In this document: piece after piece, positions 1 through 64,000 of the stretch | Numbering within the stretch: position 1 is the first letter of the stretch | Layout of the letters: each line of letters opens with the position of its first letter | Assembly: GCA_014905635.1 (NCBI GenBank) | Contig: JABVCE010000002.1 | Coordinates: forward strand, 1,240,001 to 1,304,000 | Length of the DNA stretch: 64,000 bases | Direction of reading: 5' to 3' | DNA from: Scenedesmus sp. PABB004 | Taxonomy: Eukaryota | Translations under genes and position numbers: made by a program | The notes under the pieces: model-generated | The model's database searches: none | What the model was told of the DNA's origin: nothing | The model's input: only the letters and a program-made list of their open reading frames with translations

Positions 1-328
1 CGCCGCGCGGCGCAGCAGCAGCGGTTGGCGGCGCGCGGGCGCGGCCCGCCGCGGGCGTCGGCGGCGGGCGGGGACCGGGGCCGACTGTCGGCCTTGCCTC
101 CGTGTACCAGCGGGAGCGGCCGGGGAGCTGCTGGCGGTTGGCAAAAGCAGCGGTCACTCGTCGCCAAACCCCGCCAGCCCCGCCGCCGCTGCTCCAGTGC
201 TCGACGACGCCCCCCGTTTCCACGCAGTAGCGAATCAGTGCCCTCTGCTCGCCACGCACGTGCACACGCCGCACACACACTGCGACGCACGACAGCAGGA
301 GCGGCGTGTGCAGCAGCGCCGCACCGCG

Positions 329-3300
329 ATGCTCGCCGCCCTGGCGGCGGGCGGCCTGGCCAGCCCGCCCGGCGTGCTGGCGCCGCTGGCCGCCGTCGCC
401 TGGAGGCAGCTCGGGCCCTGCGTCAGAGCGGCGGCGCAGGTGTGGCCGGCCGGCCGCGCGCTGCTGGCGCCAGCGCGGACGCAGCGCTGGCCGCCGCCGC
501 CGCCGCCGCCGCCGCGCCCACGACCAGCCCACCACTGCCGCCGCTGCCGCTGCGGCCGCCGCCGCCGCCGCCGGCCAGGCGCGGCAGCGCAGCACCAGCA
601 CAAGCGCGCCGCCTGTTGCTGGCAGCCCCGCCAGCAGCTCGCCGCCGCGCGCGCCGCTGGACTTTGATGACTATCGGTCCATCTTTTCCATGCGCTCCAC
701 CGGCGAGCTGCTCCGCATGTACGGCGTGCTCCAGGTGCGCCGCTCGCTCGCCGCCGCGCGCACGCGCCGCCGCACGCGCGCCCGGCAGCGCGCCGGCGCC
801 GCGCGCCAGGCGCAGCGCGCCAGGCGACGCGCGCCCCGCGCCCGGCGTGCTCCAGGTGTGCTCGATCACGCCGCTCGTGCGCAACGCCGACGCGCTCGTG
901 CGCGCGAGCCGGCGCGTCCTCGGCGACGCCGTGACGTTTGGGGTGATGCGGCACACGTTCATGGCGCAGTTCTGCGCGGGCGAGGCCGAGGCGGACCTCT
1001 GGCCCACAATCGCGATGCTGCGCGCTTCCGGCATCGGGGCAATCATCGATTTCGCGGCGGAGGACGACGTCGCCGCGGCGCCGGCGCCGGCGGCGCCGCC
1101 GCCGCCTCCGGGCGGCGCGGCCGCGCCCGGCGCGCCGGGCGCGCCCGCGGGCGGCGTCGCGGTGGGGCGCACGTACAGCTACGAGGGCGAGGCGGTCTGC
1201 GACAAGCACGTGGACATCTTCCTGAAGGCCATCGACACCGTGGCCAAGCTGCCGGGGACGGGCTTCGCTGCTATCAAGGCACGTGCGGTGTCGCTGGCGT
1301 CACGCCGCGGCAGCGCGCTGGTGGGGGCCGGGGCCGGGCCGGCCGCGCGACGCCGCCGCGGCCGCGCGCCGCCGCCGCCCCGCGCAGGTCACGGCGCTGG
1401 GCAATCCGCTGCTGCTCGAGCGCATGTCGGGCGCGCTGCTGGAGATCCGGCGCCTCTTCAGGGAGGCCGACGCCGACGGTGCGACGCGGCTGCGCGCCCG
1501 GCCGGGGCCCGCGCTGCGCCCGCGCTGCGCCCCAACCCGCACCCCCTCCCCCGGCCCGCCCGCCAGGCGACGGCTTTGTTGACCGGCGTGAGTTTGGCGT
1601 GCTGTACGAGCAGCTCTTCCCTGGCGCGCCGCCCGACGTCGTGGACGCCGCGTTTGCGACGCTCGACCTCGAGGCCGCGGGGCGCGTCGACATCGTGAGC
1701 TGGTCGCACCGCATCCGCCTCGCTGACATGCCAGCCATGGTGCAGCGCATCCGCGACGCCGGTGCGCGCACGTTCACCCACACACACCCGGCGCGGCGGG
1801 GAGAGGGAGGGGCTCACACACCCGGGCGCGGCGCGGCCTGACCGCAGCCGGCCGATTGCCCCGCGCGCCGCCGCCCGGCCGCGCGCGCGCGCGCGCCGCA
1901 GGCACGCAAACGCGGCTGTCGGACGAGCTCGTGTCGGTCGCGCTCACCGCGGAGGAGGTTGGCCTCGTTGAGTCGCTGCTCTCGCGCGTGGGCGTGCTCG
2001 CCGAGGTGCGCGCGCGCCGGCCGCGGCGGCGAGGGAGGCGTTGTCACACGGGGCGATCCAATCTTGCGCGGCGGCGGCAGGCGCGCCGCGCACACCCGGC
2101 GCCGCCGCGCACACACCTGCGCCGCCGCACACCCCGCGCAGCGCGCTGCTGGGGTCGGCGTGAAGCTCATGGTCGACGCGGAGCACACCTACTTCCAGCC
2201 CGCGATCGACCACACCACGCACGTGCTCAGCCTCGCGCACAACCGCGGCCGCCCCGTCATCTTCAACACCTACCAGGCCTACCTCACCGACAGCTTCAGC
2301 CGCCTCGCAGAGGCACGCGCGCCGCGCTGCACGCTGCACGCCGCGCCGCGCCGCGCCGCCTCGTGGCCGCCGAACCCGCGGCGCGCCGCGCGCCCGCGGC
2401 GGCGCAGGACATGGAGCGCGCGCGTCGCGAGGGCTACGTGTTTGCCGCCAAGCTTGTCCGCGGCGCGTACCTGCAGCTCGAGCGCGCGCGCGCGGCGCGC
2501 CTGGGCGTGCCGAGCCCCATCTGGCCCGACCTCGAGGCCACGCACGCCAACTACAACCGCTGCCTCGACGCGCTGCTGGACGAGGTGTCGCGCCACGGCG
2601 CGCAGGTGCGCGCGCGCGGGCGGGCGAGCGCGGGAGGCGGCCACCCCCGCCGCCGCGCCGCCTCGGGCGTCCTTCAGCGCGCGCGCGCGCGTGCGCGCCG
2701 CCGCCCGTCGTGAGCGGCTGGCGGGCCCCGCCGCTGTGCGCGGCCGCGGCGCGTCACAGGTCATGGTCGCGAGCCACAACCAGGCGTCCATCGAGCGCAC
2801 CGTGGCGGGCATGGCGGCGCGCGGGCTCGCCCCCGCCGGCTCGGGCGTGTACTTCGGGGTGCGCGCGCCGAGGCCCAGGCGCCGCGGGCGCACGGGGCGG
2901 GGGCTCGGTCGGGCCCAGGCATGCCCGCGCGCCGAGCGAGCGCCCCGCGGCTGCGCCGCCCCTTCACCGTGCCGCCGCGTCGCCGCCGGCCGGGTGCGCA
3001 GCAACTCCTGGGCATGTCTGACAACCTCACCTTCACGCTCGGGCAGGCGGGCTACGAGGCGTTCAAGTACACGCCGTACGGCCCCATCCAGCTGGTCATG
3101 CCCTACCTCATCCGGTGACCCGCGCCGGCTGCGACCCGCGCGCGCCGTGGTTGACACGGCGCGCGCCGCACCGCGCGCTGCCCGCACGCTGACCGCGCGC
3201 TGACCCGCCCCGCCCCCCGACCCGCCCCGCCGCTGGCCGGCAGGCGCGCGCACGAGAACAGCGCGATCATGGGCGCGGGCGTGGCAAAGCAGATGGCGAT

Positions 3301-3382
3301 GCTGCGCCGCGAGCTCGCGCGCCGCCTGCGCAGCGCGGTCGGCCTCGGCGGCGGCGCCGAGCAGGCCGCGCGCGCGGCGTGA
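329..3382 (+). CDS. PRODH: Proline dehydrogenase (mitochondrial), ~11 exons, with EF-hand insert
   Basis: Spliced exons give ProDH motifs HTFMAQFCAGE, IIDFAAE, FAAIK|VTALG, LMVDAEHTYFQPAID, IFNTYQAYL, AAKLVRGAY, VMVASHN, YFG|QLLGMSD, KYTPYGP..MPYLIR|RAHEN. ATG at 329, TGA at 3380-3382, TGTAA at ~3463. Confidence 0.93.
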
Positions 3383-3820
3383 GGCGCGCGGCGGCGGCGC
3401 TGGTCTGACCAGCAGCGGGGGGCTCTGCTGCAGAAGCCGCGCCCTCTGTGCGGACAGCCGCGTGTAAGCAAGTGCTGGGCGGTCGCGACGGTGGCGGGCG
3501 CGGCGAGCGGGTCTGTCTGTTGCCGCGTTTCAACGCCAGCCGCCGCCGTCACGCACACACGCATAAAAGTTTGCGCCCACCGCACGTGGTTCAAATCAAA
3601 GGCCGCGTGCGCCGCCGTCATCTCCACGTGCCCCCGCCGGACGCAGTTCTCGGGGTGACGCGCCGCCCGCGCACCCAACCACTCCAAGAAGTTGGCCCAC
3701 CGGCGCAGTCACGGCGCGCGCACACAGTGACGCTGCCTACACACAACCCATACACGATACACGGCGCGCCGTCGACGCGTCCCTCCGCCCACCGCGCGGC
3801 GCCCGCCCGGCAGCCCGCGC

Positions 3821-5757
3821 TCACAGCTGCAGCGTGTCCGCGATGGTGGCCGCGAGCGCCGCGTCCACGGTGCCGCGCACGGAGGTCATGCGGGGCAGCT
3901 TGCCGCTGCTGCTGGACGACAGCACCGCGAGCTCGCCGCACGACTCTGCCAGCGCGGCGCTGCCCGCCGCCCCGAGCGTGAGGCTGTCGGCGCTGCTCGC
4001 GCTGCCGTCGCAGCCCGGCGGCGGCGCGGCCGCGGCGGCCGCAAAGCCGCCGCCGGCGGGCGCGGCCGCCGCCGCGGCCAGCCCCGCGTCGTCGTCGAAG
4101 CTCGCCGCGAACGCGCCCGAGGCGGCGAGGTCGTCGAGGCTGAAGCTCACGAGGTGCTTGGCGCTGCTGCTCGCCGCGCGCGACGCGCCCGGGGGCTGCG
4201 CCTCCGCCGCGACGAGGCCCAGCAGGTCCTCGCGCAGCTCGCACACGACCGACACGAGCTGCGCCTGGCTGCGCGCGAGGCCGGCGACCTCCGCAAGCAC
4301 GCGCCGCCCCTGCGCCTCGGCCGCGGCCGCCGCGGCGGCCGCGCCGGCGCGGCTCGCCTCGAGCGCGGCCTCCGCCTCGAGCGCCTTGCGCTCCGCGGCC
4401 GCGCGGTCGAGCGCGCCCTGCAGCCCCGCGTTCTCGCTGCGCAGGCTCGCCGCGAGGCGGCCCAGCCGGTCGTTCATCGCCGTCACGCCGGCGAGCTGGT
4501 GGTGCAAGCGCGGGGGCGGGGGCGGTGAGCGTCGCGCGCGCGCGCGGCGCTGCGCTGCGCGGCGCTGCGCGGCGCGCGGGCCCCCGCGCGGCCGCGCCGC
4601 GCGCCGCACCTCCTGGCCGTGCTCCGCCTCCTTCTGCTGCAGCAGCCCGCGCAGCGCGGCGAGCTCGCGCGCGGCCTGCGCGCGCACGCGTGCCAGGTCG
4701 GCCGTCGCCGCCGCCGCCGCCGCGCGCTCGCGGCGCACGGTGCTGAGCCCCCAGCCGCCGACGGCGAGGCCCTCCGCCGCCGCGACGCCCGTGGCCGCCT
4801 TCCAGGCGAGCGAGAACGCGATGCCTGCCTTGAGGAAATACGCGAGCACCGAGTAGGCCGCCACGACCGCGCCGCCCGACAGCGCCGCGACCGTCACGCC
4901 GCCGCACACCCACAGGCGCAGCGGCGCGCGCCGCCGCGCCGGGCGCGCGCCCGCGGCGCCGGGGCCCGCGACGCGCAGCGCGGGCACCCCGCGCGCGGGC
5001 GGCGGCGGCGCGCCGCGCTGCGGCGGCGGCTTGGCGGTGGCGCAGCCGCTGCTGCCGGCGCGCGGGCTGCCCAGCCCGCCGCTGATGCCTGCGGCGCGCG
5101 GGCTGCCCAGGCCGCCGCTGCCGCCGGCGACGGCGCGCGGGCTGCCCAGGCCGCCGCCGCTGCCGCCGGCGGCGCGCGGGCTGCACGGCGGCGTCCCGGG
5201 GCTGCCGGGCGGCTCCAGCTGGCCAGCGCCGGCCACGCGCGCGAGCGGCGGGCCGGGCGCCGGCGCCGCCCGCCGCCGCAGGCCGGGGCCTCCCCAGCAC
5301 TCGCTCCAGTGCAGCAGCGGGTCGCGCTCGCCGCCCGGCCGGCGGCCGCGGCGCCGCCCCCGCCGCTGCCGCGCTGCAGCTCGAGCTCCGGCGTCGACGC
5401 CAGCAGCGGCACGATCTCACCGCCGCCGCAGCTGCTGGCGCTGCTTTGGCGACGCAGTGGACACTCCGGCTCTGCCGGCGCCGGCTCGGCCGGCGGCGGG
5501 GCCGGCGCGGCCGCGCCGCCGAGCCCCGACCGCGCCGCGCCCGCCGCCGCGCCCGCCGCCGCCGGCGGCGGCGACGCGGGCGCGGGCGCGACGCGCGTGG
5601 GCGACGTGGAGCGGCTCCGGCCGCGCCGCTTGTCGCCGCGGCCCGCCGGCTGCTTGGTCGCCTGCCGGCGCACGCCGCCGGCGGCGGCGCCGCACGCGCC
5701 GCTGCCGCCGCCGCCGTACAGCGCACTCTCGGCCGTCACCGCCGACCGGAACCACAT
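3821..5757 (-). CDS. Hypothetical protein: hydrophobic segment followed by coiled coil, Gly/Ser/Pro-rich N-terminus
   Basis: ATG at 5757 (MWFRSAVTAESALY). ORF 3821-5236 has a hydrophobic stretch (VVAAYSVLAYFLKAGIAFSLAW), heptad-like ELAALRGLLQQKEAEH/DRLGRLAASLRSENAGLQGAL and GLGSPR repeats. At least two introns; exact structure uncertain. Confidence 0.5.
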
Positions 5758-6379
5758 GGCGTCGCGGGCCAGGCGGGGCGGCGGCGGCTCCAGCGCGCCG
5801 CAGCGCCGAGCGCCGGGCGCGCGCACGCAGCAGCGAGCGCCGGCGCCGCGGCAGCGACGCGGCGGCCGCGGCGGCGCTGCGCTGCGGGCGGCGCCCTTTC
5901 TCAGACGCGCCGGGCGCGCTGCGGGCTGCCCCTGGGCGGGCCGGGCGCCGCAGCCGCGGTGGCAAGCGCCCGGGAAGCCCGAAGGCTCACCCGTGAGCCT
6001 GCCCCACCCTGCCTCGCCCGCCCCTGGACAAATGCGGAGGAGCAGAGGCGAGCACGGCTGGGACGTGACGGGCGCGGGTCGGCCTGTTCGCGCTCCAGGG
6101 GCTGCGTTCGGTGGTGATGCTGCTGCCGATGGCAGCGTCACGAGCTGCTGCTCATCGCTACCAGCGCTGCTCCTCCCGTCGCTGCGCCCAGTGCAGCTGA
6201 ACTGAGCGTCGAGCGATCGGGTGCGAGAAAAATGAACGCTTCTCTGAGACTCGCTGGCGAGCCCCGGTGACGCCACGCATTCGGTTCGCGCGCGCTCTCG
6301 GCCGCGCCGCACTCCACGGCGGAAGCGCGGCACCCGCTGGCCGCCCGCTGCGAGTGAGAGAGGCGGGGCCACGCCGGCG

Positions 6380-8744
6380 ATGTCGCGCCCCGGCTCGGCG
6401 TGCTCCGGCTCGGACGTGGCCGCATACGTCTCGCGGGCCAACCAGACGGTCAGGTGGCCTGCCGCGGCGAGCTGGCGCGGAGTTTGCGCGTCCCGGCGCC
6501 CCGCGCCCGCCAGCAACGCGCGCCCTCCGCCCCGCCGCGCGGCCGCAGCCTGCTCCAGGCGGAGCTGCACGCGGCGACGCAGTTTGCCATCGAGCTCACG
6601 CAGCGCGTGCAGGCGAAGCGGGCCGAGCGCGACGCGGCGCTGGCAGCGGCCGCGGCGGCGGACCGGTCAGTTTCTCGCCGCCGCCCGTCGCCCGGCCGCC
6701 ACCGGGGGCGCGCTGCCGCCTGACGTGCCGCACCGCCGCGCGCTGCGCGCGCAGGCGGAGCGAGGCGCAGCTCGCGCAGCTGGCCGCCCTCGCGGACTGC
6801 CTGGCCAGCCTCGTGCGCCAGGCGCCGGGGCTGCGCCTGCCGCCGGCTGTGGCGGCCATCGTGGCAGGTGCGTGGGGGGAGCGCGCGGCCAGCAGGGCGG
6901 GCCGCGCGGGGCGGCCCGCCGGCCGGCCGGGGCTGACGGCTGACGGCGCGCTCGCCGCACCGACGCGCGCCCGCAGAGCACGCGAGGCCGGTCGCGGTGC
7001 CGCAGCAGCTGAAGCAGCCACTCCCGCCGCCGCCCGCGGCGACACGGACAGCTGCTGCAGCCGCAGCCGCAGCCGCAGCCGCAGCCGCAGCCGCAGCCGA
7101 GGAGGACCGCAGGCGGGTGCCGCCGCGGCCGAGCCTGCTGCTGCAGCATTTGGCGGCCTCCGGCGGCGCGCGGCCTGCCGTGAGCGGCGGCGGCCTGGCT
7201 GCGGGCGGCGCTCTGGCCGTCGCCGCCGCTGGCGCCGTGGGCGTGCAGGAGCAGGCGGGCGCAGCCGCTGCGAGCAGTGCCGCCGGCGACGCCGGGGGGC
7301 TGCGGCGGGCGCGGCGGGCGCCGCGGCGCGTGGCAGGGCCCGCGCGCGGGGCGCGCGCGGCGCGGCGGCGCGGCGCCGGCTGGTGGCAGGCTCGGTCGCG
7401 CCGGGCGGGCAGGCTGCGAGTGGCGCCGGCCCGGCCAGCAGCGAGCCGGCCAGCGAGCGGACAGGCGGCAGCCCCAGCAGCTGGGACTGCAGCCCGCCGC
7501 AGCCGCACCAGCGCGCGCGCCTCGCGGCCAGGCGCCGCGCGGCGGGTGCCACCGGGGGCGCAGCGGGTGCCGCGGGCGCGGGCGCGGCCAGCAGCCAGTG
7601 CAGCAGCCTGCGGCGCTCTGGCAGCTTTGAGTCGGCGGTGTCCCTGGCCGAGAGCCGGTCCAGCTTCGCGAGCGCCTGCAGCCGCAGCACGCGCGCGAGC
7701 CTGAGCTCGCTGGCCGGCGTGGCCGTGGCGTCGGCCGGCGGTGCGGGCGCCGACGGCGATGCCGACACCGACAGCGACACCGACAGCGACAGCGACGCCT
7801 CGGGCGGTGCGCTGAGCGCGGCGCTGCTGGCGGCAGCGGCCGGCGGCGGCGACAGCAGCGGCGACAGCGGCGGCGGGGCCGCAGCGCCCGTGCTGCTGCT
7901 GGCCCGCGCGCCCAGCCGCGTGTCCGAGCTCGTGGACGGCGCGCTGCACGGCCTGCAGGCGGCTGTCGCGACCGCGAGCAGCGTACGCGCGGCCGCAGCC
8001 GTGGCGGTGCGGCGCGCGACCGCGGCCGGCGCGCCGAGCACGGGCGGCGCCGCATCGGCGCGCTGCGCAGCGTGCGGAGCGTGCAGCGCGCGGAGCGACC
8101 GGGGCGGCGCCGCGGGCGCCGGCGGCGAGGGCGAGGGCGCCGCGACCACCTTGGACGCCGTCCACGCGGCGCGGCCGGGGCTGCTCACGAGCACGCTGAC
8201 GGCGGTGAGCGCGGCGCTGTCGCCCGCGCGCACGCTGAGTCGGCGCAACACCGCGGCCAGCGACGTGGTGGCCGCAGCCGCCCTGGCGGCGGTCGCCAGC
8301 AGCGCCGAGGAGCCGGCAGGCGCCGCGGCAGCGCCGGCCGGCCACGCCGTGCCGCCCGCGGGCGCCTCGGCAGCGCCGGTGGCAGTGGGGCCGTCGGCCG
8401 CCAGCGCGGCGGCGCGCGGCGACCCCGCGGCCAACCTGCCCAGCGACCTCGACACCAGCAGCGGCGGTGGCGGCGGCAGCAGCAGCAGCAGCAGTGGCGG
8501 CAGCAGCAGCCAAGAGTCGACGAGCTCGGACGGCAGCAGCAGCGAGGCCAGCTGCAGTTCCGACGGCAGCGGGGCGAGCAGCGCGGGCGCCCGCGGCGCC
8601 GGCAACCCGTTCGCTCTCCTGGGCGGCGGCGGCGACGACGACAACAGCAGCAGCGACGACGGCGGCAGCAGCAGCGACGACGGCGACGGCAGCTCGAGCG
8701 TCGCGGCGAGCAGCAGCGACGATGAGGAGGCGGGGTCTGATTGA
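6380..8744 (+). CDS. Hypothetical protein: short N-terminal helical region, long Ser/Ala/Gly/Asp low-complexity tail
   Basis: ATG at 6380 (MSRPGSACSGSDVAAYVSRANQT), exons AELHAATQFAIELTQRVQAKRAERDAAL and SEAQLAQLAALADCLASLVRQ, then a long low-complexity frame ending TGA at 8742-8744. Confidence 0.4.
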
Positions 8745-8976
8745 CGCCGACCAGCGGGTCGAAGGTTTTTGGCCGCCCGCGCGAGCATCGCGCTTTTGCG
8801 TGTTCGCTTTGTCGTGACTCCTGAACTGTGATCCCCCCAGCGCTGTGTGCACGCCACTGCGCGCGCCGACATCGCCCGCCACTGCCCGCGCCGCCGCCGC
8901 CGCCCGTCGCGCCGCCGCCGCTGTTGGCTCCTCCTGCGCCCGGTGGCTGCGCGCCAGCGACTCGATCGGGGGCCAC

Positions 8977-10370
8977 ATGCTCCAGCCGCGGCGCCAGGCG
9001 CAGCCGCCGGCGGCCGGCAGCAGCAGACCGCGGCCGGGCGCGGAGCTCCGCGCCGCGGCCCGCCCGCGCCCGCCCGCGGCGAGGCGGCGGAGAGGCGAGC
9101 CGCATGCCTCTGCAGCAGCTGGAGCGGGCGCAGCGCCAGGTGCGCGGGGCGGGCCGCGCACTGCTGCCGGGCGCCGCTGCTGCCGCCGCCTACGCCGGGG
9201 CGTGCGCGCGCCGCAGGCGCCGCGGCGCCGCGGAAAGAGGCCGAAAAGCTTCCCATGCAGCAGCGCGTGCTCAACAGCCTGCTCAACGTCTCCAACGTCC
9301 CCTACAGGCGCGCCGGCACGGGCGGCCCGCCAGCGGCCGCTGGCCGCCGCCGCCGCGCGGCAAGGCGCACGCCCACGCGCCCGCCCGCCGCCCGCGCAGC
9401 TCGTTCGTGCCGCACCCCGTGACGCCGCTGCACAAGGTGGACGCGCAGGTCAAACAGGTGCGCGGCGGGGCCTGGGGCGCGCGGGCGCCGGGCGCGCCCC
9501 GGCCCGCGTTGGCTGACGCCGCCGCGCCGCCGCCGCCGCCGCCGTGCCGCCGCGCGTGCGCCACAGCTGTGGCTGCTGATGCTGTACATCGTCATCGCGC
9601 GCGCGACGCCGCTGCTGCGCCTCGGCGTCGCGGGCGGGATCGCAGCGCTGACGGTCGCGTGCCTGCCGCGCCGGCTGTGGGCGAGCCAGCTCAAGCGCCT
9701 GGCGTTCATCTGCGGCCTCATCTTTGTGTTCACCGCGATCGGCTCCGACGGCGTGCCACCGCTGCTGCAGCCGCGCGCCGCGCCGGGCGCGGTCGAGGGG
9801 CTCGCCGTCGCGCTGTCGCCGGAGTCGCCCTACTCGTACGTGCTGCTCAACCTGGGCGGCCTCGTCACCATCACGCGGCGCAGCGTCAACCTCGCGATCA
9901 CTGCGGCGGCGCTCACGTTCTGCGCGCTGCAGAGCGCGAGCCTCTGCCTCGTGACGACGCCGGGCGAGGAGATGGCGCTCGGCCTGGGGCGCTGGCTCGC
10001 GCCGCTGCGCCCGCTCGGCGTGCCGACGCAGCGCATCGCGCTCACGCTGCTGCTGTCGCTGCGCTTCATGTCGCTGGTCTTCGAGGAGGTGCGCAACCTC
10101 TGCCTCGGCCTCGCCGCGCGCGGCGTCGACTGGCGCGCGCAGGGCGGGCGCGGCAGCCTCGAGGTGCTCGGCCGGCTCGTGGTGCGGCTCTTTGGCAACC
10201 TCTTCAACCGCAGCGAGAAGATCGCGCAGGCCATGGTCGTGCGCGGCTTCCTGGGCCCGCAGCAGCACCACCTCTACCTCATGCGCTCCAACGACACCAG
10301 CGCCGCCGCCAACGCCGCCGCGCTCGCGCTGCTGGCCGCGCTGTGCGCGGCGGTCGCGTACGTCAAGTGA
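8977..10370 (+). CDS. ECF-transporter T component / CbiQ family (ABCI12-like, probably plastid)
   Basis: Exons SFVPHPVTPLHKVDAQVKQ|LWLLMLYIVIARA, SASLCLVTTPGEEMA, TLLLSLRFMSLVFEEVRNL, LAARG, SEKIAQAMVVRGF contain the two X-R-G motifs of EcfT. Transit-peptide-like start at ATG 8977; TGTAA at ~10389. Confidence 0.88.
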
Positions 10371-10696
10371 GGCGCGGCGCGGCGCGGCTGTAAGACGTGC
10401 GCCTGGCCGCGAAGCGAGTCGTTGCACGCGAAACCTAGGTCCGAGGCCTCTCGGACCCGCGTCCGGACGCGAGCGGATGCACCCGCCCCCGCGCTCCCTC
10501 CTGCGCCGCCGGCTCGGGGCCCGCGGGCCCCGGCCGGCACCGATGCGTCTTGCTGCTGCACTGCACGCGCGATCCCTGCCGCCACATCAACAGCATGCTA
10601 CTCCCCTGTGCACACGCGGGCGCCGCGCCACAGAGCGCGCGCTGCCCTCACCGCCCGCCGCCCGATCAACCCCCTGTGCAGGCTGCTGTGCAAGTC

Positions 10697-12471
10697 CTAG
10701 ATCTGTGCGGCCGCCTCCAGCATGAGCCGCGCCGCCTCGAGCGTGCCGCACAGGTCGCGCGGCTGCGGCGAGTCGCAGCCGCCACCCCCGCACGGCACCA
10801 CGGGCCCCGGCGCCAGCCGCGGTGGCGTCTTGGCGCGCTCGCCCAGCTGGCCCTGCAGCGCCGGCAGTGGCGGTGGCTGCTGGTCGTAGGTGCCGAGTGA
10901 TGCCGCGTGGCTGCTGGGCGTCCGCGTGTCGGGGGTGTCGTCGCTGCCGCGCGGCTGCGGGGCGGCGGCGGCGCCGCTGCCGCCGCCCGGGCACAGCGCG
11001 GCCAGGCCAGCGCGGCTGAGCGGCGCCGCCGCGGGCGGCCGCACGGCCGCCTGCGCCGCGCAGCCGCCGGCCGGTGCGGTGCCCGCGCCGCTGCCCCACA
11101 CGGGGCTGCAGGCACGGCCGGCAGCCGCGCGGCTGCCGGCCGCATCCTCGCGCAGCGCGGCAGCGGCCGGGGCGCCCGGCCCTTGGGGCTGGGCGCGCCG
11201 CCGCCGCCGCCGGCGCTGCCCGCCTCGCGTGCGCCGCCGGCAAGCAGCCCAAACGGCGACTTCTGCTGGCCGCCGCCAGTCCGCGCCGCCGCGCCGCTGT
11301 CGAGCTGGTCGGGCGCCGCCCCGTCTGGCGTGGCCGCCCCCCACGGCGCGGCGGCCGCGGTCGCCGCCGCCTGCAGGCCCTGCGCGTAGGCCACGAGCTC
11401 CATGTGCTGCCGCAGCAGGTCAGCGTGCTGCTGCCGCAGCGCCACGCACTCCTCCTGCGAGGCGCGGGCCGCGCCGCGCGGGGGCGCGCGTCGTGAGGTG
11501 CGACCGCGGAGGGGGACGGCCACCGCGGCGCGCAGTGGCGGTCCGCCACGCGCCGCCAGCGCTTGCACACCCGAGCTGCCGCCGCCTCGAGCGCGGCCAT
11601 CTGCGCCGCGTCCTGGCCGGCCGCCAGCGCGCGGCCGAGCTCCTGCTGCTCCCTGCTGAGCCGGTCGCGCTGGCGCCGCAGCCGGGCGACGTGCGCGAGC
11701 AGCTCCTCCACGCCTGGCGCGCCGGGCGCGGCCGGCGCTGCTGCCTGCGCCGCCTTGAGCTGCGGGCGGCACCGGCGGCGGCCGGCCGCGCGCGTGAGCG
11801 CGTGAGCGCGCCGCGCGCGCCCGGCGCGCGCGTGCCCGCACCGCGCGCCTCGCGCCGCGGCCGCGCACCTGGCTGCGCAGCTGCGCCAGCTCGCCGTCCT
11901 GCGTGACCACGCGGTCAATGAGGTCCGACACGGTCTCCTGCCAGTCCCGGCTGATGTCCCGGCTCACGCGCACGCCGCGCGCGGCCATCATCTCGCAGTC
12001 GCGCCGCGCCGCGAGCAGCGCCTCCCACAGGCCCGCGACCTCGCGGCCCTCGCACTCCGGCAGGCGCTGCAGCAGCGCGTGGACGCCCTCAAGCTCCTGC
12101 GCGGGACCGCGGTCGTGGTCGGCGGCCGCGGCCGCGGCGGCCGCGGCCGCGGCGGCCGAGGGCGCCCGGCAGGCCGCCGGCCGCTCCGCCGCGGCGCCGC
12201 CGCCGCACCTTGCGCCCCACTGGGCGGTAGATGTAGCAGCGGCTGTCGGTCAGCGGCGCGTGGGGGTGCAGCTGGAACGTGGCGCGCTCAAAGCACAGCT
12301 CCGCGTCCCGCTCCGCGACCTCGGGCGGCGGCGCCGCCGCCTCGTCGGCGCCCAGGTTGCGCACGGCCGCGCTGCTGCCGACCTTGACGCGCGCGAGGTT
12401 GAGCGGCGGCAGCCGCGCGCCGCCGAGCTGCCCGGCGCCCGGCGAGTGCCCCGGGGGCTGCTGCAGTGCGC

Positions 12472-12506
<35 letters not shown>

Positions 12507-12826
12507 TCGCACGGCTGCAGGGCTGGCTGCTGCTGCTCTGGCTGCGGCGCTGGGCCCGGCCAGCTGCTGATGGTCGTCGTCGCCTGCTGGTGCTGCTGCT
12601 CTGCGACCGCGGTGCCCCCGGCCAGCTGCGCTGCAGCCCTGCCCGAGCCACTGCTGCCCGCGGGGGGCGTGCCGGCGTCGGCCTCCAGCAGTGCGAGCAC
12701 CCTGCGCGTTCGTGCGCGGCGCTGGTCAGCGGCCAGCGACGCGGCAGCGGCGCTGGGGCGGCGGCGGGGGCGGGAGGCCGCCGTGCCAGCTGCCGCGCTC
12801 ACCCTGGGTGCTCCGTGCTGCCCCAT
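10697..12826 (-). CDS. Hypothetical coiled-coil protein
   Basis: Exons ERATFQLHPHAPLTDSRCYIYRPVGRK, DWQETVSDLIDRVVTQDGELAQLRSQ, EELLAHVARLRRQRDRLSREQQEL, EECVALRQQHADLLRQHMELVAYAQGL, ...MLEAAAQI with TAG at 10697. Start codon uncertain. Confidence 0.5.
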
Positions 12827-13527
12827 GCCTGCAGCAGCGCGCACTCCGCGGCGACGGCTGCGGCTGCGCACGCCTCGCCGAGACCCGCGCTGGCCATCCT
12901 GGCCTCCCCGCGGCGCTGCGCGGCGGTGCCTGCGCAAGCGTCAGGGCACACGCAGGAGCAGCCGCCGTCTGTGGGTGCGCGGGCCAGCCTAGCGGCGCTC
13001 CGCACTGGAGCCGGCGTCGGAGCAGCACGGGCCGGCGCCGCCCCTGCCGCCGCTGGACGTGGCGCGGCAGCGAGCTCACCCGGCGCTCGGATTGGTCGTG
13101 CGAGACTGGGGACCGCGCGCTCACGGCCTGGCACGCGCCGGTGGGGGCGCGGCCTCCGGGGCGCGGGGTCGGGGCGCGTGCCCGCGCGCCGCGTCGTCGG
13201 CTGCTGGCTGGGAGCTGGCTGGGGGCTGGCCGGACGACGAACGAGCTGGTTAATGGGTCGGCGGAGCGAGCGAAGAGGGGAGCCGGGGGTTGCGCCGCGG
13301 CGGCGGCGGCGCGCCGCCGCTACGGTCGCGCGTTGGGCTGAACTGCCCAACGCGAGCCGCTGCGCGGCTCCCGCAGCTACCAGTGCTCAAAAACTGCAGC
13401 TGCCGACCAGCGCTCGCCCAGGCCACCACGCTGCCGGCGGTGTGCGCAGCACCCACGGCGCGCGCGACACCCGCCCGTGGTCGTTCCCAGAGAGCTGGCC
13501 GCCCCGCCCCGCCCCGCCCGCGAGCGC

Positions 13528-14974
13528 TCAGCCGGGGGCCTCCTGCACCGCCGCGGGAGCCTGCGCAGCTGTCGCGCGCTGCCCCAGGTCGCTCAGCCGC
13601 AGCAGCACACGCGCGTGCCGCACCGCGAGCACGCCGCCGGCGCCGTCGCCGTCGCCGTCGGCAAAGGGCAGCAGCGCGAGAAGCGGCGCGAGCTGCGCGG
13701 TGTAGGTCCGTATGTGGGCCTGCACCGCGCTGCGGTCGTGCCCGAGCAGGCGCGCCACCTCGGCGGCGTAGCCGCTCGGCCGCGCGTCCTTGTACTGCTC
13801 GGCCAGGCACATGGAGAGGATGGCGGCTGCGGCGCGCGCGCACGGGCGCGGGCGCGGGCGCGGCTCGGCGGCTGCCGCGCGCGCACGGCGGCGCGCCGCG
13901 CGGGCGCGGGCGCGGCGGGGCGCGGCTGCGCGCCGCACCCGCCGCGACGTTGGGGCTCCTGCCGTCGGTCGCCTCGATGCGCTGCAGTAGGTCCGCGAGG
14001 TCCAGCGCCGCCCTGACGACCGGCTGCGTGCGCAGCGGGCCGGCGACGCCGGGGGTGTAGGCGGGCAGCACGAGCGCGGCCGCGCGCAGGACGAGGGTGG
14101 AGAGGTGGGGCGGCGGCACAGGGCGCGCGAGCGCAGACACCAGCCGCCTGCGGCCGGGCGGGCGGGCGCGGCGCGGCGGCCGCGGACGAGTGAGCGGGGG
14201 AAGGCGCACGCCAGGCGCCGCGCGCACCCGGAGGCTGCGGCGCACGCGCCCGCGCGCCCGCGCCCAGCCGCCGCCGCCGCCGGCGCAGGGCCAAGAGGCG
14301 CGCGCGCCTGAACTCGCGGCCAACCTCCGCGCCATAGACCGAGAGCGGCGCGCCCGCGGCGCCGAGCGTGAGCGCGTAGCGCTCCTCGCGCGCGGCCAGG
14401 TAGATCGTGGCCGCCACGGTCGCGGCGGTCGTGTTGCGCCGTGGCGCGGCGGCCGCGTTGGCGTCGACGACGAGCGGCAGCAGCCCCCGCGCCGCGGCCG
14501 CGACGTGCGCGGGGAGCTGAAGCACGCTCACGCCCGCCGCGAGGCGGTCGAGGTTGGCCGCCACCACGCGCGCGCCGCCCGACGGCAGCGCCGCCGCCTG
14601 GCCGGCGCGCGAGCCGTCCTGCAGCAGCGCCGCGCCTGCGGCGCGGCGGCGGCGCGCGATGGGCGGGGGCCTTGCGGCCCGCGCCGGCCGACGCAACGCC
14701 GCCGCCGCCGCCGCCGCGCCGCCGCCGCCGCACCCGTGCGCGCGCCGTCGTCGTCGGCGGACACGAAGACGCCCGTGCGCCCGGCCGCGTCGAACGCGGG
14801 GCCCGCCACCAGGTCATCCTGGTCGTCCGCCAGCGCGCCGCAGGCGGTGCAGATCATGCGGGTGCCCTCGTGAACGTCCTCGAAGTCAAAGGCGTCCATC
14901 CCGCAGTGCGCGCAGAGCGGCGGCGCGGCCGCTGCCGCCGCCTCGCCGCACAGCGGCGACGGGGGCGCCGCCAT
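13528..14974 (-). CDS. TFIIB/BRF-related transcription factor (zinc ribbon + cyclin-like folds)
   Basis: N-terminal CAHCG-x-EGTRMICTACG zinc ribbon, then cyclin-fold-like LQLPAHVAAAARGLL and TVAATIYLAAREERYALTL, and a second repeat AAAAILSMCL..AAEVARLLG. ATG 14974, TGA 13528. Confidence 0.75.
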
Positions 14975-15188
14975 GGCAGGACGAGGGCGCTCGCGAAGAT
15001 CACGGGCCCGCGCTCTCCCTGGGGCGCCCACGGCGTCGCCTCGCGTGGAGGTGGGAGGCCAGCGGGTGGGCCATCGCCCGCACGAGTCCCGCCAGTCATC
15101 CCGCCCTCGCCCGGCCCCGACGCGCACTCCCCCGCGCTCCACGCGCTGCCACGCCGCCGCCCCGCGGCCCCGCGCAGCGCCAATTGCG

Positions 15189-15947
15189 ATGGCCGCCCTG
15201 CTGGCTCGCGGCGCGGCCGCGCCCGCGGCGCTGCTGCGGCGCCGGGCGCCAGGTGCGTGGCGGCGGCACAATGGGGCGCGCCGGGGCGCGCCGCGCTCGG
15301 CTGGCGCGGGCGCCCGCGCGCTGCTGACGGCTGCGATTGCGTGGTGGCCGCAGGCGCCCTGGGCCGCCCCCTGGTCCGGCGGGCCCGCCTGGCGCCCCGC
15401 GCCATGCTGCCCGGCATGGAGCACGTGGCAGCGCTGCACAGCCACGCCGCCAGGTGCGGCGGCGGCGCGGCGCGGCGCAGCGGCAGCGGCGAGCGCGGCG
15501 CGATGCGCGCGGGCGAGATCGGCGCGCGCCCATGCCCCGCGCGCCGTGCCGCCCCGCAGCCTGCACGGCCTGGCGCAGAGCCTGGCGACGCTGGCGGACG
15601 CAGACTCCACGGTCGAGGCGGCCGCGAGCGCCGCGACGACCGCCGCGTCGAGCCAGGGCGGCGGCGCGTTTGGCTTCCTGGCGGACGGCTTCGAGGCCTT
15701 CCTCAAGGCGCGCAGCAGGGGGCCGCGCAGCAGCGGGGTGGCCCAGCGCGGGCGCGCCAGCAGCGCAGCCGCTCGGCGCGGCAGTGCCCCCGGCGCCGCC
15801 GCCGACCGACGCGCGCGTCCCGACGCGCACGCAGGTGCTCGAGGGCGGCCTGGAGCGCGCGGGCGTGCCGTACAGCTACGGCTTTGCCATCATCATCCTC
15901 ACGCTGCTCGTCAAGGGCGCGACCTACCCGCTCAGCCGCAAGTCGGT

Positions 15948-16004
<57 letters not shown>

Positions 16005-17421
16005 GCGCGCGCGCGCGCGCCGCAGGGGCTTGCCCGGGCTGCAGCGCTGACGCCGCCGCCGCCGCCGCCGCCGCGGCGCCGCCGCGCAGATGGAGAGCAC
16101 GATGGCGATGCAGGCGGTCGCGCCGCGCGTGAAGGAGCTGCAGGCGCGCTACGCGAACGACCCCGAGACGCTGCAGCTCGAGACGGCGCGGCTGTACAAG
16201 AGCAGCGGCATCAACCCGCTCGCCGGCTGCCTGCCCACGCTCGCGACCATCCCCGTCTTCATCGGCCTCTACCGCGCGCTCACAAAGGCCGCTGACGACG
16301 GCCTGCTCACGAGCGGGTTCTTCTGGATCCCCTCGCTCGGCGGGCCGACCAGCATCGCCGCGCGCCAGGCGGTGCGCCGCGCGGCCGGGGCAGCGCAGCG
16401 AGCGCGCAGGCGGCGGCGGCGACGCGCGGACGCCGACGCGCCCGCGCCTGCGCGCGCGCGCGCGCAGGGCTCTGGCCTCAACTGGCTCTTTCCGTTTGTC
16501 GACGGCGCGCCGCCGATCGGGTGGCACGACGCGGGCGCGTACCTCGTGCTGCCGGTGCTGCTCGTGGTGAGCCAGTGGGCGAGCCAGAAGATCGTGAGCC
16601 CGCAGAGCAGCGACCCCGCGCAGCAGCAGACGCAGGCGATCCTCAGCTTCATCCCGTTCATGATCGGTGAGCGCGCGGGGCTCAGGGGGCGGGGCTCAGG
16701 GGGCGGGGTTCAGGGGACAAAACCCTCGCCCTCCCCGGGCCCGCCGCCGCCGCCGGCGGCGCGCCCGCGGCTGACCGGCCGCGCGGCGCCGCCGCGCTGC
16801 TCCCCCGCCTGCGCGCCGCGCAGGGTGGTTCAGCCTGAACGTGCCGAGCGGGCTCACGCTGTACTGGTTTGTGAACAACATCATCTCCACCGCCATGCAG
16901 CTCTACATGAAGAGCACCATCAAGGTGCGCGCGCGCGCGCGGCGCCGGGCGCAGCAGGGGCGCGGCGGCGCGGCGCGGGCGGCGGCGGGCGCGGCAGGGG
17001 CGCCGCGGCCGAGAGCGCGCGCGCGCTCGCGCGCCCGCAGGTGGACCTGCCGCCGGTGGCGGCCGCGGGCGAGGCGCCGGGCATCATCGACGTGACGGGC
17101 ACGGTCATCAAGCCCAAGGAGGACCGGAAAAAGGAGGGCTCCGGCAAGGAGCTGGGCAGCCGCAAGAAGGCCCGCCGCGACGACGAGCCCAGCAGCAGCG
17201 CGCCGTCGCCCGCGGCCGGCGGCGGGGCGCAGCAGTCGGGCGGGCGCGGCCAGAAGTTCTCGGCCCGCAAGTCGCGGGAAGCGGCCGCCAAGGCCGCCCA
17301 GCAGGCCGGCCTCGCCGCGCCCAACGGCGCCGCCGCGGCGGCGGAGCCCGCGCCCGCGCCCGCGGCGACGAGCACGTTGGAAAGCGTAAAGGTGCCCGAC
17401 GCGCCGCCGCGCAAGGACTGA
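15189..17421 (+). CDS. ALB3: ALBINO3 (YidC/Oxa1 family) thylakoid membrane insertase
   Basis: GGAFGFLADGFEAFLK|VL, VPYSYGFAIIILTLLVK, GINPLAGCLPTLATIPVFIGLYRAL, GFFWIPSLGGP, AYLVLPVLLVVSQ, WFSLNVPSGLTLYWFVNN; basic C-terminal tail; transit-peptide-like N-terminus. Confidence 0.95.
15948..16002 (+). repeat. (AGC)n microsatellite, ~18 units, in an ALB3 intron
   Basis: Perfect agc run directly after the gtgag donor. Confidence 0.9.
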
Positions 17422-18052
17422 GCGCGCGTGGCGCGTGCCGGGGCGCGGGGCTGGCCGGGGAGGGGCGGGCGAGAGGGACGGGGACGGCGGGCGGCGGGCG
17501 TCGGGCGGCGGGCGGCGGGCGGGGCGGCCCGCGCGCGCGCGCGGTGCGTTTTTGTGCAGCAGGTGTGTCGCGCGGCGTGGCGCGTGGCTGAATTCAGCTG
17601 GTAGGGAGTTCGCATAACCCCGGCTCCGTATAATGTGGCGCCAGCGCACGTGCGCTCCTCATTATGTTGCAGCGGCGGCGACGACGCGCGTGCGCTGTGC
17701 GGCGCAGCCGCGCGATTGTGTGGCGGCGTGCGCGAGAGTGGCAACGGAGAGCAGCCCACCCGACCGACCGGCGCGCTGGCAGCCCCGCCCAGGCTAGGCC
17801 AGCTGCGGCGCCGCCACGGCTCGGTCGCGCGGGCCCGCAGCAGGGCACAGCGGCGGCGTAGCGGCGCGCCCGCACGGGCGCCGCGCCGGCCGGGTGGCCG
17901 CGCCGGCCGTCGTGGCTGCCAGCATACGTGCGCCGCACGACGCAGGCAGGCCCCCCGGCCAGCGCTGCCACACGCCCGACCCGATCTGTCCCCGCGCGGC
18001 CCTGCGCGCCAATCCGCGCCCGCGCTAGGCGCCGTCGCGACCGACGATCGCC

Positions 18053-19717
18053 ATGCTGCGCGCGGCGGGCGGCCTGGTGGCGCGCCTGCAGCAGGGGGGG
18101 GCGGCCCAGGGCGCCCTCGCCTGCGCTGCGGACGCGCTGCAGGGCGGCCTGTCCGCGCTGGCGGCCGAGTTCGGCACCCTAGCAGACCGGTGCGCCCGGG
18201 AGGCCCGCCGGCGCGGCGGCGCGGCCGCCGCGCGGCGCGCGGGAGCGGCGCGCGGGGCAGCAGCAGCGGCAGCGGCAGCGGCCCTCGCCGCCGCCGCGGC
18301 CGCGGCGCCCCGCATCTCACCGCGCCCGGCAACCGCCGCAGGCCGTCCAGCAGCTCCGGCGTGGCGGCGCTGCAGCAGGCGGCGGGCAGCGCCAGCGGCG
18401 CCGCGGCGCCGCCCGCGGCCGGCGCGGGCGCCGCGCAGCTGCAGCAGGCGCGCTGCATGTCGCTGCGCTACGCGCGTCGCCTGGACAAGCAGAACGCGGC
18501 CTACTCCCACAGGTGGCGCCCGCCGCTGCTGCGGCGCGCGGCGCGCGGCGCGCGGCGCGGCCCGCGGGCAGCGCTCACCCCGCAGCGCCCGCCGCCGCCG
18601 CGGCACGCACCGACCGCGCCCCCGCGCTTGCAGGAACGACGTCGTCGCGTTCCAGGGCGGCCTGACGGACTACCTCATCAAGGTGGTGCCCAGCTGGATC
18701 AAGTTTGGCGTCGCGGGGCCGGGGCAGTCGACCAACGTGTACGAGGAGCCAACGCTCTACACCTCGCCCGAGCACCTCCTGCCGCTCGTCAGGCGCGCCC
18801 AGCCGCCGCCGCACCCGCCGCCGCCGCTGCGCCGTCACCGCCCCTGCCTCGACCCCACCTCACCTCACCCACACCTCGCCCCCGCCCCACGCCCGCCGCG
18901 GGCGCGTGGCCCGCGCGCGCGCGCGCAGGTTTCTGCGCGACCACGTCAACACGCAGTTCAAGTGCTTCATCGACGTCACCGCGGTCGACTTCCCCGAGCG
19001 CCCCGCGCGCTTCGAGGTCGTGTACCACCTGCTCTCGCCGCGCTGGAACAACCGCATCCGCATCAAGGCGCGCGCGCGCGCGCGGCATGCGCACGCGCGG
19101 CGGCGGCAGAGGCGGCGGCAGAGGCGGCGGCGGAGGCGGCGGGGCCGCGCCGCCGACGCGGGCGCGCTGCCGGGCGCGCCGCGCAGGTGTGCGTCGACGA
19201 GGTCACCGCGGTGCCGAGCCTCACGCCGCTGTACCCCGCGGCCGACTGGTTTGAGCGCGAGACGTGGGACATGTTCGGCGTCTTCTTCAGCGGCCACCCC
19301 GACCTGCGCCGCATCCTCACAGACTACGGCTTCCAGGGCCACCCGCTGCGCAAGGACTTCCCGCTCACGGGTTACACAGAGGCGCGCCGCCGCCGCCGCG
19401 ACCGCCGCCGCCGCCGCCGCCGCTGCCAGCTCCGCCGCCGCCCGCGCCGCCCGCGCCTGCGCCGCGCGTCTCACGCGCCCCTTGTTGTCTGCAGGTGAGG
19501 TACGACTACGGCAAGAAGCGCGTCGTCACGGAGCCGCTGGAGCTCACGCAGGAGTTCAGGTGCGCCCGCCCGACCCCCTCTGCGCCCCCTCCCCCCCCCC
19601 CCCTCGCCCGCGCCCTGCGCGGCCCCGCGCCTCACGCCGCCGCCGCCGCCTCGCTCCCCCCCCCCCATCCGCAGGTACTTTGACTTCAGCTCGCCGTGGG
19701 ACACGCTGCCGCGCTGA
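18053..19717 (+). CDS. NDUFS3: NADH:ubiquinone oxidoreductase 30 kDa subunit (NDUFS3/Nad9), nucleus-encoded with presequence
   Basis: [96 protein letters not shown]. Confidence 0.96.
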
Positions 19718-20248
19718 GCGGGCGCGGCGGAGCCGGGCGTGCCGCCGCGGCCGGCGGGGGGACGGGCGCGCCGTTCGCTGGGCGGGCGGGCGGGGGCGCT
19801 CGACGGGACGAGCGCGAGCTTGACCGATCGCACTGCGTAGTAATGCGCGACGAGGGGCCGGCGCGCGCTGCCGCCGGGCCGAGGCCGCTCAAGCAGCTGC
19901 CGCGCCCCCGCCAAGGCCGCGCGCGACGGAGGGGGTGGCGGCACACGATTTTACACGGCCAGCGGCCACCGCCGCAGCCACCACTCACCGCCCACACTCC
20001 AACGCGCGAGCACACACGGTGGCGCCTGGGCGCGGAGCGCCGCGCGCCCGCACCGGCACCGCCGCCCCCGGTGGAGGGTGGCGGACGCTGCCGTGCGCGG
20101 GGGGCCCTTTCAGGTCATTACACGGCCCGGGCAGGCAGCCGTGGGGGCTGCTGCTGCGGGCTGCGCGACTGCAGCGCCGCGCTCAGTGCCGACAGCGCGT
20201 CTACCTGCACCTGCGCACTCCCAGCGCTCCTGCTGGCGCGCGAGGCGA

Positions 20249-21142
20249 TCAGTCGTCGTACACGCTGCGCACGCGGCGGCGCGGGGCGGCGGGTGAGCGA
20301 GGAACAGGAGGGCGCGGACGCCCGGCCGCTGGCCGCGCCACCGCTGGCAGCCCAGCTCCCCCGCTGCAGCTGGCTCCCCGCTGCCGCTGGCGGCGCCTCT
20401 CGCCGCGCGCAGCGCGCCGCGCACCGGCACTCGTCGGCGTCGGGGTTCTCGCCGCAGAACTGCTCGAGGGGGTCGCTGGACGCGGCCTGCGGGCTCGGCG
20501 GGCGTGGCGCTGAGGCGCAGACGCGCCGGGCCGCGGCCTGCGCCGCCGCGCGGCAGCAGCGCCAGTCCGAGCAGCGGCGAGCGCCCGCGCCCGCGCCGGC
20601 CCCGCCGCCCCTCCTTGGCTGGCCGGCGCGCGCCCCGTGCGCCCGGGCGCGGCGGCAGCGCTCACGTCGGCGACCTTCTTGTGGCTGATGGCGGCGCTGA
20701 TCTCCTCCACCTGCGGCAGCGCGCCGCGTGAGCCGCGGCCCGTATTGCGGCGCGTGCGCGCGCCCGGGACGGCGCGGCGGACTCACGTTGTCCCAGGCCG
20801 CGGCGCACTCGCCGGCGGTGCCGTCGGCGCACTTCTCCTCGGCCTCCTTGATGGCCGTCTCAACAGCAGCCTTGTCCTGCGCGTCGACGGCCGCTCAGCG
20901 CCGCATTGCGCGCGACGCGCTCTAACGACCGACAGGCGCCCGCGGCGCGGCGCCATGCGGCCGCAGCGCGCCGCGGGGAGGGGTGGCCGCGCCATCCGCG
21001 CCCGCCCCTGCGCGCAGGGGCCGCCACTCACGGGCGTGGAGCTGCGCATGGCCACGCGGGGCAGCGGGCGCACGCTCACGGCGCGCGGGCCGGCGGCGCG
21101 GGCGACGGGGCTCGCGCGGACGCTGCGCATGGTGAGGGCCAT
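20249..21142 (-). CDS. CP12: CP12 Calvin-cycle regulatory protein
   Basis: Transit peptide MALTMRSVRASPVAR, then AIKEAEEKCADGTAGECAAAWDN|VEEISAA and DPLEQFCGENPDADECR|VYDD. All four Cys and the AWDxVEE motif are present. Confidence 0.96.
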
Positions 21143-21590
21143 CGCGCGAGCTGCTGGCGGGGTGTGGCGGGCAGTTGCGGGCTGAGGGCGAGTCACAAGA
21201 GCGATCCGGACGCCTCTGCACGGTGCAGGCAGCAATGCTGCAGCCTCGCGGCTTTTGCCAGCGCTGACCCCCCGGCAGCAGCTGCGCCGGGCAGCCCGCC
21301 GTTTTCCGGCCTCAGCGACCGAGAACACGCCGTCGAGGCGCGCCCGCGTGGCCCAATGCGGGCCCCGCGGGCGCTGCTGGCGCCGGCCTTAGCACAGGCG
21401 CTCCCTCGGCGCCCTCCCGCCGCGACCCCCGGTGCTGCCGCCAGCTGCACGGGAGGGCGCCGCCCGCCTGCCTACGCCGGCGGTTGTGCGGCGGCGCGGC
21501 GTCGGCGCCAGGCGGCGGCGCGCGCTGCGAGCGCGCTGGCCGCGCCGCCCAGCGCGCTCGCACCTCTCTCCTGCGCCTCCCGGCTTCCCC

Positions 21591-23364
21591 TCAGCTCGGC
21601 TGCACCCACACAAACTCCTCGACGTACGCCGATGGCCCGCGCGGGCCCTCGACCGGCGGCGGCGTGCAGCTCGCGGGGCACGAGTACACTGCGATCGTGC
21701 CCCTGCGGCGGCGGCGGGGCACAGGCGCGGCGGCGCGCGGGCGTTGGGGCGCGCAGCCGGCGGCTGCGCCGCCCGGCGGGCGGGCGGGGCGCCGTGCAGC
21801 GCAGCCCGGGCGCGGGCGGCGCGCCGGCGGCGCCGTCCGCGAGGGCGCGGCGGCTGCGGGCCGCTGCGCACCAGTCGGGGGCGTGGGGGTCCCCCGGGTC
21901 GAGCTCCATCAGCGACAGCAGCTGCGGCATCACCTGCGGCGCGCGCGGCGCGCGGGGTCGGACCTCGGCGCGCGCGCGCGGGCGGGGCGCCGCCGCCGTG
22001 CGGCGGGTAGGCGCAGGCGCCAGCCGGGGCGTGCGCGCGGGGGAGGCATCAGGGTGTGTCTGAAAGGTGTCCACATTGTGGTTTCAGGTCAAAGTGAAGA
22101 AGTGATTGCATCACCTGCCGCCCCCGCACGCACACGCACACGCACACAGGCGCACACGCGCTCGCCGCCGCGGCGCCCGCGCCGCGCACCTGGAACTCAA
22201 AGCGTCGCGCCGCGCCGCAGTGCGGGCAGGGCGGGATGTCGCCCGGCGCCGGCACGCACTCGTGCGACGGCCACAGCGGCGCCGCGCCGGGCTGGAAGCA
22301 GTAGCGCAGGCACTGCTCCGGCGCGAGCGCGGTGCGCGCCTGGAAGGCCTGCGCTCGCGGTCGCGGCGGCGGCGGGCACGTCGGCGGCCGTCGCGCGCTC
22401 CCGCGCCCGGCCCCTGCGCGCGCCGCCGCCGCCAGCGCCGCCCGCCCCGCCGCCGCCGCGCGGCGGCGCACCGCAAACGCGCGCTGCGCCGGCCCCGCCG
22501 CGCTCTCGAGCTGGTCCACCAGGTCCCCGGCAGCTCCTGCTCGTCATACTCCCCCTCCTCCGCCACGCGCGCGTTGTACGCCGCCAGCAGCCTGACCGGC
22601 GACGCGGCGCGGCGGTGTGAGGCAAGGGCCGCGGGCCGCGGGCCGCGGCGCCCGCACGCGCTGCGTCGCCGCCTCACCGCGCGACCTCGCCGCGCCGCGC
22701 GCCGGCGCCGCCCTGCCCCTCCTCGTCGTCGCCATCGTCGCCGTCCTCGCTCGGCTCCGGCTCGACCACGAGCTCCTGCTCCGCGAACAGCGGCACGCCG
22801 CCCGCGGCCGCGGCCGCCGCGTCGGCCACCGCCGCGCCGCCCGCGATCGCGGCCTCCGCGTCGACGACGCGCCAGGGGTCGCGCTCGCGCGCGAGCGCCG
22901 CCTCGGCCGCGCCCAGCGGCACCGGCGCGGCCTGGCCCTCGGGCGCGGGCGCGTCGCCGTAAAACGCGTTGGCCCGCCGCAGCTGGCAGCGCAGCGCGCG
23001 CACCGCGCCGGGCTTGGCGAGCTCGTCGCCCTGCGCGCGCGCGGGCGGGCGGCTCGCCGCCGCGCGGCCCCCGCCGCCGCCGCGCCGCGCGCCGCGCGCG
23101 CCGGGCCCCGGGCGGGGGCTCTCACTCACTCACTCACTCACTCACTCACTCACTCACTCACTCACTCACCCGGGGCGATATGAAGAGGAACAGTGTTCGG
23201 TGGAACGCCTCGACCGGGCAGCCCGAGGCCGGGCAGTACACCTGCAGCAGGAAGCGCAGCGCCTCGCCGCTCACGCCGCACGTCAGCTGCGCCGGCGTCG
23301 GCAGGTTGAGCGGGTCCAGCCACGCCTGCGCGGCGGCGGCGCGCGGCGCCCGGACGTGGGCGGC

Positions 23365-23395
<31 letters not shown>

Positions 23396-23729
23396 TGGCA
23401 CTGCGGCGCGCTCGCTGGCCGCCCGCCGGCGGGCGGCGCACCGGCGCGCCGCCGACTTTGCTGGGAAAGCGGTGGCGCAGCAGGTCGGTGGGGCGCTCCG
23501 GGTCGTCCAAGAAGCCCAGCATGTACTGCGCGGCGGGGGCAGCGCCGGCAGCGTCGGCAGCAGCGGCAGCGCGCCGCGTCGCGGCTGGCGCCGGCGGTGT
23601 CGCGCGCGGCGACGCGCAGGCGCGTGTGTAGGCCTGGCTGCCAGTGCAGGCGCGGGCGCCGGGGTCGGCGCGCACCTCCGGGCCCTCCTCCGGCTCGTCG
23701 TCCGAGTCCGCTGGCGGCCGCCCCGGCAT
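21591..23729 (-). CDS. PDCD2: PDCD2/TSR4-family protein (uS5 chaperone, ribosome biogenesis)
   Basis: FPSKVGGAP|AWLD, LRFLLQVYCP, FHRTLFLF, VRALRCQL, PEQCLRYC, IPPCPHCGAARRFEFQ|VMPQLL, DW|GTIAVYSCPASC, YVEEFVWVQ. Confidence 0.9.
22045..22119 (-). ncRNA. Intronic box C/D snoRNA, U36/snR47-like (LSU rRNA 2'-O-methylation guide)
   Basis: AT-rich island in a GC intron. On the minus strand: box C GTGATGC (22114-22108), guide TTCTTCACTTTGAC + box D' CTGA (22087-22084), box D CTGA (22052-22049). Flanked by an 18-bp inverted repeat with 16/18 matches (22031-22048 vs 22116-22133). The guide is complementary to conserved LSU rRNA GUCAAAGUGAAGAA. Confidence 0.85.
23121..23169 (-). repeat. (GTGA)n tetranucleotide microsatellite starting at a PDCD2 5' splice site
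   Basis: Plus strand (ctca)x~12; the minus strand reads exon ..ISPR then GTGAGTGAGTGAGT... Confidence 0.9.
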
Positions 23730-24150
23730 GGCTGCTCCGCGCTGCGCCGCCGGGCGCGCCCGCGCGGCAGGACGTTCAGGGGCCGATCCTGCAGCCGTGG
23801 AAGTGGGCTGCACCTCCGCCGCGCGGCGAGCACGCGGTGTGCGCCCCCAGGCGGCCGCTGCTGCTGCTGCTGCTGCTGCGGTCGGCGCCTAGCGGCGACG
23901 TTCCTGGTCGCGAATTATCACGGGCGTTTTCCTCAGCGACCGAGAACACGACGCGGTGCTTGGTCGGGGCGCAGGGCCTGTGCCTGCGCGCCATAAGGCC
24001 GCCCGCGCTCGCCCACGGCGGCACAAGGGGCCCCCGGGATCGCGCCATCGCTTGCTGCCCGCAAGCGCCGCCCGGTAAACGGCCGCCCACGCCCAGGCAG
24101 CGCACCGCGGCGCGCGGCGGCAGCGGCGCCGGCCGCGCCCGCCCGCCGCC

Positions 24151-27100
24151 ATGCGCGCCGGCTTCCTTGGCGGCCCGGCGGCCGCCCGGGCCGCCGCTCC
24201 GCATCATGCCCCGGCAGCGCCCGCCGGCGCGGCAGCGTCGCCGCCGCCCGCGCCGGCGCGTGCAGCGGCGCCGGCGCCGCTCGCCGGCGGCGCCGGCGAG
24301 CGCAGCAGCGACGCGTGGCAGCAGCAGTGGCGCGCGTGCCTGGAGCTGCTGCGCTCCGACGTGGACGAGAAGAAGTTTGTGGGCCTGCTGCTCGTGACCA
24401 AGCTCCTGCCCGCCGGCCGGGACGGGGGAGTCGCGGAGGTCCTGGACGCGGTGGGCTGGGCCTTCGTGCAGCGCCTGCTGCTGCCCCTCAGCAGCGCGGC
24501 GCACCAGGCGGCGTCGCCGGCGCCCGACGACGCGCGGCTGCAGCAGCAGCACCTCTCGGCGGTGCTCGGCCTCAGCATCCTCGCCGCGGCGTGCCGCCTG
24601 CCCGAGGTTGCGCGCGGCGACGAGGTGCTGTCCCTCACGCCGCTGCTGCTCAAGGTCGCGGCCGCGGGCGGCGTGGCGCCGCTGCTCCTCGCGGCGCCGC
24701 CGCCCGGCGGCGGCGCGCCCGGCGGCGGCGGCGACGGCGCCGCGGCGGCGGCGCCGGCGCGGCCGGCCTGGGCGGACCCGCCGGCCGAGGCGGCCGCGGC
24801 GGTCGACGCGCTCGAGGCCCTGCTCGCGTGCGCCGGCGACGGCGAGGCCTACCCCGCGCGCGTGCTGGCCGAGAGCGGCGGCTTTGCCGGGGCCGTGGCG
24901 GCGCTGGCCGCGGCGCTGCGCGCCCTCGACGAGGCCGGCGGGGGCGCGGCGCCCGCGGCGGCGGCGGCGGCGGCGGCCGGCGGGCCGGTCGGCGGCGACG
25001 GCGCGGCGGCCGCGCGTGCGAGCGCGCTGCAGGCGGTCATGCTCTCGACACGGCTGCTCAGCCTGGTGCTCGGCGGCCCGGGCGACGCGGCCGAGGCGAC
25101 GGGCCAGCGCCCCGCCGACGCGGCGGCGGCGGTCATGCTGCTGGCTCGCGTGCTCGGCGGCGGCCTCGCGGCCGCGGGCGACGGCGTCGACGGCGCGGCG
25201 CTGCAGCTCCAGGCGCAGCACGCGCTGCTGCTGCTGCTGCCGCTGCCTGAGCGCAGCGCGGCGGCCGCGCACCTGGCGGCCGCCGCGGATGCGGCCGCAC
25301 GCGGCGGGCCGGGGCCGCGCCGCCGGCTGCCGCCGTGGGCGCAGCAGCCGCAGGCCGGCAGCGCAGCCGCGGCGGCGGCGGCGCTCGCGGGCGACTGGCC
25401 GGCGGCGCTGCGGCGGGGGCTGGGCCAGGTGCTGCGCAGCCGCGTGGGCGCGGTGCAGCGCCACTCCGCGCTGCGGCTCGCCGCGGCGGCGCTGGAGCTG
25501 CTGGGCCCCGCGTGGCTGCTGCCGCCGGCGGCGGGGCCGCGGCAGCCGGCCGAGGAGGGCCCGGAGCAGTTCCTGCTGGTGCTGGTGGAGGTGCTGGGCG
25601 TGGAGACGCCGCTGCTGCTGAGCGACGCGATGAACCCCGACGCCACGGTGCCGCGCGGCGACCTCAGCATGGACGCGCGCCGCCCCGACGCGGGCGGCGA
25701 CGACGCGGGCGGCGACGGCGCGGGCGGCGACGTGGACGCCGGCAGCGACGGCGACAGCGACGACGACGACGCTGCCATGCAGGGCGCGCCGGGCAGCGGC
25801 GCGGCCGCGGCAGAGGCGGTGTCGGTGCGCGCCGCGCTGGAGCGGGTTGGGGAGCAGGGCGCGGCCGTGGGCGGGGCGCAGCAGGGCCCGCCCGGCTTTG
25901 AGCGCGCGCCCGCGGGCAAGCCGCTGGCGCAGCAGCTCGCGGAGCTGGCGCTGCCGCCCGACCGGCCGCCGGGGCCGGGGCAGCAGTCGGCGGGGCAGCG
26001 CGCGGCGGTGGTGCTGCCGGCCTGCTACCAGCTGCTGGAGGGCGTGTGCGAGGTGCTCGTCGACCAGGTGGCGCTCATGGAGGCGCTGGCAGACCTGCAC
26101 GGCGGCGCGGACGGCGGCCCGGACGGCGGCCGCGCCGACGCCGGTGCGGGAGGCGCGCCGGGCGGCGCGGTCTGGCCCCGCGCGCTGCCGGCGCTGGAGC
26201 CGGCGCAGGCGGGGCAGGTCATGGGCCGACTGCAGGCCGTCACGGGCGTGCTGGTCGAGTTCCTCGCCGCCGCGACGGCGCCGGGCAGCGGCGTGGACGC
26301 GCTGCTCGCGCTCGGCGGCGCGCGCGCGCTCGCCCGGTTCCTCGCCGACGCGCCGGGCGCGCACCAGGACGCGCTCGCGCCGCTGCTGCCGGCGCTGCTG
26401 CGCCTGGCGCTGCCGGGCGACGGCGGCGCGCCGGCGGGGACGGGCTTCCTGCTGCCCGCGCTGCTCTCCTGGACAGCGCCCAGCAGCGAGGCGGCGCAGC
26501 ACTGGGCGGGCGTGCTGCTCGCGCCTGGCGGCGGCTGCCTCGAGGCGCTGTGCGGCTTTGCGGCGGCGCAGGCGGCCGCCGCCGCGGCGGCCACCGCGGC
26601 CGCGGCCGGCGCGGGCGCGGGCGCCGACAGCGCCGGCGCGGAGCAGCACGCTGCAGAGGCGCGGCTCGGCCCTGCGTGCCAGGTGCTGCTGCAGCTGCTC
26701 GCCAGCGTGCCGGCGGGGCTGGCGCCGCAGCAGGCCGCGGCGCGCCTGCAGGACGGGCAGCTGGCGGCGCCGGCGCAGCTCCTGCGGGCGCTCGCGGCCT
26801 GGGGCGGCGTGCGCCGCGCCCAGGCGGCGGCGGCAGCGGCGGCGGCGGGCGCGCCGGCGAGCGGCGATGACGCTGTCGCGGCCGCGGGCGGCGCGCTGGC
26901 GGCTCTCGTGCGCGCGCGCGTGGGCCTGGCGTCGCTGCTGCCGGCCGCGGCGCTGGCGGGGCTGCTGCTGCTGCAGCTGGGCGCGGCGCGGTGCGCGCCG
27001 CTCGCGCCCGCTGACGCAGACGGCGCCGCCGCGCTGCTGGCGTGGGGCTGCGAGGCCGGCTGGAGCTGCCAGCTGGTCGCGGCGGCGCGGGAGCTCGCGG

Positions 27101-27393
27101 CTGGCGCGCCCGGCGCGGCGCCGCCCCCGCTGGGCACGGTCGCCGCCGCCGCGGCCGCCGCGGCGCTTGAGGCCTGGGCCGACGCGGAGCTTGGCGACGC
27201 CTGGGACGCCTGCCTGTCGGCCACGGCGGAGCTCCTGGTGGAGCGGCTGCCGCCCGCGGCGGCCCTCGCCGGGGCGCTGCGCGGCGCGCCGTGGGCGGCC
27301 CCTGGCGCGGGCGGCGGCGGCGCCGCGGGCGAGGTGCTCGCGTCCACCGCGGGCCTGCAGCTGCTGCGCGGCGCGCTGGCGGGCGCCGGGTGA
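24151..27393 (+). CDS. Neurochondrin-family ARM-like protein, apparently intronless
   Basis: N-terminal WRACLELLRSDVDEKKFVGLLLVTKLL, VLDAVGWAFVQRLL, LGLSILAAACRLPEVA, LRRGLGQVLRSRV, FLLVLVEVLGVE, ARALARFLADAP, FLLPALL match the neurochondrin pattern; single 1080-aa ORF. Confidence 0.82.
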   Translation: MRAGFLGGPAAARAAAPHHAPAAPAGAAASPPPAPARAAAPAPLAGGAGERSSDAWQQQWRACLELLRSDVDEKKFVGLLLVTKLLPAGRDGGVAEVLDAVGWAFVQRLLLPLSSAAHQAASPAPDDARLQQQHLSAVLGLSILAAACRLPEVARGDEVLSLTPLLLKVAAAGGVAPLLLAAPPPGGGAPGGGGDGAAAAAPARPAWADPPAEAAAAVDALEALLACAGDGEAYPARVLAESGGFAGAVAALAAALRALDEAGGGAAPAAAAAAAAGGPVGGDGAAAARASALQAVMLSTRLLSLVLGGPGDAAEATGQRPADAAAAVMLLARVLGGGLAAAGDGVDGAALQLQAQHALLLLLPLPERSAAAAHLAAAADAAARGGPGPRRRLPPWAQQPQAGSAAAAAAALAGDWPAALRRGLGQVLRSRVGAVQRHSALRLAAAALELLGPAWLLPPAAGPRQPAEEGPEQFLLVLVEVLGVETPLLLSDAMNPDATVPRGDLSMDARRPDAGGDDAGGDGAGGDVDAGSDGDSDDDDAAMQGAPGSGAAAAEAVSVRAALERVGEQGAAVGGAQQGPPGFERAPAGKPLAQQLAELALPPDRPPGPGQQSAGQRAAVVLPACYQLLEGVCEVLVDQVALMEALADLHGGADGGPDGGRADAGAGGAPGGAVWPRALPALEPAQAGQVMGRLQAVTGVLVEFLAAATAPGSGVDALLALGGARALARFLADAPGAHQDALAPLLPALLRLALPGDGGAPAGTGFLLPALLSWTAPSSEAAQHWAGVLLAPGGGCLEALCGFAAAQAAAAAAATAAAAGAGAGADSAGAEQHAAEARLGPACQVLLQLLASVPAGLAPQQAAARLQDGQLAAPAQLLRALAAWGGVRRAQAAAAAAAAGAPASGDDAVAAAGGALAALVRARVGLASLLPAAALAGLLLLQLGAARCAPLAPADADGAAALLAWGCEAGWSCQLVAAARELAAGAPGAAPPPLGTVAAAAAAAALEAWADAELGDAWDACLSATAELLVERLPPAAALAGALRGAPWAAPGAGGGGAAGEVLASTAGLQLLRGALAGAG

Positions 27394-27926
27394 GCTTGCC
27401 GGCCACCGGCAGCGGCGCCGCCACTGCGACAACTTGCGCCGAGTGCACGGCGGGGGTGGGCGCCGGGCAGCAGGCGCGCCGCCGCCGTGCTGCGCCGGTC
27501 GCGCACCCAAGCCGCAGCGCCGCGGCGGTCGGCGGTTGAGCGGGAGGGAGCGGTGGCACTGCCAGCAGGCGACTGCGAGCGTGGACAGTTGAAGCCCAAC
27601 AGCTGCGCCGCCGGCGAAACGCGGGCGGCGCGCTTGAAATCTGACGGCGCCGCTGCCGCCGCTCCAGCGCGCCCCCGCCGCTCCCCGGCGCTCAGTTGCC
27701 GCGCGCTGAGACCGTCCCGCACCCCGCCACAGCACGCGGGCTGCCGCCCCAGCGCCCGGCCTCGCAAGGGCCGCTGCCCTCGCGCCCCGGCGCGTCGTGG
27801 GCCCCGCACCCCGGTACCGTGCGTTCCCGCACCCGAACAGCGCGTCCGTGGGCCGCGGCAGCGCCGCCGTCGAGCGAGCGCCCGGGCAGCAGCGGCGGCG
27901 CATCCCCCTCCACAACGCCGGCGGCG

Positions 27927-28919
27927 ATGGCGTCCTACCCCGCGGAGCCCTTCAAGCAGGCGGACAGCCTGCTCACCGGCCTGCTGGAGAGCTACCGCAG
28001 CTCCAGCGACGCGTCCGACATCGCCGACATCCAGAGCCTGCTGGAGACGACGGTGAAGATTGCGCGAGACCGCGAGTTCAAGGTCTCCGCCAGCATCAAG
28101 GGTGCGCGGCGCCGCCCGCCCGGCGGCCGCGACGGCGGCGGCGGCGCGGCGGTGGGGACGAGGGCCGCAGCGCAGGCCGCGGCCGCCAGCCGCTGGCAGC
28201 GCCGCCGGCAACCGCCGTGCGCGCGCGTGCGCGCCGGCGCAGAGCTGTCGCACAAGGTCACGGAGCTCGAGGCCGCGGCGGTGTACAGCGACGCCAAGGC
28301 GGCGCACGAGGCGCGCATGGCCCAGATCAACAAGGCCATCGCCGAGGTGCAGCTGGAGGTGCAGCAAGTCAGCGCCGACATAAGATGAGCCGGCGCTCGC
28401 GCCGCGCCGCCCGCCCGCACGCCCGCGCGCGCGTGGCCGGCCCGGCGGCCAGCAGCAGACCAGCGGCGCCCGCCCGCGCTGACGCCGCGGCGCTGCCGCC
28501 GCCGGCCGCGCGCACAGGCGCGAGCGACCAGCAGGAGGGCCTCAAGGCGCGGCAGCAGCAGCTGCAGGCAGACAGGGAGCAGCTGGCGGAGCTGCAGCAG
28601 GTGGTGGAGCCGGACATGCTGTGAGTGGACTCGCCGCGCGCGCCGCAGCGCCCACCCCCCGCAGCGTGGCGCGTGACGCGTTGCCCGCCCCGCCCCTGCC
28701 CTTTGCCCGCGCCCCGCGCGCCGCAGCAAGCGCATCTCCCTGTACGCCCACATCAGCGGCCTCGGCTTTGACTACGCGACCCTGGCGCAGCCGCTGCTGC
28801 GCGCCACGGTGTCGGACACCGCCGCCGCCGACATCCGGCGCGTCGAGTTTGACACCGCCGCGCCGCCGCTGGAGGCGGTCAACGCGCTGTGGGCGGACAT
28901 CCCCGTGCCGCCCGTCTGA
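27927..28919 (+). CDS. SPC24: Kinetochore protein Spc24-like (NDC80 complex)
   Basis: Coiled coil followed by KRISLYAHISGLGFDY...DIRRVEFD..PLEAVNALW, the RWD-like tail typical of Spc24. 4 exons; intron 2 is non-canonical (see findings). Confidence 0.65.
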
Positions 28920-29090
28920 CCCGTGGCGGCCCGGCCGGCGGCGCCGCGGCGCTGACGCCGCGCTGCATGTACCACCAAACAAGGCTTGCAAGGCACTTGC
29001 GAGCTGGGCAGCTCGGCCCAGGAGCGCGCGGGCGGGCGGGCGGGCGCCGCGGGGGCCTCGGGCGGAGGCGTCCGCCGCCGTTGCAACGAC

Positions 29091-29866
29091 CTAGCTCGCC
29101 GCGGCGCGGCGCGTCTCCGCCGCCTCCGCCGCGATCGCCGCCACGCGCGGCCCAAACTCCGCGGCGACCTCCTCGTACACGGCGCGCTTGAAGCCGATGA
29201 CCGCCCCGGGCAGCTCCTCCAGCGGCGCCCAGCGCCACGCGCGGAACTCGCGGTGCTCCGTGTTGAGGTCCACCTCCGCGTCGTCGCCGGTGAAGCGCAA
29301 AAGGAACCAGCGCTGCGCCTGGCCCTTGAAGTGCGCCCACTCGCCCCACAGCCTGCTGCGCACGTCGGGAGGAAAGTCGTACGTCAGCCACCGCGGCAGC
29401 TCGGCCACGACCTCGACGCTGGTGATGCTGGTCTCCTCCTTGAGCTCCTGCGGCGGCGCAGCGGGCGAGCGGGTCAACATGCGCGGCAGCTCCTCGGCCG
29501 GTGGCCAGCGGCCAACACGGTGTGCGGCAGCCAGCGGCGGCGGCCCGCGGCCAACACGCCGCGCACCCGCAGCGCCGCCGCGAGTGCGCTCGTCTCGTGG
29601 GGGTCGATGCCGCCCTGGGGCATCTGCCACGCCGCCTTGCGACCCGTGTCCTTGGTCCGCTGCGCCGCAAAGACCAGGCCCGCCGAGTTCACGACGCACA
29701 CGCCGACGTTGGGCCGATAGTCCGCGAGCTCCTCCGGCAGGAGCGGCACCGGCTGCGCGCCGCCGGCGGCGTCATGTGCACGGCCAGTCAACCGTGCTGG
29801 CGGCGCTATGCGGGACATTTGGAGGCCCCAGCCGCCCCTGGCCAGCTGACTCGGCCGCAGCAGCAT
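29091..29866 (-). CDS. Nudix hydrolase, RppH / plant Ap4A-hydrolase (NUDT25-27) class
   Basis: [32 protein letters not shown] Nudix box, [36 protein letters not shown]. Confidence 0.92.
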
Positions 29867-30269
29867 GCGGCGCGTCGGGCCGGGCGCGGCGGCGCTCGCG
29901 CGGGTGGCACCGGCTCCGACAGCGGCGGCCGAGGGTTCAGCGGCCGAGGGGTGCCACCGCGACGCGCACGGACGGCTTCGCAGCTTCACGCGGAGGGCGG
30001 GGCGGCTTGGCAGCCTGCGCAGCGACGAGGCACCGCGGCGCAGCAGCAGCAGCAGCGGCGGCGGCGGCGGCGGCGGTGACCGCGGCGCGGTCGGCCTGCT
30101 GGTGCGGCAGTCGCGGGCGGCTGCTCGCGGGACAAGGTCGGGTGCTCGCACTGACGCGGGGGGCGCAACTGGCAGAAGTCACCGGCGCGGCGTGCGTGCC
30201 GCCGTCACACCCCAAGACCCAACTCTGCGCCGCCACCGCGCAACTCCCAGCAACGGCCGCCGCCGCCGC

Positions 30270-31312
30270 TCAGCTCTCCAGCTGCACCATGTACTGCGCC
30301 AGCTGCTGCAGGGCGTTGAAGCCGTCCAGGTCCGGGTCGTCCGGCGCGGGCGCGGCCGGCGCGTAGCAGCCCGACTCCATGTCGTGCCGCCAGCCCGCGC
30401 CCTCGACGAGGTGCCCCACCTCGCCCTCGCTCACGCCCAGCAGCTGCGCCGCCTTGGCGGGCGAGACGAGGGAGTAGCTCTCGCTCAGCAGCGCGAGCAT
30501 CTCCGCCCGCGTCTTGGCCACGAGCGCGTCCACAAACGGCCGCACCTGGCGGGCGCGCCGCGGCGGCGAGCGGCGCGGCGGCCGCGCGTGAGGCGCGCGC
30601 GGCCGCGGCTGGCCGCGGCTGGCGCGGCTGGCCGCGGCTGGCCGCGGCGCCGTGCCACCGCGCCGCGCCGGCGGCGGCGCCCCGAGCGCGCCGCGCGCGC
30701 CGCGCGCCTGCCCGCTCCACTGGTAGCCCTGCAGCGCCTGCCAGATGCCGGCGTACTGCTTGTTCCAGTAGTACTGCAGCAGCCGCCACACCGCGTTGAG
30801 CTCGGCGTTGTCCTGCGAGCGCGGGGCGGGCGACGCGGGCGCGGTGAGCGCCGCCGCCGCCGCGGCCGAGCGGCGCGCGCCGCGCCGCGCGCCGCCCCGC
30901 GCCGCCTGCGCACCCGCTTGACCTCGGCCGGCAGGCGCTTCCACAGGAAGCGCGCGTCCTCGCTGCGAGCGGCGCGCGGCCGGCGTCGGCGCTGCAGCGG
31001 CAGCCCGCGCCAGCATGCGCCAGCATGCGCCCGCGCGCGCGCGCGGCGCGCTCACAGCTGCTGGTTGTAGATGAGCCCCAGTACGTGCAGCGCGTGCGGC
31101 CACTCGTTCAGCACGTCCGGGTTGCCCGACTGCGGACGCGCACAGCAGCGGCGGCGCCACGGCTCGCCGCGCCGCGGGCGCCGCGCGGCAGCGGCGGGCG
31201 CAGCGCCCGATCTCGCGCTCACCTCCAGCTCCGCGGCGTCGAGCAGCGGCGCCACGCGGTCCCACTGCTGATTGACCAGCGCGAGCTGCAGCGCCGCGTC
31301 GACCGCCGCCAT
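30270..31312 (-). CDS. CSN8: COP9 signalosome subunit 8
   Basis: WPHALHVLGLIY, DARFLWKRLP, ELNAVWRLLQYYW, MLALLSESYSLVS..AQLLG, GW, LQQLAQYMVQLE; 5 exons. Confidence 0.88.
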
Positions 31313-31733
31313 GCTGGATGCGGCGAGCGGTGGACGGCGGGGGCCCGGCGCTGCCTGGATCGCTGCCCCCGGCGCGTCCAGGCGTGTGGGCAACGGCGCC
31401 CGGCGGCCTGGTTGCGGCTCCGGCGCGAGCAGCAGCAGCGACGAGATGGATGCGACCGCGAGGCGGGCGCTGCGCAGCGGGCGCGTGCGCGTGGCCGTTG
31501 GCCGTCACGAGGTAAGGCCGTCGGCTGTGGTCAAAGCGGGCGCGCGGCGGCAGCGCCGGCGGCGGCGGCGCAGGACGCGCCGGCGCGTCCCGCGTCCCGG
31601 CGGCGTGAGGGCTCAAGTCTCGTGCGTGGCGTCCCGCTGCCAGTCCCGCTCTCGCCTCCCACACCACCGCACTCGGCGGCGCCGAGTCGCACGCCTAGCC
31701 CGGCGGCCGTGCTTCGCGGCGTGACCACCAGCG

Positions 31734-33590
31734 ATGGCCGCCGTGGTGCCGTCCCCGGCAGACGTGGCGGCGGCGCTGGCCGCGGCGCGCGGCGGCGGCG
31801 GCGGCGGGACGGGCGGCGGGCCGCTGCCGGCGGGGCTGGACCCTGCCATGATCCTGGCGCACGCGCGCGACGACAAGGCAGCTGAGATCCGCGCCGTCAT
31901 TGCGGCGGGCGTGCCGCCCGGGTGGTGCAACCGGATGGGCCAGACCGCCCTGCACGTCGCGGCGCTCTGGGGCAACGCGACGGCGATCCGCGCCCTGCTG
32001 AGCTGCGGCGCCGACGTCGGCGCGCGCAACGCGCGAGGCACGACGCCGCTGCACTTTGCGGCGGCGGCGAAGAAGGACGCGCTGGCGGTCTGCCAGCTCC
32101 TGCTCGCGCACGGCGCCGACCCCAACGAGCAGGGTGCGGCGCGCGGCCGCACCGCGGCGCCGCCGCGCAGCCCCCGCGCCGCTCACTTGGCCGCCGCCCG
32201 CCCGCCCGCCCGCCCGCAAGATGACTTTGGATACCTGCCGCACGAAAACGCTGAGAGCCCGGAGGTGCGCCTGCTGCTGGGCGGCCCCGACCAGCGCCTC
32301 TTTGACTGCGCCGCGGCGGGCCAGCTGGACGAGCTGCGGCAGCTGCTCGCGTCGGGCGAGGTGGGCAGCCTCAAGGTCGTGGACGATGAGGGGCGCCACG
32401 CGCTCAACCTCGCGGTCCAGGGCGGGCACGACGACGTCGCGCAGGCGCGCGGCGCGCGGCGCCCGCGCCCGGTGGCGGGCGGCCCGCGCGGCGCGGCGCC
32501 GCCGCCGCGCCGCGCGCTCACGCCCCGCGCCGCGCCGGCCGCGCCAACTGCCGGCACGCCGGCGCGCTGCTGCTGGGGGGCGCAGCTGCTGATGCGCGCC
32601 GACCCGGAGCTCGCGACGCTGCCAGACATGACCGGCAACACGCCGCTCCACCACGCGGCCGCGACCGGCAACGCGGCGCTCGTGGAGCAGCTTCTGCGCT
32701 GCAAGCCGGAGATCAACATGCAGGCGCGCGACACCGGCGGCGCGGGCGGCCGGCGCCCCCGGCACGGCGCCGCGCCCCGGCGCGCCACCCGCCCGCGCGC
32801 CGCCGACGCCGCGCGCCGCCGACGCCGCGCGCCGCCGCCCGCCGCTGCTCGCGCGCCCAAAACCCAACAGAACCTCAACATGTGTGCCTACAGTGCGGGC
32901 AACTGGGCGTCTGGCGGCGAGGCCGTCCTGCCGGTCAACGCCACGCCGCTGCACCTTGCCGTCGAGGCCGGCGACGCGGGCATCGTCCGCGCGCTGCTGG
33001 CGGCGGGTGCGGCCCGGCATGCGGGCGGGCGCGTGCGCGCCGCGCGGGCGGGCGCTGGCCCGCGCCGACGTGCGGCGCCCGCGGTGCCGCGCCGCGCAGG
33101 CGCCAAGCCAGGGCTGCTCAACTACGACGGCGCGGCGCCGCTGCACATCGCGCTAGAGGAGCAGGACGAGGAGTGCGTGGCGGCGCTGCTCGCCGCGGGC
33201 GCGGACGCCAACAAGGCCTCCAAGGACGCGGCGAGCCCCCTGCACTCGGTCGCGGCGCGCGGGCCGCTGCGGCTGCTGGAGCTGCTGCTCGGCCACGGCG
33301 CGGACGCGGGCGCCGCCGACGACAAGGGCTGGACGCCGCTGCACCTCGCGGCGCGCGCGGGCAACGCGGCCAAGGTGCGGCGCCTGCTCGACGCGGGCGC
33401 GCCGCCCGGCGCCGCCAACGCCCAGGGCAACACGGCGCTGCACCTCGCCGCCGTCAACGGCCACGCCGAGGCCGTCGAGCTGCTGCTCGCCGCGGGCGCG
33501 GACGCGGGCGCGGCCAACGGCGAGGGCCGCCGCGCGGCCGACATGGCCAAGACGCCGGCGCTGCCGGAGCTGCTGCGGCAGAGCGGCTGA
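31734..33590 (+). CDS. Ankyrin-repeat protein (5 exons)
   Basis: Repeated GQTALHVAA, GTTPLHFAA, GNTPLHHAA, TPLHLAV, GWTPLHLAA, GNTALHLAA. Predicted introns 32134-32220, 32445-32585, 32724-32870, 33007-33099. Confidence 0.9.
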   Translation: MAAVVPSPADVAAALAAARGGGGGGTGGGPLPAGLDPAMILAHARDDKAAEIRAVIAAGVPPGWCNRMGQTALHVAALWGNATAIRALLSCGADVGARNARGTTPLHFAAAAKKDALAVCQLLLAHGADPNEQGAARGRTAAPPRSPRAAHLAAARPPARPQDDFGYLPHENAESPEVRLLLGGPDQRLFDCAAAGQLDELRQLLASGEVGSLKVVDDEGRHALNLAVQGGHDDVAQARGARRPRPVAGGPRGAAPPPRRALTPRAAPAAPTAGTPARCCWGAQLLMRADPELATLPDMTGNTPLHHAAATGNAALVEQLLRCKPEINMQARDTGGAGGRRPRHGAAPRRATRPRAADAARRRRRAPPPAAARAPKTQQNLNMCAYSAGNWASGGEAVLPVNATPLHLAVEAGDAGIVRALLAAGAARHAGGRVRAARAGAGPRRRAAPAVPRRAGAKPGLLNYDGAAPLHIALEEQDEECVAALLAAGADANKASKDAASPLHSVAARGPLRLLELLLGHGADAGAADDKGWTPLHLAARAGNAAKVRRLLDAGAPPGAANAQGNTALHLAAVNGHAEAVELLLAAGADAGAANGEGRRAADMAKTPALPELLRQSG

Positions 33591-33808
33591 GGGGCGATGG
33601 CGCGGCGGTTGCTTGTGTGTGTGAACCTCGCAGAGCGCATGCGCGCCCCCGCCGCCCCAGCTGCGACGACTCCGGCTGAGCACTGCTCCCCCCTCCCCCT
33701 CGCTCTCTCGCGCTCGCTCGGGACCCAGCCACGCCGCGCGCGCTTTGCAGCGCGGCGGCGCCCAAAGACCCGCGCCGCAGCCGCTCACGCCGCCGCCGTC
33801 GCGCGCGC

Positions 33809-35349
33809 CTAGGCCGCCGTGAGCTCCTCGCTCACCGCCCAGAGGCGCTCCGCGACGCGCGTGTCGTACGACGCGGCGTTGCTCGGCACAGGACGGCAGT
33901 TATCGAAGTACTTGCCGCTGACGCCCTCGACCTCAGGGCTGGAGGCGAGGTAGATGCTCGTGAGCGCGCCCTGCGCGGGCGGCGTAGTCAACGCGGGCGC
34001 CGCGGGCAGCGCACGGCGCGGCGTGGGGGGCTGCCCCCCCCCCCCCCCACACACACACACACACGCGCGCACACACCCACCTGCTCTGGGCTCAGCGTGA
34101 AGGGCGTGGCGAGGGCGGTGAGCAGCTTGGCGCCGAGCGAGGTGGGGTCGTCCATCAGGTAGCGCGGCAGCTCGGTGCGCACGACGCCCGGGTGCAGGCA
34201 GTTGGCGGTGATCGCCGTGCTCGGCTGCAGGCGCCGGGCGAGCTCGTAGGTGAACATGATGTTGGCCAGCTTGGACTGGCCTGCGGGGCGCGCGCGCGCG
34301 CGAGCGTGCGGGGGCGGCGCAGCGCGGACGCCCTCGGCGGGCGCGCGGGCGGGCGGGCGCGCGGACGGGCGGGCAGGCGGGCGCGCGGGCGGGCGGGCAG
34401 GCGGGGGCGCGGGCGGGCGGGCGCGCGGGGGGCGGCAGGCGCGCGGCGCCACGCGCCGTAGGCGCGCCAGCGGTCGTAGCTGCGCTCGCTCATGAGGTCG
34501 TCAAAGTCGATGCGCCCAAACAGGTGCGCCGTCGACGCGACGTTGACGATGCGCACGGGGCTGCGCGGCGCGCGGCGGCGCGTGGCGGCGCGTGAGCCGC
34601 GGCGGCGGCGCGCGCGCGCGCGGGCCGGCCGCGGGGCGTAATCAGCCGTCAAAGCTCACTTGGGGTTGGCCTTGAGGTGGTCAAGCAGCAGGGTGGTGAG
34701 CAGGAAGTGGCCCAGGTGGTTCACGCCGAGCTGGTACTCAAAGCCGTCAGCGGTCGTCATGCGCGGGCAGGCCATGACGCCTGCGACGATCGGGTCGGCC
34801 AGCCGTGAGCGAGGCCGCGGAGCTGCCGCCGCCGCCCCCGCCGACGCGACGCCGGGGCCCTCTGCGGCGCGCCGCGCGGCGGCTCACCGGCGTTGTTGAG
34901 CAGCACGTCGATGGGCTTGCCGCCGTCGAGCCAGCGCGCCGCCATGTCGCGCACGCTCGCCCCGCTCGCGAGGTCGAGCTGGACGCTCGACACCGACGCG
35001 CCCGGCACGGCGGCCCGCAGCCGCGCCACCGCGGACGCTGCGCGCGCGTCGTCGCGGCACGCGAGCGTCACGTCGTGCCCCTCCGCGCACAGCACCTTGG
35101 CGGTCTCCCAGCCGATGCCTGCGCCGCGGCGGCGGCGCTTCCCTGGCCGCCGCAGCCTGGCAGCAGCGCGCATGGCCATCGCTCGCCGCCCTGTGGCCGC
35201 CCCGCGCCGCGCCGAACCGCGCCTGTGTTGCCGCCGGTGATGAGCACGCTTTTGGGGCCGCCGCCAGGCCCAGCCTGCGCGCGCACGGCCAGGCCCCGCC
35301 TGCTGCTGCCCGGCCCGGTCGCGGCGCGGCGCATCGCGGCTGCGGCCAT
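33809..35349 (-). CDS. Short-chain dehydrogenase/reductase (retinol-DH/Tic32-like), probably plastid-targeted
   Basis: [54 protein letters not shown] (YxxxK), [25 protein letters not shown]. Confidence 0.92.
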
Positions 35350-35603
35350 CGCGTGAGCTCCGAGACACGTGTGTGTGAGCAATCGGCATCCACTGTGCCC
35401 CTGGCGCGGTCGCCTGGTCGCAGCGGGGCCGCTTGAAGAGGCGGTCGGGCGCGCTGCAGAGCCCGCGCTCTCAAACTGAGCTGGCGCCCTGCATGCCGCT
35501 CCCCTGCGCCCGACCGCCCGCCCACACCTCACCAACGTCGCTGCTGTCCATCACAAGCACAAGCAGCGCCCGCCCCGCCGACAGCAGCGCGCGCCGCCGC
35601 GCG

Positions 35604-37073
35604 ATGGCGACCGCCGCCGGGGCCTGCGCTGGCTCGCCGCTGCATGACAACCCGCGGGCCAAGGCCCCGGACGACGCCGCTGACGCAGACGTAGTCGTCG
35701 GCGGCTGCGACCAGGGCTGCGACCAGGGCGCGCCCGCGCCGCCGCCGGCGCCGGCGCCGCCCGCACCCGCGCCGGCCCCGGAGGACGAGGTGCACGCGCA
35801 GCCTGCGCCGGCCCAGGGCGCCGTCGAGCAACAGCAGCAGCAGCAGGAACGGGAGCAGCAGCAGCCGCAGCAGCCTGCGGCGCCGCCGCGGCAGGTCGCG
35901 CAGGCGTGGCTGGAGGCGGCAAAGGAGGGCGACGTGCGGTCGCTGCGGCGCCTCCTCGCGGCGCACCCGGGCCTGCTGGACCACCAGCCGCCCGGCGGCC
36001 TGCGCGCGTCGGCGCTGCACTGGGCCGCCGCCAAGGGCTGGGTGGCGTGCGTGGCGGAGCTGCTCGCGGCGGGCGCGGACGCGTGCGCGCTCACGTCCAC
36101 GGGCGGCACGCCGCTGCACAGCGCGGCGGCGGCCAACCAGGCGGCCTGCGTGGAGCTGCTGCTCGCCGCGCCAGCGGCGGCGGTCGCGCTGGCCGCCGCC
36201 AACGAGGACGGCTTCACGCCCGCGGGCCTCGCGGCGGCGCGCGGCCACGCCGGCGTTGCAGGCATGCTCGAGGCGGCGGCGGCCGGCGGCGGCGGCGCTG
36301 CGGCCGCCGCCGCAGCCGCCCAGGCCGCTGCGCCGGCGCCCGCGGCGGCGCCGCCGCAGCAGCAGGAGCAGTGGGGCATGCGCGCGGGCTTCCTGCTGCC
36401 CGCCGGCAGCGGCAGCGGCGCCGGCGCCGGCGGCGGCCACGCTGCGGCGGCGCCCGCGGCGGCGCCGCCGCCCGCCGTCGACCGCGCGACGGGCCGCGCC
36501 TGGCTGGACGCCGCCCGCGGCGGCGACGTCGCGGCGCTGCAGGGCCTGCTCGACTCGGCGTGCCCCGCCGAGGCGGCCGCGCTGCTCGCGTACGGCGGGC
36601 AGCGCACCAGCTACGCCCTCATCGGCAACACCGCGCTCCACTGGGCGGCCGCCAACGGCCACGCCGACTGCGTCGCCGCGCTGCTCGCGGCGGGGGCGCC
36701 CGCGGGCGCGCTCAACCAGGCGGGCCAGGCGCCGCTGCACAGCGCGGCGGGGCACGGCCAGGCCGCGTGCGCGCAGCTACTCGTGCTCTCGGGCGGCGAC
36801 GTGCGCGCGGTGGACGGCCTCGGCGCGACGCCCGCGGACGTCGCCGTCGAGGCGCGCGAGCCGGGCCTCGCCCGGCTGCTGCTGGTCTGGGACGCGGCGC
36901 GCGAGCTCAGCGAGGCGGGCGCCGAGCGCGGCACGGCGGCGTGGAGCGAGGGCGCGATGCGGCGCCTGCTCGAGCGCGCAACGGGCCGCGCGCCGCCGGC
37001 CGGCGCGCCACGGCCGGAGCTCGAGGCCGCGGCCGCGGCGCTGCTGGTGCAGTGCGGGCTCGCGCCCCGCTGA
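35604..37073 (+). CDS. Ankyrin-repeat protein with two ankyrin blocks, intronless
   Basis: Two similar modules: WLEAAKEGDV..SALHWAAAKG..GTPLHSAA and WLDAARGGDV..NTALHWAAANG..QAPLHSAA. Confidence 0.82.
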   Translation: MATAAGACAGSPLHDNPRAKAPDDAADADVVVGGCDQGCDQGAPAPPPAPAPPAPAPAPEDEVHAQPAPAQGAVEQQQQQQEREQQQPQQPAAPPRQVAQAWLEAAKEGDVRSLRRLLAAHPGLLDHQPPGGLRASALHWAAAKGWVACVAELLAAGADACALTSTGGTPLHSAAAANQAACVELLLAAPAAAVALAAANEDGFTPAGLAAARGHAGVAGMLEAAAAGGGGAAAAAAAAQAAAPAPAAAPPQQQEQWGMRAGFLLPAGSGSGAGAGGGHAAAAPAAAPPPAVDRATGRAWLDAARGGDVAALQGLLDSACPAEAAALLAYGGQRTSYALIGNTALHWAAANGHADCVAALLAAGAPAGALNQAGQAPLHSAAGHGQAACAQLLVLSGGDVRAVDGLGATPADVAVEAREPGLARLLLVWDAARELSEAGAERGTAAWSEGAMRRLLERATGRAPPAGAPRPELEAAAAALLVQCGLAPR

Positions 37074-37354
37074 GCGACGGCGGCGCTGGGCGCCGCCCGC
37101 GCGGCGCGGCGCGGCGCGGCGCGGGTTTGGGTCTTAACGCCGCGAACGGTGCCCCCGCACCGCTCACCGGCCGCGCCCGCCCTCCTCAGGCGCACACCCT
37201 CTGCGCCGCCCGCCCGTCCCGGCAGCTGCCACGCCGCCGCAGCCGCCGCCCGCGTGCCGCCCGCCCGCCAGCCGCCGCCGCTGCTGCCGGGGGCCGCCCC
37301 GCGCGCCGCGCGGCCCCGCGGCCCCGCCGCTGGGCGCGTGGGGTGTGGGGCGCC

Positions 37355-39379
37355 ATGAAGGTCAAGGTTCTCAACCGCAACGAGGAGGAGTTCACGCGGG
37401 AGCGCGCGCAGGACCTGAAGAAGGTGCACCGCAACCTCGACCCCGCGCTGCACCAGTTCCAGAAGGCCCACGAGTACACGCGCGCGCTGAACGCGGCCAA
37501 GCTAGAGCGCGTGTTCGCCAAGCCCTTCGTGGCGGCGCTGACCCACGCCGACGGCATCACCACCCTCGCGCGCTCGCCGCGGCTCCTCAACAGCCTGCTC
37601 GCGGGATCGGCGGACGGCGACATCCGCATCTGGGACGTCCCGCTGCAGCGCACGCTGCGCCGCCTGCGGGGCCACAAGGGCGTGGTGAAGGGCATCGCCT
37701 TCGCGCCCGACGGCGAGACCTGCGTGTCCTGCAGCACCGACTGCACGGTGAGCTCGCGGCAGCTCCCAGCGGCGGCTGCGGGCCGGCCGCGGTGCCCGCG
37801 CGGCGCGGCGCGCGCGGCGACAGCCGCCGCCAGGCCTGGCACAGCGCGGCCAGCACGGCCCGGGCCCGCCGGCGGGCCCACCGCCGCCCGCGCACGCACG
37901 CGCGCGCGCTCAGGTGCGGCTGTGGAAGGTGCCCTTTGCGCCGCTGGAGCCGGGCCCGGTCGAGGCGGAGGATGCGGCGGTGTTCCAGTTCTCCGGGCGC
38001 CACGCGTTCCGCGGCATCGACCACCACTGGCGGGAGACGCTCTTTGCCACCGCCGGCGCGACGGTCGAGGTGTGGAGCCACGAGCGCAGCGAGCCGGTCA
38101 ACACCTTCACCTGGGGCGCCGACTCGGTGCTCTCGGTGCGCTTCAACCCGGTGCGTCGCCGGCGCGCGCGCGGGGCGGCGCGGGCAGCGGCTGCCGCCGC
38201 GCCCGGCCGGCTGCGCCGCGCCCGTGCGCCGCTCCCCCACCCACGCGCCCGCCCGCACGCCCACGCCCGCGCGCCGCGCGGCCGCAGGCCGAGAGCGACA
38301 TCTTTGCCTCGACCGGCGGCGACCGCAGCGTCGCGCTGTACGACCTGCGCAGCGCGCGGCCGCTGCGCAAGCTGGTCATGCAGACGCGGTCCAACGCGCT
38401 CGCGTGGAACCCCATGGAGGCGTTCAACTTCACGCTCGCGAGCGAGGACGCAAACCTGTACACCTACGACATGCGCAAGCTCGACACCGCCGCGTGCGTG
38501 CACAAGGTGCGCCGTCGCCGCGCGGCACGCGGCGCGCGGCTCCGCGCGGCGCTGCGAGCGTGCTGGCAGGCGGCGGCGGCAGCGCGCGCCGACCCCGCGC
38601 CGCCGCCGCGCGTGCCGGGGGCAGGACTTTGTGAGCGCGGTGATGGACGTCGACTACTCGCCCACGGGCCGCGAGTTTGTCGCGGGCGGCTACGACCGCT
38701 CGCTGCGCATCTTTGCGTTCAACGCCGGCCACAGCAGAGAGGTGGGACTGCGGCCGCGGGACTGCGGGCGGACCGCGACCGCGGCGCGCGCCGCCGCACC
38801 GCCGCGGCGCCGTCACGCGGCGCCGCGCCCGCGCGCCGCCCGCGCCGCGCCGCCAGGTGTACCACACCAAGCGCATGCAGCGCGTCTTCAGCGTGCGCTT
38901 CAGCGGCGACGGCAGCTACGTCTTCAGCGGCAGCGACGACATGAACGTGCGCGTGTGGAAGGCCGACGCGGCGGAGCAGCTGGGCGTGACGCTGCCGCGC
39001 GAGAAGCACAAGGCGGCGTACAACAAGGCCCTCGTCGCACGCTACAAGCACATGCCAGAGGTCAAGCGCATCGTGCGCCACCGCCACGTGCCCGCCGCCA
39101 TCCAAAAGGTGCGCCGCGCGCGGCGCGCCGCGGCAGCTGCGCCGTGCGGCGCGCGCGGCCAGGGCCAGCGCGCCCGCCCGGCGCGTCCCGCCGCCGCGCC
39201 GCGCCCACCCGCCTGGCCGCCCGCGCGCCGCGCCCGCCGCGCCGCAGGCGTCCAAGACGCGGCGCACGGTGCAGGAGGCGGACAAGCGCAAGCTCAGCCG
39301 CCGCATCCAGCACAGCGCGCCGGGGTCGATCCAGGTCAGGCCGGAGCGCAAGAAGAAGATCGTGGCAGAGCTCGAGTGA
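37355..39379 (+). CDS. DCAF13: DCAF13/WDSOF1/Sof1 (U3 snoRNP WD40 protein)
   Basis: MKVKVLNR, RNLDPALH, EYTRALNAAKLERVFAKPF, AWNPMEAFNF, VMDVDYSPTGREF, YHTKRMQRVF, SGSDDMNVRVWKA, IVRHRHVP; TGTAA at ~39506. Confidence 0.96.
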
Positions 39380-39422
<43 letters not shown>

Positions 39423-39681
39423 TGCGCGGCGCGCGCGCGTGTACACTATGCAGCGGGGCGGGCGGCCGCGCGGGCCGCGCCATTGCGCGGCGAGCGTGCG
39501 CCTGTTGTAACGAGCCCCGCGCGGTCGCCCCAGAGAGCGCGCGGCCAGAAATAGTTAGTTACATACATGGGTCACAACTGGTGGTACACGGGCGCGCGGC
39601 CGCGGCGGGAGGGGCGATCATGTGCAGCCGCCGCCCGCCGGCCAGCAGCCCCCACGCACGGCGCGCGCGCGCGCGCGGGCC

Positions 39682-42108
39682 TCACAGCCCGCCGCCGGCC
39701 GCGTCGGCGGCCTTCTCCAGGTCGCGCATCAGCGCCTCGTCGTCGTCAAAGTCGACGTCGTCAAACCCCTCGTCGCCGTCGTCGCCGCTGAGGCCGGCGG
39801 CGCCGGCGCCGCCCGCGCGCGCGGCCGCGCCGCGCGCCGCGACCGCCTCGGCGAGGCGGGCCTTGACCGCCGTCTTCACGCGCGCCGCGGTGTCTGGGTT
39901 GTCCTTGAGGTGCACCAGCACGTTCTCGCGCCCCTGCGCCAGCTTGGCGCCCTCAAAGTAGTAGTGCGACCCCTGCGCGCGCCGCGGCGCGGGCGGCGCG
40001 GGCGCCTCGCGCCCCGCCGCAGCGGCGCGGCGCGGGGCGGAGCGCCGCTCCCCTTCCTTTTCCCCCGCGCGCGCGCGCCCCGCCCCCGCCGTGCGCGCGC
40101 GGCGGCTCACCCGCGCCTCGAGCACCTCCAGCTCCTTTGCAACGTCGAACACGCAGCCCAGCGCGTTGATGCCGTCGCCGTACATGATGTCAAACTCGGC
40201 CGTGTCAAACGGCGGCGACACCTGCGCGCACGACGCGGCGGCGCACCCGCGCCGGGCGGGGGCCGTCGGCGCGGCCCGCCGCGGCCCGGCGCCCGCGCCG
40301 CGCTCTCCGCTCCCTCCACCCTGCTCCTGCCCCCTGCCCCCTGCCCCTGCCCCTGCCTCTGCCCCTCCCCTCGCCACTCCCTCGCGCCTTGTTCTTGACG
40401 ACCTTGACCTTAACCTTGTTGCCCACGGGCTCGGGGCGGCCCGCCTCGTTGATCTTCTCCTTGGCCCGGATGTCGAGCCGCATGCTCGCGTAGTATTTGA
40501 GCGCATTTCCGCCGCTCGTCGTCTCGGGGTTGCCAAACAGCACGCCCACCTGGGAGGGCGGCGGGGGCGCGGGAGGGGTGCGGGAGGGGGTGCGGGAGGG
40601 GGTGCGGGAGGGCGCGGGAGGGCGGGGCGGCGTGGGAGGCGCAGCCGCGGCGGCGGCGGCGCGGTGCGGCGGCGGTGCGGTGCGGTGCGGCGCGCGCCTT
40701 GAAGCGGAGCTGGTTGATGAACATGATGGTGCAGCCGCTCTTGGCCGCGTTGGCCGCGATCTTGCGCAGCGCGACAGACATGAGCCGCGCCTGCGACCCG
40801 ATCTGCGCGCCGCGGCGGCGGCGGCGGCGGCGCGTGTGTCGACCGCCGGGCGCGCGCCGCGCGGCGCGCGGCGACCGCACGGCGACCGCGCGGCAGCACA
40901 TCAGGCGCAGCACCTGCGGCGTGCCGATGTCGCCCTCGAGCTCGCTGCGCGGCACGAGCGCCGACACGCTGTCGACGACGACCAGGCCGACCACGCCGCT
41001 GCGCACGAGCTCGTCCATGACGTTGAACGCCATCTCGCCGTGGTCCGGCTGGCACACGAGCAGCGACTCGACATCGATGCCAAGGCGCTGCGGCGGCGCG
41101 CGGCGCGCGGCGCGCGGCGCGCGGCGTGGGGCGCGGCCCCGGGGCGGCGGCGCTGTGCTGCGCTGCGCTGCCGGCGCGCGCGCGCGCGCGTGCAGGGGCG
41201 TGCGGCAGGGGCGCGGCGCGGGCGCAGCGCGGGCGCCACCTTGGCGTAGGCGCTGTCAAACGCGTGCTCCGCGTCGATGAAGCACGCGACGCCGCCGGCG
41301 CGCTGCACCTCCGCGATCGCGTGCAGCGCGAGCGTCGTCTTGCCGCTGCTCTCGGGCCCAAAGATCTGGCGCCACGCGCGGCGGGGCGCGTGGGCGCGGC
41401 GCCTGCGGCCGCCCGCCGGCCGCCGCCGCAGCTGGCCTGCTGGCGCCGCGGCGCTGGGGCGCGTGTCGCGCGGCGCACCTCCACGATGCGGCCCTTGGGG
41501 TAGCCGCCGCCGGTCGCGCGGTCCAGGGTGAGGCAGCCCGACGGCGTGCGCTCGCTGCAGCGGCGGGAGGGGCGGCAGAGGGGGGCGCTCGGCGCGCGGC
41601 GGGCGCACGGCGGACGGCGCGCCGCCCGCGCCGCCCGCGCGCTGCTGCCGCCGTGCTGCTCACACGTCGATGGCGCCGTCGGTCATCTGCATGACCGTGC
41701 CCTGGCCGTGTTTGTCGTTGATCTTGCGCAGCACGTCCTTGAGCACGCGCTGCCGCGCCTGCGCGCCCGAGCAGCGGACGCCGGCGGCAGCGGCGGCCTC
41801 GCCGCCCGCCGGCGACGCTGCGCTGCCCGACGCGGCGCCCACGGCGCTGTGACGGGTCCCGGCCAGCGCCTCGCGCCGATCACGGCGCCCCCCGAGCGCC
41901 CGCTGGGCCGCTGGCCGCGAGTTGTTGGCCGCACCTTGTCCTCCGCGCTCAGCGCCGGCCCCGCGGCCTCCAGCTCCAGCTCCACATCCTCGCCGGTGAG
42001 CGAACGCCGGCCGCGCCGCGCGCGGCAGGGCACGCCCGCGCGCGGCGGCGCGGGCCTGCTGCCGCCGCCCGCCAGCGGCGCGCGCACGCGGAGCCTGGAC
42101 AGCAGCAT
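39682..42108 (-). CDS. recA: Bacterial-type RecA, organelle-targeted (probably plastid), 9 exons
   Basis: [22 protein letters not shown]alker [60 protein letters not shown]-terminal transit peptide. Confidence 0.96.
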
Positions 42109-42487
42109 GGCGGCTGCTGGGAGGCGGGTGGTGTGTGTGGGGAGCGGGAGTGTGTGTGTGGGAGGTTCGCGCATGCGCGAGGCGACCAGGGCGGTTCAAG
42201 CGCATCGCGCGCGGCACGCGGCACGCGGCACGAGCGCCGCCCTTGCGCGGGGCGCGCCCCCGACAGTGCCCCCAGCTCAAGCTGGATTGGCAGCGCGCGC
42301 GCCGGCGCCGGCGACGGCCAGGCGGCCGCTCCTCGCACGCGGGAAGCGAGCCGGCCACCTGGCTGCGCTGGCCTGGCCGCCCGCGGGCGCCGCGCGCAGC
42401 ATGGCCCGCCGGCGCATGCGCTGCGGCTGCAAGGCCGGCGTGGGGAGGTCGTGAGCATGACTGAGAAGAAGCGCGGCCCGCGCGCGC

Positions 42488-42950
42488 TCAGCTGGCGCCG
42501 CCGCCGCCGCCCGGCTGCGCCTGCTCGTCCGCCGCCAGCAGCCGGCCGCGAGTGGGCACGAGGTGCGGCACGCCGTCCACGATGGGCCAGGCCACGCCGA
42601 GCTCGTCGTTCACCAGCAGCCCCCGCGCCGCGTCGTGCCTGCGCAGGCGGCGGCGAGGGCGGAATCAGCGCAGGGCGCGCCCAGGCAGCAAAGCGGGCGG
42701 CAGGCAGCAAAGAGGCCGGCAGCAAAAGCGGGCTGCCGCCACCGCCCGCCGCCACCGCCCGCGCCGCTGCCGCGCACCGGAGCGGCGTCTTGCTGAGTGG
42801 GCAGACCAGCAGCTCCAGCAGGCGCTCATCGAGCGCGCCGGGCGGTGGGGCGCCGCCCGCCGCCGCCGCCGAGCAGCCCCGCAGCTGCTGCTGCGGCGCG
42901 GCGGCGCGGCAGCGGCGCAGCAGCAGCGCGGCGGCAGCGGCAGGCCGCAT
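42488..42950 (-). CDS. PYURF: PYURF/PreY (Trm112-like) mitochondrial protein, 2 exons
   Basis: Presequence then LLELLVCPLSKTPLR|HDAARGLLVNDELGVAWPIVDGVPHLVP, the Trm112p/PreY signature. Confidence 0.85.
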
Positions 42951-43251
42951 GATGCTGACGGCGTGGCGCAACGCAGTACGTGGCTGCTGTGCGCGTCGCA
43001 CGAGCGGTGTGTGGAGCGCTGCGACGGCGGCAGCGGCAGCAGACGTGTTCTTTCGGCGCCCTATACCGCGCGCCGTCCAAAGCCCGCAGCACTCGCGGCA
43101 GTCGCGACCCCACTCTCCCGCCCTCCCGGCCCGCCAGTGAGCAGCGCACGCAACAGCGCCCGCGGTGGGGCGCGCCGCCGCTCGCCGCCGCATTCTGCCG
43201 CCGCTCGCCGCTCGCTGCCGGCGCGGCGCGCGCGCGCAGCGCCGGCGCGCA

Positions 43252-43516
43252 ATGCCGGCCGAGGCCTCTGGCGAGGGCTGGTCCGTGGAGGTCACGGAGG
43301 CGCCGCTGGACGCCGCCAAGTACGTGGCGCGCGTCACGCACCCGAGCGCGGGCGCGATCAGCAGCTTCGTCGGCACCACGCGCGACACGTTCCAGGGCAG
43401 GGCCGTGCTGCGCCTGGAGTACGAGGCCTACGTCCCCATGGCCCTCGCCAAGCTGCGGGTGCGCCGCCGGCGGCGGCGGCGGCGGCGGCACAGCGCGCAC
43501 CGCGCGCAGCCCGACG

Positions 43517-43547
<31 letters not shown>

Positions 43548-43833
43548 ACAGCGCGCACCGCGCGCAGCCCGACGCGCCGCCGCCGGGCGCGCCGCGCGAC
43601 CCTGCCGCCGCGCTCGCGCGCCGCCGCAGGAGCTGTGCGAGCAGGTGCGGCAGCGCTGGGAGGTCATCGCCGTGGCGATGGCGCACCGCACGGGCGTGGT
43701 GGAGGTGTGCGAGGCAAGCGTGGTCATCGCCGCCTCCTCGCCGCACCGCAAGGCCGCCCTCGAGGTGCGCGGCTCGCGGCGCGGCGGGCAGCGCGGCATG
43801 GCGCCGGGCGCGGCGGCGCCTCGCACACAGCAT

Positions 43834-43931
<98 letters not shown>

Positions 43932-44072
43932 GGCGGCCAGGCGGTGCACTGGGCCATTGACGAGCTCAAGGCCACGGTGCCGATCTGGAAGAAGGAGTTT
44001 TTCGCAGACGGCTCGGTGTGGAAGGAGAACGAGGAGAGCCGGCAGCGCCTGCTGGCGACGCAGCCGCGGTGA
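43252..44072 (+). CDS. MOCS2: Molybdopterin synthase catalytic subunit (MoaE/MOCS2B/CNX6)
   Basis: GAISSFVGTTRD, LEYEAYVPMA, AHRTGVV..EASVVIAASSPHR, IDELKATVPIWKKE, WKEN; 3 exons. Confidence 0.95.
43834..43930 (+). repeat. (GCC)n microsatellite, ~32 units, in MOCS2B intron 2
   Basis: Uninterrupted gcc run. Intron 1 also holds a ~50-bp tandem duplication (43469-43577). Confidence 0.9.
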
Positions 44073-44233
44073 CGCGGGGGCGCGGCGCGGAGGTGCTGAG
44101 GGGCTGAGGGGCGGGAGGGGCAGGGCGATGGAGCCGCTGCAACACGCGGCCGCGCGGGGCTCGGGCAAGGCACCTCGTTTGACCGTGCCTGCAGTCGCTG
44201 GTGGAGCCGTGACCGCGGGCGCCTGGTCTGCCT

Positions 44234-44460
44234 CGTGCGGGCAAGCGGCAGAGGGAAGGGGCCAGGGCTGGGGAGGGCTCGCTGCCGCGCGTCAGTGCGG
44301 GCGGGCGGCGCCGGCGCTCGCCACGCGCTGCAGGCGCTGCGGCAGCAGCGCGCGTGGGCGTGGTGGCGACGCCGCCGCCCCACCCTGATGCAGGCTCCCG
44401 CGCCGTTGCCCAGCGCGAGCGCGGCGATGGCGCTCATCGTTGGCGCCGCGAACGCCGGTC

Positions 44461-44506
<46 letters not shown>

Positions 44507-45155
44507 GCGCCCGGCCGCGGCGCGGCGCAGTGCGGCGCGGCGCGGCGCGGCCGCTCACTCTTGTGGTCTGTGGCCGCGAGAGCCGTGACCGCGGCACCTG
44601 GTCTGCACCCCCGGGCGGGCAGGCGGCCGGGCGGGACGCCCGGGCATCTTCTGCGGCACACGCGCGCGCGCGGCTATTCCTGGCCGCCCCCGCCGCGAGG
44701 CCGCCCACAAGCGGTCGCCCGCGCCTCGTTGCCACCCCCAGACCTCACGCACGTGCCCCGCGCGATCCACGCACGCCAGCCCCCGCCCCCGCGCCGCGCC
44801 CCGACACGGAGGCGCGCCGGAGGACCGCCGCCGGATGCCGGCAGCATGACATGGCCGCCTCGCTGGCGCCACCGCGCGGCCGGCGCTCCTCGGGGAGCGA
44901 GGCGCCAGAGGTGGGCAGCAGCTTCCGGCACAGCCCCCGCGCACAGGCGCGGCGCCGGTGCGCGGGGAGCCCGCCTGAGCCGGCACGGGCGCCGCCGCCG
45001 CCGCAGGGGAGCCTGGCGGGGCGGCAGAAACGGAGCAGCATCGGGGCCATAGGCCCGAGCAGCCCGGGGCCGTCCAGCCCCTACATCAAGGCCTGGACGG
45101 CGGAGGGCTCCGCTTCGCCCAGCGCCTCGAGCACCGCCAGCGAGCACGGTGCGGC
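44234..45155. repeat. Duplicated ~0.93 kb segment (copy of ~46752-47681): TauE 5' fragment, divergent promoter and exon 1 of the OPR-like gene
   Basis: Long runs identical to 46752-47681, with scattered substitutions and microsatellite length differences. Confidence 0.92.
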
Positions 45156-45210
45156 GGGCGGGGCGGCAGAAGCGGACCATAGGCCTGAGCAGCCCGGGGC
45201 CGGCGCGGGC

Positions 45211-46961
45211 TCAGCGCCCGGCCAGGCCCGCCGCCGACGCGAAGAGCAGCAGGCAGCACAGCACCATGAGCGCGGCCAAGAGGCGGCTGAACGCCGCCTG
45301 GCTCATTGCTGCGGCGAGCGCGTTGCCCGCCGCCACGCCGGCGAGCGCGGCCGCCGCCGCCGCAGCATAGAGCGGGATGTCGTCGCGCACAAAGGCCCCC
45401 ATGAGCGCGTACGCCACGACGCGCGTCTGCAGCACGTTGAGCACGGAGCTGGAGCCCCGCACGACGTCCTTGGGGACCTGCAGGCGCTCAAAGAGCAGCA
45501 TCAGGGGCGGGCCCGCCATGCCTGCGGCGGCGGCGGCGGCAGGGGCCGGGGCGGGGCGCGCGCCGCCCGGGTGGGTGCGGCGCGCACGCGCGCGGCGGCC
45601 TGCAGCGCGCAGCCGGCGACGGTCGGCCTCCTCCCTCCCCTGCCCCGCGCACCCGTCATTCCGCCCATCAAGCCGGAGGTTGTGCCGGCAACAGCGGCGG
45701 CGCCGAGAGTTCGCAGCAGCTCGCCGCGCCGCTCCGGCGCCCACGCCGCCGCCAGCCGCGCACGCACGCGCCGCCGCCAGCCGCCGGTGCAGGCGTCGCC
45801 GCCGCCGCGCCCCGTGTCCGGCAGCAGCGCGGCGACCTCGCCCTCCGCAGGGTGGCGCGGGTCAGCGCCCTCGCAGGCCGCCGCGGCGCTGCCGACCCGC
45901 AGCGGCAAGCCCTCGCAGGCCGCCGTGGTGCTGCCAACCCGCAGCGACGAGCCCTCGCAGGCCGCCGTGGTGCTGCCGACCTGCAGCGACAAGCCCTCGC
46001 AGGCCGCCGTGGTGCTGTCGACCCGCAGCGACAAGCCCTCGCAGCTGCTGGGCGGCGGCCAGGCGCTCGCGGCCGCCGCGGGGGCGCTCGCCGGCGCCAC
46101 GGCAGCCCCGCTGCCGCCGCCGCCGTCGCGGCCGCCGCCGCCGCCGCGCGCCAGCTCCAGGGCGGCCCGGGCGCCGCCCCCCAGGCTGCCGGACGGCTGC
46201 CGCCCGCGCAGCGCCGCCGCCGCGCCGGCGCCGACGCTGCCTGCCGCAGCGCGCACGCGCTGCGCCACGCGGGCCTGCAGCGCGATGACGAGCAGCAGCA
46301 CGCACGCCATGGCCAGCTCGGTGCGCCGCGGGTCCAGGCGCGTCAGCAGCGCCGCGCCGGCCGGCGCGCCGAGCGCCTGCGGGCCGCGGTCGGCGGTCGG
46401 CGGTCGGCGGTCGGCGGTCGGCGGTCGGCGGTCGGCGGTCGGCGGTCGGCGGTCGGCGGGCGGCGGGCGGCGGTCGGCGGTCGGCGGTCGCCCCGCGCTC
46501 GCACGGCGCCCCGCGCGCGCCGTGCGCGCCGCCGCCGCGCACGCCAAAGACGAGGAGCGGGGAGACCAGGCGCCAGTCACACGTGGTGCACGCGCGCGTC
46601 GCCCAGAGCATGGGCAGGGCCAGCACCACGCTGCACACGCACTCGCTGACCACCGCCTGCTGCAGCGACCCCGCGTCGACGCCCGCCGTGGTGCAGGCGA
46701 CCCAGACGAAGAGGACGACGATCGCGCTGCCAAAGCCGGTGATGCCCTGCGCGTGCGGGCAGGCGGCAGAGGGAAGGGGCCAGGGCTGGGGAGGGCTCGC
46801 TGCCGCGCGTCAGCGCGGGCGGGCGGCGCCGGCGCTCGCCACGCGCTGCAGGCGCTGCGGCAGCAGCAGCGCGCGTGGGCGTGGTGGCGACGCCGCCGCC
46901 GCCCCACCCTGATGCAGGCTCCCGCGCCGTTGCCGAGCGCGAGCGCGGCGATGGCGCTCAT
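45211..46961 (-). CDS. TauE/SafE (TSUP) family membrane transporter
   Basis: GACIR|GITGFGSAIVVLFVW in the first repeat and AGTTSGLMGGMTG|MAGPPLMLLF in the second; several hydrophobic helices. An extra upstream exon from ATG 47170 is possible. Confidence 0.8.
45868..46045 (-). repeat. 42-bp coding tandem repeat (~4 units) in the TauE loop
   Basis: Units of ccctcgcaggccgccg(t/c)gg(t/c)gctg..gacc.gcagcg.caag, encoding CEGLSLRVDSTTAA-like 14-mers. Confidence 0.85.
46387..46490 (+). repeat. (CGGTCGG)n 7-mer minisatellite in a TauE intron
   Basis: About 14 units, mostly perfect. Confidence 0.85.
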
Positions 46962-47377
46962 CGTTGGCGCCGCGAACGGCGTTCGCCGGTGCCGCTGCCG
47001 CCGCCGCGCGCGCCCGGCCGCCGCGCGGCGCGGCGCGGCGCGGCGCGGCGCGGCGCGGCGCGGCGCGGCGCGGCCGCTCACTCTTGTGGTCTGTGGCCGC
47101 GAGAGCCGTGACCGCGGCACCTGGTCTGCACCCCCGGGCGGGCAGGCGGCCGGGCGGGACGCCCGGGCATCTTCTGCGGCACACGCGCGCACGCGGCTAT
47201 TCCTGGCCGCCCCCGCCGCGAGGCCGCCCACAAGCAGTCGCCCGCGCCTCTTTGCCACCCCCAGACCTCACGCACGTGCCCCGCGCGATCCACGCACGCC
47301 AGCCCCCGCCCCCCCCCGCGCCGCGCCCCGACACGGAGGCGCGCCGGAGGACCGCCGCCGGATGCCGGCAGCATGAC

Positions 47378-48225
47378 ATGGCCGCCTCGCTGGCGCCACC
47401 GCGGGGCCGGCGCTCCTCGGGGAGCGAGGCGCCAGAGGTGGGCAGCAGCTTCCGGCACAGCCCCCGCGCACAGGCGCGGCGCCGGTGCGCGGGGAGCCCG
47501 CCTGAGCCGGCACGGGCGCCGCCGCCGCCGCAGGGGAGCCTGGCGGGGCGGCAGAAGCGGAGCAGCATCGGGGCCATAGGCCCGAGCAGCCCGGGGCCGT
47601 CCAGCCCCTACATCAAGGCCTGGACGGCGGAGGGCTCCGCTTCGCCCAGCGCCTCGAGCACCGCCAGCGAGCACGGTGCGGCCGGCGGCGCGGGCGGGCG
47701 CGCGGGGAGGCGCGAGACCGCGGACGGCCGCGCCTGGCCGCCCGCGAGCCGCGCGGCGCCCGCGAGGTCGCCATATTGCCGCCCCGCCGACGACACGATC
47801 CGCACCGCCGGCTGACGCGCCCTCGCTGCTGCCCGTGGCGCAGACGCGCCATGCGTGGCGCGGACCCTCAAGGTGCCCGACGTGGCCATGCCGATGCAGC
47901 ACAGCCTGCTCAAGCGCATCAGCGCCTTCCAGAGCAAGGAGGTGAGCAAGGCGGCGCCCCCTTCGCGGGCCCGGGCTGGCAGGACACGTGGCAGCCTGCC
48001 AGCAAGCGCTGGTCGGGCGCTGGTCAGCCCGGCCTCGCGCGGCGGCGGCGGCGGCGGCGCGGGCTCCTGCGGGCTCTGATGTCTCAGTCGCTCCGGGAGG
48101 CACGAATGACATTGCTGACGCGCGCCAGACGCGGCGGCGAGCTGGCGCAGCGCCGGGCCGGGTCCCGCAGCGCGCCCGAGAAGCGGCGGCGGCCCTCCCG
48201 CGCGGACGCGCGGCCGCCCACGCGC

Positions 48226-48265
<40 letters not shown>

Positions 48266-48523
48266 GCCGCGCAGGAGCTGCTGGAGTTTGTGTCCCACTA
48301 CCACTGCCTGCTGGACCTGATCAACCTGGTCACATGCCTCTACCGCCTCGCCAAGATGTCCAAGGAGGCCTCCCGCGGCCGCAGCGGCTACCTCGCCGAG
48401 CTGCAGCGCCACCCGACCTTCCAGCTCCTCCTGCGTGAGCGCCCGCGTCGCCCGCGCGCGCCTGGGTCTCCTGCCGCGCGCGCGGGGACGCGCGCGCGCA
48501 CGAGCGACGCCGCCCGCGCCGAC

Positions 48524-48569
<46 letters not shown>

Positions 48570-50473
48570 TGCGCGGCCGCGCAGGCTCCATCCTGAGCGC
48601 CTTCCTGCAGGGCCGCCTCAACTTTCTGCACACGCACAGCGAGGGCCTGCGCGGCGTCGACGGGCGGTGCCTCGCCAACCTCACGTGGGCGCTCGCCAAG
48701 CTCGACCTCTCGGCCGACGACAGCGCGCTCACGAGTGAGCTCGCGCTCACCGTCGCGCCGTTCATCGTGCGCACGCTCGACACGAGCAGCCCGCAGGGCC
48801 TCGCCAACATGCTGTGGAGCTACGCCAAGCTGCCCGTGGCGCCGCCGTCTGTGGTGTCCGCGCTCGTGGCCAAGATCGCCGACCAGCTCGTGCTGCAGAA
48901 CAGCCGCCCCGGCGGCGGCGCGGCGACGTTTGACGCGCAGGCGCTGTCCAACAGCGTGTGGGCGCTCGCGCACCTCAAGAGCCGCGGCATGGACGTCGAC
49001 GCGCGCGCGCCCGGCGTGCTGCGCTTCCTCAACGAGCTCGCCGCCGCCGCGGCGCGCGCGCTCGCGCGCCGCACGCCGCGCTGCCGCCGCCGGGGCCCGA
49101 CGCGCGCCTGCCCGAGGCGCAGCGCTACCTGGGCCTCGTGGAGCGCGAGTTCAGCTGCCAGGTGCGGCGCCGCGCCGCGCGGCGGCGCGGGGGCAGGGGG
49201 CGGGGCAGCCCCGCGCGTGCGGCTGGCGCGCGGCGGGCCAGCGGCGGCGCCAGCTCACGCCCCCCCCCCCCCCCCGCGCCCGCCCGGCCGGCCGGCCGCA
49301 GGCGCTGGTGAACATTGCGTGGAGCTTTGCGACGCTGCTGGGCGCGTCGGCGGGCGGGCAGGCGGCGGTGCACAGCCTCTTTGTCCTCATCCACAACGAG
49401 AGCCTCACGCGCCTGCGCTGCACCGCGCTCGTGCTGTCGAGCGGCACGGGCCTGCCCTACGTCGGCGGCGGCGGCTACAACGAGCAGGCGCTGTCCAACG
49501 CGGTCTACGCGTTTGACAAGGTCGGCCTGCTCACGCGCGAGCTGCTGGGCGCGGTGTTTGAGGTCTCGGCGCTGCGCCTGCAGCGCGCGGGCGGCGGCGG
49601 GCACCACCACGACCTCGCGTGCTTCAAGCCCCAGGAGCTCTGCACCCTGCTCAAGGCCGCCCACGCCGGCATCGCGCCGCCCTGGGCCTTCCTGGGCAGC
49701 CTGCTGCAGCTGCTCTCGGCGCACCCGGGCATGGCCGACAGCTGGAGCGCGGCGGAGCGCCTCGAGCTGCACCGCGCGTGCCAGCTCTACCTCACGCACC
49801 AGGCCGAGGCCGCCGCCGCGGCGCAGGGGGGGGTCGTGTCGGCGGCGATGAGCCTCGCCGGCGCGTTTGCGGCGGGCCCGCCGCCGCCCGGCCGCGCGAG
49901 CGCCACGGGCGGGCCGCCCAGCGGCGGCAGCCTCTTTGGCGGCGCGGGCCGCCCCGGCGGCGGCGGCGGCGGCAGCGGCCCGCCGTCCGGCGCGTACGGC
50001 GGCGGCGCCCTGTTTGGCGTCGGCGGCCTCGGCGGCGCGACGGGCAGCAGCCCGCGGCGCGGCAGTGCCACGGGCGGCGGCGACCCGCTCATCTCGACGT
50101 ACGGCCAGCTGCCGGCGGCGCCCGGCGGCCTGGCCCCGCAGCAGCAGCTGCAGCTGCAGGGCCGCCCGCGCGCGCCGTCGACGGGCACCAGCCCCGGCGG
50201 CGCGGGCGGCAGCCCGGGCGCCGCGGCGGTGCAGCAGGCCATGCTCGCGCGGCAGCAGGGCGCCGCGGCGCGGCCGTACGGGCCGCCGTCGAACGAGGCG
50301 GTCGGCTGCCCCATCTGCGGCGTGCTGCTGCGGGCGCAGGACGCGCTCGCGCACGTCGAGGTCTGCCTCGCCGCCAACCGCGGCGCGGCGGCGGAGCTGG
50401 AAGCGCTGCTCATGGCGCAGGGCGCGCAGCAGGAGCAGCAGCGCCAGCAGGCGGCGGCGCGCTGGGCGTTTGC

Positions 50474-50520
<47 letters not shown>

Positions 50521-50747
50521 TGCACGCCATGCTTGCGAACCACCTGCAGCAGCAGGCGCAGCAGGCGCAGCAGGCGCAGCAGCAGGCGGCGCTGCAGCAG
50601 AGCCTGCTGGCGGCGCAGGGTGGCGGGCCGTTCGGCCTGGAGGACTTTTGCCGCCCGGCGGGCGCGGTGGACGCCGCGTCGCTCGCGCCTTGGATGATGG
50701 AGGCGGCGGCGGCCAGGCCCCCGCTGCGGCCGGCGCGCCGGCCGTAG
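47378..50747 (+). CDS. OPR/FAST-like helical-repeat protein with C-terminal UBZ-type zinc finger and polyQ; apparent frameshift near 49065
   Basis: Repeats RCLANLTWALAKL, PQGLANMLWSYAKL, AQALSNSVWALAHL, Q|ALVNIAWSFATL, EQALSNAVYAFDKV, PQELCTLL; CPICG-x9-AHVEVCL; Q-run. Confidence 0.7.
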
Positions 50748-52112
50748 GTGCCGCGCTCGCGGCCACGCATTATTGCAGCATCGGCGGCGCCGCGGGCGCT
50801 GGTTTTTGCGGCGCCGCGCGTTTTCCGCTCGCGCCGCGAGCCGCGTTGTACCCTACCCCTGCACGGCATCGCCGTGACGGCGCGCACCCGCCCCGGCACG
50901 GCGCCGGCGGGCCCTCCCCTGCGTCCCGAGGCCGCGCCGCGGCCGCCTGTACAGCAGAGAGAGGTATGGTCTGGGCCGCAGGAAGACTGTGTGTGTGCAC
51001 GGGCCGCGAGCGCGCCGCGGCGAGAGTGCGGTGCAGCGATGCACCCCCGCCCGCCCTAGAGCGGCGCGCACGGCGGCGGGGGCCGGGAGCTCCGGCCCCG
51101 ACGCCGGCCGGCCCCGAGTGCCTGGCGTGCGCGTGGGACAACGGTCGATCAGAAGAAGCAGCGGCGGCGGGACTTGGCGCGGCGGCCGCGGGCGGCCGGC
51201 CCGCCCGGGGCGGGGCGGGGCGGGGCGCGCAGCGCGCGCGACCCACAGCTGGTGTGTTGTTGACCGGAGCAGCATCGCTTTTTTTGCCTTGGGACCGCGG
51301 CGGCGGCGCTTTCCCTTCCTGCCGCCGCCGTCGCAGCCTTGACCGAAGAAGGGGGCCCTTCGCGCCCACACACACAAACATCCCCATGTCCTGCGAGGGG
51401 CCTGTCTGTCTGCCCCCCACCAAAGCTGGAAGAAGACTTGCAGCGCGCCCGTGAAACGCGGGGCGGGCGGCAGCAGCACGACTAATAACCGAGAACGCAA
51501 TTGACGGCGCTTGTGGCGGCGCGTGTGCGTGTGCGCGTGTGTGCGGCGGCGACGCGCGCGGGAGATGCCTTGTGCGCGCTGCGAGTGTTCATGTGCTTGC
51601 CTGCGTGCGTGCGGGCGGGCGCTCCGCGGGGCCGCCAGGGCCTGTGCTCTGTGCGAATGCGGCCCTCGCGCGCAGCGCCGAGCCGCGCCGCGCCCCGCCG
51701 GTGCGCCGCGGTCAGCGGCGATGTACCATGCAAGAACACGGAGCAGGAGGCGTTGGCGGGCATTTCATCGTGCAATCGACGACCCCCGCACGCGCGCCGC
51801 GCGCGTTCCAGCGAGACCCGCTGCACCGCTGCTGCACCGCCGCCGCCGCTCGTCTCACGCTTTCCGCCCGGCCTCCGGCACGGCGAGCAGCGCACTCCAA
51901 CGACGCCCGTCACAAACGCAGCGTCTGGACCGCGCTCGGAACGCAGCTCCACGCCGAGACTGGCACCGGGTGCGCGGGCCTGTCGCGCGCGCGCCTGCGG
52001 CCGCGCCGCGCCGCGTGCGCCCGCACCCGGCCGCAGCGCGCTCAAACCGCACCCGCGCCCGCACCGCCGTGCCGTGCCGCGCAGGCCTGAGCGCAGCGCA
52101 TCCACGCCGAAA

Positions 52113-52907
52113 ATGGTCTCCCTCAGCGCCTCCGCTAGGCACGCCGGCGCCGCTGGCGCGAGCTCACGGCGTGGGGCCAACCGTGGCGCGCCCGGCGCGG
52201 CGGTGCGGCAGGTGTGCGGCGCGCGGCGCGGGCGGGGCGCGGCGGACAGCGCGGCGCCGCTGCTGTCTGCGCATGCAGCGCCGCCCAGCGCTCGGCCGCC
52301 CCCCGCCGCCCCCTTCACCCCCCCCCCCTCCCGCCCGCCGCCGCCTTCGCGTGCCGCAGGCCGCGCCCTGGAGCGGCTCGGCGCTGCCGCGCGCCATCCG
52401 CCTGCGCCGCGGCCCCGCGCCAGCGGCGGCGGGCCGGCGCAGCCCCCCTCGCCCGGCAGCCCGCACCAGGAGGCCGCCGCCAACGTGCTGACCGGCCGCA
52501 CCGCGCTGGGGCCGTGGCGCGGGCCGTTTGGCGCGGCCGAGGGCGCGGGCCCGCAGGGCCCCAGCCCGCTCGACGCGCTCGGCGTTGCGACGGTCTTTGT
52601 CGACCCCGCCGGCGCCGCGCACCTCGGCCTGGAGCCCGCTGAGCACCGCAAGTTTGTTCACGCGCTCGCGGGCGCGCAGGCGGAGCTGCTGAGCGCCGAG
52701 CCCGGTGCGCCCCCGCGCTCAGCGCCGAGGCGGCGGCCGCGGCGGCGCGCGCCGACGGCGCGGCCGCCGCGGTCGCGCGCGCGCAGGCGCGCGCCGCCCG
52801 CGCCGCGGGCCTCGTCGCGCGCGAGCCGGCGCTCCTCCGCACGGCGGCCGCGCCGCGCGGCGGGCTGCGCCGCCACGTGCGCCAGATCAACCAGCCCCGC
52901 CGCATGA
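52113..52907 (+). CDS. Possible hypothetical protein
   Basis: Codon-like segment QEAAANVLTGRTALGPW..SPLDALGVATVFVDP..HRKFVHALAGAQAELL. Start and splicing unresolved. Confidence 0.3.
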   Translation: MVSLSASARHAGAAGASSRRGANRGAPGAAVRQVCGARRGRGAADSAAPLLSAHAAPPSARPPPAAPFTPPPSRPPPPSRAAGRALERLGAAARHPPAPRPRASGGGPAQPPSPGSPHQEAAANVLTGRTALGPWRGPFGAAEGAGPQGPSPLDALGVATVFVDPAGAAHLGLEPAEHRKFVHALAGAQAELLSAEPGAPPRSAPRRRPRRRAPTARPPRSRARRRAPPAPRASSRASRRSSARRPRRAAGCAATCARSTSPAA

Positions 52908-53346
52908 ACTGAGCTGCGCTGCTAGTCGGTGCGGTGCGCGGTGCGCGGCGCTTGTACCTGTGACGGCCATGTTTTTTTCTGCGGGCCTGTGAGCCGGTCG
53001 GATGGACGGCGGCGATGTACCACGACACGTGTGTTGTACTCTCAGGATCGGCAGCGATGTGCGTATGTGACACCGGCAACGATGCGATGCGTGTTCATGT
53101 GACACCGGCGACGGATGACGCGTTTTGGCTGTAGGTTCTAGGCGGCGGCGGGCGCGGGCTCAGCGGCGGCGCGTGTGCAACAGAGTGTTCGACCGCGGCC
53201 CTGTTACCTTGGGCCCGGCCGCGCCGCGACAGGATGAGCCGACAAAATGGGCCGACCGCGCGTCAGCCAGGTTCACGCACCGCTGGCGCACGCAGCCCCG
53301 CGCCGCCTGCCGCTGCAGCCAGCGCCCGCCCCGCGCCGCCGCGGCC

Positions 53347-54808
53347 TCAGTACGAGGGCGGCGGCGCGTAGCCGCCGCCGCCGCCGCCGCCCGCGTCGCC
53401 GCCGCGGTCCCGGTTCCACGACGCGATGCGCGCGCGCCGCTCCGCCGAGCCGTCCCTGCTGCTGCCGTAGCCGCCGCCGCGGCGGTCGGGGCTGCGGCCG
53501 CGCCGGTCGGCGTAGCCGCCGCCGCCGCCGCCGTAGCCGCCGCGGTCGCCGCCGCCGTAGCCGCCGCCGCCGCCGCCGCCGTAGCCGCCGCCGCGGTCGC
53601 CGTAGCCGCCGCCGCGGCCGCCGTAGCCGCCGCCGCCGTACCCGCCGCGGCCGCCGTAGCCGCCGCCGCCAAACCCGCCGCGGCCAAAGTCGCGGCCGCG
53701 CGGCGGGCTGCGCCGCCGCTCGCGCTCGCGGCTGTCGCTGCGGTGCTTGTAGCGGCCGAACAGCGCCTTGCGCAGCTCCCTGGGCGCGCGCGCGGGCGGG
53801 CGGGCGGGCGGGCGGGCGGGCGGCAGGCGGGCGGGGCGGGCGGGCGGGCGGGCGCGCGGGCGGCGGGCGGCGCCGCGGGTCGGCGCGGGTCGGCGCGGGG
53901 CCGGGGGATGCCGCGCGCCCGCCCCTGCTGCAACCCCCGCGCGCCGCCCGCGCGCGCGCATGCCCACGCCCCGCGTGCCCGCGCCCCGCGCGCACCGGCC
54001 GATGGGCTTGATGTGCATGAAGTTGCAGTAGCCCCCGCGGTTGCACGTGTTCTCCTCGTACTGCCGGCACGTGGCCTCGCGAAAGTCGGTGACGGGCGAA
54101 AACTCTGGGATGACGGGGCGGCCCGCGTAGTAGCGGCCCGTGAGGCCCGCGACCGCGCGCGCGGCGTCGTCCTCGTCCCGGAACTTGACGTACACGCTGC
54201 CGACCATGTGGTCCGCGAGGTTGTCGCACACGTTGAGGTTCTCCACCTCCCCGAACTTGGCGAGCTCCTCAAACACGTCCTCGTAAAAGTCCTGCGCGCC
54301 GCCGCGGCGGGCGGGCGGCGGCGGCGCGCCGTGGGCGGCGGCGCGCGGCGGCGCTGCGGGCTGCTGCTGCTGCGGCCACGCGCACGCCGCGGCTGCCGGG
54401 CCGGCCGCTGCGCCCCGCCGCACGGCGCGAGCCGCCGCCCGCTGCCCGCGGCGCGCAGGCGGCAGCAGCAGCAGCAGCGGCGGCGCACCTCATAGTGCTC
54501 CATGACCTCCTCCGGCGCCACCGGCACCGGCAGCCCGTCAGGGCCGAGCGGGGCGTTCAGCACGGGGTTCTGGTACATGTTGGGGATGAGCAGCGTCTGG
54601 CTGATGGTCGGCTTGTTGTGCAGGCGGGAGCAGCGGTCCCCATGCCGGCAGGCCCTGCGTGCCGCGCGCCCCGGGCTCGGCGCGCCGCGCGCGCTCGGAT
54701 CGGACGTCCCCACGGGCCCCGCGCGCCGCCGCACCCGATCTTGAAGTAAAAGGGGCAGTTCACGCGATCCTTTTCAGTCCCAAAGATGGAGGCCAGGTGC
54801 TCGGCCAT
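53347..54808 (-). CDS. U2AF1: Splicing factor U2AF small subunit (U2AF35)
   Basis: [40 protein letters not shown] domain, [30 protein letters not shown] tail. Confidence 0.97.
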
Positions 54809-55297
54809 GCCGGCCGATCACGCGCCCCGCAAGCGCGGTCACCGCAATCTCCCGCCGTCAGCGGCGCCCGGTGGCAAGCGGGACAGCGCCTGCACGCCCG
54901 GCTGCGGCGGGGGCGGCGCGCGTGCTGCTGATGCGCGCGCGGCCGGCGCGCGGCTCCGGTGCTGTCGCTGGCCGAGCTGCGGGGTCCACGACGACGTGGC
55001 GGCGGCGGGCGGCCGCGTGCTGGGGGCTGCGGCCGTGCGGCGCGCCGCCCGAACCGCGGAGGCGCAGGGGCGCGCGTGCGCCGCCCGCCGCCGACAGCGC
55101 CCCCCCCCGGTGCCTGCGGCCCCCCTGCTGCGCACATCGCGTGCCCCGCGTTCAGAGCGCAGTCGCACGCCCCGAGTTTCAGCCGCCGCCGCGGCGCGCG
55201 CCGCTGCCAACCGCCGGATCGCGCCGCGCACGCCGCCGCCGGTGGTGCTGCCCGGCTCCCCGCCCGGCAGAGCGCGCCCCAGACCGCCCGGCACGCC

Positions 55298-56215
55298 ATG
55301 GCCAGGGCCGGCGGCGGCGGCGCGGCGCGCGGCGGCGCCGCCGGCGCGGGGCAGCGCTCGCCGAGCGCGCTGCAGTGTGGGTCTGTGGCGACCTACATCT
55401 ACTTCATCCCCGTGCTCCTCGCCCTCAACCTGCTCTGCCTCGTCTGGAGCCGCTGGACGGCGCTCGCGTGGCTCGTGTGCGCCGCGCGCGCGCCAACCGG
55501 CCGCCAACCGCCCGCGCGCCGCGCCGCGCCCGCTCGCGTCACGCGCCGCCGCCGCCGCCGCCGCGCCGCAGGTACACGCTGTACATCAACCTCGGCCCCG
55601 GGCGCTGGGCGGCCAAGACGGGGTCGTGGCCCAAGCTGCTGCGGCGCGCGCGGTGGTGGACGCACTGCGCGGCGTACTTTCCCTGCACGCTGCACAAGAC
55701 GGCGGAGCTCGACCCCGGGGGGCGCTACATCTTTGTCGCCGCGCCGCACGGCGTCGTGACGATGTACGCGTGGCCCTGCTTCGACACCGACGCCTGCGGC
55801 TTCTCGCGCCTCTTCCCGGGCGCGCGCGCCGCGCGGCGCGCCGCCCGCGCCGCGGCCGCCGCGCGCCGCCGCGCGCTCCGCCCCGCGCCCGCGGCCGCGC
55901 CGACCGCGCGCCGCCACCGCGGGCGGGCGGCCGCGCAGGCATCGAGGTGCACCCGATGACGCTGGAGCTGAACTTCCGCCTCCCGCTCATGCGCGAGTTC
56001 CTGCTCGCGCACGGCGTGGTCGACGCGTCGCGCGCGGCGTGCCTCATGACGCTCGGCCGCGGCCCGGGGCAGGCCATCCTGCTCGCCGTCGGCGGCGCGC
56101 AGGAGAGCCTGCTCGCCGCGCCGGGCAGCTACGACCTGGTGTGCGCGCCGCGCCGCGCCGCCGCGCAGCCGCACCGGCGCGGGGGCGCGCGCCGCGCCGC
56201 CGGCCGGGCGCGCGA

Positions 56216-56251
<36 letters not shown>

Positions 56252-56943
56252 AGGTGCTGGCCAAGCGCAAGGGCTTTGTCCGCATCGCGCTGCAGACGGG
56301 CGCCAAGCTCGTGCCGGTCATCGGCTTTGGTGCGGCGCCGCGGCGCAGCGGCGTGCGGCACGCGGCCCCGCCGCCCCTTGCGCCCGCGCCCCGCCCGCGC
56401 CCCGCCCGAGCCGCCCACGCGCTCCCCCCACCCGCCCGCCCCCCTGCCCGCAGGTGAGAACGAGTTGTATGACACCAGCCTGCCGGCGCCGGGGTCGCTG
56501 CGCGCGCGCCTGCAGCGCGGGCTCAAGGCGACCCTGGGGTTCACGCTGCCCGCGGCGCGCGGGCGCGGGCCGCTCGGGCTCATGCCCTGGGCCAAGCCGC
56601 TCAACGTCGTCGTCGGCGCGCCGGTCGAGTTTGACCCCTCCGCCCTGCTCGCGGGCGAGGCCAAGGGCGAGGAGGTGGGGCTGGAGGCGTTTGTGGACGC
56701 GTACCACGCGCAGGTGCGCGCCGGCAGGGGAGCTGCGCGGGTGCTGGCCAGGGGGCAGCCGGGGCGGCGGGCGCGGCGGGGGACGCCGGGGCGGCGGGCG
56801 CGGCGGGGGCGGCGGGCGCCTCACGCGCGCGGTGCGCCGCGCCGCGCCGCGCGCAGTATGTGGCCGCGCTGCGCGCGCTGTGGGACGCGCACAAGGCCAA
56901 GTACGCGGACGGGCGGCGCAAGTCGCTCGACATCGTGGAGTGA
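55298..56943 (+). CDS. DGAT2: Type-2 diacylglycerol/monoacylglycerol acyltransferase (DGAT2/DGTT)
   Basis: N-terminal TM region, YFP, APHG, FRLPLMRE, VGGAQE, RKGFVRIALQTGAKLVPVIGFG|ENE, VVVGAPV. Confidence 0.9.
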
Positions 56944-57072
56944 CGCGGCGGCGGCGCGGGGAGCGGCCGCGGCGGCCGCGCTGAGGGGCGGGCGGTGGCC
57001 GGCGAACGCGCACGCGTTAACCGGCTGTCTCACCGCACCCGCGGGAGCCGCGCGTGGGCAGCCGCGCGCGCC

Positions 57073-57374
57073 TCACTCCTTGTGCGGCGGGTCGACAAAC
57101 TGCGCGGCAGCGGGCGCTCGGCGGCAGCGCGCAGCAGCAGCGCGCAGCAGCAGCGGCGCGCCCCGCACGACGCAGCGCCGCGCCCCGCACGACGCAGCGC
57201 CGCGCGGCTCGCCTTGGTCGCGCCGCGGTCGTCAGCCTGCGCGCCCTCCGCCTCGGCTATGGCCTCGGCGAGCGGCTGCGCCTCGATCGGCGCGGGCGCC
57301 GCGCGCTGCTGCTCCGTCGCCGCGGCCGGCGGCGCGGGCGAGCCCTCGCCTGCGCCCTTCTCCTGCGGGTCCAT
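57073..57374 (-). CDS. Candidate 62-aa acidic micro-protein, 2 exons
   Basis: ACCGCCATGG start context; exon 1 57374-57213; AAG|GCGAGC donor; CGCAG acceptor at 57100; exon 2 FVDPPHKE then TGA. Confidence 0.5.
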
Positions 57375-57573
57375 GGCGGTTGCTGGGGCGGGAACAGGCG
57401 GACTGGGGCGTGCGGGACGGAGGGGAGCGCGTGTGCGCGCGCACGGAGCCGCGGCGTCGATGCATCGGACGCGCGGCGATCGTGGCGTGGCGGCGGGTTT
57501 CAAGCCCCGCGCCTCAACTCCCGGCCCGCCGCAACTCGCCCCGCACGGCGCGCGCGCCACGGCGCCGCCGCGC

Positions 57574-59770
57574 TCAGCCCGCGGCGACCGCGGCCTCGGC
57601 GCCGGCGCCGCCCGGCGGCGCGCGCGCGGCGGCGAGTGCGTCGAGGATGGCGTCCACCTTTGCGCACGCGCCCGCGACCTGCTTGTCCCACTGCACCAGC
57701 TGCTCCAGGCTGTCCTCAAAGTGGATGAGGCCGTCGACCTGGTCGATGCTGCCGCGCAGGCGGCCCTCGCCGATCATCTCCGCCGCCATCTGCTCCGCGC
57801 GCTCCGGCGCGACGGCGAGCAGGTTGCCCAGCTCCTGCGGCGCGGCGCCGCGGGCGCGTCGCGCGGCCGCCCGGCGCCGCGCCGGCCGCAGCGCGGGCAG
57901 CAGCAGCCGCAGCGTCGTCGCGCGCCCCGGGCCGCGCGGGGGCGGCGGGGGCCTCACGTTGATGCTGATGTTGTTGTAGAGCTTGCTGGCGGACAGCAGG
58001 TTGTGCTGCATCACCGCCTTGCTCAGCACGGTCGACCCGTCCGGCAGCAGCGCCATCTGGTGCGGCTTCAGCGTCGCCGCAAACGCCTCGACCTCGTCCC
58101 TGCCGGTTGCGGCGGCCGCGGCGGCGCGCGCGGCGCGGCGCGTCAGCGCGCCGCGCGCCTGCGCCCGGGCCGCGCCCGCGGCAGCGCGCGGCGGAGGGGC
58201 ACGCGGCCCGCCCGGTCAGCGCCGCGCCGCCCGCACCGCGCGAGGATGCGCTCCAGGTAGACCTTTTCCAGGAAGGGCCAGACCGGCAGCGACGCGCTGC
58301 GCTCGTCCTTGTAGACCTGGCTCAGCAGCCGGCTGCGCTGCGGGCCCGCGGCCGCGAGGATGGTGCACGTGATCGCGTTGCTCAGCGCGCCTGGCGCGGC
58401 GGCGGGGTCGGGTGGGCGGCGGCCGGGCGGGGGCGCGGCGGCGGCGGCGGCGCGGCCAAGCGCCCCGCACGCCCTCAAGACGCCCCACGCCCCACGCCCC
58501 ACCCCCCACCCCCACATGCACCCCCCCCCCCCCACACGCACCGATGAGGTCGTCCTCGCCGACCGCCAGGCCGCCCACGGAGCGCGCGGTGATGCAGCTC
58601 AGCTCGTAGTAACGCCCCGCGGCGTCGATGAACCTGCGGCGCCGCGCCACGCGGCGGGGCGCTCGGCGGCGCGCCGCCGCCGCCCGCGCGCGCGCGCGCC
58701 CGACCCGCAGCCGGCCCGTGCGCGCGCGCGCGCGCGCGCGCCGCCCCGCAGCCCTCCCCGTGGCCCTCCGCCCTTTGTCTCCCGCGCGCGGCGCTGGCCG
58801 GCTGGCCGGCTGACCGTCGCTTGGCGTCCATGACGCGCGCGTAGGAGGTCTTGTACTGCAGCTCCAGCACGGGGTCCTTGCTGCCCGCGATGAGCGCGCT
58901 CGCCTTTTTGATGTAGCTCTCCGCCGCGCCGTGGTCGTCGTCCTCCAGGTACAGCATCGCGATCTTGATGTGCGTGCTCAGCTTGTACCCCGCCTCCACG
59001 CCGCGCACGCCTGGCGCCGCGCGGCGGCCGCGGCCGCGGCGGGCGGCGGCGGGCGGCGGCGGCGGCGGCGCGTGGGCGGCCAGCGGCGGCGGCGGCGCGC
59101 GCGCCAGGCGGCGGCGGCGGCGGCGGCGCGCGCGCGCGGCAGGCGGCGGCGCGGGGCGGCCGTCACCCGAGTCGAGGTCGATGCCGGCGAGGACCTGCGC
59201 CGCCTTGGCCCACTGCTCCTCGCCCTGCAGCAGCTCCGCGAGCTGCTCGCGGATGGACGTGCTCTGCTCCAGGAACGACACGCCGCGCGGCGCAATGCGC
59301 GACAGCGCGCTGCAGCGCGGCACGCACGCACGCACGCGCGCACGGCGCGGCGGCGCGCGTGAGCGGGGCGCGCAGGGCCGGCGCGAGCGCGTGCGCGCGT
59401 GCCGCCGCCGCGCGCGGCGCGGCGCTCACTGCGTGGCCACGGCCTTGTGCACCTCGGCCGGCAGCTTGCCCACCTCGGCGGCGAGCGTGCCGAGCAGCGC
59501 GCGGCTGATCACGAGCGGGACCTCGTCCGACAGCACTGCGGCGGCGGCGGCGCGGCGGGTCAGGCGCCCGTGCCGGCAGCAGCAGCGCAGCGCCGCGGGC
59601 GGTCGCTGCGCGGCGCGGCCTGCCGCCGCACTGTGGTCGGTGAAGGCGTTGAGGTCGGCCTCGCTCGCCGCGGCGACCAGGGCCAGCAGCAGCTGCTTGT
59701 ACGACTCCGCCCGCTGCTTCTGGTCGGGCGCCGCGGCGATCGCCGCGAGCTGCGCGCCCACGTCGGCCAT
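57574..59770 (-). CDS. CSN4: COP9 signalosome subunit 4
   Basis: LSDEVPLVISR, VSFLEQ, KIAMLYLEDDD, YARVMDAKR|RFIDAA, TILAAAGPQRSRLL, LEKVYLERIL, HNLLSASKLYNNIS, GSIDQVDGLIHF. Confidence 0.95.
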
Positions 59771-60374
59771 GGCGGGCGCGGCGCTGCTGCGCCGCCGGCC
59801 TCCTCCCGCCGTGCCGCGCTGGCCGCCGGCCTGGCCTCGATCCGGTCGGACTGCGGGGGCCGGCGCGCGGGGTGCGGGGCGGGAGGAGCGGCAGGCGGCG
59901 GCGGCGGCGGTGCGCGCGCAGCAGCGGCGGCGCTGAGCGCGTGCGCGGCGTTCGGCTCGGGGGCGAGCGGGAGCGGCAGCGCTGCAGTGATGGAACGATC
60001 TGGTCCGGCCCAGGCGGTGAGGATGTTGGGCGACGCGCAGGGCGCGCGTGTTAGGCGGGGGCGCAGGGGTTCGAAGATGGTCGCGCCTCGTGCCGTCCCC
60101 AGGCGCCTGCGCGCCCTGCGTGCTGTCGAGAGTCCACCGCCGCGTTTGGCTCCCCACGCCACCGACCCCGCACGCCGCCTCGCGCCCGCCAGGCGCCAGC
60201 TGCGGCCCGCTCTCGCCGCACGCCGCTCCTGGGGGCTCGGCAGCACCGCCAGGCCTCCCGGAGAAGGGTGGTAGCGCATCACCCGGGCCGGCGCGGCCCG
60301 GCAGCGGCGCGCCAGGCCGCACCCGCGGCAGCAGTGGCGCCCATCACGGGGCGGGGCGCCAACCGCCGGCCGAG

Positions 60375-62033
60375 ATGTCGGACTCCGACAGCGACGACAT
60401 GCCCATGATCGCCCGCCGCCGGCCCGCGGGCGACGCGCCCCCGGCGGCCGCCAAGCCCGCCGCAGCGCCGGCCGCGGCGGCGCCGAAGCCCGCGCCGCCC
60501 GCGGCAGCAGCGGACCCCCAGCAGGCGCCCGCGCCCAAAGCGGAGCCGCCGGCGGCGGCGGCGCCGCCGCCCCAGCCCAAGCCGGTGCCGCCCCAGCCCA
60601 AGCCGGCGCCGCCCAAGCCGGCGGAGGTCAAGCCGGAGCCGCCGTCGGCCGCCAAGCCCGCAGCAGCGGCGCCCAAGCCCAAGCCGGCAGCAGCAGCGGC
60701 CGGCGCTGCCGACTCGAGCAGCGACGACGACGACGACGACGACGTGCCGCTCGCGGCGCGCAAGCCGGCAGGTGTGTCGCGGCGCGCGCCGCGGGGGGCC
60801 ACCAGCAGCGCCCGTCAGCCGCCGCGCGCCGCCACGCGCCGCCGCACGCCCGCGCGCCCACGCGCCGCCGCCCGCGCGCCGCCGCCGGCGGCCCGTCGCA
60901 GCCGCCAAGCCGGCGGCCGTCAAGCAGGAGGTGCGGCGCACGCGGTGCCGTGCGCTGCTGCTCCGCCGGGAACGGCGGCCCGTGCGCAGCCGGCCAACCG
61001 CCGCCGCCGCCGCCTGCGCGCGCAGGACGGCAAGCAGCCTGCAGCCAAGAAGCCGCCCGCAGCAGCTGGCGGCAGCGCGGCGGGCGCGCGCCGCCGCAGC
61101 AGCGACGGCGGCGGCGCCAAGAAGCCGGCGGCGGCGGCGGCGGCGGCGGCCAAGCCGCCGGCGCCGAAGAAGCCGGCGGCGCCGGCGCGCGCCGCCTCGG
61201 CCAACGGCGCCGCGGACGGCAAGGTGGCGCGGGTGAAGAAGGAGTACGACTTGCCAGGCCAGACGCGTGAGACGCCCGACGAGGTGGGCAGGGCCCACCT
61301 GCACGCGGCACGCCGGGCGCCGCCGCGCGCCGGCGCTCCGTGCGACGCGCCGCGGGCGGCCCCGTCGACGCGCGCCGCGCCGCCCCCGCGCATGCGGTCG
61401 CGCAGAGCGACGCGCTGCGCAAGTTCTACACCTCGCTGCTCAAGGAGAAGCCGGAGAGCCCGATGGCGCTCAAGTGGTGCGCAGCCCGCAGCGCGGCGGG
61501 CGCCGCCGCACGCCACGCGCGCGTGCCGCCCAGCCCCTGCACGCCGACCGCCGCCGCCCCGCGCCACCACGCCCCGCGCCGCTGCGCGGCGCAGGTGCGT
61601 GATGCACGGCCTGCTGCCGCAGGACGAGGCGGAGGAGTGGGTGCGGCTCAACCGGCGCGGCGCCGCGGGCACGCCCTCCAAGCGCGCGCCCGCCAAGCGG
61701 CCAGGTGCGTGCGGCCGCGGGCGGCGCGGCGGGCGCCGTGGCGGGCGCAGCTGCGCCGGCACGCGGCCGGCGCCCCGTCGCTGCCTGCGGCGCCTGCGGT
61801 GCCCCCGCGCTGATCGCGCGCCCCCGCCTGCCGCGCCCGCCCTGCCGCGCCGCGCAGCGTCCACGTCGAGGTCGGCGCCCAAGGCCAAGAAGGCCGCGAC
61901 CGTCAGCGGCGCCAAGCCCAAGCGCACGCCGGCGCGCATGAAGGACCGGCCCGAGTGGGAGGAGAGCGACGACGACGCGGGCGACGACTCGAGCAGCGAC
62001 GACGACGTGCCGCTCGCGCAGCGGGTCAAGTGA
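60375..62033 (+). CDS. Uncharacterised Lys/Pro/Ala-rich protein with a small conserved-looking domain
   Basis: Globular core KKEYDLPGQTRETPDE|SDALRKFYTSLLKEKPESPMALKW|CVMHGLL inside a basic low-complexity sequence, with three acidic S-D-D-x-P-[LM] motifs. Confidence 0.7.
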   Translation: MSDSDSDDMPMIARRRPAGDAPPAAAKPAAAPAAAAPKPAPPAAAADPQQAPAPKAEPPAAAAPPPQPKPVPPQPKPAPPKPAEVKPEPPSAAKPAAAAPKPKPAAAAAGAADSSSDDDDDDDVPLAARKPAGVSRRAPRGATSSARQPPRAATRRRTPARPRAAARAPPPAARRSRQAGGRQAGGAAHAVPCAAAPPGTAARAQPANRRRRRLRAQDGKQPAAKKPPAAAGGSAAGARRRSSDGGGAKKPAAAAAAAAKPPAPKKPAAPARAASANGAADGKVARVKKEYDLPGQTRETPDEVGRAHLHAARRAPPRAGAPCDAPRAAPSTRAAPPPRMRSRRATRCASSTPRCSRRSRRARWRSSGAQPAARRAPPHATRACRPAPARRPPPPRATTPRAAARRRCVMHGLLPQDEAEEWVRLNRRGAAGTPSKRAPAKRPGACGRGRRGGRRGGRSCAGTRPAPRRCLRRLRCPRADRAPPPAAPALPRRAASTSRSAPKAKKAATVSGAKPKRTPARMKDRPEWEESDDDAGDDSSSDDDVPLAQRVK

Positions 62034-62425
62034 ACGTCGCGCGGTGCCGTGCGCGGCGTGCGTGCGCGGATCGCGCGCGAGCGAGAGCGCTGGCGGCGGA
62101 CGGGCAGACCAACCGGAGGGTACGGCCGCTCTGTGCGCCCCAGAGCGTGCGCCGCTACTGCTGAGCGCCCCGCGCGCGGGCCCGTGGACGGGGCCTCCAG
62201 AACTGCAACCGGAACCCGGCAGCAGCGTGTCCGTTTTTCTTGTGGCTGGGCCCTACGGACGGCCGTTGCAACACTGCGGGGGCCGGCCGCCGCCGCTCGC
62301 GAGCGCGCGCGCGCGCGCGCGTGTGCCCAGCCCGGCACAGCCTCGTCTCGTCGCCAATACAGAGTTACTCCCAAAGCGCCCTCCCGCCTGCGCCCCCTCC
62401 CGCCTGCGCCCCCCGCGCGGCCGGG

Positions 62426-63335
62426 TCAGTGCGCCGCGCCCTCCGCCGCCGCTGCTGCCCGCTGCGCCGCCTTGTGCGAGTCGCCGGCCACCACGGAGCG
62501 GATGCCCAGCTCGACGACGAGGCGGTCGTACGACGCCCTGTCGGCGGGCGAGGAGGGGGGGGGGGGACGAGGTGAGGCGGGCAGACGCCGGCAGACGCCG
62601 AGTGGGCGCGGCGTCCCGCCGCCCCGGCGCGGCGTGGCGCGGCGCGGCGGCGGCGTGCGCGCCTGTTGGTGCGGTAGAGGTACTGCATGAGGCTCTTGCG
62701 CTGCGCCAGCACCGCCTCGAGGCCGCGCTTGCTGCTCGAGTCCTTGCGGTTCTCCTTCAGGTGCGAGCTGATCTGCTGCACGCGCGCGGAGAGGCGCGCG
62801 ATCTGCACCTCCGTGCTGCCCGCGTCGTTCGCGTGGCGCGCGTAGTTGGCGACCTTGGAGAGGTCCACGTTCTCCTTGTTCTTGAACGAACCGCTGCGGC
62901 GGGCGGCGGCAGCGGCGGGGCGGCAGGCGGCCGTCGGCGGCCGGCGCGCGGGCGGCGGCGCCTCGCCGCCGCCGATGCTGCGGCCCGTTGCCACCGCCGC
63001 TGCTGCTCCCGCTGCTGGTGCTGCTGCTGCTTCGGGTGCCGCGACCGCCGGTGCCGGCGCCGCTGCTCGGCGCCGCCGCTGCCGCCGCCGCCGCGGCGCG
63101 CGCCGCCCGCGCCCCTCGGCTGCCCCGCGCCAGGGGGGCCTCACCAGATCTGCACGCGCGCCCGCTGCGGCCGCGCCGCTGCCGCCTGGCCGCGGGCGCC
63201 TGCGAATGGGGCGTCCGTGCGGCGCGGCGGCGTCAGGGCGGGCCCATTGGCGCGCGCAGGCGCGCCCGGAGGCGCTGCGCGTGCGTCCGTGCCCCGCGCA
63301 CCCGTCAGCGCGGGCCTCTGGCAGAGCGACGCCAT
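62426..63335 (-). CDS. PRPS15: Plastid ribosomal protein uS15, nucleus-encoded
   Basis: [48 protein letters not shown]..|[13 protein letters not shown]; transit-peptide-like N-terminus. Structure of the 5' exons is approximate. Confidence 0.88.
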
Positions 63336-63627
63336 CCCCTGGCTGCGCTGTGGCCGGCCGCTGCTGCTGCGCTCGCGCGGGGCGGCGGCAATGGCCAGCA
63401 GTCGGGGAGCGCACCGGGGAGCAATTGGCGGGCGTGGGCAGCGTGCAGCAGCGCCTGCGCGGCCAGGAGCGCCGCCCAGAACCCGGCGGCGAGGCCGACA
63501 CTACGCGCGCTGCGCGCTCGCAGCTCCCTCGCCACACCGCGACGCGCCCGTGCAGTGCCGGAGCTGCGGAGCGGCCTGAATTGACGGCCCCGCCGTCGAC
63601 AATCGGCCCACCCCTGCGCCCGGCCAC

Positions 63628-64000
63628 ATGCAGCTGCAGCAGCGCCTGGCCGGCCCGGCCGCGGGCGGGCGCGCCAGCGCGGTGAGACGCGCTGCTGACG
63701 GCGCCGCGCGCGGGCCTCGGGGCCCGCCGCGCGCGCGGCCGGCGCATCGGGCGGCCGCCCCGCCCTCACCGCGCCGCCCCCACGCCGCAGGCGCGCCCCG
63801 CGTTCGCCGCCGGCGTGGTGGCGCCGTTGCGCCGCGCGCAGCCGCAGCGCGCGGGCAGGCAGAGCTGCAGCCCGGTCTGCCAAGGTGAGGGCGCCTGCTG
63901 CCCGGCCGGGGGCGCCCGCCAGGGCCCGCCGGCCCGCGGGCTATGGCGCGGGGCGCGAGACAGACAGCGGGCCGCCAATGGGCCCCCGGCGGAGGCCGCG
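63628..64000 (+). CDS. 5' end of a gene running out of the window (transit-peptide-like)
   Basis: ATG 63628 [18 protein letters not shown], gtgaga donor, cgcag acceptor at ~63789, second donor AAG|gtgagg at ~63885. Confidence 0.4.

Follow-up and report, generated by a model that had tools for sequence, protein, structure and literature searches.

An acceptor-like AG beside box C of a U37-type snoRNA in a green algal PDCD2 intron probably reflects overlapping constraints and chance

On the minus strand of a 64,000-nt stretch of the Scenedesmus sp. PABB004 genome (referred to here as the window), an intron of a PDCD2/Tsr4-type gene contains a box C/D snoRNA whose 5′ end repeats, over 11 nt, the true acceptor of the same intron. 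This raises the question of whether the AG directly in front of box C is a second, regulated splice acceptor. A first-pass annotation had proposed that it is: when C/D snoRNP is scarce, the AG would be exposed and a 75-nt splice would follow, so that the snoRNA is lost, a PDCD2 mRNA with a premature termination codon (PTC) is degraded and the output of the uS5 chaperone is coupled to snoRNP availability. To answer this question, the host gene, the snoRNA, the local acceptors and the related loci were compared, and the features discussed below are collected in Table 1.

Table 1. Host gene, intron and snoRNA features, given as positions in the 64,000-nt window.
Feature	Position	Strand	Details
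PDCD2/Tsr4-type host gene	21591..23729	minus	ATG 23729-23727 to stop TGA 21593-21591; exons read by hand
Exon AFQARTALAPEQCLRY...CGAARRFEFQ	22190..22348	minus	ends in phase 0; 100% identical to P0001
snoRNA-hosting intron, 256 nt	21934..22189	minus	donor GTGCGC at 22189; true acceptor AG 21935-21934
Terminal stem, 5′ strand	22116..22133	minus	GUGCGUGCGGGGG, unpaired C22120, GGCA; takes in the A of the AG
AG, proposed decoy acceptor	22115..22116	minus	directly 5′ of box C
Box C GUGAUGC	22108..22114	minus	RUGAUGA variant with C at the last position; aligns to box C of several C/D families (cmscan)
D′ guide UUCUUCACUUUGAC	22088..22101	minus	matches the Rfam SNORD37 consensus
Box D′ CUGA	22084..22087	minus	clear in the cmscan alignment
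Putative degenerate box C′ AUGUGGA	22070..22076	minus	suggested by its alignment with AUGUGGA, the C′ region in the SNORD121A model
Stretch upstream of box D, 17 nt	22053..22069	minus	possible second guide; partly common to orthologues
Box D CUGA	22049..22052	minus	contains the in-frame UGA at which the hypothetical isoform would stop
Terminal stem, 3′ strand	22031..22048	minus	UGCC, unpaired U22044, CCCCCGCGCGCAC
Likely branch-point A of the true intron	21958	minus	context UCCGAC, 25 nt upstream of the exon
Second 11-mer copy	21927..21937	minus	true acceptor GCAG plus codons GTG ATG C(CG), Val-Met-Pro
Exon VMPQLLSLMELDPGDPHAPD(W)	21872..21933	minus	from sequence and comparison with homologues

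The hand-read exons agree with P0001, a protein of 334 aa that was retrieved in the protein search under the name 'PDCD2 [Scenedesmus sp. PABB004]'. P0001 crosses the snoRNA-hosting intron as FEFQ|VMPQLL, within ...RRFEFQVMPQLLSLMELD..., and therefore the donor at 22189 and the acceptor at 21934 are used, just as the first-pass annotation had placed them. At the domain level, exon 22348-22190 matches positions 7-57 of the Pfam PDCD2_C profile (E = 1.7e-13) and the last exon of the gene covers positions 79-110, while in P0001 the match runs unbroken from position 6 to 110 (E = 1.5e-30), with no interruption at the 22189/21934 junction. VMPQLL is kept in all full-length homologues that carry this region. 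We infer that A21958 is the likely branch point of this intron, since no further A separates it from the true AG and it lies downstream of an internal AG at 21965. The host gene also has an apparent frame break at a run of G (22528-22525). The G+C content of the window is 79.4%, and a comparative table lists 78.5% for the genome of this organism (PMC12571836). PDCD2 is described as a dedicated chaperone for the ribosomal protein uS5 (PMC13127195, PMC10216425); among the papers listed in a literature search on PDCD2, snoRNAs and introns, no title or abstract describes a snoRNA hosted by PDCD2.

Its boxes, stem and guide identify the element as a genuine box C/D snoRNA hosted by an intron of a PDCD2/Tsr4-type gene, and this part of the original proposal stands. 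The guide is of the SNORD37/U37 type: guide plus D′ box (UUCUUCACUUUGACCUGA) is identical at 18 of 18 positions to the Rfam SNORD37 consensus (RF00440), and SNORD37 was the best Rfam match under relaxed thresholds (21.4 bits against a gathering threshold of 45; E = 0.073 on 351 nt). At the gathering threshold, no Rfam family was found in either positions 15000-30000 or the whole 64-kb window. SNORD37, or U37, is hosted by EEF2 and targets A3697 of 28S rRNA (PMC3766210). A scan of viral_contigs with a 14-mer complementary to the guide returned 113 loci that appeared to be chance matches: by eye, the flanks of the recurring ones marked them as unrelated phage-like sequences and not rRNA. The snoRNA stretch also has the lowest G+C found anywhere in the window (a minimum of 0.46 over 70 nt). 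The 106-nt snoRNA region has a minimum free energy of -49.3 kcal/mol (z = -5.6), and none of 200 shuffled sequences folded as well. In this fold the terminal stem comprises 17 bp, one fewer than the 18 bp originally described, arranged as 13 bp and 4 bp that are separated by a single unpaired base in either strand. The snoRNA is estimated to be about 80 nt in size, or about 103 nt when the external stem is included (22133-22031). A second snoRNA candidate on the minus strand (16830-16884; ATGATGT...CTGA, with an AG before it) was rejected, because the plus strand at this place is a coding exon of the 60KD_IMP/Oxa1-YidC type (E = 7e-07), of which the candidate is the complement, and because it gave no Rfam match even at E-values up to 10.

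The geometry of the proposed splice is exactly as claimed. The AG lies directly 5′ of box C and within the terminal stem; from the donor G at 22189 there are 75 nt to this AG and 256 nt to the true one. When the frame of the FEFQ exon is continued through the snoRNA AG, it reads ...RGRQVMQSLLHFDLKPQCGHLSDTP, which corresponds to the peptide VMQSLLHFDLKPQCGHLSDTP and a stop ending at 22049, the TGA contained in box D. By coordinates, 177 nt separate this PTC from the last exon junction downstream of it. The label 'poison exon' that had been attached to the event does not apply, as there is no dedicated donor and the site is not conserved (see below); the event would instead be an alternative 3′ splice site that makes the next exon longer by 181 nt (22114-21934).

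The snoRNA AG lies in a GCAG|G context that fits the local acceptor consensus, GCAG being present at all seven real acceptors examined, but it lacks the C-rich tract that precedes all seven. The 30 nt before it contain 5 C, 18 G and 7 T, compared with 15-18 C and 10-14 G at the real acceptors. It had been pointed out that the 75-nt intron offers a single A for branching, and A22162 is indeed the only A in the first 75 nt of the intron besides that of the AG itself. We dropped the lack of a branch point as an objection to the AG, because real introns have equally poor or distant candidates: A22162, 48 nt upstream of the snoRNA AG, lies within GGCGAGC, a heptamer that also surrounds the sole branch A candidate in intron 3 of the host gene (at -24), and in another real intron of the window the only A is at -50.

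The folding predictions place the AG firmly within RNA structure. A22116 pairs with U22048 (p = 0.65), and the ensemble paired probabilities are 0.87 for the A and 0.92 for the G of the snoRNA AG, compared with 0.40 and 0.44 for the true AG. Similarly, the mean unpaired probability over positions -20 to +3 is 0.05 at the snoRNA AG and 0.19 at the true site. The AG had been said to be covered by the stem together with bound snoRNP proteins. Masking by the stem is borne out, but the snoRNP would not be needed for it: a 17-bp GC-rich RNA duplex would mask the site independently of snoRNP proteins, which undercuts the idea that exposure of the AG provides a readout of snoRNP availability.

The 11-nt identity itself was confirmed, as GCAGGTGATGC occurs exactly twice in the 64-kb window, in both cases on the minus strand (22118-22108 and 21937-21927). 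In shuffled sequences, 0.04 11-mer matches are expected, and two or more were seen in none of 100 shuffles. Measured against this expectation the match looks more surprising than it is, since the majority of the 11 letters are not free to vary. On the acceptor side, AG, GT-, ATG and C are dictated by splicing and by the conserved Val-Met-Pro codons, and GCAG as a whole by splicing and the local consensus, while on the snoRNA side TGATG is dictated by box C; four of the 11 letters (T, A, T and G) are thus forced on both sides, via box C and Val-Met. The GGCAG on the snoRNA side is an inherited end of the stem, which the related sequence P0010 (see below) probably has as well. The matches that remain free are at the R position in box C, at the third position of the Val codon, which is C in the orthologous locus L011, and at the last base of box C, which varies within the clade (A in L011, C in the window and P0009, G in P0013). 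As a rough estimate rather than a computed statistic, the full 11-mer identity would arise at one snoRNA/acceptor pair with a probability of ∼1e-4 to 1e-3. Such a value is low if a single window is considered, and chance becomes an acceptable explanation only through the large number of windows screened, since such a match would be expected somewhere in a very large scan. The identity therefore appears best explained as a mostly constraint-driven coincidence, in which overlapping constraints combine with chance. An origin of the two copies by target-site duplication or insertion was rejected, given that the snoRNA is already present in the same intron of relatives at 68-81% exon identity and that the flanks of the copies are unlike, with no shared sequence beyond the 11-mer.

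The first-pass annotation had suggested conservation of the AG in orthologues as a check, and this check went largely against the AG. A scan of metagenome contigs with the 18-mer of guide plus D′ box identified 86 loci, among which the 18-mer occurs in snoRNA-like contexts. One of them, L011 (71% GC), was identified as an orthologous locus by tblastn with the exon peptides of the window, with 68% identity over 53 aa for the FEFQ exon (E = 2e-20) and 76% over 21 aa for the VMPQLL exon. The order is the same as in the window: FEFQ exon, snoRNA guide, VMPQLL exon. The L011 snoRNA reads GUGUGGCG-G-AUGAUGA ... CUGA-CGCCACAC, such that the pairing of the stem is kept with a different sequence. At the end of the stem, GGCA.G/UGCC of the window corresponds to GGCG.G/CGCC in L011, which is a two-sided compensatory change from A-U to G-C. 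AG has become GG and the partner equivalent to U22048 has become C, so the stem is preserved and the AG abolished. On this comparison, selection acts on the stem and not on the AG. The L011 exon starts with GTCATGCCC (GUC AUG CCC), and the 11-mer identity is therefore missing on both sides.

Further orthologues were read indirectly from protein searches, as ORFs called on unspliced contigs in which translation continues past the FEFQ exon into intronic sequence. The tail of P0013, ...ARDGCCILHFDLNTPCGQVIHTP (...ILHFDLNTPCGQVIHTP-stop), aligns to the window read-through LHFDL..CG....TP; its 'RDG' must hold UGAUG, which requires the codons CGT GAT GG and thus a C before box C. The tail of P0010 is ...WQMMDVEFFTLT (...QMMDVEFFTLT-stop), where FFTLT-stop represents the guide and D′ box of the window in another frame. 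Its W-Q-M-M requires the codons TGG CAR ATG ATG and hence GGCA + R + AUGAUGG, which makes an AG probable, arising if R is G. The tail of P0009, ...GQGDDATITILHFDLKL (...ILHFDLKL), is a peptide from which the base before box C is not readable. The AG is thus present in the window, probably present in P0010 and absent from L011 and P0013, and it could be conserved in a sub-clade comprising the window species and the organism of P0010. The stretch upstream of box D is partly shared, as ACAC.CUGA in L011 and as a peptide trace (...TP*) in P0013. In total, the same snoRNA is found in the same PDCD2 intron of at least four relatives (L011, P0009, P0010 and P0013), whereas P0019, from another alga, has a short intron without the snoRNA at the same position. 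These comparisons newly place a snoRNA in the PDCD2 intron across a group of green algae.

An AG directly before box C was found in none of the 20 metagenome contexts that a regular expression flagged as having a box C just upstream of the guide; two of the 20 were mis-registered by 3 nt, and reading these by eye also revealed no AG. Elsewhere, hosts of the guide could be assigned from 146 same-strand ORFs at 12 loci: uL2 (six loci), eS30 (two loci) and an EF2-type gene (one locus, L075), with no PDCD2 among them.

We consider it probable that the element is a canonical, ordinary intron-encoded U37-type box C/D snoRNA and that its AG, which consists of the innermost A-U pair of the stem plus one unpaired G, is not a regulated splice site, its identity with the acceptor arising from constraint and chance. 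By analogy with the known pathway, the intron would be spliced from 22189 to 21934 via a branch point near 21958, the lariat would be debranched and exonucleases would trim it back to the snoRNP, which would assemble on the K-turn that boxes C and D make together with the GC-rich terminal stem. The SNORD37/U37 D′ guide is predicted to direct 2′-O-methylation of the LSU rRNA site that corresponds to human 28S A3697. The 11-nt identity would then stem from three overlaps: box C UGAUG with Val-Met codons, the stem end GGCAG with the acceptor GCAG, and free positions that agree by chance.

Among the alternatives, the one that survives best, although it is unlikely, is that the AG is an occasional cryptic acceptor, used for instance while the 3′ strand of the stem is still to be transcribed, and that it yields a rare NMD by-product without any regulatory role. 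The acceptor-like GCAG|G and the possible branch A are compatible with such noise. In addition, intron-retaining transcripts are present in the transcriptomes of relatives, namely P0006, which ends in ...EFQVSRAMSGQL-stop, and P0011, which keeps both flanking introns and occurs beside the spliced P0008 from the same assembly; processing of the snoRNA intron is therefore not instantaneous. However, the AG follows a poor tract and is strongly paired. Among the 19 proteins retrieved there is also none in which FEFQ is followed directly by residues that the snoRNA encodes, which is weak evidence against use of the site.

It is a little less likely still that the AG is a suppressed hazard, meaning that an acceptor-like AG arose in the stem and that the unusually long GC-rich external stem evolved, or was retained, to hide it. 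The stem measures 17 bp in the window and 8 bp in L011, where the local fold (z = 0.06) is no better than that of shuffled sequences, and in the window the G/T-rich upstream and C-rich downstream flanks extend the pairing (z = -3.0 for the fold of the whole 256-nt intron). This DNA-level comparison nevertheless spans two species only, and long GC stems form readily at a genomic GC content of 79%. The needs of snoRNP assembly offer another explanation for external stems; work in mammals indicates that they serve this assembly when the snoRNA is far from the branch point.

The regulated decoy acceptor of the original proposal appears very improbable. Besides the exact geometry, the local acceptor consensus, the PTC position and a candidate branch A in a context that a real intron also uses, it can draw on the AG probably being common to the organism of P0010, and cis-acting snoRNAs that steer their hosts towards NMD are known from SNORD86/NOP56 and SNORD2/EIF4A2 (PMC11028025). 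These points are outweighed by the replacement of the AG in L011, through a compensatory change in the stem, and in the organism of P0013, as well as by the loss of the 11-mer identity in L011 and by the missing C-rich tract. Furthermore, the stem forms from RNA alone, such that exposure of the AG would not report the snoRNP level, and since the host product PDCD2 does not belong to the snoRNP, the feedback loop is missing. The feedback switch is thus not upheld. If true, a gated acceptor of this kind would be the first case of a snoRNA controlling the splicing of its host at a 3′ splice site, and also the first such control outside animals; we judge this unlikely. A narrower version, in which GGCAG was co-opted as a structure- or snoRNP-gated decoy acceptor solely in a Scenedesmaceae sub-clade with the window species and the organism of P0010, fares no better and is likewise highly doubtful. 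In that version, a truncated, NMD-prone isoform would result whenever the U37-type snoRNP failed to fold or assemble on nascent PDCD2 pre-mRNA; through a 3′ splice site, the output of a 40S-assembly chaperone would be tied to how well C/D snoRNPs are assembled.

Our preferred reading, an ordinary U37-type snoRNA, adds a U37/SNORD37-type methylation guide to a green alga. Residence in the PDCD2 intron is common to several Sphaeropleales-like algae, while other lineages carry the guide in uL2, eS30 and EF2 genes, a distribution that fits the usual pattern of snoRNAs riding in translation-related genes. The locus also calls for caution in the interpretation of such matches: the UGAUG of box C overlaps with common coding words, such as Val-Met, and where stem ends that, in GC-rich genomes, mimic the splice consensus coincide with this overlap, striking but unselected identities can result.

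The analogy with SNORD86 in NOP56 that had been drawn for this locus is only a loose one. Both cases concern an intronic C/D snoRNA beside a splice choice that gives an NMD substrate, and both involve the idea that assembly on the pre-mRNA sets the outcome (PMC11028025). For SNORD86, the host NOP56 itself belongs to the core of the snoRNP, and the non-productive NMD isoform is favoured when the snoRNP assembles on the intron, which constitutes true autoregulation (PMC11028025). In contrast, the host here is PDCD2 and the proposed direction is reversed, with the non-productive isoform attributed to missing assembly. In addition, the SNORD86 elements are conserved across eutherians, whereas here the AG is replaced in L011 and in the organism of P0013, and the alternative isoform is hypothetical. 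SNORD2/EIF4A2 provides a second parallel, as RNA structure around an intronic snoRNA affects splice signals of the host (PMC11028025, PMC10324135). There, pairing is described as hiding a real branch point and causing exon skipping, whereas at the PDCD2 locus the pairing is that of the terminal stem of the snoRNA itself, and nothing but a non-canonical AG is hidden by it. The closest relationship is to SNORD37/U37 itself (RF00440), with which the window snoRNA shares the 18-nt guide and D′ box and a sense-oriented position inside an intron of a host gene linked to translation; the metagenome homologue L075 also lies in an EF2-type gene, as SNORD37 does. The two differ in that the window snoRNA scores well below the SNORD37 gathering threshold, has a different 3′ half, a box C ending in C and an external stem of 17 bp, and resides in PDCD2 instead of EEF2, with other homologues residing in uL2 and eS30.

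The snoRNA-bearing intron of the PDCD2/Tsr4-type gene is asymmetric in composition, being G/T-rich (GUGUGCG repeats) 5′ of the snoRNA and C-rich 3′ of it, with a GC skew that changes sign across the snoRNA. A minimum free energy (MFE) fold of the whole intron (z = -3.0) predicted that these flanks pair far past the 17-bp terminal stem, which would bring the two ends of the intron close together. In L011, the orthologous PDCD2 locus on a metagenome contig, a run of about 16 G lies 3′ of the snoRNA (ccccgggggggggggggggcag); misassembly or a homopolymer tract could account for it.

Features examined in the window and in metagenome loci carrying the U37-type guide
Feature	Position or loci	Strand	Basis
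Low-GC island, coding exon	window 16826-16936	plus	60KD_IMP match, E 7e-07
Flanks of snoRNA within host intron	window 21934-22189	minus	composition and MFE fold
Frame change in host gene	window 22521-22530, G-run 22528-22525	minus	reading-frame translation
Tandem GTGA units at start of host-gene intron 3	window about 23128-23169	minus	sequence read
Run of ~16 G	L011 324-339	minus	sequence read
U37-type snoRNA host uL2	L001, L004, L005, L012, L032, L069		same-strand ORFs
U37-type snoRNA host eS30	L043, L046		same-strand ORFs
U37-type snoRNA host EF2-type	L075		same-strand ORFs

Among relatives, the snoRNA-host intron is left in place in transcriptome-derived ORFs: P0006 has the C-terminal end EFQVSRAMSGQL, and P0011 keeps the two flanking introns, in contrast to the spliced P0008, which comes from the same assembly. 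In the annotated protein P0019, in-frame translation runs through a short intron that occupies this site and contains no snoRNA.

Translation of the host gene revealed one frame 5′ of a short G-run (...LLAAYNARVAEEGEYDEQELPG) and another 3′ of it (DLVDQLESAAGPAQRAFA). This region forms a single uninterrupted block of 32 residues in three proteins from relatives (P0005, P0007 and P0008); the annotated Scenedesmus protein, P0001, omits the entire block (...AAYNAR|AFQAR...). The frame change probably reflects a G-run whose length differs by a single base, which could stem from misassembly or be a genuine lesion. Separately, intron 3 opens with about 10 tandem GTGA units (gtgagtgagtgag...), which generate a ladder of GTGAGT donor-like sites at 4-nt spacing directly after the exon end.

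A second C/D snoRNA candidate (ATGATGT...CTGA with a 5-bp stem) was rejected as a mimic, since it lies opposite a low-GC island that, on the plus strand, is an exon coding for an insertase of the Oxa1/YidC/Alb3 type.

On many other eukaryotic contigs (L009, L027, L049, L080, L082, L083 and others), the 14-nt guide adjoins the terminal box D rather than D′, and upstream of it these loci feature a second guide-like element (..GCGCUUGA followed by CCUGA) and an internal UGACGA-like box. One guide is therefore found in two architectures, at D′ in some loci and at the terminal box D in others. Two tandem U37-type copies are present in L004, L005 and L050/L063. The hosts of U37-type snoRNAs vary with lineage and are translation-related in every case.
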